DNA of 64,000 bases from contig CAZGGB010000006.1 of the NCBI GenBank assembly GCA_964525115.1, positions 162 through 64,161 on the forward strand. The letters run 5' to 3'. Position 1 is the first letter of the stretch. Each line of letters starts with the position of its first letter. The notes below the pieces were generated by a model. It was given only the letters and a program-made list of their open reading frames with translations, did no database searches and was not told the DNA's origin. Position numbers and translations under genes: made by a program. Shown here one piece after another: positions 1 through 64,000 of this stretch. Source of the stretch: an uncultured Sangeribacter sp. (GTDB lineage: Bacteria > Bacteroidota > Bacteroidia > Bacteroidales > Muribaculaceae).

Positions 1-287
1 CCTTATCCTCTAAATCTCGGAGGGAAGCTGAGGCAACCTCTCTCCTATTTCCGAATTTCTCAGCACCGCTTTATCCAAACGTCTCGGAACGGGGCAATGG
101 AGCGATGTCTCGTTCTACTCACTTTGAGCAGAATAAAGGGATCCTACTGTACTTCAGATCACGCAGCGAGAGCGTAATTGTTATTTTCGCCAATTATAGT
201 TCGATACGTCGGTATTAAAGAGCTTACGCATCAAGGCTCTGCATGCTTGCTTACCGCTTCTACACGCTGTCAAAGCCAGTCACCCCC
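1..287 (-). ncRNA. ssrA: tmRNA, 5' portion (3' end lies beyond the window edge)
   Basis: Minus strand begins GGGGGTGACTGGCTTTGACAGC (tRNA-Ala-like 5' end) and carries the tag frame GGC GAA AAT AAC AAT TAC GCT CTC GCT GCG TGA = GENNNYALAA* at 191..159, ending in the canonical YALAA degron. Confidence 0.95.
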
Positions 288-354
288 CATTAAATGGTGG
301 TTGCAATTGCGGTTGCATGATATTAAACGTATAGAAAAGGTTATTTGTTTAAAG

Positions 355-387
355 AAATCGGAGAAATTTTTAAAATTTCTCCGATTT
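355..387. terminator. 15-bp perfect hairpin just after the glnS stop
   Basis: AAATCGGAGAAATTT-tta-AAATTTCTCCGATTT. Confidence 0.65.
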
Positions 388-396
388 TAATATATT

Positions 397-2100
397 TTAA
401 CCTTTCTTCTGTTCCTTTGCCCATGTATCGCGCAGTCCGATAGTCTTATTGAATACCAGATGATCGTCAGTGCTATCCGGGTCAACAGTATAATAGCCCA
501 AACGCTGGAACTGGAAGTGGTCGCCAGGTTTAGCATTCTCAGCAAGCCAAGGCTCGACCATGACATTTTCTCTTATCTTAAGAGAATCAGGATTGAGAAG
601 ATCGCGGAAATCACCTTCTTCTGCTGAGGGATTCTCAACAGAGAAAAGTCGATCATAGTCGCGCACCTCAACCTTAACAGCAGTCGGAACATTGACCCAA
701 TGAAGAGTTCCTTTCACTTTTCTATCTGCACCTGGAAGACCATTGCGAGTTTCAAAGTCAACGTCGGCATGAATAGCAGTTATATTGCCATCTGCATCCT
801 TGTCCACACCGGTACACTTAACAATGTAAGCACCCTTAAGTCGAACCTCATTGCCCGGACTCATTCGGAAGAACTTCTTTGGAGGATTTTCCATAAAGTC
901 TTCGCGTTCGATCCAAAGTTCGCGACTGAACGGCATCTCGTGCTTGCCGGCGTTAGGATCTTCGGGATTTGAGTCGAGAAGCATTGTCTCAGTCTTATCT
1001 TGCGGATAGTTGTCGAGAATGAGTTTGACCGGGTTCTGAACAGCACATACTCGAGTAGCAGTTGCATTAAGGTCTTCACGTACAGAATGCTCAAGAAGCT
1101 CAATGTGATTGAGAGCTTCATATTTGGTGTAGCCTATCCGATTGACAAAATTCTTTATCGCCGACGGAGTATAACCACGTCGACGCAGGCCACATAATGT
1201 AGGCATGCGAGGGTCATCCCATCCTCTGACAAGACCCTCCTTCACAAGCTGCAAAAGCTTGCGCTTGCTCATCACGGTATACGTCAAGTTAAGACGATTG
1301 AACTCAATCTGACGAGGACAATAAGTTTCATCAGCAAGTTCTTTCACAAAATACTCGTAAAGCGGACGATGAGGTACGAATTCAAGAGTACAAATTGAGT
1401 GAGTCACTCCTTCAAAATAATCACTCTGTCCATGAGCAAAGTCATACATTGGATATACTTTCCAAGTATCACCGGTGCGCCAGTGAGGAGTTTTAATAAT
1501 ACGATACATGATGGGATCGCGGAAGTGCATATTATCGCTTGCCATATCAATCTTCGCACGAAGCACCATTGACCCTTCTTCGAACTCACCACGATTCATA
1601 GCCTCAAAAAGACGGAGATTTTCTTCTATAGGACGGTCACGGAAAGGGGAATTTTGTCCGGGTTGAGTTGGAGTACCCTTTTGACGGGCAATTTCTTCGC
1701 TTGATTGCTCATCCACATAAGCCTTTCCTTCTTTAATCATTCTCACAGCAAGATCCCAAAGCTGTGGAAAATAATCGGAAGCATAATAAAGTCGGTCGCC
1801 CCAATCAAAACCAAGCCAATGGATATCTCGTTTTATAGCCTCAACATACTCAGTATCCTCCTTCTGAGGATTCGTGTCGTCGAAGCGAAGGTTGCAGGTG
1901 CCACCAAACTTTTCAGCTGCGCCGAAATCCATGATGATAGCTTTGGCATGTCCTATGTGGAGATAACCATTAGGCTCAGGTGGGAATCGGGTATTAAGTC
2001 TACCACCGTTTTTTCCAGCCTCAAGATCCTCTTTAATGTATTGCTCTACAAAGTTAAGGCCTGATTCATTCTCTTTGATTTCTTCAGTTGTTTCTGCCAT
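397..2100 (-). CDS. glnS: Glutamine--tRNA ligase
   Basis: TRFPPEPNGYLHIGH (HIGH), LRFDDTNP, VMSKRKL, WDDPRMPT, FQFQRLGYY. ATG at 2100 preferred over the track's TTG at 2139. Confidence 0.97.
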   Translation of the reverse strand: MAETTEEIKENESGLNFVEQYIKEDLEAGKNGGRLNTRFPPEPNGYLHIGHAKAIIMDFGAAEKFGGTCNLRFDDTNPQKEDTEYVEAIKRDIHWLGFDWGDRLYYASDYFPQLWDLAVRMIKEGKAYVDEQSSEEIARQKGTPTQPGQNSPFRDRPIEENLRLFEAMNRGEFEEGSMVLRAKIDMASDNMHFRDPIMYRIIKTPHWRTGDTWKVYPMYDFAHGQSDYFEGVTHSICTLEFVPHRPLYEYFVKELADETYCPRQIEFNRLNLTYTVMSKRKLLQLVKEGLVRGWDDPRMPTLCGLRRRGYTPSAIKNFVNRIGYTKYEALNHIELLEHSVREDLNATATRVCAVQNPVKLILDNYPQDKTETMLLDSNPEDPNAGKHEMPFSRELWIEREDFMENPPKKFFRMSPGNEVRLKGAYIVKCTGVDKDADGNITAIHADVDFETRNGLPGADRKVKGTLHWVNVPTAVKVEVRDYDRLFSVENPSAEEGDFRDLLNPDSLKIRENVMVEPWLAENAKPGDHFQFQRLGYYTVDPDSTDDHLVFNKTIGLRDTWAKEQKKG

Positions 2101-2119
2101 AATTGGATTAAATTTACTG

Positions 2120-2156
2120 ATCAACCAAGAGCCCTTCAAAGGAGCTCGTCGTTGAT
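2120..2156 (-). promoter_or_regulatory. glnS 5'-leader hairpin with tRNA-Gln anticodon-like loop
   Basis: mRNA AUCAAC-GAC-GAGCUC[CUUUGAA]GGGCUC-UUG-GUUGAU; the G-U pair forms only on the mRNA strand. Confidence 0.6.
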
Positions 2157-2175
2157 TCCTGCGTTAATTTAGATG

Positions 2176-2183
2176 CAAAATTA
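2176..2183 (-). promoter_or_regulatory. Bacteroidetes -7 promoter element (glnS)
   Basis: TAATTTTG matches TAnnTTTG. Confidence 0.7.
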
Positions 2184-2200
2184 ATAAATTAAGGTGTAAC

Positions 2201-2237
2201 AACAAAAAAAATGCGACAATAGCCGCATTTTTTTGTT
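2201..2237 (-). terminator. Intrinsic terminator of the ECF sigma gene (bidirectional shape)
   Basis: A-tract-ATGCG...CGCAT-T-tract. Confidence 0.7.
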
Positions 2238-2320
2238 TAATACATTTATTAATTAGAATACATCTCACAAAATTTCGGCTACCCTGAGGCTTAGAAATTT
2301 TATGAGATTTGGTATTAATT

Positions 2321-2818
2321 TTATGAAAGAGCCGCACGAAGACGCTTGCGAGCGAAAAAGATACGGCTTTTCACCGTGCCAACAGGAAGGTTGAGCTCCT
2401 CAGCAATCTCGCTGTATTTATATCCGGCAACGTGCATGTTGAAAGGAACACGGAATTCATCGTCGAAAGTAGCAAGGATTTCATTGATTTCCTTGACAGT
2501 CATACTTCCATCAGGGGTTTCGAGAGCTGATTCCTGAGATGTATTTAGATGATAGAGATCTTCTGTAGTGTCAACTAAAGTTGCCTGGCGAACGGTCTTG
2601 CGATAGTTGTTGATGAAAATATTACGCATGATCGTCATCACCCAACCCTTGAAATTGGCATCGGAAGTAAATTTTTCTTCATTGTCGAGTGCCTTGAGGG
2701 TAGTATCCTGAAGAAGATCTGCAGCAGCATCGTGATCAGCTGTAAGCTGATAGGCGAAATTCATCAGATTCGACTGAAGATTGATGAGGTTCTTGCGGAA
2801 TGAGTTATTAGATGCCAT
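2321..2818 (-). CDS. ECF RNA polymerase sigma-70 factor
   Basis: Region 2 (DLLQDT..KA; NFKGWVMTIMRNIFINNYRK) and region 4 (YSEIAEELNLPVGTVKSRIFFAR); ATG at 2818. Confidence 0.93.
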   Translation of the reverse strand: MASNNSFRKNLINLQSNLMNFAYQLTADHDAAADLLQDTTLKALDNEEKFTSDANFKGWVMTIMRNIFINNYRKTVRQATLVDTTEDLYHLNTSQESALETPDGSMTVKEINEILATFDDEFRVPFNMHVAGYKYSEIAEELNLPVGTVKSRIFFARKRLRAALS

Positions 2819-2873
2819 TTTGTTGTTGATAATAAAATTGTTTATAAATAGATTTTTGTTCTTGTTCACTTCT

Positions 2874-2901
2874 ATAACGTAAGATCATTTTTAATTGTTT
2901 C
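2874..2901 (-). promoter_or_regulatory. ECF-type promoter GAAAC-N17-CGTTAT upstream of the sigma gene
   Basis: AAC/CGT architecture typical of ECF promoters; same motif at 7637 and 40083. Confidence 0.6.
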
Positions 2902-3073
2902 AACTATTTTTTCAAAAAGTGCCAATTTTGATGAACTTTTTCATATATAATTAAATATCAATAATTTATAAGCGATTAAATTAATATATCATTTGTAAAA
3001 CAACGTGAAATGTCGCTGTAACAAATTTGAAACAAAGTTGTTCGATAGTATTGGGAGAATGGGAATTTTTTGC

Positions 3074-3081
3074 TAATTTTG
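3074..3081 (+). promoter_or_regulatory. -7 promoter element (helicase-lon)
   Basis: TAATTTTG. Confidence 0.7.
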
Positions 3082-3090
3082 CAGAATAAA

Positions 3091-4380
3091 ATGAAAATGA
3101 TGAGATTTGATCAACTTCTTGAAAACGACGATCTGCTTGATGCACTATGGGACATGCACTTTGATGAGTGCACTCCTATCCAAGAGCAGGCAATACCGGC
3201 AGTTATAGACGGACGCGATCTCTTGGCTTGTGCTCAGACGGGGACAGGAAAAACAGCTGCATATCTTCTTCCGGTGATTGATATTCTATCTACTTATCAA
3301 TATCCTCAGGATGCTGTCAACTGTGTGATCATGGCACCAACTCGAGAACTTGCACAACAAATAGACCAGCAGATGCAAGGCTTCTCATATTTCCTACCCA
3401 TTAGTAGCATGCCAGTGTATGGAGGCACAGACGGACATACTTACGACCAACAACGGCGCAGTCTAAAAGCAGGTGCTGATGTCGTGATTGCTACTCCCGG
3501 CAGACTGCTTGCTCATCTTTCGATGGGATATGTAGATCTATCAAAAGTATCATTTTTCATTCTTGATGAAGCCGACAGGATGCTCGATATGGGATTTTAC
3601 GATGATATAATGCAGATAGTGGGGCGCCTGCCAAAAGAGAGACAGACTCTTCTTTTCAGTGCTACTATGCCTCCAAAGATACAGCAACTTGCCAACAATA
3701 TCCTTAACAATCCTCATGTGATAAAGCTTGCAGTATCGAAGCCGGCTGAAAAAATAAGGCAGCAAGCATATGTCTGCTATGAAATTCAAAAACTACCTAT
3801 TCTCCAATCCATATTCAAAAATAACCCTCCTGATAAAGTTATAGTATTTTCTTCATCAAAACTAAAAGTCAAAGAACTTGCCAAAACTTTAAAGAAGGAA
3901 CACTATAAGGTCGGAGAAATGCATTCCGATCTCGAGCAGGATAAACGTGAAGACGTGATTATTGATTTCAAAAGTGGAAAGATTAATGTTCTTGTTGCTA
4001 CAGATATAATGTCGCGTGGGATTGATATCGACGATATAGAACTTGTAGTGAACTATGATGTGCCTCGCGAATCAGAAGATTATGTGCACCGTATCGGAAG
4101 AACTGCACGTGCTGATAAGGAAGGTAAGGCCATTACTTTCATTTCAGAGAAGGAAATATTCAGTTTCAAGAAAATAGAAAAATTCCTTGAAATAGAAGTT
4201 GAGAAAGTTGAAATTCCAGCTGAACTCGGAGAAGGCCCTGCCTACGTCTCGAAGAAAAGTAACCGTCGCACCAATCACCATAAAAGGACTAATTATCATC
4301 ATAGAAAGAAAAAGGAATCCGCAAAAAATTCCGGCAATCAAAACCGAAGCAATAAGAAAAATAAGCTTGTAGAATCATGA
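3091..4380 (+). CDS. DEAD-box RNA helicase
   Basis: Q motif TPIQ, AQTGTGKT, PTRELA, TPGRL, DEAD, SAT, HRIGRT; basic C-terminal tail. Start is one of ATG 3091/3097/3100. Confidence 0.95.
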   Translation: MKMMRFDQLLENDDLLDALWDMHFDECTPIQEQAIPAVIDGRDLLACAQTGTGKTAAYLLPVIDILSTYQYPQDAVNCVIMAPTRELAQQIDQQMQGFSYFLPISSMPVYGGTDGHTYDQQRRSLKAGADVVIATPGRLLAHLSMGYVDLSKVSFFILDEADRMLDMGFYDDIMQIVGRLPKERQTLLFSATMPPKIQQLANNILNNPHVIKLAVSKPAEKIRQQAYVCYEIQKLPILQSIFKNNPPDKVIVFSSSKLKVKELAKTLKKEHYKVGEMHSDLEQDKREDVIIDFKSGKINVLVATDIMSRGIDIDDIELVVNYDVPRESEDYVHRIGRTARADKEGKAITFISEKEIFSFKKIEKFLEIEVEKVEIPAELGEGPAYVSKKSNRRTNHHKRTNYHHRKKKESAKNSGNQNRSNKKNKLVES

Positions 4381-6812
4381 GCCATAAGCAAACTGACTAT
4401 AAAACATATAAATCCTACGAGTCCATGAGTACCGCTAATCCTGTCAACGGCATAATGTCGGAAGTGGCACCCGATTTCAATTTTGATAACACCGTCATCA
4501 ATGAGCGTCACATCCCTGTGGTGCCTGTACGCAATATTGTATTGTATCCGTTCATAACAGTTCCACTTTCGGTCACAGATCATTCAGTGCTTGATGTTCT
4601 CGACATGGCTCAAAAGAACCATGAAGCCGTTCTTACTCTTACAGTCAAAAATGACGTAGAAAAAATAACGACAAAGGATCTTTACAGAATAGGTGTAGTC
4701 TGTGTTGTAGCAAGGATTATGGAAATGCCCGACGGAAGTTATACCGCTTTTATGGTTGCCGCCAACAGGGTAAAGGCAAATAGAATAACAACCAAGGAAA
4801 ATGGCTTTTTTGCAAGTATCGAGTACATTCCGGAAATAATGCCTGAGAAAGAAGATATGGAGCTTGCAGCCATATTCTCTTCTGTAAATGATGCTTTCAC
4901 TGAGATACTTGGTCTTTTCGGGGAGGAAGAGACAAAAGATCTCAGGTTTGCCTTATCACAATTCAGTAGTCCGTTTAAGTTGATTAATTTCATAATATGC
5001 AACTCCCCTCTCACACTTGAAGACAAACAGAAACTTCTTGAAGAATCTGATATCAAAATGCGATGTTCGGCACTCTTGCACATGCTTGACAAAGCTTATC
5101 AGATGCTTCAGTTAAAAGTTGATATCCAAGAACGCACAAGAGAAGACTTGACAAAACAACAACGTGATCAATTTCTTCAGCAACAGCTCCGTGCAATAAA
5201 AGAGGAACTTGGCGACATGCCTGAAGATAGTGATGAAGCGGAACTTTTGGCTAAGGCTGAAAAAAAGCAATGGGGAAAAGAAATAGAAAACCATTTCAAT
5301 AAGGAATTGAAAAAACTTGGACGGTTCATAGCGTCAACTCCTGAATATGGCATACAATATACCTATTTAAATACACTTCTGTCACTTCCTTGGGACAAGA
5401 AGAAAGAAACCTCTATGGATCTGGAGCATGTAGAGGAAATATTAAACCGCGATCATTTTGGACTTGGAAAGATCAAAGATAGGATTCTTGAGCAAGTAGC
5501 TGTAATGAAACTTCGTGGAGACATGAAAGCTCCGATTCTTTGCCTCTATGGCCCCCCGGGTGTTGGAAAGACATCTCTTGGAAAGTCTGTTGCAGAAGCT
5601 CTCGGGAGGGATTATGCTCGCATTTCTCTTGGAGGACTTCATGATGAAGCGGAGATTCGTGGACATCGTCGCACTTACATAGGAGCTATGCCGGGAAGAA
5701 TAATTGCAGCTCTTGAAAAGACTGAGAGCAATAACCCGGTGATAGTGCTTGATGAGATTGATAAAATAAGCAAGGATATTAAAGGGGATCCTTCAGCAGC
5801 TCTTCTTGAAGTGCTTGATCCGGAACAAAATTCACATTTTCATGATAATTATGTAGATGTTGATTATAATCTGTCGGATATACTTTTTATAGCTACTGCC
5901 AATACACTTGATTCCATTTCGGCTCCACTTTTAGACCGTATGGAGGTCATAGAAGTCTCCGGATATATAGTAGAGGAGAAAATTGAGATTGCTAAGCGTC
6001 ATCTTTTGCCTAAAGCATTGGTTGAACTTGGATTTGAAAAAGATGATGTAAAAATCTCTGATGAAAGCATAAAGTTTATAATTGAATATTATACCAGAGA
6101 ATCAGGAGTCCGCCAACTTGATAAAACAATCAGAACACTTTTGCGACGTCTTGCTATATATAAGGCAACCGATAAAAAACTGCCTAATCTGATTGAATCA
6201 AAAGAAATTAAAAATATCTTGGGAAAAGAGAAGCATGTAAGCGAGCTATATGAAGGGAATGTTTATATAGGAGTGGTGACAGGATTAGCTTGGACAGCAG
6301 CTGGAGGAGAAATTTTATTCATAGAATCCTCACTTTCCAAAGGGAAAGGTGAAAAATTAACCCTTACCGGCAATCTTGGAGATGTCATGAAGGAGTCAGC
6401 CACAATAGCCCTTGAATATATTAAGGCACATGCTGAGGATTTAGGTATTGATGAGAAAAAGTTGAATGATTATAATGTTCATATTCATGTGCCAGAAGGA
6501 GCAATTCCAAAAGATGGCCCTTCGGCCGGCATTACAATGGTGACATCACTCGTATCATCATATACAGGTAGGAAAGTAAGGGAAAGAGTAGCGATGACAG
6601 GAGAAATGACTTTGCGCGGCAAGGTGCTACCCGTGGGAGGCATTAAAGAAAAAATCCTTGCAGCGAAAAGAGCTGGAATTACTGACATCATAATCTCTTC
6701 AGAAAATCGCAGGGATATAGACGAAATAGACAAAATTTACGTTGATGGTATTAATTTCTTATATGTCAATAAAATAGAAGAAGTGATCAATTTCGCTATT
6801 CTTAGAGATTAA
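4377..6812 (+). CDS. lon: Lon protease
   Basis: LON N-domain, GPPGVGKT, IRGHRRTYIGAMPG, PKDGPSAG, PVGGIKEK; ATGA overlap with the helicase. Confidence 0.97.
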   Translation: MSHKQTDYKTYKSYESMSTANPVNGIMSEVAPDFNFDNTVINERHIPVVPVRNIVLYPFITVPLSVTDHSVLDVLDMAQKNHEAVLTLTVKNDVEKITTKDLYRIGVVCVVARIMEMPDGSYTAFMVAANRVKANRITTKENGFFASIEYIPEIMPEKEDMELAAIFSSVNDAFTEILGLFGEEETKDLRFALSQFSSPFKLINFIICNSPLTLEDKQKLLEESDIKMRCSALLHMLDKAYQMLQLKVDIQERTREDLTKQQRDQFLQQQLRAIKEELGDMPEDSDEAELLAKAEKKQWGKEIENHFNKELKKLGRFIASTPEYGIQYTYLNTLLSLPWDKKKETSMDLEHVEEILNRDHFGLGKIKDRILEQVAVMKLRGDMKAPILCLYGPPGVGKTSLGKSVAEALGRDYARISLGGLHDEAEIRGHRRTYIGAMPGRIIAALEKTESNNPVIVLDEIDKISKDIKGDPSAALLEVLDPEQNSHFHDNYVDVDYNLSDILFIATANTLDSISAPLLDRMEVIEVSGYIVEEKIEIAKRHLLPKALVELGFEKDDVKISDESIKFIIEYYTRESGVRQLDKTIRTLLRRLAIYKATDKKLPNLIESKEIKNILGKEKHVSELYEGNVYIGVVTGLAWTAAGGEILFIESSLSKGKGEKLTLTGNLGDVMKESATIALEYIKAHAEDLGIDEKKLNDYNVHIHVPEGAIPKDGPSAGITMVTSLVSSYTGRKVRERVAMTGEMTLRGKVLPVGGIKEKILAAKRAGITDIIISSENRRDIDEIDKIYVDGINFLYVNKIEEVINFAILRD

Positions 6813-6839
6813 AATGTAATAAGTTTTTTTAACTATATT

Positions 6840-6874
6840 ATCGTGTTTCTTATTTGGAAACACGATTTTTTTTT
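6840..6874 (+). terminator. Intrinsic terminator after lon
   Basis: ATCGTGTTTC...GAAACACGAT followed by a T run. Confidence 0.8.
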
Positions 6875-6876
6875 AG

Positions 6877-6884
6877 TAACTTTG
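6877..6884 (+). promoter_or_regulatory. -7 promoter element (second sigma gene)
   Basis: TAACTTTG. Confidence 0.65.
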
Positions 6885-6976
6885 CACAATAAAATAAGGA
6901 AAATAACGTACAGGATAAAAATTAAAACTAATAGCCTATCGAAAGAAATATACTTAACGTATTAATCAACAAGAAA

Positions 6977-7567
6977 ATGGCAAACTATGGAAGCATGACC
7001 GACGAACAATTGGTCAGAGCTTACGCGGAAGGCAACAATGAGGCTTTCGACTCGCTGCTCAAGCGTCATCAAGACAAGACATTCAACTATATCCTCCGTG
7101 TCGTCAAGAACGAGGATGTAGCCAACGACATATTTCAGGAAACCTTCGTGAAGGCAATCCTGACTATCAAACAGGGACGTTACACTGAGAACGGAAAGTT
7201 TCCCGCATGGATTTCGAGAATAGCACACAACCTAATCATTGACTATTATCGACAGGAAAAATCCGAAAATATGCAGAGTACGGATATTGAGGATATAGAC
7301 ATTCTCAATAAAAAGGAACTGTGTGAAGGCACGATCGAAGATCGTATAATCTCTGATCAAATCAGAGACGATGTGAAAATGCTTGTCACTCAACTTCCAG
7401 ACCTGCAACGCGAGGTTCTGACTATGCGTTACTATAAGAATCTCTCATTTAAAGAGATTGCAGAGAAAACAGGTGTAAGCATTAATACTGCACTAGGCAG
7501 AATGCGATATGCCATTATCAATCTTCGCAGAATTGCACAGGAGAAAGACGTGGCGCTTACATTCTAA
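6977..7567 (+). CDS. ECF sigma-70 factor, Bacteroidetes SigH-like
   Basis: TDEQLV, ANDIFQETFVK, GKFPAWISRIAHNL, SFKEIAEKTGVSINTALGRMRYA; SigH-like assignment is from recalled resemblance. Confidence 0.9.
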   Translation: MANYGSMTDEQLVRAYAEGNNEAFDSLLKRHQDKTFNYILRVVKNEDVANDIFQETFVKAILTIKQGRYTENGKFPAWISRIAHNLIIDYYRQEKSENMQSTDIEDIDILNKKELCEGTIEDRIISDQIRDDVKMLVTQLPDLQREVLTMRYYKNLSFKEIAEKTGVSINTALGRMRYAIINLRRIAQEKDVALTF

Positions 7568-7590
7568 AAGATAATTATTCATTATTGACA

Positions 7591-7633
7591 TAAGGCGGAT
7601 GCAATGACAAAAATGTCGTTGCATCCGCCTTTA
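7591..7633 (+). terminator. Long hairpin/terminator after the sigma gene
   Basis: AAGGCGGATGCAATGACA...TGTCGTTGCATCCGCCTT. Confidence 0.65.
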
Positions 7634-7636
7634 TAG

Positions 7637-7664
7637 TAAACATTATTTACTATAAAGGCGTTAT
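7637..7664 (+). promoter_or_regulatory. ECF-type promoter TAAAC-N17-CGTTAT
   Basis: Same motif and spacing as 2874-2901; 30 nt upstream of ATG 7695. Confidence 0.6.
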
Positions 7665-7694
7665 ATTAGCAAACCCTAAAAAATACAAAATATT

Positions 7695-7988
7695 ATGAAA
7701 ACATTTGATAAAGCAATCAAAGAATCAAAACCTACTCTTGTAGTGTTTCTCCACCATGGAGGTCAGGATGTAGTGGAAGTTAAATACATCACTGACGATG
7801 TAAAATCAAAATATGCAGACAAAGCCAATGTGGTCAGGGCTGATGATCCATATGGAAAACTTAAAATCGAATATAAACTTGAGGAATATCCCACATACAT
7901 CCTTTTCAAGGAAGGTCAGGAACTCATGAGAGAAAGCGGAAGAAAAACCGAGACTGAGCTTAGTGAAATGATCGACCGAGCATTATAA
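7695..7988 (+). CDS. Thioredoxin-fold protein lacking CxxC
   Basis: PTLVVF..., YPTYILFKEG (cis-Pro loop), R.SG; HHGG where WCxxC is expected; no Cys. Confidence 0.8.
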   Translation: MKTFDKAIKESKPTLVVFLHHGGQDVVEVKYITDDVKSKYADKANVVRADDPYGKLKIEYKLEEYPTYILFKEGQELMRESGRKTETELSEMIDRAL

Positions 7989-7992
7989 AAAA

Positions 7993-8035
7993 ATGAGTTT
8001 GAAGAAACAAAAATCTTCAAACTCAATTTTTATTT
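7993..8035 (+). terminator. Intrinsic terminator
   Basis: TGAGTTTGAAGA...TCTTCAAACTCA plus T-rich tail. Confidence 0.7.
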
Positions 8036-8102
8036 AGTAATTCCACAATATAAGAAGCGAATGTCGCGTTATTTAGATGTAATTATTAAATACATCTTGC
8101 CT

Positions 8103-8255
8103 ATGACAAACGGTTCTACTACCATTTTGTCATCATCATCAGTTCAACAGTCTATGAAATCACCACGTAAAATTACAATTGAAATGATCCGACAATTTGC
8201 ACGGACATGTATCTCTCTCAAAGACATGAACTTTGATGTAATGATGGCCAACTGA
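8103..8255 (+). CDS. Small (50 aa) hypothetical protein
   Basis: MTNGST...SPRKITIEMIRQFAR...MMAN; has its own candidate promoter and terminator; resembles small Bacteroidetes proteins ending in 'xN'. Confidence 0.65.
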   Translation: MTNGSTTILSSSSVQQSMKSPRKITIEMIRQFARTCISLKDMNFDVMMAN

Positions 8256-8259
8256 AATT

Positions 8260-8287
8260 AAAAGCACTCCTTAATTGGAGTGCTTTT
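8260..8287. terminator. Bidirectional terminator between the small ORF and rlmD
   Basis: AAAAGCACTCC-ttaatt-GGAGTGCTTTT. Confidence 0.8.
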
Positions 8288-8372
8288 ATCGTTTTTAGAA
8301 ATTATAAGAGCCCAACTCAAATTTATGAGATAGGCTCTTAGTCTTTAACTCTGTGTCATCAAGAATGTCCTG

Positions 8373-9863
8373 TTATCTTTTTTTCATTCTTACCACATTC
8401 TCTACATGATGTGTATGCGGGAACATATCTACAGGTTGCACATCAGTCACAATATAGTCTTTGTCCATTAATGCTAAGTCTCTTGCCTGAGTGGCTGGGT
8501 TACAGCTAACATATACTATAGTTTTGGGAGCGGCATTCAAAATTACCTTTACGACATCTTCATGCATCCCAGCGCGAGGAGGATCAATTATCATGACATC
8601 AGGCACTCCATGAGAAGCCACGAAGTCATCAGTAAGAATATCTTTCATATCCCCTGCATAAAACAGGGTATTGTCAAGGCCATTAACCTCAGAATTGAGC
8701 TTTGCATCCTCAATAGCGGCATCAACATATTCTATTCCTATCACCTTACGTGCGCCTCTGGCTACAAAATTTGCGATTGTTCCGGTGCCTGTATATAAAT
8801 CATATACAAGTGGCTTTTCGCCTAATCCGGAATGACCATATCTTTCGGCCTCCGTCTCTGTAAGCTCTCCCCTTGGCGACATTCCTGCAAACTTGCGTGC
8901 CACCTTATAGAGTTCATACGCCTGCAAGGAGTTTGTCTGATAAAATGACTTTGAATTTACCCTAAATTTGAGACCCTCCATCTCCTCCTCTATGTAGTCA
9001 GGACCAGACCAAGAAATTACTGCCTGATCAGATATGGTGTCGTTGAGTTTGAGATTTACAACATAAAGCAATGATGTGATTTCAGGGAAATTCTCTTTCA
9101 GATAGTCCATAACAAGCTTTATATTTTCAGGATTATCCTCCCCAAACTGAACGCAGAACATACATTGCCCCGTAGATGCTATGCGAATCATTAAATTACG
9201 AAGCAATCCTGTGTTTTCTTTAAGATTGTAGAAAGAAAGACCATTTTTTTCAGCGAAATCATAGATGCCATTGCGTATCTTATCGCCAAGAGATGACTGA
9301 AGATGACACTCATCAATATGAAGCACCTTATCGAATGCACCCGGAATATGGAATCCGAGAGCATTAGGGGAGTCATCAAACACTTTTCCGCTCTTAACAT
9401 CTTCCCATGTGCGCCACTTCTTATTGGAGAATGTATATTCCATTTTATTACGATATCTCCATATCTCCTTGCTTCCAAGAATGGGCGTAACTTCGGGAAC
9501 TTCAATTTTTCCAATGCGAGTCAATGCATCATAGACAGTCTGCTGTTTACATTCCAATTGCTTTTCATAAGGAATATGCTGCCATTTGCATCCTCCGCAT
9601 ATTCCAAAATGTTTACATACAGGTTCAACCCGACATTCCGACGGCTTGACAAGTTTTTCAATATGCCCTTCAGCGAAAGAGTGCTTCTTGCGATCGATCT
9701 TTATATCAGCGATATCGCCTGGGGCGCCATAAGGAATGAAAACCACAATAGCGGATTCATCATCAGGGCGCATTTTAACCCTTGCGAGAGCTTTTCCCTC
9801 AGCCGCCATAGCGGTAATCTCTACATTCTCAAGAAGTGGTAGGAATTTAGGTTTTCTTGCCAT
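8373..9863 (-). CDS. rlmD: 23S rRNA (uracil-C5)-methyltransferase
   Basis: TRAM domain, CKHFGICGGC Fe-S motif, SFYQTN, DLYTGTG, DPPRAG, YVSCNP, DMFPHTHHVE. Confidence 0.95.
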   Translation of the reverse strand: MARKPKFLPLLENVEITAMAAEGKALARVKMRPDDESAIVVFIPYGAPGDIADIKIDRKKHSFAEGHIEKLVKPSECRVEPVCKHFGICGGCKWQHIPYEKQLECKQQTVYDALTRIGKIEVPEVTPILGSKEIWRYRNKMEYTFSNKKWRTWEDVKSGKVFDDSPNALGFHIPGAFDKVLHIDECHLQSSLGDKIRNGIYDFAEKNGLSFYNLKENTGLLRNLMIRIASTGQCMFCVQFGEDNPENIKLVMDYLKENFPEITSLLYVVNLKLNDTISDQAVISWSGPDYIEEEMEGLKFRVNSKSFYQTNSLQAYELYKVARKFAGMSPRGELTETEAERYGHSGLGEKPLVYDLYTGTGTIANFVARGARKVIGIEYVDAAIEDAKLNSEVNGLDNTLFYAGDMKDILTDDFVASHGVPDVMIIDPPRAGMHEDVVKVILNAAPKTIVYVSCNPATQARDLALMDKDYIVTDVQPVDMFPHTHHVENVVRMKKR

Positions 9864-9879
9864 ATGTCAATCCCTTAGG

Positions 9880-11385
9880 TCATTCAATCACTATATCATA
9901 ATTTTCAAGAAAATCCATAGTCTTGGATATATAATCTTCCATCACTACGTCATCTTCTACAAAAGGCACAGCCTCACGATAGTCTTTCATCAATTTTTCA
10001 ATTACAGGAGATGACTTCAATGGCCTACGGAAATCAATGCCCTGTGCAGCATTCATCAACTCAATACCGGCAATATATTGGAGGTTAGAGATTATTTTGT
10101 GCAATTTTGTTGCAGCATTAGCACCCATAGAGACAAGGTCTTCCTGTCCGTTACTGCTGACGATTGAATCGCAGCTTGCCGGCCATGCATACATCTTATT
10201 CTGGCTCACCATAGAAGCAGCCGAATACTGTGGAATCATAAAACCACTGTTTAAGCCCGGTTTAGCCACGAGAAATTCAGGAAGTCCACGAAGTCCGAGT
10301 ATAAGCTGAGCCACCCTTCGCTCTGAGATATTTCCAAGTTCATGAAGAGCCACACCCATATAGTCGAATACGAGAGCAAGTGGCTCGCCATGGAAGTTGC
10401 CACCCGAAACCACTAAATCTTCATCGGGGAAAACTGTAGGATTGTCGGTCACTGAATTTATTTCAATATGCAACACTTCGGTCACATGGCGCATTGCATC
10501 TTTTACTGCACCGTGGACTTGAGGAATACAGCGGAAAGAATAAGGGTCTTGCACATGCTCCTTTTCCCTCGCAATGATTTCACTACCTTCGAGTATCTTT
10601 CTGAAAACTTCACCAGTCTCAATTTGCCCTTTGTGAGGACGTACTCGCTGAATACATTCCCAGAATGGTTCGATTCTCCCATCAAATGCCTCCAGACTCA
10701 TAGCCCCAAACATATCAAAGCAATTTACAAGATGCCAACCATCTATAAGAGCCTTGATACCATTAGCGCTCATAAACTGAGTACCATTGAGAAGCGCAAG
10801 CCCCTCTTTTGACTTAAGTTTGATTGGTTTCCATCCGAATCTGTCAAGAGCATCTTGACCCTTAGTCACTTTACCTTCAACCACTACGTAGCCCTCACCG
10901 ATCAATGGAAGGAAAAGATTGGCAAGCGGAGCAAGGTCGCCGGAAGCTCCAAGTGAGCCGCGATCATATACTATCGGAAGCACATCATTATTATAGAAAT
11001 CCAGAATTCTCTTGACAGTTTCAACTTGCACTCCACTAAAGCCCATCGAAAGAGCATGAGCCTTCAAGAGAAGCATCAATTTTACCACGGTCTTATCTAC
11101 CGGAGTGCCAACAGAACATGAATGACTCTTGATCAGGTTTTCCTGAAGAGTGACAAGATCAGCCGGTGCTATATGGCGATTGCAAAGCGACCCAAAACCA
11201 GTAGTCACTCCATAGATAGGCACAGTATTTTCGTCGGTTTTCGTGTCAAGAAAATCCCGGCAATGCTGTATCTTTTTTATCGCTTCTTCAGACAGTGTAA
11301 GTTTTGCACCATCCTTTAGTATTTTTTCTATCAAATCGTAGGTAAGCTGAGAACTTCCTATCGCATATTCAGTCATTTTTTCCAT
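9880..11385 (-). CDS. hutH: Histidine ammonia-lyase
   Basis: YGVTTGFG, GSLGASGDL (MIO), QDPYSFRC, SGGNFHG. Confidence 0.97.
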   Translation of the reverse strand: MEKMTEYAIGSSQLTYDLIEKILKDGAKLTLSEEAIKKIQHCRDFLDTKTDENTVPIYGVTTGFGSLCNRHIAPADLVTLQENLIKSHSCSVGTPVDKTVVKLMLLLKAHALSMGFSGVQVETVKRILDFYNNDVLPIVYDRGSLGASGDLAPLANLFLPLIGEGYVVVEGKVTKGQDALDRFGWKPIKLKSKEGLALLNGTQFMSANGIKALIDGWHLVNCFDMFGAMSLEAFDGRIEPFWECIQRVRPHKGQIETGEVFRKILEGSEIIAREKEHVQDPYSFRCIPQVHGAVKDAMRHVTEVLHIEINSVTDNPTVFPDEDLVVSGGNFHGEPLALVFDYMGVALHELGNISERRVAQLILGLRGLPEFLVAKPGLNSGFMIPQYSAASMVSQNKMYAWPASCDSIVSSNGQEDLVSMGANAATKLHKIISNLQYIAGIELMNAAQGIDFRRPLKSSPVIEKLMKDYREAVPFVEDDVVMEDYISKTMDFLENYDIVIE

Positions 11386-11393
11386 AACATTAT

Positions 11394-12644
11394 CTAAGAC
11401 TCAAATATTATATTTCCCTTAGCGATCGTAGTCTTCACACAATTCATGCCAACATAATATGGCAACATATTGATATTGCCGAAATTGAGAATTACCACAT
11501 CGCCATCTTTTCCAGGCTGGAGCGAGCCCTTTTTGTCGGCAAGACCACAAGCAGCAGCACCATTGATTGTAAGTGCAGAAATCGTCTCTTCGATTGTCAT
11601 ATTCATATATATACAAGCCAGAGCAATTGTCAGAGGTATTGAGCCGGAAAAACAACTTCCTGGATTAAGATCGGTAGCAAGGGCTACAGCACAACCGCCA
11701 TCGATCATTTTCCTTGCGGGAGCATAATTCTCTTTCAGAGCAAAAGCAGTCAACGGAAGCAATGTCGCAACTGTACCATTCTCCGCCAAAGCTTTAATTC
11801 CTGCATCACTTATATGAAGAAGATGATCGGCACTTACAGCACCAAGTTCTGCGGCAAGTTCAGCGCCTCCGAGAGGCACGATTTCATCGGCATGAAATTT
11901 CAATTTATAACCTAATGACTTAGCAGCCTTCATAAGTTTCCTTGATTCCTCAATTTCAAAGACACCCTTCTCAGTGAATATATCACAAAACTTAGCAGCC
12001 TTCCTGAACTTAGGAAGCATTTCATTAATGATAAGATCTACGTATTCAGAAGTACGCCCTTTATATTCTGTTGGAATAGCATGAGCACCTAAGAAAGTTG
12101 GAACTACATCAATTTTCTTTTTTGCAGCAAGTCTGCCTATTGCAGCAAGCATTTTTGCTTCTGTATTGTAATCAAGACCATAGCCACTCTTTGCTTCAAC
12201 CGTTGTCACACCCATACTAATCATACGGTCCATCAGCCATTCGGCATTTTCCACAAGTTCAGCAATAGTGGCTTGGCGCGTAGCATTCACAGAGTTCTGA
12301 ATGCCTCCCCCCTTTTCCATGATGCTCATGTAGGAAGCACCTTCAAGACGCATGCGGAATTCATCAGGACGGAATCCTCCGAAGACCATATGAGTGTGGG
12401 AATCGACAAATCCCGGGAGTACGACATTTCCCTTTGCATCTATTTCTTTAAATGTAGCACCTTTCCCGAAAAATGAATATAACTGGCGCAAGGGATTGGA
12501 ATTACCGACATATCGGATTATTCCATCTTTAATGAGGATTGCGCCATCTTCAATGACATTTAGCCGCTTCATTTCCTCCCCTTTAGCTGCAGCTATGCCA
12601 AGAGGAGTGACTATTGTGGCATGTTTTATATATAGATTTGACAT
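11394..12644 (-). CDS. hutI: Imidazolonepropionase
   Basis: PGFVDSHTH, EAKSGYGL, FLGAHA, HADEI, ATDLNPG. Confidence 0.96.
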   Translation of the reverse strand: MSNLYIKHATIVTPLGIAAAKGEEMKRLNVIEDGAILIKDGIIRYVGNSNPLRQLYSFFGKGATFKEIDAKGNVVLPGFVDSHTHMVFGGFRPDEFRMRLEGASYMSIMEKGGGIQNSVNATRQATIAELVENAEWLMDRMISMGVTTVEAKSGYGLDYNTEAKMLAAIGRLAAKKKIDVVPTFLGAHAIPTEYKGRTSEYVDLIINEMLPKFRKAAKFCDIFTEKGVFEIEESRKLMKAAKSLGYKLKFHADEIVPLGGAELAAELGAVSADHLLHISDAGIKALAENGTVATLLPLTAFALKENYAPARKMIDGGCAVALATDLNPGSCFSGSIPLTIALACIYMNMTIEETISALTINGAAACGLADKKGSLQPGKDGDVVILNFGNINMLPYYVGMNCVKTTIAKGNIIFES

Positions 12645-12650
12645 ATTTTT

Positions 12651-12685
12651 AATTTGGAATTATGAATTTTGAATTTATAATTGTT
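12651..12685. repeat. Degenerate heptamer tandem array (AATTnnn x5)
   Basis: aatttgg aattatg aattttg aatttat aattgtt between hutU and hutI. Confidence 0.7.
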
Positions 12686-12713
12686 GGTCCAATTAGTCTT
12701 ATTGGATATTATA

Positions 12714-14711
12714 TTAATTATTGATAATTGATCTTAGGAATTCTTCGTCAGCGATGAAAGGTTCTGTGATCATGAAGCCATTTTCAGCCTGCGAGTCGTT
12801 CCATTCCTTTACGGTTGTCATGGCATTTTCATTGCGTGCCCAGCTGCGGCGAGCTACGCCTCCCATCACATCCCAAAGCATAGCCTTGGTGAGAATTTCA
12901 TCTACTCTGTCGCTACCATCGCAAATCATGCCGAACCCACCATTTATGGATTTTCCAATACCGACTCCTCCACCATTGTGAAGAGCTACAAGACTCATGC
13001 CTCGTGCACAATTGCCAGCAAAACACTGGATAGCCATATCAGCCATAACGTTCGAGCCATCTTTTATATTTGATGTCTCGCGGAATGGAGAGTCTGTGCC
13101 GCTTACGTCATGGTGATCACGACCGAGCATTATCGGCCCTACTTCACCTTTTCGAACCATATCGTTGAACTTCAAGGCAATCTTAAGCCTGCCCATAGCA
13201 TCCTGATAAAGGATACGAGCCTGTGTGCCAACTACAAGAGCATTCTTTTCAGCATCGCGGATCCAAACCCAATTATCCATGTCCTGACCTCGACGATCTT
13301 TAGGAATGCAATCCATGGCTGCTTTGTCAGTCTTTACAAGGTCTTCATGCTTGCCACTAAGGCAAACCCAACGGAAAGGTCCATAGCCATAGTCAAAGAG
13401 CATCGGACCCATTATGTCTTCGACATATGAAGGCCAGATAAAACCATCTTTTTCATCTATACCATTCTTCGACAATTCCTTGACTCCGGCATCATACATT
13501 GCCTTCATAAATGAATTGCCATAGTCGAAGAAATATGTGCCACGGTCAACGAGAGTTTTGATAGCAGCATAATGACGATGGAGTGTCTCGTCAACAAGAC
13601 GACGGAATTCCTCAGGATTATCATGCAACAAACGAGTACGCTCTTCAAATGAGAGACCAACCGGGCAATAACCACCTTCATATACTGCATGACATGATGT
13701 CTGGTCGCTGAGAAGTTCTATTTTTTTATTCTCTTTTACAGCATATTCAAGTAGATCCACTATATTGCCATGGTATGCTATCGAAAGAGGTTTTTTCTCA
13801 GCCATTGCTTCCTCAGCAAGTTTGAAAGCCTCTTTGAGATCATCAGTGACAACCTGCACCCAGCCTTGATTTTTGCGGGTAGCTATACGAGAAGCATCCA
13901 CCTCAGCCACAATTGATACAGCCCCCGCAATATCAGCAGCCTTAGGCTGGGCACCGCTCATGCCACCAAGACCGGAACTTACGAAAAGATGACCACGTAG
14001 GTCGCCATCTTGTGGCACACCAAGTTTCATACGACCTGCATTCAAGATGGTATTGAAAGTGCCATGCACAATGCCTTGAGGTCCGATATACATCCAACCT
14101 CCTGCAGTCATCTGCCCATAGTTGGCAACTCCCATTTGCATGGCCTCATGCCAATCATGGAGGTTGTCGAACATACCCACCATCATTGCATTAGTGATGA
14201 TTACTCTTGGAGCTTCCGGACGAGAGGGGAAAAGTCCGAGAGGGTGGCCGGATTCCACTACAAGAGTTTGGTCTTCAGTAAGATTTTCAAGATATTTCTT
14301 TATAAGTCGATATTGAAGCCAGTTTTGGCAAACCTGTCCGGTCTCTCCATATGTGACAAGTTCATAAGGATAAAGTGCAATATCGAAACAAAGATTGTTG
14401 TCAATCATCACTTGGAATGCCTTGCCTGCAAGACACTTTCCCTTGTATTCATCAACCGGTTTAGCTTTCAAGTCGCCTTGTGGGCGCCAACGATAGGCAT
14501 AAATGCGACCGCGAGTGCGGAGTTCCTCAAGAAATTCGGGAGCAGCTTTTTCATGGAGCTCCTCTGGAAGATATCTGAGAGCATTCTTAAGAGCTGTAAC
14601 TGTCTTTTCCGGGGTAAGAGTGTAATGACGGTCCGGAGCTCTGCGGATACCGTCGGCAAATTTTGGATCTTCAGGCCATTCTGCCGAAAGAAGGATTCTA
14701 TTGTCAGTCAT
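12714..14711 (-). CDS. hutU: Urocanate hydratase (long, Bacteroides-type)
   Basis: PYELVTYG, GQMTAGGWMYIGPQGIVHGT, GLGGMSGAQ, SDQTSCH, GRDHHD, HNGGGVG. Confidence 0.97.
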   Translation of the reverse strand: MTDNRILLSAEWPEDPKFADGIRRAPDRHYTLTPEKTVTALKNALRYLPEELHEKAAPEFLEELRTRGRIYAYRWRPQGDLKAKPVDEYKGKCLAGKAFQVMIDNNLCFDIALYPYELVTYGETGQVCQNWLQYRLIKKYLENLTEDQTLVVESGHPLGLFPSRPEAPRVIITNAMMVGMFDNLHDWHEAMQMGVANYGQMTAGGWMYIGPQGIVHGTFNTILNAGRMKLGVPQDGDLRGHLFVSSGLGGMSGAQPKAADIAGAVSIVAEVDASRIATRKNQGWVQVVTDDLKEAFKLAEEAMAEKKPLSIAYHGNIVDLLEYAVKENKKIELLSDQTSCHAVYEGGYCPVGLSFEERTRLLHDNPEEFRRLVDETLHRHYAAIKTLVDRGTYFFDYGNSFMKAMYDAGVKELSKNGIDEKDGFIWPSYVEDIMGPMLFDYGYGPFRWVCLSGKHEDLVKTDKAAMDCIPKDRRGQDMDNWVWIRDAEKNALVVGTQARILYQDAMGRLKIALKFNDMVRKGEVGPIMLGRDHHDVSGTDSPFRETSNIKDGSNVMADMAIQCFAGNCARGMSLVALHNGGGVGIGKSINGGFGMICDGSDRVDEILTKAMLWDVMGGVARRSWARNENAMTTVKEWNDSQAENGFMITEPFIADEEFLRSIINN

Positions 14712-14770
14712 TTATCAGGTCAGTTAAATCTTGATGTCAATAAATACGCATGACTAATACATGCAAAGCA

Positions 14771-14778
14771 CAAAATTA
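14771..14778 (-). promoter_or_regulatory. -7 promoter element (hut operon)
   Basis: TAATTTTG on the minus strand. Confidence 0.65.
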
Positions 14779-15038
14779 ACGAAAAATTGCCATATATCCA
14801 TAAAAAAAACGAAAAAATCCATCAGAAATAAATAAGAAAAGTCTATGTATGTCGAAATTTACAGCTATCGAATATTTAGAGCAATCTAAAAAAGAGAAAG
14901 AATAATAGGCGAAAGAAATAGAATCAATTTTGTCTAAGCTATCCTTGTTTCTTTCTGTAAGGCACTTTTAAGGGTTCGATTGTGTGAAAATTGAATAATT
15001 TTAAACAACTTCTATTTGTAGAACTCAATAAAATTCTG

Positions 15039-15046
15039 TAATTTTG
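15039..15046 (+). promoter_or_regulatory. -7 promoter element (ftsY operon)
   Basis: TAATTTTG. Confidence 0.65.
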
Positions 15047-15070
15047 TAGTCTAAATACAATTTATTGATC

Positions 15071-16039
15071 ATGGGATTCTTCAAAAAACTTTTTTCGAAG
15101 GAAAAGAAAGAACAACTCGATTCCGGACTTGAAAAGACAAAAAAGGGAGTATGGGACAAGATTGCTCGTGCTGTAGCCGGCAAATCAAAGGTAGATGATG
15201 AAGTGCTTGACAACCTCGAGGAGGTATTCATCACTTCCGACATAGGTGTAGATACCTCTTTAAAGATCATTGAGCGTCTTGAAGAGCGAGTGGCTCGCGA
15301 TAAATATGTCAACTCTTCTGAACTAAACCAAATCCTTTGCGACGAGATTACCCAAATGCTTTCGCGTCCGGATACAGAACCGGAGCTTGGAGATTTCGAA
15401 GTAGCAGAAAGCAAAAAACCGTACGTGATAATGGTTGTGGGAGTCAATGGAGTTGGAAAGACTACCACTATTGGCAAACTGGCTCATCAATACAAAGCAG
15501 CCGGCAATAAGGTGATACTCGGAGCTGCTGACACATTCCGCGCTGCTGCCATTGAGCAACTTGATATCTGGGGCGAACGAGCCGGAGTCCCTGTAATCAA
15601 GCAAAAGATGGGAAGCGATCCAGCAGCTGTAGCATTTGATACACTCAGTAGTGCAAAAGCACAGGATGCCGACGTTGTGATCATTGACACTGCCGGACGT
15701 CTTCATAACAAGAAGGGACTTATGGATGAGCTTTCCAAGGTCAAGAAAGTTATGCAGAAAGTTGTTCCGGATGCGCCTCATGAGGTGCTTCTTGTGCTTG
15801 ATGGGAGCACCGGTCAGAATGCTTATGAGCAGGCAAAACAGTTTGTTGCGGCTACAGAAGTCAATGCCCTTGCTGTCACGAAATTGGATGGCACTGCCAA
15901 AGGAGGCGTTGTCATTGGTATAAGCGACCAATTCAACATTCCTGTCAAATACATAGGCATAGGCGAAAAAATGGAAGATCTTCAGATTTTCCATAGTGAT
16001 GAATTCGTGAAATCTCTTTTTGGAAACGCAACTAAATAA
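15071..16039 (+). CDS. ftsY: SRP receptor
   Basis: GVNGVGKTTT, DTFRAAA, DTAGR, TKLDGTAKGG. Confidence 0.97.
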   Translation: MGFFKKLFSKEKKEQLDSGLEKTKKGVWDKIARAVAGKSKVDDEVLDNLEEVFITSDIGVDTSLKIIERLEERVARDKYVNSSELNQILCDEITQMLSRPDTEPELGDFEVAESKKPYVIMVVGVNGVGKTTTIGKLAHQYKAAGNKVILGAADTFRAAAIEQLDIWGERAGVPVIKQKMGSDPAAVAFDTLSSAKAQDADVVIIDTAGRLHNKKGLMDELSKVKKVMQKVVPDAPHEVLLVLDGSTGQNAYEQAKQFVAATEVNALAVTKLDGTAKGGVVIGISDQFNIPVKYIGIGEKMEDLQIFHSDEFVKSLFGNATK

Positions 16040-16059
16040 AATAAGCCGACTCAACTTCA

Positions 16060-17364
16060 ATGAAAAAAGGACTTATTGATGTCATATCTCTCGGCTGCAG
16101 TAAAAATTTGATAGATAGCGAGCGCTTACTGCGTAGGTTGTCAGCAAAGGGATATGAAGTTCGCCACGATGCCGAGAATCCAAATGGAGAATGGGTTGTG
16201 GTCAACACATGCGGATTCATACAAGATGCAAAGGAAGAATCGATCGATCTCATTCTTCAACTTGGAAATCAAAAGAAGCATCGAAAGATTGGACACCTTG
16301 TTGTGATGGGTTGCCTTTCTCAGAGATATATGGAGGATTTGAAGGCTGAAATCCCTGAAGTAGATATTTGGTATGGAAAATACGACTGGAAAGACTTCAT
16401 CGAAAAGCTCCCTGAAAAAACGGATAACGCCTCAATACATCCAAAAGATTGGGAACGAACACTGACTACTCCCCCACATAGCACCTATCTTAAAATTTCC
16501 GAAGGTTGCAATCGCTTCTGCTCTTTTTGCGCCATACCAATCATCACAGGCAGGCATACATCAAGAGCAATAGAAGAAATATTGGATGAGGTTTGTGATC
16601 TCGTCAGCAAAGGAGTCAAAGAATTTAATGTCATTGCACAAGATCTTAGCAGTTATGGTATAGATCTTTACAATCGACACGCTCTTCCAGAACTTATCGA
16701 CAAGATTGCGAAAATAGAAGGTGTGGAATGGATTCGATTGCACTATGCCTATCCTTCTGATTTCCCCATGGAGCTTCTCGACGTGATGTCTCGCCATGAA
16801 AACGTCTGCAAATACATAGATATAGCCCTTCAGCATATTTCAGATAAAGTTCTTGATAATATGCATCGCCATATCAATGGCAAACAAACTCGCGAATTAC
16901 TGGCTGAAATGCGTCGAAAAGTGCCAGACCTTAAGATTCGTACTACCCTAATGGTGGGATATCCGGGCGAAGGAGAACAAGAGTTTGAAGAGTTGCTGGA
17001 TTTTGTCAAAGAGCAACGTTTTGAGCGCATGGGAGCTTTCGCGTATAGTGAAGAAGATGATACATGGGCTGCTAAAAATCTTGATGACAACATCTCTGAT
17101 GACGTAAAGAAAAAACGTCTTGACCAGCTTATGGAGGTGCAACAGGAAATAGCATACCAGCGAAATCTTGAGATGATTGGACAGAATGTTAGGGTTCTTG
17201 TAGATAGAATCGAAGGAGATACACGCATCGGACGCACACAGTGGGACTCTCCGGAAGTTGATCCGGAAATCTATGTGAGTGGTTCGGATGCCGAACCGGG
17301 AGATTTCATAAACGTAAAAATCACGAAGGCTGAGCCTTTTGAATTATTCGGTGAATTGGTTTAA
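16060..17364 (+). CDS. rimO: Ribosomal protein S12 methylthiotransferase
   Basis: SLGCSKN, NTCGFI, CNRFCSFC radical SAM motif, TRAM with SPEVD. Confidence 0.95.
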   Translation: MKKGLIDVISLGCSKNLIDSERLLRRLSAKGYEVRHDAENPNGEWVVVNTCGFIQDAKEESIDLILQLGNQKKHRKIGHLVVMGCLSQRYMEDLKAEIPEVDIWYGKYDWKDFIEKLPEKTDNASIHPKDWERTLTTPPHSTYLKISEGCNRFCSFCAIPIITGRHTSRAIEEILDEVCDLVSKGVKEFNVIAQDLSSYGIDLYNRHALPELIDKIAKIEGVEWIRLHYAYPSDFPMELLDVMSRHENVCKYIDIALQHISDKVLDNMHRHINGKQTRELLAEMRRKVPDLKIRTTLMVGYPGEGEQEFEELLDFVKEQRFERMGAFAYSEEDDTWAAKNLDDNISDDVKKKRLDQLMEVQQEIAYQRNLEMIGQNVRVLVDRIEGDTRIGRTQWDSPEVDPEIYVSGSDAEPGDFINVKITKAEPFELFGELV

Positions 17365-18355
17365 ATATAGACTTCCTAATACTACAGAAATCATCTGCGG
17401 AGCATCCGAATCCATCGTTAAAGGACTCGGAAATGGCTTTGTTGTAGCTCCGTTTTTGAACCCCAATAACTTCCTTCTCACCATTCCTTTTGATTTTATT
17501 CCTGAATCAAAAGATATAAAGGCAATTAATTCATATTTGCCACTTTCTACTTCAAAATCTGATTATCATCGTGAAATAAAGGCGATAAAAGATCATTTGG
17601 ATGGTAAACGCGGAAAGACTGTGGCGGCAAGAGTGATAAGGCTTGACATTTCGATTGATATAAACGCCACATTCGATTCACTATGTCAATCTTATACGGA
17701 TGCCTTCGTCTTTGCATTTTCCACATCAGAAACCGGAACTTGGATAGGAGCATCTCCGGAGCTTCTGCTTCGTAAGGATGGAGAATTCCTCTCTACTATG
17801 GCTCTTGCAGGGACTCGCCCTTGGTCTGAAAAAGAAGAAAAATGGGATGTGAAAAATTATGATGAGCAAGCTATGGTAACTGAATTCATCATAGATTCTC
17901 TTATAAGACATAGCAGCACAGTTACTACAGGAAAGACATTCACGAAAAAAGCTGGACCAATTGAGCATATATGCACTCCTATATATGCTTATATGCCTCA
18001 ATCCGATCTTGCTGATGAATATGAGGAAAGCTATAGCAACAGACTCCGACTAATTCTGACTGAACTCTCCCCTACACCGGCTTTATGCGGATCAGACCGC
18101 TCAGCATCTCTTGAATTGATAAGAAAGTATGAGAAATTCCAACGGGAAATGTATGGTGGTTTTTGTGGACCCTTTGAATTAAATCATACTACATCTTTCT
18201 ATGTGATACTTCGGGCTGCAAAATGCACTGACAGATGTCTATCTGCCTTTGTCGGTGGCGGTATAACTCCGCTATCAAATCCAGAAGATGAATGGATGGA
18301 AACTGAATTGAAATCAAAAACAATATTAAACAAACTAAAAACTTCAGAAGAATGA
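17339..18355 (+). CDS. Chorismate-binding protein (isochorismate synthase-like); start uncertain
   Basis: WIGASPELL, MALAGT, PTPALCG, YGGFCG, GGGIT..S.PEDEW.ETE.K. Confidence 0.8.
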   Translation: MNYSVNWFKYRLPNTTEIICGASESIVKGLGNGFVVAPFLNPNNFLLTIPFDFIPESKDIKAINSYLPLSTSKSDYHREIKAIKDHLDGKRGKTVAARVIRLDISIDINATFDSLCQSYTDAFVFAFSTSETGTWIGASPELLLRKDGEFLSTMALAGTRPWSEKEEKWDVKNYDEQAMVTEFIIDSLIRHSSTVTTGKTFTKKAGPIEHICTPIYAYMPQSDLADEYEESYSNRLRLILTELSPTPALCGSDRSASLELIRKYEKFQREMYGGFCGPFELNHTTSFYVILRAAKCTDRCLSAFVGGGITPLSNPEDEWMETELKSKTILNKLKTSEE

Positions 18356-20391
18356 GACTAAGAAATTTTCTCACGCTTTTCGCTTCGGTTGCAGTATGCT
18401 CAGGCATGTATGCCGAACACCTGAAGAGCCTTGATCCGAAAGGAATCGACCCTAACACTCCGGCATCTGCCGATTTTTACAGACATGTTAATAAAGGCTG
18501 GATGGATTCTCATCCTCTCACCCCTGAATACGCCCGCTATGGTGCATTCAATATCCTTAACGACTCCAGCAATAACCGCGTGCGCCGCATTGTGACGGGT
18601 CTCGCTGCCACAAATCCTCAACCCGGCACCAACGCTTATAAAGTAGCTACTCTCTATGAGCAAGGCATGGACTCAATTCGTAGAAATAAACTTGGCGCAG
18701 AACCTGTCAAGCCGATCTTATCAAAGATTGAGGGCACATCAAAAGATGGAATGACCGACCTTTTGCTCTGGATGCATAAGAACTACAGCAGTCCACTATT
18801 TAGCGGAGGACCGCAGGAAGACCTTGCTAATTCTCAGGTCTATGCAATGTATCTTGGCAGCAACAACCTTGGGCTTGGCGACCGCGACTATTATTTGCTA
18901 AATGATCAGCGTAACAAAGAGGTTCGCGATGCATATCAGAAGCTTATTGAGAAATATATGACACTCGCCGGATATTCCAAGAAAGATGCAAAAAGGATTG
19001 TGAAGAGTGTAATGAAGATCGAGACAGCACTTGCCGACTCAGCTCTTACACGTGAAGAAAGCCGTAATATCCCGGCTCTCTATAATCCTTTCAGCTACGA
19101 AGATGTAAAGGCTAAATGGAGCAATCTACCTCTTGATCGGTTCTTCATCGAGACAATGGATATCGAGGCTCCTGAAACGATCATCGTCACTGAACCACGT
19201 TCCCTCAATGCTGCCAATAAGCTTGCAGCTGAACTTACTGACCGCGAACTGAAAGACTATTATGCATGGGAAGTGGTGCAAAGCTATGCTCCATACCTCA
19301 GTGATGACTTTGCTGAAGCCGGCTTTGAATTCAGCAAGGTTATGAGCGGTGTTCAGCAGCAACGTCCACGCTGGAAGAAAGCTCTTGGAGCTACTGAAGG
19401 TTACCTCGGAGAAGCTATTGGAGAACTCTATGTCAACGAGTATTTCCCACAGAGCTCAAAAGACTATATGATCGGTCTTGTAGAAAATCTTCGCAATGCC
19501 CTTGGAAAACACATCATCCATCTCGAATGGATGAGCGACGACACTAAGGTGCAAGCCCTAAAGAAACTAAACAATTTTACAGTAAAAATCGGCTATCCCG
19601 ACAAGTGGAAGGATTATTCTGAACTCATCATTGATCCCGATCTCAGCTACGCGGAAAATATCCACAATGCAAACATGTGGGCTCAGAAGGAATATCTTAA
19701 AAAGTGGGGTAAACCGGTAGACCGCACTGAATGGGGCATGACTCCTCAAACTATCAATGCCTACTATAATCCCCTTAACAATGAAATCGTATTCCCAGCA
19801 GGTATCCTTCAAGCACCCTTCTTTGATCCAGAGGCAAGTGATGCTGAAAACTATGGTGGCATTGGTGTCGTAATTGGACACGAAATGACTCACGGTTTCG
19901 ACGATCAAGGTTGCAATTTTGATGCTAATGGTAATATGATCAACTGGTGGCAACCTGAAGATGCAGCAGCTTTCAGCCAGCTCACTCAAGGCCTCGCAGA
20001 TCAATTTAATAAAGTTGAAATTCTTCCCGGTCTCTTTGCCAATGGTCAGTATACACTCGGAGAGAATATCGCCGACCAAGGTGGTCTTCGTATCGCTATG
20101 ACAGCTTTCCTTGATAGCCAGAAGAAGAAAGGAGTGGATGTAGAAAGCGAAGCAGCTCTCATCGAAGGTCTTACTCCAGAGCAAGTGTTCTATATGAACT
20201 ATGCAAATCTTTGGGCTCAGAACATACGTGAAGCCGAAATGCGCAATCTGACAAGCGGCGACGTACACTCACTTGGCGAAAACCGAGTTAACGTCACTCT
20301 CAAGAACATTGAACCCTTCTTCAAGGCATTCAACATCAAAGAAGGCGACAAGATGTTCCGTCCTGTCTCTGAGCGTGTTATCATCTGGTAA
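18352..20391 (+). CDS. M13 family metalloendopeptidase (PepO-like), secreted
   Basis: Signal peptide, NAYY, GHEMTHGFD, GENIAD, C-terminal IIW. Confidence 0.95.
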   Translation: MRLRNFLTLFASVAVCSGMYAEHLKSLDPKGIDPNTPASADFYRHVNKGWMDSHPLTPEYARYGAFNILNDSSNNRVRRIVTGLAATNPQPGTNAYKVATLYEQGMDSIRRNKLGAEPVKPILSKIEGTSKDGMTDLLLWMHKNYSSPLFSGGPQEDLANSQVYAMYLGSNNLGLGDRDYYLLNDQRNKEVRDAYQKLIEKYMTLAGYSKKDAKRIVKSVMKIETALADSALTREESRNIPALYNPFSYEDVKAKWSNLPLDRFFIETMDIEAPETIIVTEPRSLNAANKLAAELTDRELKDYYAWEVVQSYAPYLSDDFAEAGFEFSKVMSGVQQQRPRWKKALGATEGYLGEAIGELYVNEYFPQSSKDYMIGLVENLRNALGKHIIHLEWMSDDTKVQALKKLNNFTVKIGYPDKWKDYSELIIDPDLSYAENIHNANMWAQKEYLKKWGKPVDRTEWGMTPQTINAYYNPLNNEIVFPAGILQAPFFDPEASDAENYGGIGVVIGHEMTHGFDDQGCNFDANGNMINWWQPEDAAAFSQLTQGLADQFNKVEILPGLFANGQYTLGENIADQGGLRIAMTAFLDSQKKKGVDVESEAALIEGLTPEQVFYMNYANLWAQNIREAEMRNLTSGDVHSLGENRVNVTLKNIEPFFKAFNIKEGDKMFRPVSERVIIW

Positions 20392-20412
20392 GACTAATTT
20401 ATGTTAATATTG

Positions 20413-20447
20413 AAACGGGACACGATTGACTGTCCCGTTTTTTTTTG
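20413..20447 (+). terminator. Intrinsic terminator
   Basis: AAACGGGACA...TGTCCCGTTT plus T run. Confidence 0.85.
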
Positions 20448-20535
20448 CATTTCATATTGCGATAATCGAAAATATTGATTAATTTTGCAGTGTAAAAACG
20501 AGACGCTCCAAATGGGGCAAAAAATATATAGCTAT

Positions 20536-21483
20536 ATGAGCAATACTCTTCCGCCTATCAAAGTCTTTGCTGGCACCAAGAGCCACTATCTTGGCGAAGG
20601 AATCTGCAAGGATCTGGGCATAGAACTCGGCAAAATGAATATTGAGCATTTTGCTGATGGAGAATTTGAAGTTTGCTTCGACGAGTCAATCCGCGGCGCC
20701 GAAGTATATCTTGTACAGTCTACTTTCCCGAACTCCGACAATCTGATGGAGCTTCTCCTGATGATCGACGCTGCAAAGCGTGCTTCAGCAGCAAGCATCA
20801 ACGCTGTGATTCCTTACTTTGGATGGGCTCGTCAAGACCGCAAAGACAAACCGAGAGTTTCAATAGCAGCAAAGCTCGTCGCCGATCTTCTTAGCGTAGC
20901 CGGTATCGATCGTCTGCTGACCATGGACCTACATGCCGATCAAATTCAAGGTTTCTTTAATGTTCCTGTCGATCATCTCTATGCTTCATCGGTTTTCATT
21001 CCATATATTGAAAGCCTTCACCTTGAGAATATGGTGATCGCGTCTCCCGACGTAGGCGGTGCAAAGCGAGCAAACTCCTATGCGAAGTATTTCGATGTGC
21101 CTCTCGTTCTCTGCCACAAGCAGCGTGCCAAAGCCAACGTGGTAGCTAAAATGCAAGTAATTGGCGACGTGAAAGGAAAGAATGTAGTCCTTGTCGACGA
21201 CATAGCTGACACAGCCGGTACTATCACAAAAGCTGCTGATCTTATGCTTGCTGAAGGAGCGAACTCTGTGCGCGCCCTTATCACCCACCCTGTGATGAGT
21301 GATCCGGCTACCGATCGCATTCTTGCAAGTGGACTGACTGAAATAATCTTCACAGACTCAATTCCATATGGCAAGGAAAACCCGAAAGCCACCATCCTTA
21401 CGGTAACGAAGCTTTTTGCTGATACAATCCGCCGTATCCACAACAATCAGTCCATCTCAAGCCAATACCTCTTCAAACCATAA
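20536..21483 (+). CDS. prs: Ribose-phosphate pyrophosphokinase
   Basis: FADGE, PYFGWARQDRK, DLHA, SPDVGG, VDDIADTAGT; TAATTTTG at 20480-20487 places the start downstream. Confidence 0.96.
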   Translation: MSNTLPPIKVFAGTKSHYLGEGICKDLGIELGKMNIEHFADGEFEVCFDESIRGAEVYLVQSTFPNSDNLMELLLMIDAAKRASAASINAVIPYFGWARQDRKDKPRVSIAAKLVADLLSVAGIDRLLTMDLHADQIQGFFNVPVDHLYASSVFIPYIESLHLENMVIASPDVGGAKRANSYAKYFDVPLVLCHKQRAKANVVAKMQVIGDVKGKNVVLVDDIADTAGTITKAADLMLAEGANSVRALITHPVMSDPATDRILASGLTEIIFTDSIPYGKENPKATILTVTKLFADTIRRIHNNQSISSQYLFKP

Positions 21484-21503
21484 TTTTGAATATATAATAT
21501 TTT

Positions 21504-21533
21504 AACCCGACCGCCAATAAGCAGTCGGGTTTT
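21504..21533 (+). terminator. Intrinsic terminator after prs
   Basis: AACCCGAC...GTCGGGTTTT. Confidence 0.75.
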
Positions 21534-21623
21534 CATTTATATTTCAATTAGTAATTTAAGGTTTGTATGCTCACATATTTCAACTTTAGAATACGAATGT
21601 GAAATCTCATATTTGAGTTGACG

Positions 21624-23309
21624 TCACTTTATCCGGAGCACTACTGCATCCTTTCCATTCAGCCTGACCCTTGAAGACTTGTCGGGAGTAAGATTGAGAA
21701 AAACATTGCGTCCACAAAGGAGATCCTCAGCAACAACGTTTCCCTCCATAATTCCTGCCATGTCAAATGCAAGTCGCGGAATCACTACATCAATGTCTGC
21801 CGGACTATAATCAAAGTTAACAGCTATCAGCAAAACAGAATCTTGAGTGTAGCGTAAAAAGGCAAACTGAGTGTGTGGATTGAAACCCTCATGCTGTAGA
21901 TTGACATACATAAGGTCGAAGAAATTTCCTTCTCTAAGTGCAGTTTCAGTATTACACATTGTAAGAACCTTCTGATACATTCCTCTCAACCACTTCTCTT
22001 GCGAAGTCAATTTCTTTAAAGATGGGTTTCCACCATTCCACCATCTACGGAGCGTATCATAGCTCCAATAGTCGAAAATAGTGCTTCTGTCATTATCTCC
22101 GGCAAACCCCTCGTTGTCAGTTGCGGATTCTCCAAGTTCCTGACCATAGTAGATCATAAATGGACCTCGTGATATCATAGAACTCACCACAAGCGATGGC
22201 AAAACATTCGCGGGATTGCCAGCATATGCCTTGGAGCCAAAACGAACTTCATCATGATTTTCAAGGAAATTGAGCATCGAATCTCCTATGCCGTCTACAG
22301 TCTGCCAAGATCCTGTCAGTCGCGCCGCAGAATGGTTGTGTATTTCTATATCTACGAGAGTGTCGTAAAGGTTAACCTTATCATACAAATAGTCAAAACA
22401 TCCATAGTCAAGGAATGGACGATATTGAGCTACGTCATAAATCTCCCCAATAAACATTATTTGCGGATAGTCTTTCTTGACCTGAGGTATTGCCCAATGC
22501 CAGAAAGGAAGAGGAACCATGAAGCACATATCACACCTGAAACCATCAATTCCCTTAGAAGCCCAGAACCTAAGGATAGCAAGCATCTTAATCCATGTAT
22601 CAGGTATTGGATAGAAATGATCGCTCCAATCACCATAATCATGACCATAGTTCAATTTAACAGTCTCATACCAGTCACACTTTCCGCAGAATGCGTTGAA
22701 GCAATCGTTTCCGGTAGCTTTAGCGGGAAATTCTATGTATGGAGTTGACCCTTCCGCATCTATTGGGAAATCGGGACAAAACTGTTGGAATGGAATATAA
22801 TAATAGTTATTACGCTCTGAAAATCCCATAGTGATATCATCATCAGCGCCAAAATCTTTTACCCCTGAAGGAGCAGAATCGCTATGATAGACGCGAGCGG
22901 TATGATTCGGGACAAAGTCGATCAAGACTTTCATCCCCTCCTTATGAATTCTCTTTACGCAATTTTCAAATTCCTTCATACGGCTTTTGACATCGACTGC
23001 CAAGGCAGGATCAATGTCATAATAGTCCTTTATAGCATATGGACTCCCGGCTTCTCCTTTGACTACATTGGGATTGTCGGGCGTAATGCCAAATTCTGAA
23101 AAATCAGTCTTTGTGGCATGCTCAATCACTCCCGTCAGCCAAATGCAGTTTACTCCTAATTCCTTAATCGACCTAAGAGCCTTGGGAGTAAGGTCGTTTA
23201 ATTTCCCTGAGCCATTCTCTTGAAGAGTGCCCCAGGGTTTTGGCTGCTCGTTTGTATTGCTAAAGATGCGTGGAAACATCTGATATATTATCAATCTCTC
23301 TTTATCCAT
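21624..23309 (-). CDS. GH13 alpha-amylase family glycosidase (cytoplasmic, GH13_38-like)
   Basis: GSPYAIKDYY, DFVPNH, DGFRCD, GEIY, ENHDE; no signal peptide. Confidence 0.9.
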   Translation of the reverse strand: MDKERLIIYQMFPRIFSNTNEQPKPWGTLQENGSGKLNDLTPKALRSIKELGVNCIWLTGVIEHATKTDFSEFGITPDNPNVVKGEAGSPYAIKDYYDIDPALAVDVKSRMKEFENCVKRIHKEGMKVLIDFVPNHTARVYHSDSAPSGVKDFGADDDITMGFSERNNYYYIPFQQFCPDFPIDAEGSTPYIEFPAKATGNDCFNAFCGKCDWYETVKLNYGHDYGDWSDHFYPIPDTWIKMLAILRFWASKGIDGFRCDMCFMVPLPFWHWAIPQVKKDYPQIMFIGEIYDVAQYRPFLDYGCFDYLYDKVNLYDTLVDIEIHNHSAARLTGSWQTVDGIGDSMLNFLENHDEVRFGSKAYAGNPANVLPSLVVSSMISRGPFMIYYGQELGESATDNEGFAGDNDRSTIFDYWSYDTLRRWWNGGNPSLKKLTSQEKWLRGMYQKVLTMCNTETALREGNFFDLMYVNLQHEGFNPHTQFAFLRYTQDSVLLIAVNFDYSPADIDVVIPRLAFDMAGIMEGNVVAEDLLCGRNVFLNLTPDKSSRVRLNGKDAVVLRIK

Positions 23310-23327
23310 TTATTCTAATCTTAATAT

Positions 23328-23533
23328 TGAAGTTGTTTAAACTTATTTACGAATTGAGAAATATACTTTGAAGAGTTAAACCAAAGATTCTTTTTATTAA
23401 TCTTCCGCCATCTTTTTGGCATCTTTTTCATCTTTCATCAGTCACGATGCCCGCATCGCTCCTTCTTCAAGATGAAGAATCTGCTCAAAAACCTGACGAA
23501 ATCTTAATAAAAAAATAAGTTAAAACAACTTCA
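23328..23533. repeat. 21-bp inverted repeat pair (20/21) flanking 164 bp upstream of GH13
   Basis: TGAAGTTGTTTAAACTTATTT (23328-23348) / AAATAAGTTAAAACAACTTCA (23513-23533). Confidence 0.85.
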
Positions 23534-23558
23534 CTTTCAACCTATTTATTTTAAATCC

Positions 23559-23583
23559 TCAACTTTCGCAATCGAAAGTTGAG
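23559..23583 (-). terminator. Hairpin directly after the patatin stop
   Basis: CTCAACTTTCG-caat-CGAAAGTTGAG; weak U tail. Confidence 0.55.
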
Positions 23584-24393
23584 TTATTTAAGCTTATGTT
23601 CCAAAATCCTACAAGCCGTCTCATAGCCAAGGTCGACGATATGTCGCAACTTCGCCACATCAAAAGTCCCAATAGCATGAGCACCCCTCAAATTAATTAG
23701 GATATCACACATCTTGGCATCATTCACCATATTTGATTTTGACATCAGTTGATAACTTCTTAAAGCGATTTCAAGTAAGTTATGTTTTGAGGGGTCTTTC
23801 CATATATTATGGAAAGGTGAGCAATTTATGCCATAGAGTGTTTTACAATATTTTCGTATTGCCCATGCCGGAAGATTTCGTAGCACCCCGCCATCAACGT
23901 ATACCCCGCCATTTATCTTCACAGGCTCAAAAACTATAGGAATAGAGCAAGAAGCTAAAACGCGAGGCACTATTTCTCCTTTAGCCCAGCCGATTGATTT
24001 GCAGTGCTGGAAGTCTGTGGCACAAACAATAGTTGGAATCTTAAGATCCTCAAGATACTTCACCGGCAACCAGGATTCAATAAGCTTACCAAACTTATCT
24101 ATCTTCATCAGTGAATTGCCGGGAACTTTCCATGTGACAAATTCCCTGACTTTAGTAAGATCTTCAAAACATTTTTGCATATCATCTGGAGTCAATCCTG
24201 CTCCATACATGACAGCCGCCACACTCCCTGCTGAGACACCAGACAAGACATTTGGGCGAATACCAAACTCTTCCAAAGCTTTCAGCACTCCTATATGAGA
24301 AAAACCACGAGCTCCTCCTCCACTGAAAGCAAACCCAACGGAATTGTTTGTAATTCCTATTTTCTCAAGTATCTCTCCTATACTCCAAATCAT
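23584..24393 (-). CDS. Patatin-like phospholipase
   Basis: SGGGARG, GVSAG, DGG. Confidence 0.93.
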   Translation of the reverse strand: MIWSIGEILEKIGITNNSVGFAFSGGGARGFSHIGVLKALEEFGIRPNVLSGVSAGSVAAVMYGAGLTPDDMQKCFEDLTKVREFVTWKVPGNSLMKIDKFGKLIESWLPVKYLEDLKIPTIVCATDFQHCKSIGWAKGEIVPRVLASCSIPIVFEPVKINGGVYVDGGVLRNLPAWAIRKYCKTLYGINCSPFHNIWKDPSKHNLLEIALRSYQLMSKSNMVNDAKMCDILINLRGAHAIGTFDVAKLRHIVDLGYETACRILEHKLK

Positions 24394-24415
24394 ATTTATC
24401 TCTTATTTTTCAAAA

Positions 24416-27400
24416 TTACTCTATTGAATCTCTCTTTATTTCCTCCAAATTATCCTCTTTCTTTCGCCCGAATAAACGGTCGAAATCCCTCTGGAATACT
24501 ACGCCGACTCCCTGAGTGGTGAGAGCAGAACGTAAATAGTAGTTCTGATCATTAAAATGATTGTAGGCTTTAAGACGAATATTTCCGTTTTTATTGAGAA
24601 GATATTCTATATCGAAATCGCCGACAAATTGAGTGTTGCTACTACTTTTGTCTCGATAGCCAAAATTACCATTGATGAGAAGTCTGTTGTTGAGCAATCT
24701 GGAAGAAAGGGCAAGATCAAATTCCATATCTGAGAATTTTCCATTGTCACTTCGGAACGACGGAGCCACATCAAGTTTATCAGTCATTTGGCTTAAAATA
24801 TTACTAAGTTGAGAAGATATGGTAGATGATGCCATACTCGACCATTCTGCACCGTTACTGCTCTCCCCTCCGGTATATTCGGGAGTATAGAACCGATTCA
24901 ATGCTAAAAGATATATTATTTGACGGCTCATCATATCATTGGTCGACACGATGCTTTTCACTTTTCTTTCTACATCCGAAGTCAGCGAGGGCAGCTCTAT
25001 ATCGAAAGTTATGTCAGGATTAGTCATCGGTCCATCTACAAGCAAGACGGCATCAACAGGAACATTAGTCCTGTTCAGTTCCTTGTCTGTAGCAAAACTC
25101 TTGTCAAGGTCGGTAAGATTTGTGTTGACTCTATAAGTAGCTGTAATATCAAGGATAGCTTTCATAGGGTCTCCATCAAATTTTATAAGGCTTCCTCTCT
25201 TGATATTGAAGTTCTTAATGATGATATCCTGCAGAGTAAAGTTGTAATTCCCTTCATCGAGAACATATGTTCCTATCATCCTTAGATCATTGCTTGCAAG
25301 GTTATAGTCCATTTGCAATGCTCCTTGTCCGATAGCAGTAATATTATCGCCTGCCTTTGGATCCATGACAATAGTGACAAGAGCATCATTGGTAACCGTA
25401 CCTTTGAGCGAAAGCACTACATTGCTTGAACCTTCTTCCATTTCATCCTTCTTTTTCTGAAACTTCAAAAGATAGTCAGGAATAGTATCAATCGAAGCCG
25501 CTTTCATACTTTCCTTCCTCTTGTCGGTGAATGAGAGAAATGAATACTGATCCACGTCTTCAGCATCACTAATGATATAATAGAACTTTGAACCCTCTTC
25601 TGTAGTCATATTCATATCAATATCAATTTGACCAGGATAGCCATTGATTTGTGCATGCCCAGACCCGTAGATAGTCCCATACCAAAGAGGATTGAGCTTT
25701 TCATTGATGTCATAGCATAATAGTGACTTAGCATCTCGCAGTCTGAAATTGAATACCGGATTATGAAAATATGCGTGTCGAAGCCAGCCACTGAATTCTG
25801 CAGTGTGTCCTTCATCATCATAAAGAGTTAGAGGGGGGATATCTATTATTCCTTTATGAAGATGTACTGAATCATTTCCAGCATGATACCATGTATTAGT
25901 GAAGTCAAGTTTCATGGATAAGGTGTCGGCTTTCAAGTCACCTATCATATCGATGTCGGAGAATGTACCATAGAGTTTACACTTTCCTGAAGCCATTCCA
26001 TTGAGATCTGAACAGAACGCCGACACGAATGGTTTCATTATTCCCACGTTGACTTTATTAGCATCAAAACTAAAACTCAAGGAGTCGCGGGTGACCCAGA
26101 CGCCACCATCTACACTCGCCCGGCGCTCTCTTGTCAACGGGTCTCGTATTACTCCATAAATTCCGACTTTTTGTTCAGATGTATCATATTCTGAGGCAAG
26201 ATCTCCATCTCCCAAGACTGCTCCATTATAGCTTAAACCTTTCACATGCAAAAATTCCGTTCTTGCCTCAGGTTTATTGGTCAGAAGACGACTTCCTATC
26301 ACCTCACCGGTAGCCATACCTCCAAATGACACATAGTTGATGTTCAGAATATTGAAAATATATTCGAGATCAATATCATTAAGCTTGACACTCACAAAAT
26401 CACTGTCTCTTTCTGATGCTATCCCTTCTATCTTGACATATTGATCTTCATGACTTATAATAAAGTTATCTACGTCAACGCGTTTACCGGAATAATCAAT
26501 TGTCCCATTGGCTATAGACCAGGTCTTGTCGCTGATAGAGATTGAAGATGGAAGTATTCCAATCCTAACGGCAAGCGCACCCTCTGACTTATAAGGGTCG
26601 GGTAGTCTGGAAAATGAAGCATCCATAGCTAATCCTCCTTTTAACACACTTTCCATAGTAGGATTAAAGCCAATGTTAATGTTTAATTTGTCGTGGACTG
26701 CATATATGTCGGCTGCTAATTCCACGTCACCTTTCTTTGCCGGAAAAATTAATCCTGTTTTTACTTTCGCCATTCCTAAAAATGAGTCAATATCAAGCGA
26801 GAAGTCTAAATCCCTGATAAGTTTATTTTTCCCTTGCTGAAGATGAGGCGTATTTGTAGTGAGAAACATTTTACCTTGCTTCATATCAACCGCTCCCCTA
26901 ATTGGAATATCTGTCAGTGGACGCACAGGAGTATCAAAAAAGATGTATGGAGTCGATATACCCTTGACATTAACATCAAATGTGAAGTCATTATTTGCCT
27001 GACACACTTCATTGATCGTTGGATTAGAGGCAAATGTAGGAAATATCTGGCCAATCATTCTTTTAAATTCCTTTCCCAAAGTGCTTGGATATATGTCTCC
27101 TTCAATCTTGGCATCCAACCAATCGGATGATAAGATAATGTTTCTCCGTAATGAACTGCATTTATCTGCTGATTCTAACTGTAGGGAATCAATATCAACC
27201 TTAAGATTTTTAAGGTTCAGTTTGCTACCGTTTGGCCTGACTATCGAAACGTCGGACAATTCAAGCACACCTATTACATTATCAATAGAATTTCCGAATG
27301 TTGTAGCACTTATATTTGCCGCAAGTTCACATTCACTCATTTTTCCTCTTATTCCATAATCTGATGGATTGAACCCGGATAGACTCATATCCGCTTTAAT

Positions 27401-28966
27401 TTCCGTATTTTTCCCTGCAAGATGTGCAATTGCGTCAAGATCAATATCTAACTTATCAGAATTTACGACAAGATTCATGTCTATGTCATCGCTGGATTTC
27501 TTAAAGTCTAATGCCACTTCTGAAAATAGATTTCCCATCACATGGCACTCCTCTGACTTAAGAAAAAGATATCCATCTGCATTTCGATCTAATCCTGAAA
27601 TCTCAGCTTCAACATCAAACGAACTTTTACCTATTTTATCGTTGGCAAGAATCTTGTCAAATTCAATATCTGTTGCTTTCCCCTGTAATGATAAAGTTGG
27701 CTTCTTAGAATGCAAATTCTTTCCTGATGCAATGAACTCAATATTTCCGATATCGGTTGTAACATTTCCTTTTGCATCGGCTACATTCCCATTTATCAGA
27801 TTGCCTTCAATATCAATTTTGATACGTTCAGTCGTTTCGATAATTTTCTTGACCTTATCGCTTGTATCGGTAAAGTTTGACAACGCAGTGGATATTAATC
27901 GAGAAGAAAGATTAGCATTTAATTTACTCATTTCCAAATTAATGCTATCTATTTTGCTTAGGTTGCCTATATTACCGATAAATTTAAACGAAGAGTCAGA
28001 CTCCTTATTGTTGAGAAAGAAATCAGTCACCTCTATACCATTGTTTTGATATAATGCATCTATATTCAAATCCCAATAAGTATTATAAGCGCTCAATTGA
28101 GACAATAAGGAAGAAAAATCCGAAGGAGTAATGAAACCTACTAATTTTGCGCGGACATTGTCGAAATGTCCAAGATCGACATCAAGGTCACCTAAAGATA
28201 ATGAAGAATTAGGAAATTCCATTTTGAAATCTCTAATTAACACTCTATCATCACCCTCTTTCTCTTCATTTTTCTGATATTCCACTTCCGCGGATAGACC
28301 ACGCAAGTTAACACCCGGCGACACCTCAAATTGAAGATTTCTTATATCAAATCTATATTGGTCGTTTCTCAACACAGGGATACTCAAATCTATTCTTAAC
28401 CTCGAAACATCAAGATCTGCAAATGGCAATTTTTTTCCTAATGAATCAGTCATCCAAATGCGTGAAAAATTAGCTTTTGAATCTCGCACCACAATATTTC
28501 TTATCCTCAAGTCGAAGATAGCCGAGGGTTTGTCTTTATCTTTTGGTGAAAGTGCATCTATTAAAAATTGAATGTTGAGCGGACCTCCTTCTGTATTCTG
28601 AACTATATTTACGTCAAGAGCGATAATTTCCGCATAGTTTACTACAATCTTTCTTTCGATAATAAGTTCCCACAAATCTATACCTGCTGCTACTTTCCCA
28701 ATCTTTCCACAGTTTTTGCCATTGGGAGATTGAAGACTCACATTGTTTAAAATGACTTCACTGAAAGGAAGAATGGTCAAAGACTGTATTTCAAGCCGTC
28801 CACCCAAAAAGAGTGAAGCCTCTTTACATACTTTCTGTTTGACTCTATTTTGAACCGCGGGCACTGATAATATCACATACAATCCAACATATACAATCAC
28901 CAGAAGCACAATCACAGACATGATAATGCTCCGGAATACTTTATATGCGGATTTTAGTATACTCAT
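24416..28966 (-). CDS. TamB/AsmA-like translocation and assembly module protein
   Basis: N-terminal TM anchor, long beta-rich body, C-terminal LLNNRLLINGNFGY...GDFDIEY...QGVG. Confidence 0.88.
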   Translation of the reverse strand: MSILKSAYKVFRSIIMSVIVLLVIVYVGLYVILSVPAVQNRVKQKVCKEASLFLGGRLEIQSLTILPFSEVILNNVSLQSPNGKNCGKIGKVAAGIDLWELIIERKIVVNYAEIIALDVNIVQNTEGGPLNIQFLIDALSPKDKDKPSAIFDLRIRNIVVRDSKANFSRIWMTDSLGKKLPFADLDVSRLRIDLSIPVLRNDQYRFDIRNLQFEVSPGVNLRGLSAEVEYQKNEEKEGDDRVLIRDFKMEFPNSSLSLGDLDVDLGHFDNVRAKLVGFITPSDFSSLLSQLSAYNTYWDLNIDALYQNNGIEVTDFFLNNKESDSSFKFIGNIGNLSKIDSINLEMSKLNANLSSRLISTALSNFTDTSDKVKKIIETTERIKIDIEGNLINGNVADAKGNVTTDIGNIEFIASGKNLHSKKPTLSLQGKATDIEFDKILANDKIGKSSFDVEAEISGLDRNADGYLFLKSEECHVMGNLFSEVALDFKKSSDDIDMNLVVNSDKLDIDLDAIAHLAGKNTEIKADMSLSGFNPSDYGIRGKMSECELAANISATTFGNSIDNVIGVLELSDVSIVRPNGSKLNLKNLKVDIDSLQLESADKCSSLRRNIILSSDWLDAKIEGDIYPSTLGKEFKRMIGQIFPTFASNPTINEVCQANNDFTFDVNVKGISTPYIFFDTPVRPLTDIPIRGAVDMKQGKMFLTTNTPHLQQGKNKLIRDLDFSLDIDSFLGMAKVKTGLIFPAKKGDVELAADIYAVHDKLNINIGFNPTMESVLKGGLAMDASFSRLPDPYKSEGALAVRIGILPSSISISDKTWSIANGTIDYSGKRVDVDNFIISHEDQYVKIEGIASERDSDFVSVKLNDIDLEYIFNILNINYVSFGGMATGEVIGSRLLTNKPEARTEFLHVKGLSYNGAVLGDGDLASEYDTSEQKVGIYGVIRDPLTRERRASVDGGVWVTRDSLSFSFDANKVNVGIMKPFVSAFCSDLNGMASGKCKLYGTFSDIDMIGDLKADTLSMKLDFTNTWYHAGNDSVHLHKGIIDIPPLTLYDDEGHTAEFSGWLRHAYFHNPVFNFRLRDAKSLLCYDINEKLNPLWYGTIYGSGHAQINGYPGQIDIDMNMTTEEGSKFYYIISDAEDVDQYSFLSFTDKRKESMKAASIDTIPDYLLKFQKKKDEMEEGSSNVVLSLKGTVTNDALVTIVMDPKAGDNITAIGQGALQMDYNLASNDLRMIGTYVLDEGNYNFTLQDIIIKNFNIKRGSLIKFDGDPMKAILDITATYRVNTNLTDLDKSFATDKELNRTNVPVDAVLLVDGPMTNPDITFDIELPSLTSDVERKVKSIVSTNDMMSRQIIYLLALNRFYTPEYTGGESSNGAEWSSMASSTISSQLSNILSQMTDKLDVAPSFRSDNGKFSDMEFDLALSSRLLNNRLLINGNFGYRDKSSSNTQFVGDFDIEYLLNKNGNIRLKAYNHFNDQNYYLRSALTTQGVGVVFQRDFDRLFGRKKEDNLEEIKRDSIE

Positions 28967-29038
28967 TTACAGTTAGATATATTCTATTTTACGATTCATA
29001 GGCTACGCAATTATTATGATGCAACCTGCAATATCCTA

Positions 29039-29123
29039 CAAAATTAATAAAAAATCATGATTTAATGCCAATTAAAAACATAAAAAAGAGATTTGCATCT
29101 TTCAAAAAATAGTATTAACTTTG
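29039..29123. promoter_or_regulatory. Divergent -7 elements for tamB (minus, 29039-29046) and tsaD (plus, 29116-29123)
   Basis: TAATTTTG / TAACTTTG. Confidence 0.65.
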
Positions 29124-29168
29124 CATTAAACATACTCATATGTTGAGTGAGAAGAGAGAGAAAAAATA

Positions 29169-30185
29169 ATGAGTACTACAATTCTTGGTATAGAGTCAAG
29201 TTGCGATGATACTTCAGCGGCAGTAATTTCAGATGGAATACTGCTAAGCAATGTCATTGCCAGTCAGAAAGTCCACGAACAATTTGGTGGTGTAGTTCCG
29301 GAGCTTGCAAGCCGTGCACATCAGCAAAATATTCTCCCCGTAGTCAGCGAAGCGCTTAGGCTCGCAGGAGTGGGGAAAGAAGATCTTGACGCTATTGCAT
29401 TTACTCGAGGTCCGGGACTGCTTGGGTCGCTCTTGGTAGGCACTTCTTTTGCTAAAGGTATGGCTATTGGGCTTGACATACCAATTGTAGATGTCAATCA
29501 TCTTCACGGACACGTGCTCAGTCATTTTATAAAGGAAGAGAAAGAACAAGAAGTGCCTGAATTCCCTTTCTTGTGCCTTCTGATTTCCGGAGGAAATTCT
29601 CAGCTAATCTTAGTGCGGTCTCCGTTTGATATGGAGATGCTCGGTTCTACTATCGATGATGCTGCCGGAGAGGCATTCGATAAATGCGCAAAAGTGATGG
29701 GGCTACCATATCCCGGTGGTCCGCATATTGATCGCCTTGCTGCAGAAGGAAATCCGAATGCCTTTAAGTTTGCAAAACCCCATATTCCAGGTTTTGACTA
29801 TTCTTTCAGCGGACTAAAAACTTCTTTTCTATATACGGTCAGAGATCATTTGAAGATCGATCCTGATTTCATTGAGAATAGAAAAGCTGATCTCGCCGCT
29901 TCCCTTCAGAAGACCATAATTGAGATTCTGATTGAAAAGCTTGATAAGGCTGTAAAGGAAACAAAAGTGACAGCAGTTGCCATTGGAGGCGGAGTATCTG
30001 CTAATTCCGGTGTAAGAACAGCAGTGGAAGATTTTTGCCGACGCCGTAAGATCAAGGCATGGATTCCTAAACGTGCCTTTACCACTGACAATGCTGCGAT
30101 GGTAGCGATAGCCGGATATTATAAATATCAAAAAGGGGATTATTGCCCTCTTGATCTGCCTCCTTACTCAAAAGTTGAAGTTTAA
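29169..30185 (+). CDS. tsaD: tRNA t6A37 threonylcarbamoyltransferase
   Basis: ILGIESSCDDT, GGVVPELASRAH, HLHGH, DDAAGEAFDK, TDNAAM. Confidence 0.97.
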   Translation: MSTTILGIESSCDDTSAAVISDGILLSNVIASQKVHEQFGGVVPELASRAHQQNILPVVSEALRLAGVGKEDLDAIAFTRGPGLLGSLLVGTSFAKGMAIGLDIPIVDVNHLHGHVLSHFIKEEKEQEVPEFPFLCLLISGGNSQLILVRSPFDMEMLGSTIDDAAGEAFDKCAKVMGLPYPGGPHIDRLAAEGNPNAFKFAKPHIPGFDYSFSGLKTSFLYTVRDHLKIDPDFIENRKADLAASLQKTIIEILIEKLDKAVKETKVTAVAIGGGVSANSGVRTAVEDFCRRRKIKAWIPKRAFTTDNAAMVAIAGYYKYQKGDYCPLDLPPYSKVEV

Positions 30186-30204
30186 CTCGGACACTACTAA
30201 GGTT

Positions 30205-30966
30205 ATGAATGAAGTCCCAAATATAGAAAAAAGGCATGTCATTGTGTACGGCTACACAAGCGACGAACTCGAAAGCATCCTGAAGCATTTTGAGAAGCAT
30301 CTACCTGATTATATCAAGATTGCCATTGAAGCAAATCTATTGCTTTCAAAAATTACACTGACAGGCCAATATAATGGCATGGCAATACTGAGTTTTCAAA
30401 TGAATCGTCTTCATCAGAATCTTCGTGATATTTTCACTAAAGATATTATAGCTGATGAAGACAAGACACTTGCAGAAGTGCTTGGATCTTTACTAAAAGA
30501 AAGAGAACTGACAGTCTCATGTGCTGAAAGTTGCACAGGAGGGAACATTGCTCACCGTATCACCCAGCAACCCGGCAGTAGCAATTATTTCCTTGGAAGT
30601 ATTGTAAGTTATGCAAATGATGTAAAGACAAAAGTGCTTGGAGTGCCACAAAAATACATAGATCTTCAGGGTGCAGTAAGTCGTGAGGTAGTTGAAGCTA
30701 TGGCTGAGGGAGCAACTCGACTCATGCGAAGTGATTGCGCCATTTCTACTTCAGGAATAGCAGGTCCTGACGGCGGCACAAAATACAAACCTGTAGGCAC
30801 AGTCTGGATTGGTGCTAAATATGGCAGCAAGCTTGTCAGCGAATGCCGTCATTTCAAGGGCAGTCGCAACGATGTCATAGAGCAAGCCACTGCTCATGGT
30901 ATGGTGATGCTTATCAATCTCCTTCGCGACACTTACGAAGAAGAAGATGACCTTGCTGATGAGTAA
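30205..30966 (+). CDS. CinA/PncC NMN deamidase (KH-like + PncC domain only)
   Basis: AESCTGG, GAVSREV..AMA, STSGIAGPDGG, KPVGTV. Confidence 0.85.
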   Translation: MNEVPNIEKRHVIVYGYTSDELESILKHFEKHLPDYIKIAIEANLLLSKITLTGQYNGMAILSFQMNRLHQNLRDIFTKDIIADEDKTLAEVLGSLLKERELTVSCAESCTGGNIAHRITQQPGSSNYFLGSIVSYANDVKTKVLGVPQKYIDLQGAVSREVVEAMAEGATRLMRSDCAISTSGIAGPDGGTKYKPVGTVWIGAKYGSKLVSECRHFKGSRNDVIEQATAHGMVMLINLLRDTYEEEDDLADE

Positions 30967-31023
30967 AAACTTTAACTTCTTAAAATTACATTTATAATTT
31001 ATCACTCGAATATTTTTCAATAA

Positions 31024-31656
31024 ATGAGCGATTCAATTTCAGACGACTTAAATATCAACCCACAATCAGATTCATTCGAAGATAAGAATGAGCATGTCGT
31101 AAAGAAGCACTATAATCCATTCCTTTTACTTCTTAGGATTCTAATGACAGGCACTGCAGGATGGAAAGATTTGCGGCGTTCACGATTTAAACCGGAACAG
31201 ACAGCTGCCGGGTGTTTCTATCCTCTGATAGCTATTGCATCAGTCTGTCGCTTTTGCGATTGGTTTTATCTTCCGGAATTCAACCTTTCATCCACTCTTG
31301 TGAGTGCAGCTTCTGTTTTTGCATCTTTTTTCTTCAGCTATTTTGCTGTGCAGGTAGTATGCAGATGGGTGTTTCCTTTGCAGGCAAAGTCTAAAACGGA
31401 GACTCAGTTTTTCAAACTTATGGTGCAATATGCGTTATCCAGTCTTGCACTTTTCTGGATTCCGGCAGAACTCCTCCCTATCCTTGAACCTCTTACCGTT
31501 TTTCTTCCAATTTGGACAGCTTTCATAATCACTAAGGGTGTAAGATTTCTCAGGCTACCGGAAAAATATGTCAACCGTTGTATGGTCTCGATTGTTGTCT
31601 CTGTAATTGTGATCCCTTATCTTTTTATGTGGCTAAGTGAAAAAATATTTTTCTAA
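31024..31656 (+). CDS. YIP1-like membrane protein
   Basis: About 5 hydrophobic segments; lies immediately upstream of smpB. Confidence 0.65.
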   Translation: MSDSISDDLNINPQSDSFEDKNEHVVKKHYNPFLLLLRILMTGTAGWKDLRRSRFKPEQTAAGCFYPLIAIASVCRFCDWFYLPEFNLSSTLVSAASVFASFFFSYFAVQVVCRWVFPLQAKSKTETQFFKLMVQYALSSLALFWIPAELLPILEPLTVFLPIWTAFIITKGVRFLRLPEKYVNRCMVSIVVSVIVIPYLFMWLSEKIFF

Positions 31657-31718
31657 AATTATGATCAATAAACAGGCCACGCATAAAACGATTTAACTAA
31701 AGTCAGAAAAATACTTCT

Positions 31719-32171
31719 ATGGAAGCTAAAAATATTAATATAAAAAACAGACGAGCCACTTTTGACTATGAAATAAGTGATACTTATACGGCAGGTATCG
31801 TATTGACTGGCACTGAGATTAAATCAATACGGTCTGGCAAGGCATCACTTACTGATTCATATTGTATTGTCGACAGAGGAGAGGTCTGGGTGAAAGGAAT
31901 GAATATTTCTGAATATTTTTATGGCTCATACAATAACCATGCAGCCCGCCGTGACCGTAAGCTCCTTCTATCAAAAAAAGAAATATCCAAGATTGAAAAG
32001 GCCATTTCAGATCCCGGTTTTACTTTGATTCCTCTTCGAATTTTTATTTCAGAGAGAGGATATGCAAAGCTTGTGGTGGGAGTGGCTCGTGGTAAAAAAC
32101 AATATGACAAACGTCAGTCTATCAAGGAAAGAGAAGATAAGCGTATCCTTGATCGACTTATGAAGAAATAA
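31719..32171 (+). CDS. smpB: SsrA-binding protein
   Basis: [35 protein letters not shown]. Confidence 0.97.
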
Positions 32172-32188
32172 GATAACGCTAAGCAAAT

Positions 32189-33955
32189 ATGCGATCACTC
32201 GAACTTCTGGCACCTGCAGGCAATCCAGACATCGCTATTGAAGCAATCCTTCATGGCGCAGATGCAGTATATATGGGAGCGTCAAGTCATGGGGCACGAC
32301 GCAATGCGGCAAATTCCATTGACGATATCAAGAAGGTGGTAGATTTTGCCCACATCTTCAGAGTTCGGGTATATGTGACAGTAAATACAATAGTTTACGA
32401 AAAAGAAATCCGCCAAGTAGAACGCCTTATTAATGATCTATATCGTGTCGGAGTAGATGCTATTATTGTGCAAGATATGGGTATATTACGTATGGATATT
32501 CCCCCTATTGAGCTGCATGCAAGCACTCAATGTGATATACGCACTCCGGAGAAAGCACGTTTTCTTCAAGATGTAGGTTTCAGCCAATTAGTCCTTCCCC
32601 GAGAACTAACATTAACGGAAATAAAAAAAATGGCTGAATCTGTAACTGTTCCCTTGGAAGCATTTGTACACGGAGCTTTATGTGTAAGCTATTCCGGCCG
32701 GTGCCACGCAAGCTTTGCAACTTGCGGCAGAAGTGCCAACCGAGGAGAATGCGCACAAATATGCCGTCTTCCTTATACACTTTCTGATTCAAAAGGGAAT
32801 GTAATAAGTAAAAACAAACATCTTCTTTCTCTTAGAGATCTTAATACTATAGATATCCTTCCACAAATTATTGAAGCTGGCATATCAAGTTTCAAGATAG
32901 AAGGGAGACTAAAAGAGACTGCTTACGTAAAGAATACTGTAGCAGCCTACCGACAAGCAATTGATCGCATTATATCTGAAAATCCGGATAATTTCAAGCG
33001 AAGCAGTGTTGGAAATTCAGAAACTACATTTTCACCATCATTATCCAAGTCGTTCAATCGAGGGTTCTCTCATTATTTCATTGATTCCCGTCGGCCCAAG
33101 ACTTTGACATCGCCAGACACGCCTAAATCATTAGGAGAGATAGTCGATGACATCAAAATCCTAAATAATGGCGATGGAATTAGTTTTTTTGATGCAAACG
33201 GAGAATATACGGGAGCAATGGTAAATGGAATACAAGGGAAGCGCATAATAACATCAAAACCAGTTAATATTCCCAAAGGAGCTGAGATACACCGCACTTT
33301 TGATCGCATCTGGGACAAAGAGTTGCAGCGAGCGACTGCAACGCGAAAGATAGATGTCTCTTTCATTATGGATGATTCAGGATTGACTGCACTTGACGAA
33401 AGAGGATGCAAAATTAGGATTCAACTTGATTGCACAAAAGATATAGCAAGAAAGACTCCTGACTTCTCTCCAATATTCGCGAAACTTGGTAACACTTTCT
33501 ATAGACTTAAACAGTTTACCTCTAACATTGACCCATTGGTATTTATTCCGGCAGCAGATCTAACAGAATTACGACGTAAAGCAATTGTGGCTCTTGATAA
33601 TACCAATCTGACGGTCTATCCTTTTCAATATCGGAAAAAAGAGAACTTCTCAGTTAAATATTTTGCTGACAAGCTTGATTATCGCGATAATGTTGCCAAC
33701 AATCTTGCTGAAAAATTCTATAGGGAACATGGAGTGAATGAAATCGAGCCTGCTCTTGAGACATCCGAACCTAAACATAGAAATAAGAAGCAAAGGTTGA
33801 TGACAACACGACACTGCATACTGCGTGAACTTGGCCTTTGCAAAAAGGAAAAGGGACTCGGAAAATATTCCGAACCCCTATCATTAAAATCCGGGAAGAA
33901 TTCCTTCACTCTCGAATTTAATTGTCGTGACTGCGAAATGCATCTTATTGGTTGA
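32189..33955 (+). CDS. Peptidase U32 family protein with C-terminal extension (RlhA-like rRNA hydroxylase)
   Basis: ELLAPAG, HASTQ, HGALCVSYSGRC...NRGECAQICR, KIEGR. Confidence 0.85.
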   Translation: MRSLELLAPAGNPDIAIEAILHGADAVYMGASSHGARRNAANSIDDIKKVVDFAHIFRVRVYVTVNTIVYEKEIRQVERLINDLYRVGVDAIIVQDMGILRMDIPPIELHASTQCDIRTPEKARFLQDVGFSQLVLPRELTLTEIKKMAESVTVPLEAFVHGALCVSYSGRCHASFATCGRSANRGECAQICRLPYTLSDSKGNVISKNKHLLSLRDLNTIDILPQIIEAGISSFKIEGRLKETAYVKNTVAAYRQAIDRIISENPDNFKRSSVGNSETTFSPSLSKSFNRGFSHYFIDSRRPKTLTSPDTPKSLGEIVDDIKILNNGDGISFFDANGEYTGAMVNGIQGKRIITSKPVNIPKGAEIHRTFDRIWDKELQRATATRKIDVSFIMDDSGLTALDERGCKIRIQLDCTKDIARKTPDFSPIFAKLGNTFYRLKQFTSNIDPLVFIPAADLTELRRKAIVALDNTNLTVYPFQYRKKENFSVKYFADKLDYRDNVANNLAEKFYREHGVNEIEPALETSEPKHRNKKQRLMTTRHCILRELGLCKKEKGLGKYSEPLSLKSGKNSFTLEFNCRDCEMHLIG

Positions 33956-34358
33956 TTACATTTGATGCAACATCCAAAATACTATCGGAATCAGAGATTG
34001 AATCAAGTTCTACCACAGGATAAAGGATGTCGTGAATCCTTCCGTCTCTCGCTTGTATATATTCAAGCATTAATGAATGAATGGTGTCGTTCTGTCCCTC
34101 AGTAAGTAGAAGATCCGTATCAGGAGGATAACTGAAACTTATTTTATCAAGTTTTTCCTCAAACTCATTGCATAGTAAAGCCCATGCAGCGCTATCGGGA
34201 GAATCGGTCAATCTATCTGTATATTCTTTTGTCAGCTTACATATCTTTCCAAACATCTCCGTTGCTTCACTACGGTCCTTGATATTTTTTTCTGGTTTAC
34301 AACCCCAAAAGCATACTAAAAACATGCTTATTAATGCTATGACAGGTAACTTTTTCAT
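33945..34358 (-). CDS. Hypothetical lipoprotein
   Basis: Lipoprotein signal (FWGC); ATGA overlap with the uvrA stop. Confidence 0.7.
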   Translation of the reverse strand: MKKLPVIALISMFLVCFWGCKPEKNIKDRSEATEMFGKICKLTKEYTDRLTDSPDSAAWALLCNEFEEKLDKISFSYPPDTDLLLTEGQNDTIHSLMLEYIQARDGRIHDILYPVVELDSISDSDSILDVASNVINQ

Positions 34359-37174
34359 TTTTTTTCAAGTTTTGCTTTCAGGTATTTTCCAGTATAAGAT
34401 TTTTCACAATAAGCCACATCTTCAGGAGTGCCAGCTATCACAAGATTTCCACCTGCCTCTCCCCCTTCGGGCCCTATATCTATCACCCAGTCTGCGCTTT
34501 TGATCACATCCATATTGTGTTCGATTATCACAACTGTATGACCCGACTCTATCAGACGATTGAGAGATTTAAGCAATGTGGAGATATCATGAAAGTGGAG
34601 TCCTGTAGTGGGTTCATCAAATATGAACATTGTGCGTGGTTGTTTTTCCTGAGAGATAAAATATGCAAGTTTTACTCTCTGACTCTCACCGCCAGAAAGA
34701 GATGAACTACTCTGCCCAAGTTTCACGTAGCCAAGACCTACTTCCTGAAGAGGAAGCAGCTTCTTTATAATTTTCTTTACCTGACTATTTTTTCCATCCT
34801 CTTTTAAGAATGCAATACATTCATCTACAGTCATTTCGAGAAAGTCATATATATTCTTACCACGATATTCCACATCAAGAACATCTTGCTTGAAGCGTTT
34901 GCCATGGCATTCTTCACATTCCACAGTTATGTCTGCCATAAATTGCATAGGAATGGTAATGGTTCCTTCACCCTTGCATTCCTCACATCGACCTCCTTCT
35001 GCATTAAATGAGAAGAAACCGGGAGTAAAGCTCATTTGCTTGGCAAGAGGCTGATCTGCAAATAGTTTTCTTATCTCATCAAATGCTTTTAAATATGTAG
35101 CAGGATTCGACCGTGACGATGTCCCAATGGGATTCTGGTCAACAAACTCAATAGCACCCACATCCTTTATATCACCGGATATTTTCTTATGAGCTCCAGG
35201 AGCATCACATGGATCTCCAAGGAGCCTTACCATAGCCTTATACAATATCTCTCTTACCAATGTCGACTTACCGCTACCACTGACCCCTGTCACCACAGTC
35301 ATTATTCCAAGAGGGAATTTAACATCTATTCCTTTAAGATTATTCTCTCTTGCTCCTACTACCTCAACATACTTTTTCCAGGGTCGCCTCAGTTCGGGAA
35401 CAGGAATGCTTCTACGACCGGAAAGATAATCTATGGTGTATGATCCTCCTGAGTTATCACCCTCAAGAGCTTTGCTAAGATTACCTTGGAATATTACATT
35501 TCCACCGTTAAGGCCTGCATCCTTACCAATGTCAACTATCTCATCTGCGGCAAGCATAATATCCTCATCATGTTCCACTACCACTACCGTATTTCCTATC
35601 TTTTGAAGATTTCGCAATACGTCGATCAGTTTTTCAGTGTCCCTTGAATGAAGACCTATGGAAGGCTCATCAAGAATATATAGAGATCCTACGAGTGAAC
35701 TACCAAGTGATGTGGCAAGATTTATGCGTTGGCTCTCTCCCCCTGACAATGAAGAAGAAAGACGATCAAGTGTTAGATATCCAAGGCCAACCTTATTCAT
35801 AAAGTCAAGACGACTTCTTATCTCTATTAAAAGACGTTTGGCTATGGCATAATCATTATCATCCAAAATAAGACTGTCGAAAAATACTTGAAGGTCAGAA
35901 ATTGGCATTCTCACAAGATCTGTGATACTTTTGCCACCAACTTTCACATATTCCGCATCTTTGCGTAATCGGGTCCCATGGCATTCGGGACATGTTGTGC
36001 GTCCACGGTATCTGGCTTTCATGACACGATATTGTATCTTGTACTGATTTTCATCCACCCAACGGAAAAAACCATCGATACCTTCCCATTTTCCTTTACC
36101 ATGCCAAAGGATATCCTTTTCTTCTTGAGACAGATCCATATATGGCTTATGAATAGGAAATCCTATCGTGGGCGCGAGTTTAATGAGCCAATTTTTCCAT
36201 TCGCTCATTTTCTCTCCACGAAAGCACATCACAGCATCCTGATATACTGACAATGTTTTATCCGGCACTACAAGGTCTTCGCTAATACCAAGTATTTTGC
36301 CGAAACCTTCGCATGTAGGACAAGCTCCATATGGATTGTTAAAGTTGAACATCAAATCAGTAGGTTCACGGAATTCTATGCCGTCAGCAGAGAACTGACG
36401 TGAATACTCATGTTCCTTAATCCCGTCTTCTCCCCAAATTTTGACGACACATCGGTCATGACCTTCGAAATAAGCAGTCTCGAGCGAATCTGTCAAACGA
36501 GATACTTCATCCTTATCGCCACTGACTGCTATTCGATCGATCAGAAGCCTATATCCTAATGCTTCATCATCGGAAATGGTACCCTTTTCAAGTCTATCAT
36601 AGACGTCTGAAATATCTTCAAATCGACCATCTTTTTCAAGTCTGGAATATCCTTCCTTTCTGTATATTTCAAGTTGTGTAAGAATATTTCTGCCTTCAGG
36701 AACATTAAGATCAATCAATACTGCAAGTCGCGTTCCTTCCGGAAATGAAAGAATTTGACGAACAATCTCTTCAATTGACTCTCTCTTCACTTCCTCACCT
36801 GTGACAGGAGAATATGTATGACCTACGCGTGCAAATAGCATACGCATATAATCATATATTTCAGTCGACGTACCAACAGTACTTCTGGGATTGCGTGTAT
36901 TGACCTTTTGCTCTATAGCAATAGCAGGAGGCAAGCCCTTGATATAATCACATTCTGGCTTTGCCATCCTCCCAAGAAACTGACGAGCATATGCAGACAG
37001 GCTCTCTACGTAACGGCGTTGCCCCTCAGCATAGAGAGTGTCAAAAGCAAGAGATGACTTGCCGCTGCCACTGACACCTGTCATCACTATAAATTCACCG
37101 ATAGGAAGAGAAAGATCAATATTCTTAAGATTATTGACCCTTGCACCTTTTATTTCAATTTGTCGTTTTCTCAT
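34355..37174 (-). CDS. uvrA: Excinuclease ABC subunit A
   Basis: Two GVSGSGKS Walker A motifs, EGQRRYVESLS, zinc fingers, two LSGGESQR signatures. Confidence 0.96.
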   Translation of the reverse strand: MRKRQIEIKGARVNNLKNIDLSLPIGEFIVMTGVSGSGKSSLAFDTLYAEGQRRYVESLSAYARQFLGRMAKPECDYIKGLPPAIAIEQKVNTRNPRSTVGTSTEIYDYMRMLFARVGHTYSPVTGEEVKRESIEEIVRQILSFPEGTRLAVLIDLNVPEGRNILTQLEIYRKEGYSRLEKDGRFEDISDVYDRLEKGTISDDEALGYRLLIDRIAVSGDKDEVSRLTDSLETAYFEGHDRCVVKIWGEDGIKEHEYSRQFSADGIEFREPTDLMFNFNNPYGACPTCEGFGKILGISEDLVVPDKTLSVYQDAVMCFRGEKMSEWKNWLIKLAPTIGFPIHKPYMDLSQEEKDILWHGKGKWEGIDGFFRWVDENQYKIQYRVMKARYRGRTTCPECHGTRLRKDAEYVKVGGKSITDLVRMPISDLQVFFDSLILDDNDYAIAKRLLIEIRSRLDFMNKVGLGYLTLDRLSSSLSGGESQRINLATSLGSSLVGSLYILDEPSIGLHSRDTEKLIDVLRNLQKIGNTVVVVEHDEDIMLAADEIVDIGKDAGLNGGNVIFQGNLSKALEGDNSGGSYTIDYLSGRRSIPVPELRRPWKKYVEVVGARENNLKGIDVKFPLGIMTVVTGVSGSGKSTLVREILYKAMVRLLGDPCDAPGAHKKISGDIKDVGAIEFVDQNPIGTSSRSNPATYLKAFDEIRKLFADQPLAKQMSFTPGFFSFNAEGGRCEECKGEGTITIPMQFMADITVECEECHGKRFKQDVLDVEYRGKNIYDFLEMTVDECIAFLKEDGKNSQVKKIIKKLLPLQEVGLGYVKLGQSSSSLSGGESQRVKLAYFISQEKQPRTMFIFDEPTTGLHFHDISTLLKSLNRLIESGHTVVIIEHNMDVIKSADWVIDIGPEGGEAGGNLVIAGTPEDVAYCEKSYTGKYLKAKLEKK

Positions 37175-37190
37175 AACATTTCAATACAGC

Positions 37191-37226
37191 AAATACCGCG
37201 CCAAAATCTGATAAGCGCGGTATTTT
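37191..37226. terminator. Hairpin between hslR and uvrA
   Basis: AAATACCGCGC...GCGCGGTATTT. Confidence 0.55.
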
Positions 37227-37244
37227 CATTATAGAATTTGAAAT

Positions 37245-37676
37245 TTATTCTTCAAAATCGTCATCGTCATCATCTTCCCAATCAAGAAAATATGTATCTG
37301 CATATGAATCTTCCTTAAATCTTGACATCTCACGGCTATCTCGCTTAGTAGGACGACCAAGCCCCTTTCTACGATCAACGAAACCCGAAATGCGAGTCAT
37401 CTCAAGCAAATCATATTGACTTTGAGGAGTGATATTTTCAAGATAATCAGGTACAAGTTTCGCCCCGAGCCTATTCTGAGTTGTGGCTTTAACCCTGAAA
37501 GTATATGTGATAGGAGGTTTCCTAACCTCTATTATATCTCCTTCTTTAATTGGTCGCGATGGTTTTACGGGAACTCCCCCCATCATAACTCTTCCTTTTT
37601 TACAAGCTTCTGTAGCTATGGTACGGGTCTTGAATACTCTCATAGCCCATAGCCATTTGTCGATTCTTACTTCCAT
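37245..37676 (-). CDS. hslR: Ribosome-associated heat shock protein Hsp15 (S4 domain)
   Basis: RIDKWLW..R.FKTR..A, GRPTKRD; acidic tail. Confidence 0.9.
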   Translation of the reverse strand: MEVRIDKWLWAMRVFKTRTIATEACKKGRVMMGGVPVKPSRPIKEGDIIEVRKPPITYTFRVKATTQNRLGAKLVPDYLENITPQSQYDLLEMTRISGFVDRRKGLGRPTKRDSREMSRFKEDSYADTYFLDWEDDDDDDFEE

Positions 37677-37691
37677 ATCCTGTTATGTAGA

Positions 37692-38675
37692 TCAATCTTC
37701 AATTGGCGATGTCTTGCGAAGCAACATCACTTGCTTACCATTGCTTCCTATAAATTCGATCTCATCAGCACTGATTTTATTTGCTGTCACTGCTTCTTCG
37801 AGAGCCATAGTCATACGTGTCTCCCATCCGGAATTAGGACAAGCCATACGAGTCATGGCTATCTTTGAGAAAGAAATGGAATTTGCTGCATCCATATCGG
37901 TCTCAAGCTCTCCATTGATTATGTTGCACCCCGTGTTGCCATGCATCTTTTTCTCGTCAACATCAAGTGCTACTTTCATTCCTTCTATATTGACTTTCTC
38001 TCCATCAATATCAATCACAGCCCAAGTTCCATCAAGGAAGTGAAAGTCTCTATGCATAAGCTCCATAACTTCTCGTCCACCAGCATCGAAAAATCTAAGG
38101 ATGCTCTCGGAATCTTTACCTTCTTCTATAGTATAGCGCACCGTCAGCCCCAAAGCTTCTCCTATTTCAGTATCTGTGATATTACTCTGGGCACACAACA
38201 TCATAGTCGTGGCAAGATGAGAAAAAGATATTGTCTTGTCTACATCGCTTGTGCTATAACTTCCGTTTATTATATTACATCCGTTATTGCCATAAATTCT
38301 ATTTTCTGCCGGCACAAATTTAATAAATGGAGAAGTTTCCCCAACTGCCTTTTTGCCAAGAACATTTTCAATTGCCCAGTCTCCTGAAATAGCTCCGTCC
38401 TTCTGAACGTCAGCAACGTGCTGAAGCTTTTCGTCAACTTTAGCCATAGCTCTTTCAGCCTCCGACTTTGCAGCCTTAGCTTCTTTTTCAGCTTCTGCTT
38501 TAGCTTCTTTTGAATCTTTCTGTGCTTCCATTTTTTCTGTTTCTATCCAGCCTTGTAGGCCCTTACCACTACCCTCAGGGTTTGAGGATGGCTTGAAAAT
38601 GGAACAGCTTGTAGCACTAAAAGCCAAAGCCAACCCCATTATACCAATCATTAATGCGTTATTTCTATTTTTCAT
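37692..38675 (-). CDS. Tandem META-domain lipoprotein
   Basis: Lipoprotein signal (ATSC), two GxxGCN...T.MxC repeats; TAACTTTG at 38693-38700 favours ATG 38675. Confidence 0.85.
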   Translation of the reverse strand: MKNRNNALMIGIMGLALAFSATSCSIFKPSSNPEGSGKGLQGWIETEKMEAQKDSKEAKAEAEKEAKAAKSEAERAMAKVDEKLQHVADVQKDGAISGDWAIENVLGKKAVGETSPFIKFVPAENRIYGNNGCNIINGSYSTSDVDKTISFSHLATTMMLCAQSNITDTEIGEALGLTVRYTIEEGKDSESILRFFDAGGREVMELMHRDFHFLDGTWAVIDIDGEKVNIEGMKVALDVDEKKMHGNTGCNIINGELETDMDAANSISFSKIAMTRMACPNSGWETRMTMALEEAVTANKISADEIEFIGSNGKQVMLLRKTSPIED

Positions 38676-38781
38676 TGTTTTCAGATTTTTTGCAAAGTTA
38701 ACTATAAATCCCCAAATTTCCAATATTCATATTATATTGACAATACTCTTATCCATCACAATAACAAAGGAAATATCATCG

Positions 38782-40053
38782 TCAATCTCCCCAATGCTTT
38801 CGAAGTGGGAATTTGACAGGCCTCATAAGCAAACGAAGAGATGTAGAGTACGTACAATAGTTCCATATCCAGTTGAGTAAGACTGTAGCTTTAGTTCTGA
38901 CTCCAAGGATACTAATCAAATGGATAGCCATCCATAGCCACCAGGCAAATCGTCCGGAAAATGTCATCTTTCCTATCTGGGCTATCGCCTTATTTCTTCC
39001 TATCGTAGCCATTGTGCCCTTGTCATTATACTTGAATGCCTTTATCATCTCGCCTTTATTGAGATTGGAAGCTAAATTTTTGGCTTGCTGTATAGCAGGT
39101 TGTGCCACCTGTGGATGTCCATTGGGATATTTTTCAGTCTGCATCAAAGCTATATCGCCGATTGCGAAGACATCAATAGCTCCTTTTACACGATTGTACT
39201 CATCGACAATAATACGTCCCCCCCTCCCAATCATTTCCTGTGGGATACCTGGCATTGGTTCCCCCTTAACTCCGGCAGTCCAAATCAGTGTTTCCCAATA
39301 CTCCTGATGTCCATCTGCGAAAGAAACCATCTTATCTTCATATCCTTTCATCACAGTATTAAGTCGGATATCGACCATTAATTGGCTCAGATAGACATAT
39401 GCTTTCTGACTAAGTTTCGGATCGAATGCCGACAATAAGCGGTCAGCTCCTTCCACAAGTGTGATCGTCATATCGTCAGGGTCAAGTTCGGGGTACTCTC
39501 TCGGTAGCACATCACGCTTCATTTCTCCAAGTGCACCTGCAATTTCCACACCTGCCGGGCCACCTCCAATCACGAGAAAACTAAGCAGCTGCTTTCTTCG
39601 CTCCGAATCTTTTTCCATACATCCACGTTCAAGACGATCAAGAATTTCATCACGCGTATGGCTTGCCTCACCCGATGTCTTTATTCCGAACACGCTTTCT
39701 TCAAGACCTTTCATTCCGAAATAATTATTGGTGGAGCCAGCAGCTATGACAAGTTTGTCGTATTTCAAAGTTTCATAGCTGGTTGTCACTGTTTTTAATG
39801 ACAAATCAATATTTTTGACATGACCCATATGATATGTGACATCACCTTTTATCTTCTTAAATTCTCTTCTAAATGGGAAAGATATACTCGGCACATCAAG
39901 TGCAGATGAAGCAATCTGATAGAAAAGTGGAGGAAAAGAATGATAATTATTTCGGTCTATTACCTTAATATCAAATTTCTTCCTATCAAGACTCTTTGCA
40001 ATATTCATCCCTGCAAATCCGCCTCCTATTATCACTACTGTCTGTTTATCCAT
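38782..40053 (-). CDS. ndh: Type II NADH dehydrogenase
   Basis: GGGFAG, GGGPAGVEIAG, WTAG, AQPAIQQ, KGTMATIG. Confidence 0.9.
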   Translation of the reverse strand: MDKQTVVIIGGGFAGMNIAKSLDRKKFDIKVIDRNNYHSFPPLFYQIASSALDVPSISFPFRREFKKIKGDVTYHMGHVKNIDLSLKTVTTSYETLKYDKLVIAAGSTNNYFGMKGLEESVFGIKTSGEASHTRDEILDRLERGCMEKDSERRKQLLSFLVIGGGPAGVEIAGALGEMKRDVLPREYPELDPDDMTITLVEGADRLLSAFDPKLSQKAYVYLSQLMVDIRLNTVMKGYEDKMVSFADGHQEYWETLIWTAGVKGEPMPGIPQEMIGRGGRIIVDEYNRVKGAIDVFAIGDIALMQTEKYPNGHPQVAQPAIQQAKNLASNLNKGEMIKAFKYNDKGTMATIGRNKAIAQIGKMTFSGRFAWWLWMAIHLISILGVRTKATVLLNWIWNYCTYSTSLRLLMRPVKFPLRKHWGD

Positions 40054-40082
40054 AATATTTTAAATAGAATGTTTCTTGAATT

Positions 40083-40110
40083 ACAACATTTTCGACACTA
40101 ATCAGGTTTG
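40083..40110 (-). promoter_or_regulatory. ECF-type promoter CAAAC-N17-TGTTGT upstream of ndh
   Basis: Same architecture as 2874 and 7637; about 30 nt from the ATG. Confidence 0.5.
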
Positions 40111-40142
40111 CAAATTCAAAAAAAACTTGTTAACTTTGCCGT

Positions 40143-42149
40143 ATGAAAAGAGTTGGACAATACATTTTACTCATATTAAGTCTTCTTTTGCCAGGATTAG
40201 TCAAAGCGCAGATCAATGCTGAGCAAGTCATGACCATTGGAAGAAATGTTCTTTCTATGGATGACTATATGCTTGCAATACAATATTTCAATCAGGCAAT
40301 TAAAGCCAAACCCTATCTTGCAGATCCTTATTTCTTCCGAGGACTTGCAAAAATGAGTCTCGACGACTATAAAGGTGCAGAACTTGACTGTACGGAAGCT
40401 CTCAAACGCAATAAATTTAAGATTGAAGCTTATAAACTCAGAGGATTTGCAAGGCAACAACTCGGTCTTGATTCTCTGGCTATTGAAGATTATAATGAGG
40501 GCCTCAAGCACGATCCGACTGATAAATACTTTTTATTTTATAAAGGTGTTGCTTTGACCTCTTTGAAAAAAAATAATGAGGCTATGGAGACTATGAATAG
40601 CCTGCTCCGTCTCCATCCTCGCTTTGAAGAAGGATATGCAGCAAGGGCTTCATTAAATCTACAAAGAGAAGACACTACAGCTGCTCTTGAAGATGTAGAA
40701 AAAGCAATAAAGCTTAATCGCGCCTTGATCAATCCTTATTTAATAAGAGCAGAAATTGAAAGTAACCGAAATAATTGGGATGTCGCACTGGCAGATATGG
40801 ATGAAGCTGTGAAACTTTATCCTGATGAACCGGGATTCTATATCAACAGAGCATATATCCGCTATAATACCGATAATTATCTCGGGGCTATGTCTGACTA
40901 TAACTTTGCATTGCAACTTGATCCCAATAATATGGCGGCGCTATTCAATAGAGCCCTACTCCGATTCGAAGTAAAGGATCTTATAAATGCAAAAAAGGAT
41001 TTTTCTTCTGTTCTTGAACTTAATCCGCAAAATTTCCACGCGCTCTACAATCGTGGACTTGTTGAGCTGGAGACTGGAGAATTCAAAGAAGCTCTTGCTG
41101 ATTTCAAAAGCATAGCCACAAGATATCCCAATTTCTATCCTGTCTATTATGCTATAGCTGAGGCAGAGAGAAATCTTGGTAATCTTAAGGCTGTCGGTGC
41201 CAACGTCAATCATGCAGAAAGTCTTGTAAGAAAATACGTGGCAAATCCGGAAACAAATCCACTCGATCGCCCAACAATTGCCGCTGGAACCCCGAGAAAT
41301 GCCAATCGCAATCCTGATGGGGAAGAGGAAGATGAAAATGAAGTCATGAACAGGTTTAATCAACTTGTCACGATGCAAGAAATACCCCAAACCCAACTCT
41401 CCTATAATGAGAAAATAAAAGGTAGGGTTCAAGATCGCAATGTGATGGCAGAACCTGAACCTCTTTATTCTATTTCGTTTAATCCGCCTTCTAAATCGTT
41501 AGGAGGAGTAACTAATTATTTCAGAGCTCTTGATGATTTTAATCGTGGAAGGTATATTACACGTACTCTCTACCTGTCGCCACTGCAACCACGCATGCAA
41601 GAATCAGACTATGATGCTCTTTTCAAGATTATAGATAGTTATACATCAGTAATTGCAAATAGCGGGAATAAAGTTCGTCCGGCAGATCTCCTTGCAAGGG
41701 GGGTTGCATACTCTATGGTTAAAAATTATAAATCTGCCATTGAGGATTTTGATGCAATAATTGATGCAAATAAAGATTTCACAATAGCTTACATAGGTCG
41801 GGGTGTAGCACGCTATGAGGATGCTAAAAGCATGGAAGATCAGAGACTTGCAATGCAATCTATAGCTATGGCTGCTATTGATTTCGACACTGCCATAAAT
41901 CTTGATCCAAGACTTATTCATGCATGGTTTAACAAAGGTTACATTCTCTACTCACAGAGAGATTATTCGCAAGCAGCAGAATGCTTTTCGAAAGCCATTG
42001 AACTTGACCCTGAGTTTGGTGCCGCTTATTACAACCGGGGCCTTTGCCACCTTTCTTCCGGAAAGAAAGCTGAAGCTTTTGCCGACCTTTCAAGAGCCGG
42101 AGAACTTGGTGTGCTTCCAAGCTATAATTTACTGAAGCGTATGAAATAA
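40143..42149 (+). CDS. Secreted TPR-repeat protein
   Basis: Signal peptide and many TPR units (AYYNRG, A.ADF..AI.L.P); TAACTTTG at 40131-40138. Confidence 0.9.
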   Translation: MKRVGQYILLILSLLLPGLVKAQINAEQVMTIGRNVLSMDDYMLAIQYFNQAIKAKPYLADPYFFRGLAKMSLDDYKGAELDCTEALKRNKFKIEAYKLRGFARQQLGLDSLAIEDYNEGLKHDPTDKYFLFYKGVALTSLKKNNEAMETMNSLLRLHPRFEEGYAARASLNLQREDTTAALEDVEKAIKLNRALINPYLIRAEIESNRNNWDVALADMDEAVKLYPDEPGFYINRAYIRYNTDNYLGAMSDYNFALQLDPNNMAALFNRALLRFEVKDLINAKKDFSSVLELNPQNFHALYNRGLVELETGEFKEALADFKSIATRYPNFYPVYYAIAEAERNLGNLKAVGANVNHAESLVRKYVANPETNPLDRPTIAAGTPRNANRNPDGEEEDENEVMNRFNQLVTMQEIPQTQLSYNEKIKGRVQDRNVMAEPEPLYSISFNPPSKSLGGVTNYFRALDDFNRGRYITRTLYLSPLQPRMQESDYDALFKIIDSYTSVIANSGNKVRPADLLARGVAYSMVKNYKSAIEDFDAIIDANKDFTIAYIGRGVARYEDAKSMEDQRLAMQSIAMAAIDFDTAINLDPRLIHAWFNKGYILYSQRDYSQAAECFSKAIELDPEFGAAYYNRGLCHLSSGKKAEAFADLSRAGELGVLPSYNLLKRMK

Positions 42150-42172
42150 TCAATTGACACACTCAATTCTAT

Positions 42173-43267
42173 ATGCAGGAACAATCGACACCACATTATT
42201 GGAATATTGATAGAATTATGAAGCTCATCATTGGGCTTGCTATAGCTATCTTTCTTGTCATGCTGATCAGCTATCTTAGTGATGTGCTGCTACCCTTTTT
42301 CGTTGCATGCTTCGTAGCCTACATTTTGCAACCGCTCGTAGATCTTAATAGAAAAATGTTGCGAGAAAAAGGAAGAGCCATCTCGTCGATCATGACAGTC
42401 ATAGAGGTTTTGGCAGTCATAGCTGGTATAATTTATCTCTTTATGCCTCATGTGATCAAGGAACTTGATGTGCTCAATGGTATAATTCATGAGGTATCTA
42501 CCGGTAAGCGACCTATGCCAAAAGAATATGTTCATTTGATTAATTGGGTTGAGACTTATGTCAGACCTGCCGACATAAAAACTCAATTAAGCGAAATGCA
42601 TCTTGGATCAATTATTAGTAAGGGAACATCACTTCTCAATGAGTCAATAAGTGTTATCCTTGACGTGTTGGGCTGGGCCCTGACATTAATTTACGTTCTG
42701 TTTATTCTTATAGATTATCCACAGATTGTGAAAGGATTCAAACTTATCATTCCTCACAAATATAGAGAAAACGCAATGGTAGTGGTTAAGGATGTGCAGA
42801 ATAGTATGGACCATTATTTTCGAGGACAAGGTCTTGTAGCTTTATGTGCCGCTGTATTCTATTGCATTGGTTTTTCCATTGTCGGTCTTCCCCTTGCCAT
42901 ACCTATGGGCATACTTGTTGGTATACTGTATATGATTCCATATTTCCAATATGTCACATTGATACCTGTAGCAATAATCTGCGCTATATATTCATTAAGT
43001 GGAGAAATTACATTTCTAAGTCTTTTCGGACGTTCGCTGCTTGTCTACGTTATCAGCCAGTGCATATGCGATTATATATTGACTCCTCATATAATGGGAA
43101 AAGAAATGGGAATGAATGCGGCCCTGATTCTTTTATCTCTTTCAATTTGGGGAAGCTTGTTAGGAATAATTGGAATGATTATAGCCCTTCCAGTTTCTTC
43201 CTTAATCATGGCATATTACGAACGTTACATCTCTAATCCTAAACCTAAACGGCCTATCACGCAATAA
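42173..43267 (+). CDS. AI-2E family transporter
   Basis: PFFVA..VAYILQP, YFRGQ, LTPHIMG, GIIGMIIALP. Confidence 0.9.
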   Translation: MQEQSTPHYWNIDRIMKLIIGLAIAIFLVMLISYLSDVLLPFFVACFVAYILQPLVDLNRKMLREKGRAISSIMTVIEVLAVIAGIIYLFMPHVIKELDVLNGIIHEVSTGKRPMPKEYVHLINWVETYVRPADIKTQLSEMHLGSIISKGTSLLNESISVILDVLGWALTLIYVLFILIDYPQIVKGFKLIIPHKYRENAMVVVKDVQNSMDHYFRGQGLVALCAAVFYCIGFSIVGLPLAIPMGILVGILYMIPYFQYVTLIPVAIICAIYSLSGEITFLSLFGRSLLVYVISQCICDYILTPHIMGKEMGMNAALILLSLSIWGSLLGIIGMIIALPVSSLIMAYYERYISNPKPKRPITQ

Positions 43268-43298
43268 CTTTTTATATTTAAATATTTTACCATAAACA

Positions 43299-43337
43299 TA
43301 AAAGTATGTCATAATAAAATATGATATACTTTATTTG
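43299..43337 (+). terminator. Terminator after AI-2E
   Basis: AAAGTATGTCATA...TATGATATACTTT (G-U on plus strand). Confidence 0.65.
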
Positions 43338-43346
43338 TTCGTAAAT

Positions 43347-43475
43347 ATTTTGTTAAGTAGCTCACAAAAATTAACGAAATATGAAAATCCAGCTGCTTGA
43401 AAGCTCTTGATATGATAAATGCGACTAATCTCGCATTAATCATATCATTAATTTTTGCGAGCTACTTAACAAAAT
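43347..43475. repeat. Nested inverted-repeat element upstream of the PUL
   Basis: 28-bp arms (27/28) at 43347-43374 / 43448-43475 enclosing a 17-bp IR at 43408-43424 / 43431-43447. Confidence 0.85.
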
Positions 43476-43512
43476 TTTAAACATAATATATGTAAGTTTC
43501 AAAAATTTTTAC

Positions 43513-43520
43513 TAATTTTG
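43513..43520 (+). promoter_or_regulatory. -7 promoter element (PUL)
   Basis: TAATTTTG. Confidence 0.65.
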
Positions 43521-43592
43521 TGACTATGAAGTAAGACACTATTTTATAAAAATTTATATTTACAACCTAATATTTAATTAACTAACGAACAA

Positions 43593-45236
43593 ATGAACCT
43601 AATCGCAATGTGTCGCAAGGTATCCTTTTTAGGACTGCCTGCGCTTTTTGCCATTACGGCGTGCAGCAACGACAATGAGTGGAAAGATGTTGATGGAGCA
43701 GTGCCAGTATTGACTCTGTCATCCTCACATGAGCGTTCTGAAGCCGGGCGATCAATAAAAATCGCAGGCAAAGTGAAAGACAATGATGGAATTGCATCCA
43801 TTGATCTTGTCTGTCATGAATTAAACCTTAACAAAAGTATTAATCTTATTGAAATCTACAAAGAACCCCTTAAAGAGTATGATCTTGACTACACATTTAA
43901 GATTCAAGAAACTCAACCAGGTGAGGATTTTAATGTTGAAATCACCGTTACGGATATAGGTGGACGTAAGGAAAAGCAAAATCTTCGCATTACTCTTGAC
44001 GGAGACTGGACACCACCCTACTTCACTACAAGTCCAGATGATGAAGTGATTGTACTTATCAAAGAGAAGACAATCTTCAATCTAAAATTCAGTGTGGCTG
44101 ACAATCGAGTGGTGGATTATGTTGACATTGATGTAGTGGATGTCACTGAAGGAGAAGATACTCCTAAACCGGTAGAAGGGTTCCCACGTAGAGTAGAAGG
44201 GAACGGAACTTCTAAGTTTGATTTCTCCGAAAAACTTCTCTTGCCAAGCAAGGCAGCTAATCTTCGCGCTACAGTAACAGCATATGACAAGGAAGCCAAT
44301 GAAGCAGCCCACTCTACTACTTTTACTTCCCTTGTGAAAGTCCAGGAACTACAAGATATGGAAAAAATGTGGCTTTGCGACGTAACTAAAGAGGATGATC
44401 TGAATTCTGATATTTTCGGTGTTCCTATCCTTTGCGATCATGTTGGACCTTACAAATATGAAGTACGCTACTACAATGAAAAATCTGGCACAGAAGTTTG
44501 CCTTCTCGGACAGAAAGGTTCATTTGGTCCTCTTTGCTTCGCTCCATCCAAAGACAATGAATATATTCTCGGAGATAATCCTGATGAGGTGAACCGTATA
44601 AAGCTATCTCAAGCAAATAGCTACTATCTCATAAGCTTCGACACATACAATGGGACTTACTCTACTGAGGCATATTCAGTTGCAGATGCCATGGACCCAG
44701 TGATGCATATGCATTTCGGAAAAGATGATCTCAACACATGGTGGGATTGGAATAACGAACCATGGTGGCAAGAATTCTATTTCGGTCCAATGCTTCCTAC
44801 CATGGTTGATGGTAAAGAAGAGACGAATCCAAGATATATAGTAAAAATGACTCAGGATTCTAAAAATCCTCATATATATATCTTAGAAGATTGGAAACTC
44901 GACAAGGGACAGGATCTTCACTTCGTTATTCACAACTGGCATCATGATGGCTGGTGGAATTTAGCTACATGGCGTGTCGATGATGGAGCTGATCCCGGGA
45001 AATTCATGTATTATGGGAATTTACATCCAGATAATTCTCATTATACTGGCAATGCAGATTACTTCCAATGGAAATATGGCGAAAATGTGGATATCAACAA
45101 ATGGGGTGACGAAGGCTATCGGAAGCAATTCGTTTCTGACAACTGGGTAGACATGAAGTCGATAGATAAAGGAGGTAATTTTAAGTTCATCTTTGATGCT
45201 CACACTGAAAGGGCTAAGCTCATACCAATGAAATAA
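43593..45236 (+). CDS. PUL surface lipoprotein, putative glycan-binding (Ig-like domains, Trp-rich C-terminus)
   Basis: Lipobox ITAC followed by acidic SNDNE; Ig-like repeats; WWDW/WHHDGWW aromatics; first gene of the SusCD operon. Confidence 0.75.
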   Translation: MNLIAMCRKVSFLGLPALFAITACSNDNEWKDVDGAVPVLTLSSSHERSEAGRSIKIAGKVKDNDGIASIDLVCHELNLNKSINLIEIYKEPLKEYDLDYTFKIQETQPGEDFNVEITVTDIGGRKEKQNLRITLDGDWTPPYFTTSPDDEVIVLIKEKTIFNLKFSVADNRVVDYVDIDVVDVTEGEDTPKPVEGFPRRVEGNGTSKFDFSEKLLLPSKAANLRATVTAYDKEANEAAHSTTFTSLVKVQELQDMEKMWLCDVTKEDDLNSDIFGVPILCDHVGPYKYEVRYYNEKSGTEVCLLGQKGSFGPLCFAPSKDNEYILGDNPDEVNRIKLSQANSYYLISFDTYNGTYSTEAYSVADAMDPVMHMHFGKDDLNTWWDWNNEPWWQEFYFGPMLPTMVDGKEETNPRYIVKMTQDSKNPHIYILEDWKLDKGQDLHFVIHNWHHDGWWNLATWRVDDGADPGKFMYYGNLHPDNSHYTGNADYFQWKYGENVDINKWGDEGYRKQFVSDNWVDMKSIDKGGNFKFIFDAHTERAKLIPMK

Positions 45237-45332
45237 TTTTGAATTTTGAATTTAGATTTTTGAATTATTGAAGTCAATCTTCATTATATAATTTTAGAAT
45301 TCTGAATTTAAAATTCTCCATTCAAAATTATA
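45234..45332. repeat. Two opposed heptamer arrays (AATTTTG-type) forming a hairpin before susC
   Basis: aattttg aattttg aatttag atttttg ... aattctg aatttaa aattctc cattcaa aattata. Confidence 0.7.
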
Positions 45333-45353
45333 ATAACCATTTAGACAATTATC

Positions 45354-48300
45354 ATGAAAAAATACCTATTGACAATGCTTGTCTCGTTATTAGGACTCTC
45401 GACATTGGCGCAGAGTCTCACTGTGACAGGTGTAGTCACTTCCAAGGAAGACGGGGAGCCACTAATTGGAGCCACTGTCAGAGTTCAAGGCACAAGCAAA
45501 GGAACAGCCACAGATTTTGATGGTAATTTCACATTGACCGATGTGCCCTCATCAGCCACACTCGTTTTCAACTATGTAGGTTATCAAGAACTTTCCATTC
45601 CAATAAAAGGTCAAACAGTAGTAAACGCTCAGCTATCAGAGACATCAACCTCTCTTGATGAACTTGTAGTGGTAGGATATGGTGTAGCAAAGAAAAGCGA
45701 CTTGACCTCTTCGATTTCTACTATCAAAGGGTCTGAGCTAAACGAGATGGTAAGTGGCAATGCTATGGATGCAATCCAGGGTCGAGTTCCGGGTGTTCAA
45801 GTTGTCTCGGGAGGTGGTCCTGGATCAAATCCTTCTGTAATGATTCGTGGAGTCACGTCGATCAATGGCACAAGTCCACTCTATGTAGTAGATGGTGTGC
45901 CTTTGAACACTGACAACATCAACTTCTTAAATAACAATGATATTGAGAGTATGGAAGTATTGAAAGACGCTTCCGCATCCGCTATCTATGGCACCCGAGC
46001 TTCGAATGGCGTCATTATCATTACTACTAAGAAAGGTAAATCAGGTGCAACCCATGTTGACTTTTCAGCCTCAGCCGGTTGGCAATACATTCCTAAACCA
46101 AGTATCGCATGGGCTGACGAATATGAAAAGGTATTCTATGCTCGCTATGAAAACGATGGTCGTGTAGCTCCTTGGAACTCGCCATACATTGATTATGGCG
46201 AAGTAGACAGTACCGATTGGTGGAAACTTGTCGTAGATAAGACAGCAATAGTGCAGAATTATTCATTAAGTGTACGTGGTGGAAATGACAAGTATGTCTA
46301 TAGCCTTTCTGCAGGATATTATCGCAATAATTCTCAGTTCAAAGGGGGCTATTGGGATAAGATGAATGTACGTCTTAACACTGAGTATAATTTTACCAAT
46401 TGGCTTAAAGCTGGTCTCGATCTTGCTTCTAACCTTGAAAGTTGGGAATCCGCACCTGAACTATTTGCTGCGGCTATGAGCATGGACCCCACTACCCCGG
46501 TGTATCGTCCGGAATCAGAATGGGATCCGGCAAACCCGATGAACAACTTCCAACGTTCTTATAACAATCAAGAATGGAACCCTGTGGCTTCTCTGGCACG
46601 TATGGACAATCACAGCACGAAGTTCCAACTTTTGATGAACCCCTACATCCAGATTCAGCCGATCAAGCAGCTGACTCTTCGCACTCAGTTTGGTGCCAAC
46701 CTTTGGTATCAGCGCAGCGATGGATATAACTATGCTTTCCATATTGATGCTCTTGAACAGAGTGCAAAAAATAGTGACTATCGTAATTACTCTGATCAAA
46801 TCAACTGGAGCTGGACCAATACAGCTACCTACATGGATACATTCGCCGAAAAGCATAATCTGACCCTTATGGCTGGTTTCACAGCCGAACGTTATGCTAA
46901 CTATTGGGCAAATGCATCCCGTCAAGACATTCCTGGCAATAGCGATCTGCTCCATGAAGTCAGTGCCGGTACGGGCGACCAGTTTGCAAGCGGCAGCACT
47001 TCCTATCAGACACTCGCTTCAGTACTCGGACGTGTGATGTACAACTTTGACAGTCGCTACTATTTGACAGCTTCAATCCGTTATGACGGTAGCTCTCGCT
47101 TCCCACAAGGAAATAAATGGGCAACATTCCCATCAGTTTCTCTCGCTTGGCGTCTTTCTGAAGAGGCTTTTATGGAAAATACTCGAAATTGGCTTGACAA
47201 CGCTAAAGTTCGTCTCGGATGGGGAAAAGTCGGCAACCAGAACATCAATCCCGGATTGTTTCTTTCGACTATGGACAACGGAGTCAACTACGTATTCAAT
47301 TCGACTCGTTTCCCCGCTACTATCGTAGGACAAATGGGTAACCCTTATCTACGTTGGGAAACAGTAGAAGATTATGACTTTGGTATTGACGCTACATTCC
47401 TCAGCAACAGATTGAACCTCACTTTCGACCTCTATCAGAAGAACAGTCACGATATGCTATATGCAGCGCAAGGTCTGCTGATTGCAGGTAATCCTGCTTG
47501 GATGGGAGCTATCACTCAAAACATAGGAGAGATGCGTGCCCGTGGTTGGGAACTTTCCTTAAGTTGGCGCGATACTGCTGGTGATTTTGGATATGATGTT
47601 GGAGTTCAACTCTCTGGTGTCAGAAATAAAGCCATTAAATTTTCCGGTGATGGTCCAGTGCTTACGGGTAGTGGACTTAACGAAAGTATTATTCGTAATG
47701 AAGACGGTCAGCTGATCTCCCGTTTTTACGGCTACACAGCAGATGGACTATTCCAAAATTGGGAAGAAGTTTACTCTCACACAGACGAACACGGAACCCT
47801 TCTTCAACCCGATGCTCAGCCAGGTGATATCCGTTTTCTTGATCTAAACCATGACGGGGTGCTCAATGACTTGGATAAGTCATATATTGGCAATCCTTAC
47901 CCCGACCTTATGATTGGCTTTAATCTCGGTTTGAATTGGAAAGGCTGGGATTTCATTGCCAACTTCTATGGAACTTCCGGCAATGATGTATTCAATCTGG
48001 AGAAGAAGCGTTATTCAGGTGGTGGAGGTCAGAATGTCTACAGAGGCACTCTCAACAAGGCTTGGCATGGTGAAGGCACAAGCAACGACATTCCACGTCT
48101 TTCCTATAATGACCTTAACCAGAACTATGGACGAGTGTCAAGTTTCTACGTTGAAGATGGAAGCTACGTTCGTTGCAAGCTCATCACTCTTGGATACACA
48201 CTTCCTAAAAAATGGCTCCGCGACATCAATCTTCGTCTATATTTCTCAGCTCAAAACCTATTTACAATTACTAAATATTCAGGCATGGACCCGGAACGTC

Positions 48301-48395
48301 CTTTTTATGACGGCAGTGTGATTGAAAAAGGTATTGGCAATGCTAAATATCCTACTCCGCAGACCTATCTCTTCGGTATAGACCTTAAGTTCTGA
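45354..48395 (+). CDS. SusC/RagA TonB-dependent transporter
   Basis: LDELVVVGYG, PLYVVDG, VLKDASASAIYGTRASNGVIIITTK, NPYLRWET, C-terminal Phe. Confidence 0.96.
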   Translation: MKKYLLTMLVSLLGLSTLAQSLTVTGVVTSKEDGEPLIGATVRVQGTSKGTATDFDGNFTLTDVPSSATLVFNYVGYQELSIPIKGQTVVNAQLSETSTSLDELVVVGYGVAKKSDLTSSISTIKGSELNEMVSGNAMDAIQGRVPGVQVVSGGGPGSNPSVMIRGVTSINGTSPLYVVDGVPLNTDNINFLNNNDIESMEVLKDASASAIYGTRASNGVIIITTKKGKSGATHVDFSASAGWQYIPKPSIAWADEYEKVFYARYENDGRVAPWNSPYIDYGEVDSTDWWKLVVDKTAIVQNYSLSVRGGNDKYVYSLSAGYYRNNSQFKGGYWDKMNVRLNTEYNFTNWLKAGLDLASNLESWESAPELFAAAMSMDPTTPVYRPESEWDPANPMNNFQRSYNNQEWNPVASLARMDNHSTKFQLLMNPYIQIQPIKQLTLRTQFGANLWYQRSDGYNYAFHIDALEQSAKNSDYRNYSDQINWSWTNTATYMDTFAEKHNLTLMAGFTAERYANYWANASRQDIPGNSDLLHEVSAGTGDQFASGSTSYQTLASVLGRVMYNFDSRYYLTASIRYDGSSRFPQGNKWATFPSVSLAWRLSEEAFMENTRNWLDNAKVRLGWGKVGNQNINPGLFLSTMDNGVNYVFNSTRFPATIVGQMGNPYLRWETVEDYDFGIDATFLSNRLNLTFDLYQKNSHDMLYAAQGLLIAGNPAWMGAITQNIGEMRARGWELSLSWRDTAGDFGYDVGVQLSGVRNKAIKFSGDGPVLTGSGLNESIIRNEDGQLISRFYGYTADGLFQNWEEVYSHTDEHGTLLQPDAQPGDIRFLDLNHDGVLNDLDKSYIGNPYPDLMIGFNLGLNWKGWDFIANFYGTSGNDVFNLEKKRYSGGGGQNVYRGTLNKAWHGEGTSNDIPRLSYNDLNQNYGRVSSFYVEDGSYVRCKLITLGYTLPKKWLRDINLRLYFSAQNLFTITKYSGMDPERPFYDGSVIEKGIGNAKYPTPQTYLFGIDLKF

Positions 48396-48416
48396 TAATA
48401 AAAATCATTATAGAAA

Positions 48417-50096
48417 ATGAAAAAGACATTATATGCTCTCGCTGCTATTGCAAGCCTTGGAGCTTTTACTTCTTGTAATGACTTCCTTGACCAAGAAGTG
48501 AGAGGGCAAGAAAACTTGGACACTTATTTTTCCACGCCTCAGGAAGTGGAGACCTATGTAGGCGGATGCTACTATCAGATTGCCAAAGGTGGCGGTTGGT
48601 GGCAAATATATAACACTTGGCTTCTTTCTGACATGTGTACGGACGATCTATGGGACGGTAATACCACTCAGGATGACGGCTACCAAGAACTCTCCCACTA
48701 TATGCCAAATGGCAATATGAACGGAATAATCCAGAATTTCTGGGGGGCCCGCTACCAAGGCATCACTACATGCAACCTTGGTATTGAAAAAATCCCAAAT
48801 GTCACAATGGATGAAAACCTGAAGAAGAGACGTATTGCGGAAGTTCGCTTTCTTCGCGCTTTTTTCTATTTTGATCTCGTGAGAAATTTCGGAGGTGTTC
48901 CTCTGATGACAGAATACGCTAATACAGGAACAGGGAAAGAACGTTCTTCACTGGAAGAGTGTTATGAATTCATAGAAAATGAACTTCAAGCTGCAATTCC
49001 AGACCTTCCGGAACGTTCTCAACTCGCAGCTGCTGACTTGGGTCGAGTTACAAAAGGAGCAGCTCTCGGAATTCTCGGCAAAGCTCAACTTTATCAAGGC
49101 AAATGGGAAGAGGCGAAAGCCACTCTTAAGACTATCATTGATTCCGGAGAATATCGGTTGCTTGAGAATTTTGGAGATGTATGGAGCGTAAAGCATAATA
49201 ACAGCGCAGAAAGCCTATTTGAAGTGCAGCAGACATACGGTGGAGACACTTATGCTCTCGGTGGTTCACTTACAGTTGTCACTGGTTGTCGCAACGGTGT
49301 TGGTGACGGCTGGAGTTGGGGACAACCCACTTCCGACCTTGAGAATGCATTTATTGCAGCCGGTGACACAGAGCGTCTTCGTTGGACTATCATCAAGACA
49401 ATGTGTACTGAAATTGCAGGTGAAAATAAGTTCTCAGAGTTTGTAAAAAATAATACCTCAGTGTGCAAAGTCAACGATACTAAATATAAAGATTATATTG
49501 AAAAATTCGGTTGGACATCCTCTGACTATTATAGAGGCTATATAATTGATCCTGCTCAACACAAGTCTGCACGAATCATCCGAAAGTATTTCGTTCCGCT
49601 TGAAGATCGTCCAGAAATCTATAACATTGACAAGATTCCTCTAAATCATCGTGTTCTTAGATATGCAGATGTTCTTTTGATGTATGCAGAAGCTTGCGCT
49701 GAGACTGGAGATGATTCACAAGGTCAGTGGGCACTCAATCAAGTCAGAAGCCGTGTTAATCTTTCCGCCATCACAAGCACAGGAACAGTCCTCCGAGATG
49801 CTATTAGAAATGAACGTCGTCTTGAACTTGCACACGAACAGTGCCGACTCTACGACCTTCGCCGTTGGGATTGCTCTAACGGAAAAAAAATGATTTGCAA
49901 TGTTATGGGACCCGACGGTAGCTTCGTGAAATACAATACCGGTAATGATGCCGACAAGTATGAGAAATGGAATCAAGGCGAACCAAGCGACAAGGGTATC
50001 CGATTCCGCGAAGATCGAGATATGCTTTTCCCTATTCCTAACTATGAAATTGAGCATTCCAACGGAGCCATAAAGCAGAACCCCGGATGGAACTAA
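48417..50096 (+). CDS. SusD/RagB lipoprotein
   Basis: TSC lipobox, AEVRFLRAFFYFDLVRNFGGVP, RYADVLLMYAEA, ERRLELA.E, QNPGW. Confidence 0.96.
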   Translation: MKKTLYALAAIASLGAFTSCNDFLDQEVRGQENLDTYFSTPQEVETYVGGCYYQIAKGGGWWQIYNTWLLSDMCTDDLWDGNTTQDDGYQELSHYMPNGNMNGIIQNFWGARYQGITTCNLGIEKIPNVTMDENLKKRRIAEVRFLRAFFYFDLVRNFGGVPLMTEYANTGTGKERSSLEECYEFIENELQAAIPDLPERSQLAAADLGRVTKGAALGILGKAQLYQGKWEEAKATLKTIIDSGEYRLLENFGDVWSVKHNNSAESLFEVQQTYGGDTYALGGSLTVVTGCRNGVGDGWSWGQPTSDLENAFIAAGDTERLRWTIIKTMCTEIAGENKFSEFVKNNTSVCKVNDTKYKDYIEKFGWTSSDYYRGYIIDPAQHKSARIIRKYFVPLEDRPEIYNIDKIPLNHRVLRYADVLLMYAEACAETGDDSQGQWALNQVRSRVNLSAITSTGTVLRDAIRNERRLELAHEQCRLYDLRRWDCSNGKKMICNVMGPDGSFVKYNTGNDADKYEKWNQGEPSDKGIRFREDRDMLFPIPNYEIEHSNGAIKQNPGWN

Positions 50097-50100
50097 GTAG

Positions 50101-50135
50101 ATTATTGAATTTTGAATCTTGAATTTTGAAATTTA
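50101..50135. repeat. Heptamer tandem array between susD and GH30
   Basis: attattg aattttg aatcttg aattttg aaattta. Confidence 0.7.
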
Positions 50136-50136
50136 T

Positions 50137-51804
50137 ATGAATAAAAAAACCATAATTTCGGTTGCTTTATTTGGAGCAGCATTGCTCGCAATGGGCTCCT
50201 GTAGCGATGAACCTCATGGAGTCTCTACTAAGCACCCAGTTGGTAGTGAAGGGCCTGAGCGTCCCAGTTTCAGTGAGAATGATGATGTCACTTCTCCAAA
50301 GGCCAATTTCCCTCTAACACCTCAAAAAGTATCTTTAAATCTTTCTACGACTTTTCAAGAGATGGAAGGCTTTGCTGCATCTGATTGCTGGCTTCCTAAC
50401 CAGATTGGGCAGTATTGGACATCTAACCGCAATGAAATTGCACAGCTTCTTTTCTCTCAAAACATATCGTCTGACGGTCAGCCACAAGGCATAGGATTGT
50501 CTATGTGGCGTGTCAATCTCGGTGCAGGCACTGAAGAACAAGGAGATGAAAGCAATATGGCAGCCAACAACCGGGCTCAAAGCTATCTCAGTAGTGGAAG
50601 CTATAACTGGAATAGTTGTGCCGGCCAACGCTATTTCATGGAGCAGGCTAAAAATATGGGATGTGAGAAGTTTGTGCTTTTCAGCAACTCCCCTCTCGTG
50701 CAATACACACTCAATGGTATGGGATATTCCGACAATGGAGCTCATGGAAACATCAAGGAGGAGGCATATTCTCAGTATGCAGAATACATGGCAGAAGTAG
50801 CTAAACACTTCTCTGAAGCAGGCTACAACATTTCACATATCTCACCGGTCAACGAACCTCAGTTTAACTGGGGTGTAGGAGATAATGGTGTAGCAAGTCA
50901 GGAAGGATCAGGTTGGCAGAATACCGAAATAGCTAAGCTCGTCAAGGAACTTGACAAATCACTTTCTGCACGCGATCTTGATACATATATTTTGATTGCA
51001 GAAGCTGCTTCTTGGAATGATGTGACGGGTGGTAGCAACGATCGTTCAAACACCATTAATGCCTTCTATAATACGTCGTCTAATGCTTATGTTGGAAATA
51101 TCAAACGCCTTGATAATATAATTTGTGGACATAGCTATTGGACTGAAGGCACATGGAACGGAATGCGTCAAGTCAGGTCTAAAGTTGCTGATGCAGCAAA
51201 GGCACGCAATCTTAAGGTATATCAGACCGAATGGTCGATGCTTGGGGATGCTCCTGCAGAGCTTGACGGCAACTACGAAAATGCTACAGAATTTGATATC
51301 GCACAGTATATGAGTCGCGTTATACATAACGACATTACTGTGGCTGGTTGTGTTTCTTGGAGCTATTGGACAGCAATGTCAGTAGAACGTTATGGGCAGA
51401 AAAATCGTTTTGAGCTTATCAAGACTACACCTGTCGGAGGAGATTACAGCGATGATTTCAAGCAAGGTGGTACGGTAGCAGCTAACCCCAATCTTTGGGT
51501 GCTTGGTAACTACAGTCTTTTCGTTCGTCCGGGATATAAACGAATAGAATTAAATCTTAATGAGACCAAAGATTTTTTTGGATCTGCCTATATCTCGCCG
51601 GAAGGCAACCAACTTGTCATTGTACTTACTAATTACGATAAGACTAACGGTATCACCGTGGATATGCCTCGTCCGGATGGTACTAAGGCTGTATTCACTT
51701 ACACGTCTACTGCTGAAAAGAATTTAAAACAAGCTCGTTTCAATCTCAACGACAAGGTATTCATTGACCCTGCTTCGGTGACGACCATCGTCTACTATCT
51801 ATAA
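50137..51804 (+). CDS. GH30 glycoside hydrolase lipoprotein (GH30_4/5-like)
   Basis: MGSC lipobox, GIGLSMWRVNLGAG, FSNSP, NEP acid/base, HSYW, QTEW nucleophile. Confidence 0.88.
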   Translation: MNKKTIISVALFGAALLAMGSCSDEPHGVSTKHPVGSEGPERPSFSENDDVTSPKANFPLTPQKVSLNLSTTFQEMEGFAASDCWLPNQIGQYWTSNRNEIAQLLFSQNISSDGQPQGIGLSMWRVNLGAGTEEQGDESNMAANNRAQSYLSSGSYNWNSCAGQRYFMEQAKNMGCEKFVLFSNSPLVQYTLNGMGYSDNGAHGNIKEEAYSQYAEYMAEVAKHFSEAGYNISHISPVNEPQFNWGVGDNGVASQEGSGWQNTEIAKLVKELDKSLSARDLDTYILIAEAASWNDVTGGSNDRSNTINAFYNTSSNAYVGNIKRLDNIICGHSYWTEGTWNGMRQVRSKVADAAKARNLKVYQTEWSMLGDAPAELDGNYENATEFDIAQYMSRVIHNDITVAGCVSWSYWTAMSVERYGQKNRFELIKTTPVGGDYSDDFKQGGTVAANPNLWVLGNYSLFVRPGYKRIELNLNETKDFFGSAYISPEGNQLVIVLTNYDKTNGITVDMPRPDGTKAVFTYTSTAEKNLKQARFNLNDKVFIDPASVTTIVYYL

Positions 51805-51821
51805 GTTTTCATTTACAAATC

Positions 51822-51870
51822 AAACAAATAAAAGGGAACCGATTTTTTCGATTCCCTTTTATTTGTATTT
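51822..51870. terminator. Bidirectional terminator ending the PUL
   Basis: ACAAATAAAAGGGAA...TTCCCTTTTATTTGT. Confidence 0.85.
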
Positions 51871-51882
51871 GTAGAATCAACC

Positions 51883-52854
51883 CTATTTCAATTTTCTTTC
51901 AATTGGGATAAACGGCACATTTCCAACCTTTGCAGCACAAATGGGAAAATGAGATTTATACATCTTGTCAATCCTAATCCCATATACTTTCTCAGCACCT
52001 GCTATCATATAGAAATCTATGAAAGGCTTTATCGGATTCGATTGAGGAGCATTTTTAGTGTCGACATGCGATTGTTTTCCTTTAATTGCATAGACAAAAT
52101 CCAATTCGGAAGCATACTCAAGAAATGTTGAACTATCAGCAGTGACAAGTATCTTTTTATCAGGATGCTTAACATGTAACTTTTCCAACTCCTCAATATT
52201 GGCTCTTATCATTCTTTCTCTATACTCAGGGTTGCTTATAGTACGATAATGATATTCTTTAAAGTCACCAAATAGATTCTGAAAACGGAAAACAGCAGCT
52301 ATATAATTACCATTTATTTTTTCTTTATGTTTGTCTATTTGCTTTTGAAGCTGAGGCGATGGTTTAAAAAGATAATTAAAAACAGTACCCCAATCCTCAT
52401 TGAATGGTTTGAAATTAAGGAAATTTCCAAGATCAGCATTACTATAAAACCGAATCTGCTTATCAGTTCTTATTTTGAGAAGTCGCTTCCCTTTTTCTCC
52501 TCTCATACATATTGGACGCACATGCCACACTGAATCTGAAATGTCTTTATCAGATATTCTCCAATCATACTGATTTGGCAATATGAAATCGGTCAATTCA
52601 AATGGATAGTTATATCTAATTCTGAATGGCTTTCCTACAAAGCGACAATAGTTATAGAATGAAATCATACCTTTAAATCGGTCGCATATACCACCATGAT
52701 ACATAGAACCATCAATAATCGCAATACCTGACTTTCTTTCACTCGGATTCACTTCACCCCAATCCTTTGACCAAGAAAGTCGCGTGACGCAATACATCAG
52801 TTCCTTCAACCTATGGCGGAATCCTAAGCAAAAATTTTTTAATTTAAAAGCCAT
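51883..52854 (-). CDS. Putative fucosyltransferase-like (GT-B) glycosyltransferase
   Basis: GGICDRF (cf. GLGN), AAVFR..D (cf. HxRxGD), ILVTADS, FIDFYMIA...S.F. Confidence 0.6.
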   Translation of the reverse strand: MAFKLKNFCLGFRHRLKELMYCVTRLSWSKDWGEVNPSERKSGIAIIDGSMYHGGICDRFKGMISFYNYCRFVGKPFRIRYNYPFELTDFILPNQYDWRISDKDISDSVWHVRPICMRGEKGKRLLKIRTDKQIRFYSNADLGNFLNFKPFNEDWGTVFNYLFKPSPQLQKQIDKHKEKINGNYIAAVFRFQNLFGDFKEYHYRTISNPEYRERMIRANIEELEKLHVKHPDKKILVTADSSTFLEYASELDFVYAIKGKQSHVDTKNAPQSNPIKPFIDFYMIAGAEKVYGIRIDKMYKSHFPICAAKVGNVPFIPIERKLK

Positions 52855-52961
52855 AACTCAACATGTTAAAGATTCTGTATTTATATAACCTTATATTATT
52901 TTATTTATTGCTAAGTCCAACTTTTTTTATTAATTTTGTGACCCCAAAAACTAAATGACTT

Positions 52962-53969
52962 ATGGAAAATCCAAAGATCAGCATTATAGTCCCAGTTTAT
53001 AATATGGAGGCGTATTTAAAAGAATGTCTTGAATCTATAAGATCTCAAACATTCTCTGACTGGGAATGTATTCTCGTGGACGATGGCAGCAGTGACTTAT
53101 CTCCAACTATCTGCGATGAATATGTCAATATCGATTCCCGATTCAAGGTCATTCATAAAGAAAATGGAGGTTTATCAAGTGCGCGAAATTCTGCTCTTAG
53201 AGTAGCTAAAGGAGAATTTATTGGTTTTGTAGATTCAGACGACTGGTTAGAACCAAAAATGTATGAACTTCTTTTCAATTTGATAAATGAATATGATGCC
53301 GATATAGCATCAGTAGGCTTTGTCAAAGAATATAGAGGCAGACGCTCCACCAAGCACATAGTACATAAGACAAAAGTCATTTCTGGAGAGGATGCAATAC
53401 GAGAAATGTGCTTTGATAAAATTCCCAATTATGTTTGGAATAAACTTCAGCGCAGAAGTATCATTACTTGCGATTTTCCTGAAGGAAGGAATTTTGAGGA
53501 TATAGTAGTATATTCGCAATGGATGAAGAATGTAAATAGAATTGTACTTGATCCTACTCCAATGTACCATTATCGAATGAGAAAGGGAAGTATCATACAT
53601 TCAAATGCCATAAAAAACAGATACGATTATTTTCTATCTTGCATAGATCAAATGAAAATAATTGATCACATGCACATAAATCGGAACGACAAAGACCGAA
53701 AAAATGGATATATCAATAGGGCAGCAATAAGTGCAGCTAAAATTATAGCACGTATTGAAAAAGACCCACTTCTACGTGACGAAGCCATAAAGAAAATAAG
53801 CAGAGAGGTAAAGGATTTCCCACTTCCTTCATTTGGGAAAATAAGTCTTAAAATATGGCTTAGGGCAAAATTACTTAGAAATCATCCAAAGACTTTTGGT
53901 GCTATTATGAGAGGAGTACATATCTTTGATATTGATATGAAAAATAGAGAAAAAAGATACTACGACTGA
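52962..53969 (+). CDS. GT2 glycosyltransferase
   Basis: ISIIVPVYN, VDDGS, NGGLSSARN, FVDSDD, FED; TAATTTTG at 52931-52938. Confidence 0.93.
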   Translation: MENPKISIIVPVYNMEAYLKECLESIRSQTFSDWECILVDDGSSDLSPTICDEYVNIDSRFKVIHKENGGLSSARNSALRVAKGEFIGFVDSDDWLEPKMYELLFNLINEYDADIASVGFVKEYRGRRSTKHIVHKTKVISGEDAIREMCFDKIPNYVWNKLQRRSIITCDFPEGRNFEDIVVYSQWMKNVNRIVLDPTPMYHYRMRKGSIIHSNAIKNRYDYFLSCIDQMKIIDHMHINRNDKDRKNGYINRAAISAAKIIARIEKDPLLRDEAIKKISREVKDFPLPSFGKISLKIWLRAKLLRNHPKTFGAIMRGVHIFDIDMKNREKRYYD

Positions 53970-53971
53970 TT

Positions 53972-54964
53972 ATGGATATTGATATAGTAGTCACTTGGGT
54001 CAATATGGATGACCCGGAATGGAAAACTGAATTTGAAAAGTATTCAGGCAGAAAAGACAATGAGAAAAATGGAGTGTCGGTAGCCCGTTTTCGAGACTAC
54101 GGATTCCTTAAGTATTGGTTTCGTGGTGTCGAAAATTTTGCTCCATGGGTCAGGAAGATTCATTTCATTTGTTCTGGAAATCCTCCAGAATGGCTTGACT
54201 TGTCAAATCCAAAACTCCACATTGTGCGTCATAAAGATTTTATTCCTTCTGAATTTCTACCCACATTCAATTCAGTCGTAATTGAGCGCTATATGTATAA
54301 AATACAGGGGCTATCAAATCATTTCATATACTTTAATGATGATTTCTACATAATTCGACCTGTATCGGAAGAAAGATTCTTTATAAATGGACTTCCACGT
54401 GACATAGCTGCTTTTCAATACAATCCTTCATGGTCGCAATACTATGTAAGAATTAAAAATAATATCCGTATCATCAATCAGCACTTCGATAAGAAATCGG
54501 TCATGAAGGAGTATCATGAAAAATGGTTTGATAAAAGCTACGGTTCAAAGGCATTCTGGAACTATCTGCTCCTCCCCTATAACAAATTCATCACTTTACG
54601 CGTCCCACATAATGCCCAGCCATATCTAAAAGAAACGTTTCATGAAGTATGGGAAGCAGCAGACAAAGAACTGACAGAGACCTCTGCTAATAAGTTCAGG
54701 AAAGTTACAGATTATACTCCAGAACTATTCCGGACTTGGCAGATATGCCGGGGCAATTTTGAGCCTTATAACACTTATAAGGATACAAAGATGTTTCCTC
54801 TTATGGTGAAACCAAAACAAGCTGTAGAAGCTATTCGCAAACAATCGTATGCACTCATCTGCCTTAATGACAATGTGCATATCCGAAACTATAATCTAGT
54901 GATGAGCAACATAAAGGATGCTTTTAAATCTATATTGCCAGAAAAATCAAGCTTTGAACTGTAA
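53972..54964 (+). CDS. Stealth-family hexose-1-phosphate transferase
   Basis: CR1 DIDIVVTWVN, CR2 FAPWVRKI...PTFNS..IE...FIYFNDD, CR3 H, CR4 ICLND. Confidence 0.9.
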   Translation: MDIDIVVTWVNMDDPEWKTEFEKYSGRKDNEKNGVSVARFRDYGFLKYWFRGVENFAPWVRKIHFICSGNPPEWLDLSNPKLHIVRHKDFIPSEFLPTFNSVVIERYMYKIQGLSNHFIYFNDDFYIIRPVSEERFFINGLPRDIAAFQYNPSWSQYYVRIKNNIRIINQHFDKKSVMKEYHEKWFDKSYGSKAFWNYLLLPYNKFITLRVPHNAQPYLKETFHEVWEAADKELTETSANKFRKVTDYTPELFRTWQICRGNFEPYNTYKDTKMFPLMVKPKQAVEAIRKQSYALICLNDNVHIRNYNLVMSNIKDAFKSILPEKSSFEL

Positions 54965-55015
54965 AACTTAATTTTAGACAAATAGCGCACAGACAAATAT
55001 ATATCCCCATACCGA

Positions 55016-55792
55016 TCAGGATATGGGGATAACTTTTGATTTTATCTCAGGATAGTAGTCAAGGATTGTTTTGAAAGCATCATCATTTCGGCTTGAACCA
55101 TTCTTAAAATTGACAGCCTTCAATGAAAGTTCTTTTGGTTTTCCTACGGATTTGGGCTTATTGTGCAGCCCAAATGGAAATGGTATCACTGTCCTTCCAT
55201 TTGAGATAGCGGCTGCCCAAAACCATAGGTCGTCAGTTGTCGGAGCCAACTTCATAAAAAGAGTCTCGTCAAGCATATCAGATTTCAAGGAATGAGGGGG
55301 ATATAACACACCCCCCACTCCTGTCTGAATGATACGATAGTCAATTTTAATTTTCTTTCCAAGGAAATCATACCATCTCAATTTTTTCCATTTTTTGTAT
55401 GGTTTATTTGGATCTGCAATCTTAGCCCTATTAGCTATTATAGCATCAGGGTATTGCCTATGCATCTTTATCAAATCCTTGAGCATCTCCTTGTCATAAT
55501 CTACATCATCATCTACAGTGACAATGACATCATCTGGAAATTCTTTCAGTGCAGGAATAAGTTTGCGATATGACCTTATGTCTATAGGATAATCTCTTAT
55601 TTCAAAAATATCATTCTCTTTTTCCAATAATTTTAATTCTTCCGGAATGCCATAGGGCTTGAACTGATCAAAAGTCAGATACAATACAAGTCGATCAGGA
55701 AGCAATGAGCCTCTTAAAATAGATTTGATCGCCAATATTGCATAGTCGATTGCAGCAGGGAAAGAAGTAAGAGAAACGATAATCTTGTTCAT
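55016..55792 (-). CDS. GT-A fold glycosyltransferase-like protein
   Basis: IIVSLTSFP, SYRKLIP, IVTVDDD, TGVGGVLYPP, DDLWFW; ATGA overlap with the lpdA stop. Confidence 0.8.
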   Translation of the reverse strand: MNKIIVSLTSFPAAIDYAILAIKSILRGSLLPDRLVLYLTFDQFKPYGIPEELKLLEKENDIFEIRDYPIDIRSYRKLIPALKEFPDDVIVTVDDDVDYDKEMLKDLIKMHRQYPDAIIANRAKIADPNKPYKKWKKLRWYDFLGKKIKIDYRIIQTGVGGVLYPPHSLKSDMLDETLFMKLAPTTDDLWFWAAAISNGRTVIPFPFGLHNKPKSVGKPKELSLKAVNFKNGSSRNDDAFKTILDYYPEIKSKVIPIS

Positions 55793-57135
55793 GCGTTGTG
55801 GCAAGCTGAGAGAATAACTTCAGACACTGTAGGATGTCCGAAAATAATATTTTCAATATCTTCACGCGTCATTCCGGCATTCATAAGATCAGCGCATTGC
55901 TGGGAAAGATCAGCAGCCTCCACACCCATTATATGTGCACCGATGAGTTTACCGTCGTCCTTACGGAAGATCAATTTGCAGAGACCATCTGGTTCACCCA
56001 TTGCAAGCGCCTTACCATTAGCTCGGAAAAAACTCTGACCTTTGCAGATTTCTATTCCCTGAGCCTTGCAAGCTTCTTCTGTCAGACCAACCATACCACA
56101 TTCAGGCACCGTAAAAACAGCACTTGGAACTAATCCTAATTTAATATTGTCTGTCTTACCATCAATGGCATTTAAGGCATGAATTCCTTGGAATGTAGCC
56201 ACATGAGCAAGCATCATCTTTGCATTAACATCACCGATAGCAAAGATGTGAGGCACATTTGTTCGCATCCAATCGTCTACGACAATACCTTTGGGAGAAT
56301 ATTCAATTCCCACAGCTTCGAGATTAAGACCATTAACACGAGGTGAACGACCAACGGCCATTAGAAGATCAGAACTTACTACAGATTCTTCTTTACCCTT
56401 AACCTCATAAGTCACCACAATCTCATAATCTTCATTCTGCTCAATTTTCTTAGCCGCTGCACCTGTCACTATCTTAATACCTTTCTTAGAAAGTATTTGC
56501 TTAAGACGCTTGGCTATGTCAGAATCGAATGGAGGGAGGATCTGCTTCATATATTCAATGACAGTGACCTTAGAACCGAAAGATGCAAAGATGCATGCAA
56601 ATTCCATTCCAATCACACCCCCGCCTATGATAGTAAGAGATTCAGGAATATACTCTATGTCGAGCATCTGAGTGGAATCTTTTACACATTCAAGATCATG
56701 TCCTTCTATAGGAAGTGATTTTGAAGTAGAGCCGGTAGCTATGATAATGTAATCAGCTGTGAATTCAGATCCATCTGCAATAATAGTGTGAGAATCCTTG
56801 AATGAAGCCATTGCATTCACCACATTAACTTTGGCAGTCTTGAGCATCGAGTCAATGCCATTGCGAAGGGTGTCTACCACTTCCTTCTTACGCTCGACCA
56901 CATTATTATAGTCGAGCGTGAAGGTAAAGTCATCAACTCCGAATTTTTCAGCTTCTTTGAAAGATGCAATCATCTCAGCATTACGGCATAGGCACTTCGT
57001 AGGTATACAGCCTTCATTAAGACATGTACCACCAAGACGGTCTCCGTTGAAAAGAGTTACCTCATGACCTCTTTTTGCGGCTTCAAGAGCAGTCTCATAT
57101 CCACCGGGACCAGCACCAATTATAATGATTTTCAT
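55789..57135 (-). CDS. lpdA: Dihydrolipoamide dehydrogenase (GCS L protein)
   Basis: GAGPGG, GGTCLNEGCIP, GGGVIG, HPTVSE. Confidence 0.95.
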   Translation of the reverse strand: MKIIIIGAGPGGYETALEAAKRGHEVTLFNGDRLGGTCLNEGCIPTKCLCRNAEMIASFKEAEKFGVDDFTFTLDYNNVVERKKEVVDTLRNGIDSMLKTAKVNVVNAMASFKDSHTIIADGSEFTADYIIIATGSTSKSLPIEGHDLECVKDSTQMLDIEYIPESLTIIGGGVIGMEFACIFASFGSKVTVIEYMKQILPPFDSDIAKRLKQILSKKGIKIVTGAAAKKIEQNEDYEIVVTYEVKGKEESVVSSDLLMAVGRSPRVNGLNLEAVGIEYSPKGIVVDDWMRTNVPHIFAIGDVNAKMMLAHVATFQGIHALNAIDGKTDNIKLGLVPSAVFTVPECGMVGLTEEACKAQGIEICKGQSFFRANGKALAMGEPDGLCKLIFRKDDGKLIGAHIMGVEAADLSQQCADLMNAGMTREDIENIIFGHPTVSEVILSACHNA

Positions 57136-58595
57136 GAGTTTTTAAGTGCTTTGTAGTTCAGAATTGGATTCTTAGCTGCAGTGGTTTCATCAAGTTTTCG
57201 CACGATTGTAGTGAGAGGTGCATTCTTAACTTCATCAGGAGTTTCACTCGCCTCTTTAGCGACCTTATGCATAACATCAATAAACTCATCAAGAGTCTCA
57301 AGACTTTCAGTCTCAGTTGGCTCTATCATCATTGACTCATGGAAGAGGAGCGGGAAATAGATTGTTGGAGCATGGAATCCATAGTCGAGCAAACGCTTAG
57401 CCACATTGAGTGTTGTCACACCTGTCGATTTGTCTTTTAGGCCATCAAATACGAATTCATGCTTGCAAGCACCTTGAATAGGAAGCAGATAGTCATCTTT
57501 TAAGCTTTCCTTAATGTAGTTTGCATTTAGGGTAGCCATCGGACCAACTTCCTTGATTCCTTCTTTACCAAGACTCAGAATGTAGGCATATGCCTTTATC
57601 ATAACACCAAAGTTGCCAAAGAAAGTTGAGACGCTTCCAAGTGCATCGTCACCATTCTCAACATAGAACTTACCATTTTCATCCTTCTTTACATGAGGAT
57701 TTGGCAAGAATTTCACAAGATGCTTTGCAACGCCAACCGGGCCACTACCCGGGCCACCGCCTCCGTGAGGAGTGGAGAAAGTCTTATGGAGATTGATGTG
57801 CATGATATCAAATCCCATATCGCCAGGGCGTACTTTGCCGAGAAGTGGGTTGAAGTTTGCGCCGTCATAATATAACAAGCCACCTGCATCGTGCACGAGT
57901 TTTGCAATCTCAACGATTTCTGTCTCAAACATTCCAAGTGTGTTCGGATTGGTCATCATGATGCCTGCCACTTCATCATTGAGAAGGGGTTTGAGATCTT
58001 CGATATCGATTGATCCGTTGGGCCGGCTCTTAACTTCCACTACTTCAAGACCTGCCACCATAGCAGAAGCAGGATTAGTTCCATGTGCAGAATCAGGGAC
58101 AATGATTTTCGTGCGTTTGTGGTCGCCACGAGCTTTATGGTAACTTCTCATCACCATAAGTCCGGTAAGCTCGCCATGAGCTCCAGCATACGGATTGAGA
58201 GTAAACTCTTCGAATCCCGCTAAGTTGGCAAGCGCATTCTGAAGATTCCAATAAAGTTCAAGAGCACCTTGAGCTGTCTCAGGATTCTGAAGAGGATGAA
58301 GCTCTGCGAACTGAGGCAAATTGGCTACTTCTTCATTAATCTTTGGATTATACTTCATTGTGCAACTACCCAGCGGATAGAAACCTGTGTCTACACCGAA
58401 ATTCTTATTAGAAAGATTGGTATAATGGCGCACTACATCCAACTCTGACACTTCTGGTAGGTCGAGTGGAGATTTGCGAAGAAGATCAGACGGAATTTCC
58501 TTCTCACCATCAATTACAAAATCATTTTTTGGCAGTTCGTAACCAACACGGCCGGGACGTGAAAGTTCAAATATCAGTTTATCGTAGTATTTCAT
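57132..58595 (-). CDS. gcvPB: Glycine dehydrogenase subunit 2
   Basis: PLGSCTMKYN, SAHGTNPAS, NLHKTFSTPHGGGGPG, EPTETE. Confidence 0.95.
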   Translation of the reverse strand: MKYYDKLIFELSRPGRVGYELPKNDFVIDGEKEIPSDLLRKSPLDLPEVSELDVVRHYTNLSNKNFGVDTGFYPLGSCTMKYNPKINEEVANLPQFAELHPLQNPETAQGALELYWNLQNALANLAGFEEFTLNPYAGAHGELTGLMVMRSYHKARGDHKRTKIIVPDSAHGTNPASAMVAGLEVVEVKSRPNGSIDIEDLKPLLNDEVAGIMMTNPNTLGMFETEIVEIAKLVHDAGGLLYYDGANFNPLLGKVRPGDMGFDIMHINLHKTFSTPHGGGGPGSGPVGVAKHLVKFLPNPHVKKDENGKFYVENGDDALGSVSTFFGNFGVMIKAYAYILSLGKEGIKEVGPMATLNANYIKESLKDDYLLPIQGACKHEFVFDGLKDKSTGVTTLNVAKRLLDYGFHAPTIYFPLLFHESMMIEPTETESLETLDEFIDVMHKVAKEASETPDEVKNAPLTTIVRKLDETTAAKNPILNYKALKNS

Positions 58596-58599
58596 CTTC

Positions 58600-59934
58600 T
58601 TAAGCCTCCAGCATTAAAGTTACCAATTCGTCGATTTCTTCCTTCGTCCTCTTTTCAGTCACAGCAAACTCTACAAGTCCGTCGCCAAGGTCTAAGCCAC
58701 CCATATATCCTTTGGAAGCAAGATATTTATTCACTTTCTTCACATCAAGGTCTGTGCGCAGTGTGAATTCTTTAAGGAATGGTTTTTCGAATACCTTATG
58801 GAATTTTCCTGTAGCGAGCAACTTATTATAAAGATAATGAGCTCCATCGCAGCTGAGCTTATTGACTTCTTCAAGTCCCTTCTTTCCCATCAGCGCAACA
58901 TAGACAGTAGCATAAAGTGCCATAAGGCTCTGGTTAGAGCAAATATTGGACGTTGCCTTTTCACGACGTATATGCTGTTCTCGAGCCTGAAGAGTAAGCA
59001 CAAATGCACGTTTGCCATCAGCATCTTTTGTAGCACCTACAACTCGACCTGGCATCTTACGGAGCTGCGCTTTAGAGCATGCCATAAAGCCAAGATAAGG
59101 CCCACCAAATTGCATCGGCATTCCGAGTGTCTGGCCATCACCGCAAGCTATGTCCGCTCCCCACTCTGCAGGAGTGCGTAGCACTGCAAGCGTAGAAGGA
59201 TCACAATTCATAGTAAGAAGAGCCTTCACAGAATGAACTTTGTCAGCAAGTCCGGTAAAATCCTCAATTATACCATATTTATTAGGATACGAGACAATCA
59301 CTCCGGCTACATCGCCTCCTGCGAGCGCCTCATAAAGAGCCTCAAGGTCTGTCTCTCCATCTTTCTCAGGAATTATAGTCAAGTCAACACCATGGAATTT
59401 AGTATAAGTCTTCACTACTTCTACCACACGAGGAGATACAGTTGCAGATATGAGGATACGGTTTTTCTTCTTGGCAGAGGCCACCATCATCATGGCTGCC
59501 TCTGCAGTAGCAGTAGCGCCGTCATACATTGAAGCATTGCTTGCTTCAAGACCTGTGAGTTCGCATATCATACTCTGATACTCAAATATATACTGAAGCG
59601 TACCTTGTGAGATTTCAGGTTGATATGGTGTGTAGGCAGTATAAAACTCACTGCGTGAAAGCAAGTGTCCGATCACGGATGGAGAATAATGATCGTAAGC
59701 TCCTCCACCGGCAAATACCTTAAGACGTGAATTTTTATTCCCAAGTTCTTGGAAATGCTTACGAAGTTCCACTTCCGACATGGCGGAAGGAATATCGTAT
59801 TCACCTTTGAAGATCACTTCTTCCGGGATATCTGAGAAAAGATCATCGGTTGAATTAACACCGATTTTCTCAAGCATCACCTTAATGTCTTCTTCGGTGT
59901 GCGGAATATATCTATTCATAATTATTCTTCGCAA
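58600..59934 (-). CDS. gcvPA: Glycine dehydrogenase subunit 1 (start may be ATG 59919)
   Basis: YTPYQPEISQG, NASMYDGATA, REQHIRREKATSNIC. Confidence 0.95.
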   Translation of the reverse strand: MRRIIMNRYIPHTEEDIKVMLEKIGVNSTDDLFSDIPEEVIFKGEYDIPSAMSEVELRKHFQELGNKNSRLKVFAGGGAYDHYSPSVIGHLLSRSEFYTAYTPYQPEISQGTLQYIFEYQSMICELTGLEASNASMYDGATATAEAAMMMVASAKKKNRILISATVSPRVVEVVKTYTKFHGVDLTIIPEKDGETDLEALYEALAGGDVAGVIVSYPNKYGIIEDFTGLADKVHSVKALLTMNCDPSTLAVLRTPAEWGADIACGDGQTLGMPMQFGGPYLGFMACSKAQLRKMPGRVVGATKDADGKRAFVLTLQAREQHIRREKATSNICSNQSLMALYATVYVALMGKKGLEEVNKLSCDGAHYLYNKLLATGKFHKVFEKPFLKEFTLRTDLDVKKVNKYLASKGYMGGLDLGDGLVEFAVTEKRTKEEIDELVTLMLEA

Positions 59935-60299
59935 ATCTTAGCGTATGCTTCTGCGTCAAGAAGACCTTCCACTTCAGATGGGTCAGAAACCTTTACCTTC
60001 ATGATCCAGTTGGCAAAAGCATCCTGGTTGATGAGACCCGGTTCATCTTCAAGAGCCTCATTGATTTCTACAACTTCGCCGCTAACAGGAGAATATAGGT
60101 CGGAAGCTGCCTTTACAGATTCAACAGCGCCAAATTCTTCGCCGGCAGACACCTCATCGCCTACTTCAGGCATGTCGACATACACTATATCTCCAAGAGC
60201 ATGCTGTGCATAATCAGTGATACCAACTGTTGCGATTTCGCCGTCAAGGCTTACCCATTCATGAGATTCCGCATAGCGGAGATTTTCTTTAATTGTCAT
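59922..60299 (-). CDS. gcvH: Glycine cleavage H protein
   Basis: HEW, GITDYAQ, ESVKAASD (lipoyl-Lys). Confidence 0.96.
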   Translation of the reverse strand: MTIKENLRYAESHEWVSLDGEIATVGITDYAQHALGDIVYVDMPEVGDEVSAGEEFGAVESVKAASDLYSPVSGEVVEINEALEDEPGLINQDAFANWIMKVKVSDPSEVEGLLDAEAYAKICEE

Positions 60300-60370
60300 T
60301 GTTATTTTTATTTTAAAGTTATTTTCTTAATTTGTCGGACTTGTCAGAAATGTCAAACCAGTCCTAATAA

Positions 60371-61465
60371 TCATTTCTTATAATTCTTGTCGTAGAAACG
60401 TTTTTTTACCACCTTTCCCGGGAAAGTTTTCTTACGAATACGAACTTCAACTTCAGTGCCAAGCTTATCGTAGGGCTTTTGGATCATTGCCATAGCCACC
60501 GATTTGCCTGTGGAAATTGAGCGATAACCTGTAGTTATTTCACCAACTACTTCCCCATTCACTTCAACAGGATATCCATGACGGGGAATGGCATTTCCTT
60601 CAAGTTCTATGCCGACAATACGACGCTTTACTCCTTCAGCTTTCTGAAGCGCAAGGGCTTCCTTACCAATGAATTCCTCCTTGTCAAGTTTCACAAACAT
60701 CGAGAGACTTGCCTCAATAGGTGAGATATCGGCTGAGAGTTCATCACCATATAAAGGAAGACCTACTTCAAAGCGAAGAGTATCGCGGCATCCGAGACCA
60801 CAAGGTTGCACACCAGCTTCAATAAGTTTGTCCCAAAGACGCACTGTATAGTCGTGAGAACCATAAACCTCAAAACCATCCTCACCCGTATAACCGGTTC
60901 GGCTGATTATCACATCTTCACCGTCAAGATGATATGTCTTGAAATTATAGAATGCTATTTCTTCAAGTGGAAGGCCAAGAATCTTTGAAAGCACTTCTTC
61001 TGCTTTCGGACCTTGAACCGCAAGTTCTCCATAATATGGACTTTCGTTTTCGACATTGATGTCATATCCTTCAGCCTTTTCAAAAATCCAAGCAACATCC
61101 TTCGCAATATTGGCTGCATTTATCACGAGGAAGTACTCATTGTCATTTACCTTGTATACAAGTAGGTCATCGACAGTACCGCCATTTTCATAGCACATCA
61201 TGCCATAGAAAATCTGTCCGTCGGGAGCACCAGCAACATCGTTTACGAAAATATGCTGAACAAATTTTTCAGCTTCAGGGCCTTTTACGCGCACTTCACC
61301 CATGTGGCTTACGTCGAATACACCAACTTCATTACGCACCGCGTTATGTTCGGTAGTGATGTCCTTATACTGAATAGGCATATCAAAACCGCCAAAGGGC
61401 GACATTAGAGCCCCAAGTTTCACATGGCGGTCGTGAAGGCAAGTTTTCACGAGATTTTCTTCCAT
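60371..61465 (-). CDS. gcvT: Glycine cleavage aminomethyltransferase T
   Basis: FDVSHMG, SRTGYTGEDGFE, GLGCRDTLRFE; TAATTTTG (minus) at 61558-61565. Confidence 0.96.
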   Translation of the reverse strand: MEENLVKTCLHDRHVKLGALMSPFGGFDMPIQYKDITTEHNAVRNEVGVFDVSHMGEVRVKGPEAEKFVQHIFVNDVAGAPDGQIFYGMMCYENGGTVDDLLVYKVNDNEYFLVINAANIAKDVAWIFEKAEGYDINVENESPYYGELAVQGPKAEEVLSKILGLPLEEIAFYNFKTYHLDGEDVIISRTGYTGEDGFEVYGSHDYTVRLWDKLIEAGVQPCGLGCRDTLRFEVGLPLYGDELSADISPIEASLSMFVKLDKEEFIGKEALALQKAEGVKRRIVGIELEGNAIPRHGYPVEVNGEVVGEITTGYRSISTGKSVAMAMIQKPYDKLGTEVEVRIRKKTFPGKVVKKRFYDKNYKK

Positions 61466-61752
61466 CGTAATCGTTATATTAGTTAGATTTCTACAAATTA
61501 TAATATATAGATTGCAAATTGCTCAGATCAAAAAATCAAGCAATACACATTAATTTTCAAAATTAACAAAATGAATTAAATCACACAAATTTTTCCCAAT
61601 CTTTTTCTGCAAAATCATTCAATATTCTTTGTTATAAAGATCATAATTCATATCACCATATTTATCTGGAGGCACTATAGCCTTTCATCTTTAGCAACCT
61701 CACAAGAATAAGATATAAAGCATGCACAAGAATATGATGATCTCAAGAGAAA

Positions 61753-61789
61753 AAAAAATATGTCAAAGAACAAGACTTTGACATATTTT
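61753..61789 (-). terminator. Terminator after prmA
   Basis: AAAATATGTCAAAG...CTTTGACATATTTT with a U tail on the minus strand. Confidence 0.75.
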
Positions 61790-61807
61790 ACATGTAACGT
61801 GCAATTT

Positions 61808-62653
61808 TTATTTTTTAATTAGACGGATGGCTGCCCAATGGTCGCCTTCTTCTGATTTACCATCAAGGACAAAGCCGAAAGGCTCTGCGGCTGCCATTAC
61901 AATAGGGATATCAGAAGTATAGAAACCACTGAGAAGAAGCACTCCTCCTATTTTAATCTTATCAGAATATTTAGCTATATCGGAAGTGATAACATTGCGG
62001 TTGATATTAGCCAGAAATATGTCTGCGGGTTCGCAATTATCCAAAGAAGAAGCATCCCCTAAAATAAAATCAATGGCTTGACTATTAAGGGCTGCATTTT
62101 CCAAAGCATTATCGAATGCCCCCGGATCAATTTCAATCCCAATCACACTCCGGGCACCTCTCATTTTACATAAAATTGCAAGTATTCCGGTACCAGTGCC
62201 CATATCTATCACTGATTTTCCTTCTATGTCCTTCAAATCAAGCACATAACGCATCATCTGTGATGTGGTGGCGTGATGACCTGTTCCGAAAGCCATTTTC
62301 GGATCTATAAGGATATCATAACATGCTTTCGGGACATTTTTGTGGAATGAGGAATGCACAACACATTCGCCAGCAATCACAATAGGCTGAAAATAATGTT
62401 TTTCCCACTCTTCATTCCAGTTTTTGCTCTCGACAAATTCTGACTCAAATGAAACAGCACTTGCCATAGGAAAGTCAGCAAGTATTTCCTCTATTAAGTC
62501 TTTGGAATATTCCGATGCTTGCACATATGCCGTCAATCCCGTTTCGTCTGGTTCAAAACTTTCATATCCTATGTCAGCAAGAAATGCTGCCAACAGATCT
62601 GTAATGTCTTCCGAACAAGGAACGCAATTGAAGCGAACTTTATAATAATTCAT
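61808..62653 (-). CDS. prmA: Ribosomal protein L11 methyltransferase
   Basis: NWNEEW, DPKMAFGTGHHATT, DMGTGTGIL, ANI, LSG. Confidence 0.95.
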   Translation of the reverse strand: MNYYKVRFNCVPCSEDITDLLAAFLADIGYESFEPDETGLTAYVQASEYSKDLIEEILADFPMASAVSFESEFVESKNWNEEWEKHYFQPIVIAGECVVHSSFHKNVPKACYDILIDPKMAFGTGHHATTSQMMRYVLDLKDIEGKSVIDMGTGTGILAILCKMRGARSVIGIEIDPGAFDNALENAALNSQAIDFILGDASSLDNCEPADIFLANINRNVITSDIAKYSDKIKIGGVLLLSGFYTSDIPIVMAAAEPFGFVLDGKSEEGDHWAAIRLIKK

Positions 62654-62994
62654 TTTTTCTTCTTCTTTCGAAATAACGAGAACACCTTTTTCATTGCACC
62701 AAAAGCGGATATACCCATCATTATATAGTCTGTATAGTTAAGTCCACGCACAATTTTCAAAGGTATTGATCCTAGGCGAGAGGCTGCTTTGAGAGTTCCG
62801 TCAGGAGCAAAAGGATTCCTGTCTTTAAGAAGGTCAAACTGCTCCATGAGCTTAACTTTGGCAAACTCCTTCCTTACTGCTACCAATGCCCTTTGATGAC
62901 GAACCTCGTCAAGAGAATACCCCTCGAACTCAACAGGATCATCCGTCATTGACAAAACCTTATCTTTGCCTTCTATTCGTTTAATATTTTCCAT
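62650..62994 (-). CDS. Hypothetical protein with C-terminal amphipathic/basic tail (YqjK-like position)
   Basis: Helical, ends AFGAMKKVFSLFRKKKKK; ATGA overlap with prmA. Confidence 0.7.
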   Translation of the reverse strand: MENIKRIEGKDKVLSMTDDPVEFEGYSLDEVRHQRALVAVRKEFAKVKLMEQFDLLKDRNPFAPDGTLKAASRLGSIPLKIVRGLNYTDYIMMGISAFGAMKKVFSLFRKKKKK

Positions 62995-63004
62995 AGAAAG
63001 GACT

Positions 63005-63352
63005 TTATTTTAATAGTATTTTGGTAATAATCCTTGCTATTGGGTTGATAATTATCTTTTCTCTCAAGAGATAGATAATAGCCAACAATACAAGAATACA
63101 CCCGCCTGCCGCCAAGAATGAGAGTGCAAACCCTAAGATTTCCTTAAAAAGGAAAGCAAGCGAAATCCCAAACATTATAAGAGCTGTGATGCCAAATAGA
63201 AGACATACAGCACCAGTGCAAGCTAAACCGGCAAGAAGAGTAAGTTTTTCAGCTGCTGTAAGTTTGGCATACTCCAATTCAAGAGTAGCCCAGTCTTTCG
63301 ACCGGGCTAACAAATCCTTGAATTGATCTAAGAGTGAATTATTACTCATCAA
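63005..63352 (-). CDS. Phage_holin_3_6/YqjE-like two-TM membrane protein
   Basis: LELEYAKLTAAEK followed by two TM helices; no phage context. Confidence 0.75.
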   Translation of the reverse strand: MMSNNSLLDQFKDLLARSKDWATLELEYAKLTAAEKLTLLAGLACTGAVCLLFGITALIMFGISLAFLFKEILGFALSFLAAGGCILVLLAIIYLLREKIIINPIARIITKILLK

Positions 63353-63373
63353 TCGATGAAATTATGGACGATA

Positions 63374-63565
63374 TCAGTTCTCGCCAGTAAGTTCTGCCAC
63401 GAGAGCATCTACCTCTTCGTCGCTAATTTTAATGCCTTTTCTTTTTAGAATACGCACGATACGGCTACGCAATTCCTCTCCCTTTTCAGGAGCAAAAAGA
63501 ATAGCAGCTCCGCAACCTACAATTGCACCTCCGAGAAATGCATAAAGAATATTAAGTGCTTTCAT
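63374..63565 (-). CDS. YtxH-domain protein
   Basis: FLGGAIVG..AAILFAPEKGEELR. Confidence 0.85.
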   Translation of the reverse strand: MKALNILYAFLGGAIVGCGAAILFAPEKGEELRSRIVRILKRKGIKISDEEVDALVAELTGEN

Positions 63566-63588
63566 ACCTATTCTTATTCTTTTTTATT

Positions 63589-63792
63589 TTATAAACTCTT
63601 TTCAATCTGATCTTCAATCTCATCAGCGAGTTCTTCCAATTCACTACCCTTAAGATTGATTCCCTTTTCCTTAAGGATCTTAATGATTTTCTTACGAGTA
63701 GTCTCTCCCTTTTCAGGAGCTACAAGAAGGCCTACAGCCGCTCCTGCGATAGCACCGCCTACTACGGCGCAAATAATGTGCAATGGTTTCAT
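63589..63792 (-). CDS. YtxH-domain protein
   Basis: GGAIAGAAVGLLVAPEKGETTR. Confidence 0.85.
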   Translation of the reverse strand: MKPLHIICAVVGGAIAGAAVGLLVAPEKGETTRKKIIKILKEKGINLKGSELEELADEIEDQIEKSL

Positions 63793-63888
63793 ATCAATAT
63801 TTATTTTATAATTAATAATCTTTATTATTACAACAACTCAATTGGCGTTTGGATTAATTCAAACTAAAAAAATTTATTTCAGTCAAAC

Positions 63889-64000
63889 TTATTTATTAGC
63901 AAGATTTCCTGAGGAAGCCATTGCTTTATATGCAAGCATCCCTTCATGAGATAACTCAATTGTTTGCCAACTTCCATCAGCTAATGGAACAGAGACATGC
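63889..64000 (-). CDS. 3' end of a CDS entering from beyond the window
   Basis: Open frame ...HVSVPLADGSWQTIELSHEGMLAYKAMASSGNLANK*; function not assignable. Confidence 0.5.
   Translation of the reverse strand, partial: HVSVPLADGSWQTIELSHEGMLAYKAMASSGNLANK

Follow-up and report, generated by a model that had tools for sequence, protein, structure and literature searches.

A covarying hairpin in the glnS leader of one Sangeribacter clade, most likely a single-arm mimic of tRNA-Gln

Background

Escherichia coli ThrRS represses its own synthesis through an operator in the thrS leader, which provides the precedent for the element described here (PMC7373986). The thrS operator resembles the glnS leader analysed in this work in that a hairpin with a cognate-anticodon loop is located in a synthetase leader, just 5' of the initiation region (PMC7373986, PMC9976931). 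The two differ in that the glnS leader contains one hairpin rather than two, has no Shine-Dalgarno (SD) sequence to block, carries an additional conserved internal loop and 5' tail, and is confined to one clade; the enzymes also belong to different classes, GlnRS to class Ib and ThrRS to class IIa. The thrS operator presents two mimic domains to a dimeric enzyme, and only one hairpin was found before glnS. Because the two-domain arrangement is specific to dimeric ThrRS, this difference makes it less likely that the element is a thrS operator, but not that it works like one. In yeast, the GlnRS mRNA ranked first among the approximately 5,000 transcripts bound by GlnRS, the feedback exerted by HisRS is mediated by anticodon-like elements, and AspRS binds its own mRNA via the leader (PMC6542539). 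Unlike the element reported here, these systems are eukaryotic, and the accessible part of that paper describes no covarying GlnRS element. A structured glnS leader was also predicted in Shewanella by an RSSVM screen (Table 3 of PMC2659441), in this case in another phylum, and the word 'anticodon' does not occur in that paper.

T-box riboswitches (RF00230) and the glutamine riboswitches (glnA, Downstream-peptide) are likewise cis-acting RNAs that precede synthetase or glutamine genes, and the 5' tail of the glnS motif, a Gln codon followed by a purine, recalls them; in contrast to these families, the hairpin has no Rfam match up to E 10, is far too short for a T-box and lacks a terminator switch. 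A full-text search of the literature returned neither an anticodon mimic before a bacterial glnS nor this motif, with the supplementary motif tables of RNA screens being places that could hold one, and no feedback control was found in the literature for most Bacteroidota synthetase genes. Cheung et al. are said to have reported, in 1985, 'two control systems' for E. coli glnS. The glnS leader hairpin is described here as a cis-regulatory RNA that is new and narrowly distributed; most probably it mimics one arm of tRNA-Gln and serves GlnRS autoregulation.

Results and discussion

The glnS locus and its leader

The window is the whole 64,000-nt stretch of DNA that was analysed, from an uncultured Sangeribacter species, and the coordinates of its features are listed in Table 1. 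Its glnS gene encodes a full-length GlnRS (TIGR00440, 686 bits against a cut-off of 426) that matched E. coli GlnRS structures at E 1e-189. The leader motif comprises 46 nt on the minus strand (window 2162-2117), between the promoter and glnS. Its sequence, the -7 box at 2183-2176, the stems and the CUUUGAA loop are as the first-pass annotation had given them, and the hairpin, which was said to end about 20 nt before the AUG, has 19 nt between its stem foot and the ATG (15–19 nt in relatives).

Table 1. Positions of the features discussed (window coordinates unless a locus is named)
Feature	Position	Strand	Basis
tmRNA gene, 5' part, downstream of glnS	1..287	-	ARAGORN; Rfam RF00023 in relatives
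Predicted terminator after glnS: 16-bp inverted repeat (387-355) + short T-run	351..387	-	read from sequence
glnS, glutamine-tRNA ligase, 567 aa	397..2100	-	ORF, TIGR00440, structure match
A/U-rich spacer; includes the -13 A of the SD-less start region	2101..2119	-	relatives
Two-stem hairpin	2120..2156	-	comparison of relatives
Stem P1, 6 bp	2156-2151/2125-2120	-	
3x3 internal loop; the A, C and U at tRNA positions 24, 25 and 45 do not vary	2150-2148/2128-2126	-	
Stem P2, 6 bp, closed by C-G (tRNA 31-39)	2147-2142/2134-2129	-	
7-nt loop C-Y-U-U-G-A-A, in the window CUUUGAA	2135..2141	-	
UUG, tRNA-Gln anticodon at positions 34-36 of the loop	2139-2137	-	own tRNA-Gln(UUG) in genome
5' GCAGG tail, never varying; contains CAG, a Gln codon, and complements loop YUUG	2158..2162	-	relatives
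Predicted -7 element TAnnTTTG, here TAATTTTG	2176..2183	-	sequence, relatives
Predicted -33 element TTTG, 19 nt 5' of the -7 box	2203..2206	-	sequence, consensus
Predicted intrinsic terminator of the sigma factor gene: 6-bp GC stem between an A-run and a T-run	2204..2234	-	sequence, relatives
ECF-type sigma factor gene, upstream neighbour	2321..2818	-	ORF, sigma70-ECF superfamily match, synteny
DEAD-box helicase, ordinary neighbour	3070-4380	+	
Lon protease, ordinary neighbour	4377-6812	+	
Sigma-like ORF (candidate)	6977-7567	+	
thrS leader hairpin loci	L409-L412, L414, L415, L417-L419, L422; e.g., on the strand given, L415:1195-1258	+	

The predicted promoter elements follow the TTTG / TAnnTTTG consensus of Bacteroidota -33/-7 promoters (PMC7366714). 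Among the 21 loci with the motif, the -7 box sits 12–21 nt 5' of the motif in every case, and a TTTG is spaced 19–21 nt from it in 19. The distance from the -7 box to the start site is 4–5 nt in Bacteroidota (PMC6847099), which places the predicted start at approximately 2171-2170, so that the entire motif would be transcribed. The single RNA run (share 0.10, contigs only) is without coverage of 2017-2298 and uninformative for the leader. The leader measures 67–79 nt across motif loci, and the hairpin lies between the predicted -33/-7 promoter and the ATG in 21/21, as judged from the start site predicted in this way. An A is found at -13 in 20 of the 21 loci, within the A-rich region from -14 to -11 that promotes initiation in Bacteroidota (PMC6847099). 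When the leader is folded in silico this region stays mostly open, and since the folded hairpin does not itself close it, repression would need a bound protein.

The terminator pattern that closes the upstream sigma factor gene was found in 19 of 20 relatives, with a loop that is free to vary between species. As terminators are predicted on both sides of glnS, its transcript is likely monocistronic and the leader likely controls glnS alone. Searching window positions 1950-2400 against Rfam 15 gave no match at the gathering threshold, the weak matches falling on the terminator, and the corresponding loci of four relatives returned tmRNA only.

Conservation and covariation of the hairpin

A protein search of the genus covered 220 genomes and found glnS in 189. 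The closest set, chosen by protein, consisted of 23 species with at least 97% identity over 190 residues, the window's own genome included. The motif is present in 21 of these, as 20 canonical gap-free copies and a degenerate variant (L044) with an 8-nt loop that still has UUGA inside. It is absent from the sister species L007 and L043, where the upstream gene is a different one; the ECF sigma factor neighbour is common to the motif-bearing loci read at length.

As a single sequence the hairpin is of modest stability (z -1.74, 12/200 shuffles, over 91 nt; z -2.40, 4/200, for the 46-nt core), and the minimum-energy fold of the window has a slipped register with a 4-nt loop. The register with the 7-nt loop comes from the relatives, for which RNAalifold returned the structure of the first-pass annotation unprompted. 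In the alignment, whose cores were cut with a pattern fixing seven of the first nine columns, 8 of the 12 pairs have two-sided changes and 96% of cells are paired; none of 500 shuffles was as good, and pairing dropped to 28–40% in slid-register controls. When changes were mapped on the glnS tree, partner columns changed together 20 times, compared with a mean of 5.1 for permuted partners (0/20,000). The genomes behind these counts are not near-identical DNA, since the fourfold-degenerate sites of glnS in the same 20 genomes are near saturation, at 40% pairwise identity with 5 of 178 sites invariant.

Against this background, 20 of the 46 columns of the motif are invariant. Six of the seven loop positions do not vary in the 20 canonical copies: C32, U34, U35, G36, A37 and A38 required 0 parsimony steps each, versus a mean of 7.4 at fourfold sites. 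Position 33 is U in nine copies and C in 11, with at least six U/C switches on the tree. The UUG triplet is kept in 22/22 distinct canonical cores, and CUG was never seen in its place; conservation of the loop triplet in relatives, by which the first-pass annotation had proposed to judge its reading, is thus what was found, along with covarying stems. The closing pair C31-G39 is present in 21 of the 22 cores and the inner P2 pairs vary. The tail GCAGG occurs in 21/21 loci, though it is partly fixed by the core-cutting pattern.

The opposite strand folds equally well (-16.4 vs -16.5 kcal/mol), so the single G-U pair of the window, which had been taken to identify the mRNA as the acting strand, does not do so. 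Across the alignment, however, G-U cells outnumber A.C cells by 15 to 3 (of 240), which points to an RNA acting on the mRNA strand. We regard it as extremely improbable that the motif acts as DNA (a second promoter or factor site), offers an upstream start via the loop UUG, or is a terminator. An ECF sigma factor gene does lie upstream in motif-bearing loci, and the loop TTG of the window opens a 13-codon extension in frame with glnS. Of the 20 copies, however, only 6 have the loop UUG in frame with glnS and followed by an open extension, the preponderance of G-U over A.C argues against a role as DNA, and the spacing of tail to loop is not enriched genome-wide (6 found, 11 expected). A terminator would be followed by a U-run, which is missing after the stem, and a separate terminator lies upstream.

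Distribution of the motif

GTDB species genomes and metagenome contigs were scanned with a pattern that left the loop unspecified, which resulted in 34 and 20 matches, respectively (54 in all). Eighteen of these (13 and 5) stand before glnS, and all 18 have the loop CYUUGAA, as read from the window at the outset, with 5–6 of the 6 P2 pairs. The other 36 lack this loop and form at most four P2 pairs, and we attribute them to chance. The majority of the 18 repeat known cores, and the distinct cores total 22. The 13 GTDB matches before glnS are assigned to Muribaculaceae (8), uncultured Porphyromonadaceae (4) and Bacteroidales (1); the tail is fixed in the scan pattern, so variants of the motif with a different tail would escape it.

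A covariance model built on the motif found one copy in the window's own genome (85% complete; 150 of 1,585 candidates scored). The second-best match was rejected as a copy because it lies inside a reading frame that we take, from its neighbourhood, to be TraM-like. The ORF run of locus L052 (G000:C13:21055-24099) resembles the tra genes of a conjugative transposon, its members presumably being TraK-, TraM- and TraN-like. In 151 genomes of the genus, the model gave 16 strong matches, every one at glnS within the clade; four weak matches, on contigs other than those with glnS, were discarded. The 151 genomes of the family yielded no strong match beyond the window's own genome, and 11 weak matches at loci without glnS were likewise discarded. 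A dispersed repeat or mobile palindrome would be expected in many copies beside unrelated genes, whereas the motif has one copy in the genome and 16 of 16 strong genus matches are at glnS.

The motif is absent from 135 other glnS leaders (71 in the genus, 44 in the family and 20 of the 23 order-level genomes with glnS), namely those of the two close species and 133 further ones. In a model search with filters off, the best E-value among 80 other glnS upstream regions was 0.27. The attribution to Bacteroidales in the first-pass annotation was therefore too wide: the glnS leader hairpin is real and under selection, and it is local to one clade of one genus.

A general excess of YUG loops before glnS was also considered. 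Such loops were counted in 7 of 135 leaders, compared with 2.9 ± 1.6 in shuffled leaders (7/200), but the excess was not accepted as YUG ranks only 7th of 32 triplet classes. The glnS leader of sister species L007 (L007:1374-1476, + strand, genome G001) is unrelated and contains a hairpin of 4 bp with CUG, the second of the Gln anticodons, at its centre. This hairpin has three of its four stem pairs in common with tRNA-Gln(CUG), and sister L043 has no such hairpin; it is possibly a product of chance or an independent replacement of the lost motif.

Resemblance to tRNA-Gln

In the window's own genome, 453 predicted leaders include a -7 box, and in 23 of these a stem of 6 bp carries an open loop of 7 nt. 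The glnS leader alone among the 23 has a YUG centre (1 of 28 such hairpins). U34, U35, G36 and A37 are four of the five loop identity elements listed for bacterial tRNA-Gln (PMC9976931); the loop disagrees with this list at U38, the list being that of E. coli, which may differ in Muribaculaceae. C32, A37 and A38 of the loop differ from U32, G37 and U38 of the genome's own tRNA-Gln, and C32-A38 is present in a functional Thermus thermophilus tRNA-Gln, positions 32, 37 and 38 varying by phylum (PMC3927822). The tRNA geometry originally proposed for the loop holds in the fixed placement of UUG at positions 34–36 but not at U33, where the C of 11 of the 20 copies rules out a canonical U-turn. GlnRS reads CUG as well as UUG, yet none of the 22 cores has C at position 34. 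A C31-G39 pair moves E. coli tRNAs from LysRS towards GlnRS, an effect that is faint, approximately 1e5-fold below tRNA-Gln (PMC1483225), and a closing C-G pair is also simply stable.

The likeness extends to the internal loop, where, counted from the triplet, the unvarying A, C and U fall on tRNA positions 24, 25 and 45 and position 26 is a purine. Among 48 tRNA variants for 19 amino acids, A24, C25, R26 and U45 jointly occur only in both tRNA-Gln, a match that was noticed post hoc. These variants came from four clade genomes, namely the window's own and three relatives with 88 tRNA loci (30/50, 28/28 and 30/45 of the matches used); without the U45 criterion, tRNA-Glu and tRNA-Leu(UAA) also fit (6/48). 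In the tRNA, A24 and C25 form D-stem pairs, but in the motif they are internal-loop bases. The tRNA 10-25 pair is a binding site of E. coli GlnRS (PMC9976931). Both tRNA-Gln of the genome (G000:C4:80664-80737 and C35:30113-30184) depart from the E. coli identity set in carrying G37, mismatched C27.U43, U11-A24 and A73. On the side of the enzyme, all 28 GlnRS examined retain the counterparts of E. coli Arg341, Arg402, Gln517 and Arg520, and the genus has Glu, Lys and His at E. coli Asn370, Arg412 and Glu323. We take these E. coli residues to have roles in reading U35, G36, base 34, U38 and G10. The accessible text of PMC10424219 and PMC1865053 contains nothing on operators or pocket residues.

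Anticodon mimicry alone gives no account of the invariance of the tail GCAGG. An unlikely alternative that would account for both the tail and Y33 is that the loop is fixed by a pseudoknot or folded-back pairing of CAGG with YUUG, for example in a small ligand switch, and that its anticodon look is incidental. Four tail-loop pairs are possible in 19/19 distinct rows, and the variable loop base, U or C, is opposite a G, which accepts both. These pairs have no two-sided change, however, and three of the four never vary; equal pairing is reached by 164 of 1,024 random 5-mers (16%) and by 8 of 20 permuted tails, and L044 retains the tail with an A opposing its last G. The pairing also leaves A37, A38, C32 and the G-U at position 34 unaccounted for, and the lack of an Rfam riboswitch match over the hairpin up to E 10 counts against a switch of this kind. 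Moreover, the tail is one base from P1 and the loop is 15 positions up the helix, so the covarying P1 would presumably have to melt or bend sharply. Nested folding placed no weight on the tail-loop pairing, by a method that cannot model pseudoknots.

The specifier of a T-box consists of a codon and then a purine. The tail, a Gln codon followed by a purine, has the same arrangement, and CAG-G could by this likeness pair with the anticodon loop of tRNA-Gln so that the leader senses the tRNA. We hold this to be very improbable, as there is no Rfam T-box match, a leader of this length has no long stem I, antiterminator or terminator, and four base pairs alone would probably not hold a tRNA. Also improbable, in our view, is a self-masking switch in which the tail (Gln codon) would hide the loop (Gln anticodon), GlnRS would take the open form, and tRNA-Gln would compete for the enzyme and perhaps for the tail. 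Such a switch would have arisen de novo in one clade, copying tRNA-Gln up to the D-stem/variable junction without tRNA ancestry.

Proposed autoregulation by GlnRS

We consider it fairly probable that GlnRS binds the anticodon-mimic hairpin and thereby represses the translation of glnS. With more GlnRS present than tRNA-Gln, the beta-barrels that bind the anticodon would take the UUG loop, and P2 and the internal loop would play the parts of the tRNA-Gln anticodon stem and 24-26/45 junction. The bound 567-residue enzyme, 15–19 nt from the AUG, would then block the A-rich region used by SD-less ribosomes, and competition by tRNA-Gln for GlnRS would relieve the block. GlnRS is a monomeric class I synthetase, which a single hairpin would suit. 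The thrS precedent (PMC7373986) is the source from which we infer binding, tRNA competition and whether the effect is repression.

If GlnRS binds the hairpin, autorepression of the thrS type would extend to a bacterial class I synthetase, and the leader would illustrate repression of an SD-less start by a bound protein. The motif is small, occurs in one clade and comes in 22 natural variants, from which constant positions can be told apart from variable ones, so it offers a test case for the speed at which tRNA mimicry is gained and lost; its narrow range limits its weight.

Other synthetase leaders of the clade

The leaders of 12 other synthetase genes were surveyed in five clade genomes (55 loci), and the cognate-anticodon loops that the first-pass annotation had suggested seeking there were not found in conserved form in any of the 12. 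The survey excludes alaS, argS, cysS, hisS, pheS, trpS and tyrS, along with a few truncated loci and the metG genes for which no start could be fixed (3/4). A single loop with a cognate centre turned up, in one genome and 120 nt 5' of leuS; it falls within the upstream gene and was rejected.

The thrS leaders of the clade share a conserved two-stem hairpin, whose 10-nt loop is fixed (consensus UUGCCGCUUU) and does not contain a Thr anticodon. It was read in 10 of 14 clade thrS leaders, with two-sided changes in 3 of 16 pairs and no Rfam match at threshold, and on its sequence we list it as a candidate new motif. No thrS was found in the window's own assembly.

The thrS loop is conserved without being an anticodon, and conserved loops in synthetase leaders thus need not be anticodons. 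This bears on a further reading of the glnS hairpin, rather unlikely in our view, as the site of another RNA-binding protein or as a structural determinant of how fast the mRNA is translated or how stable it is, with UUG arising by chance. The similar two-stem thrS hairpin in the same clade is in its favour, as is the number of invariant columns in the glnS motif, which exceeds the needs of an anticodon arm. A cognate triplet central in a 7-nt loop would, however, occur by chance in approximately 2 of 64 cases, and the one YUG among the 28 hairpins of the genome's leaders is that of glnS. A shared regulator would also be expected to have further sites, and the covariance model finds none in this 85%-complete genome.

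Shared elements were also seen before two other synthetase genes. A hairpin whose loop varies is common to the lysS leaders L248 and L249, which come from two clade genomes, and the aspS leaders L243-L246 have a conserved block just 5' of the start; neither carries a consistent cognate anticodon. At the other end of glnS, the tmRNA gene directly 3' of it encodes the tag GENNNYALAA, and the same neighbour was found in seven of the nine loci scanned.
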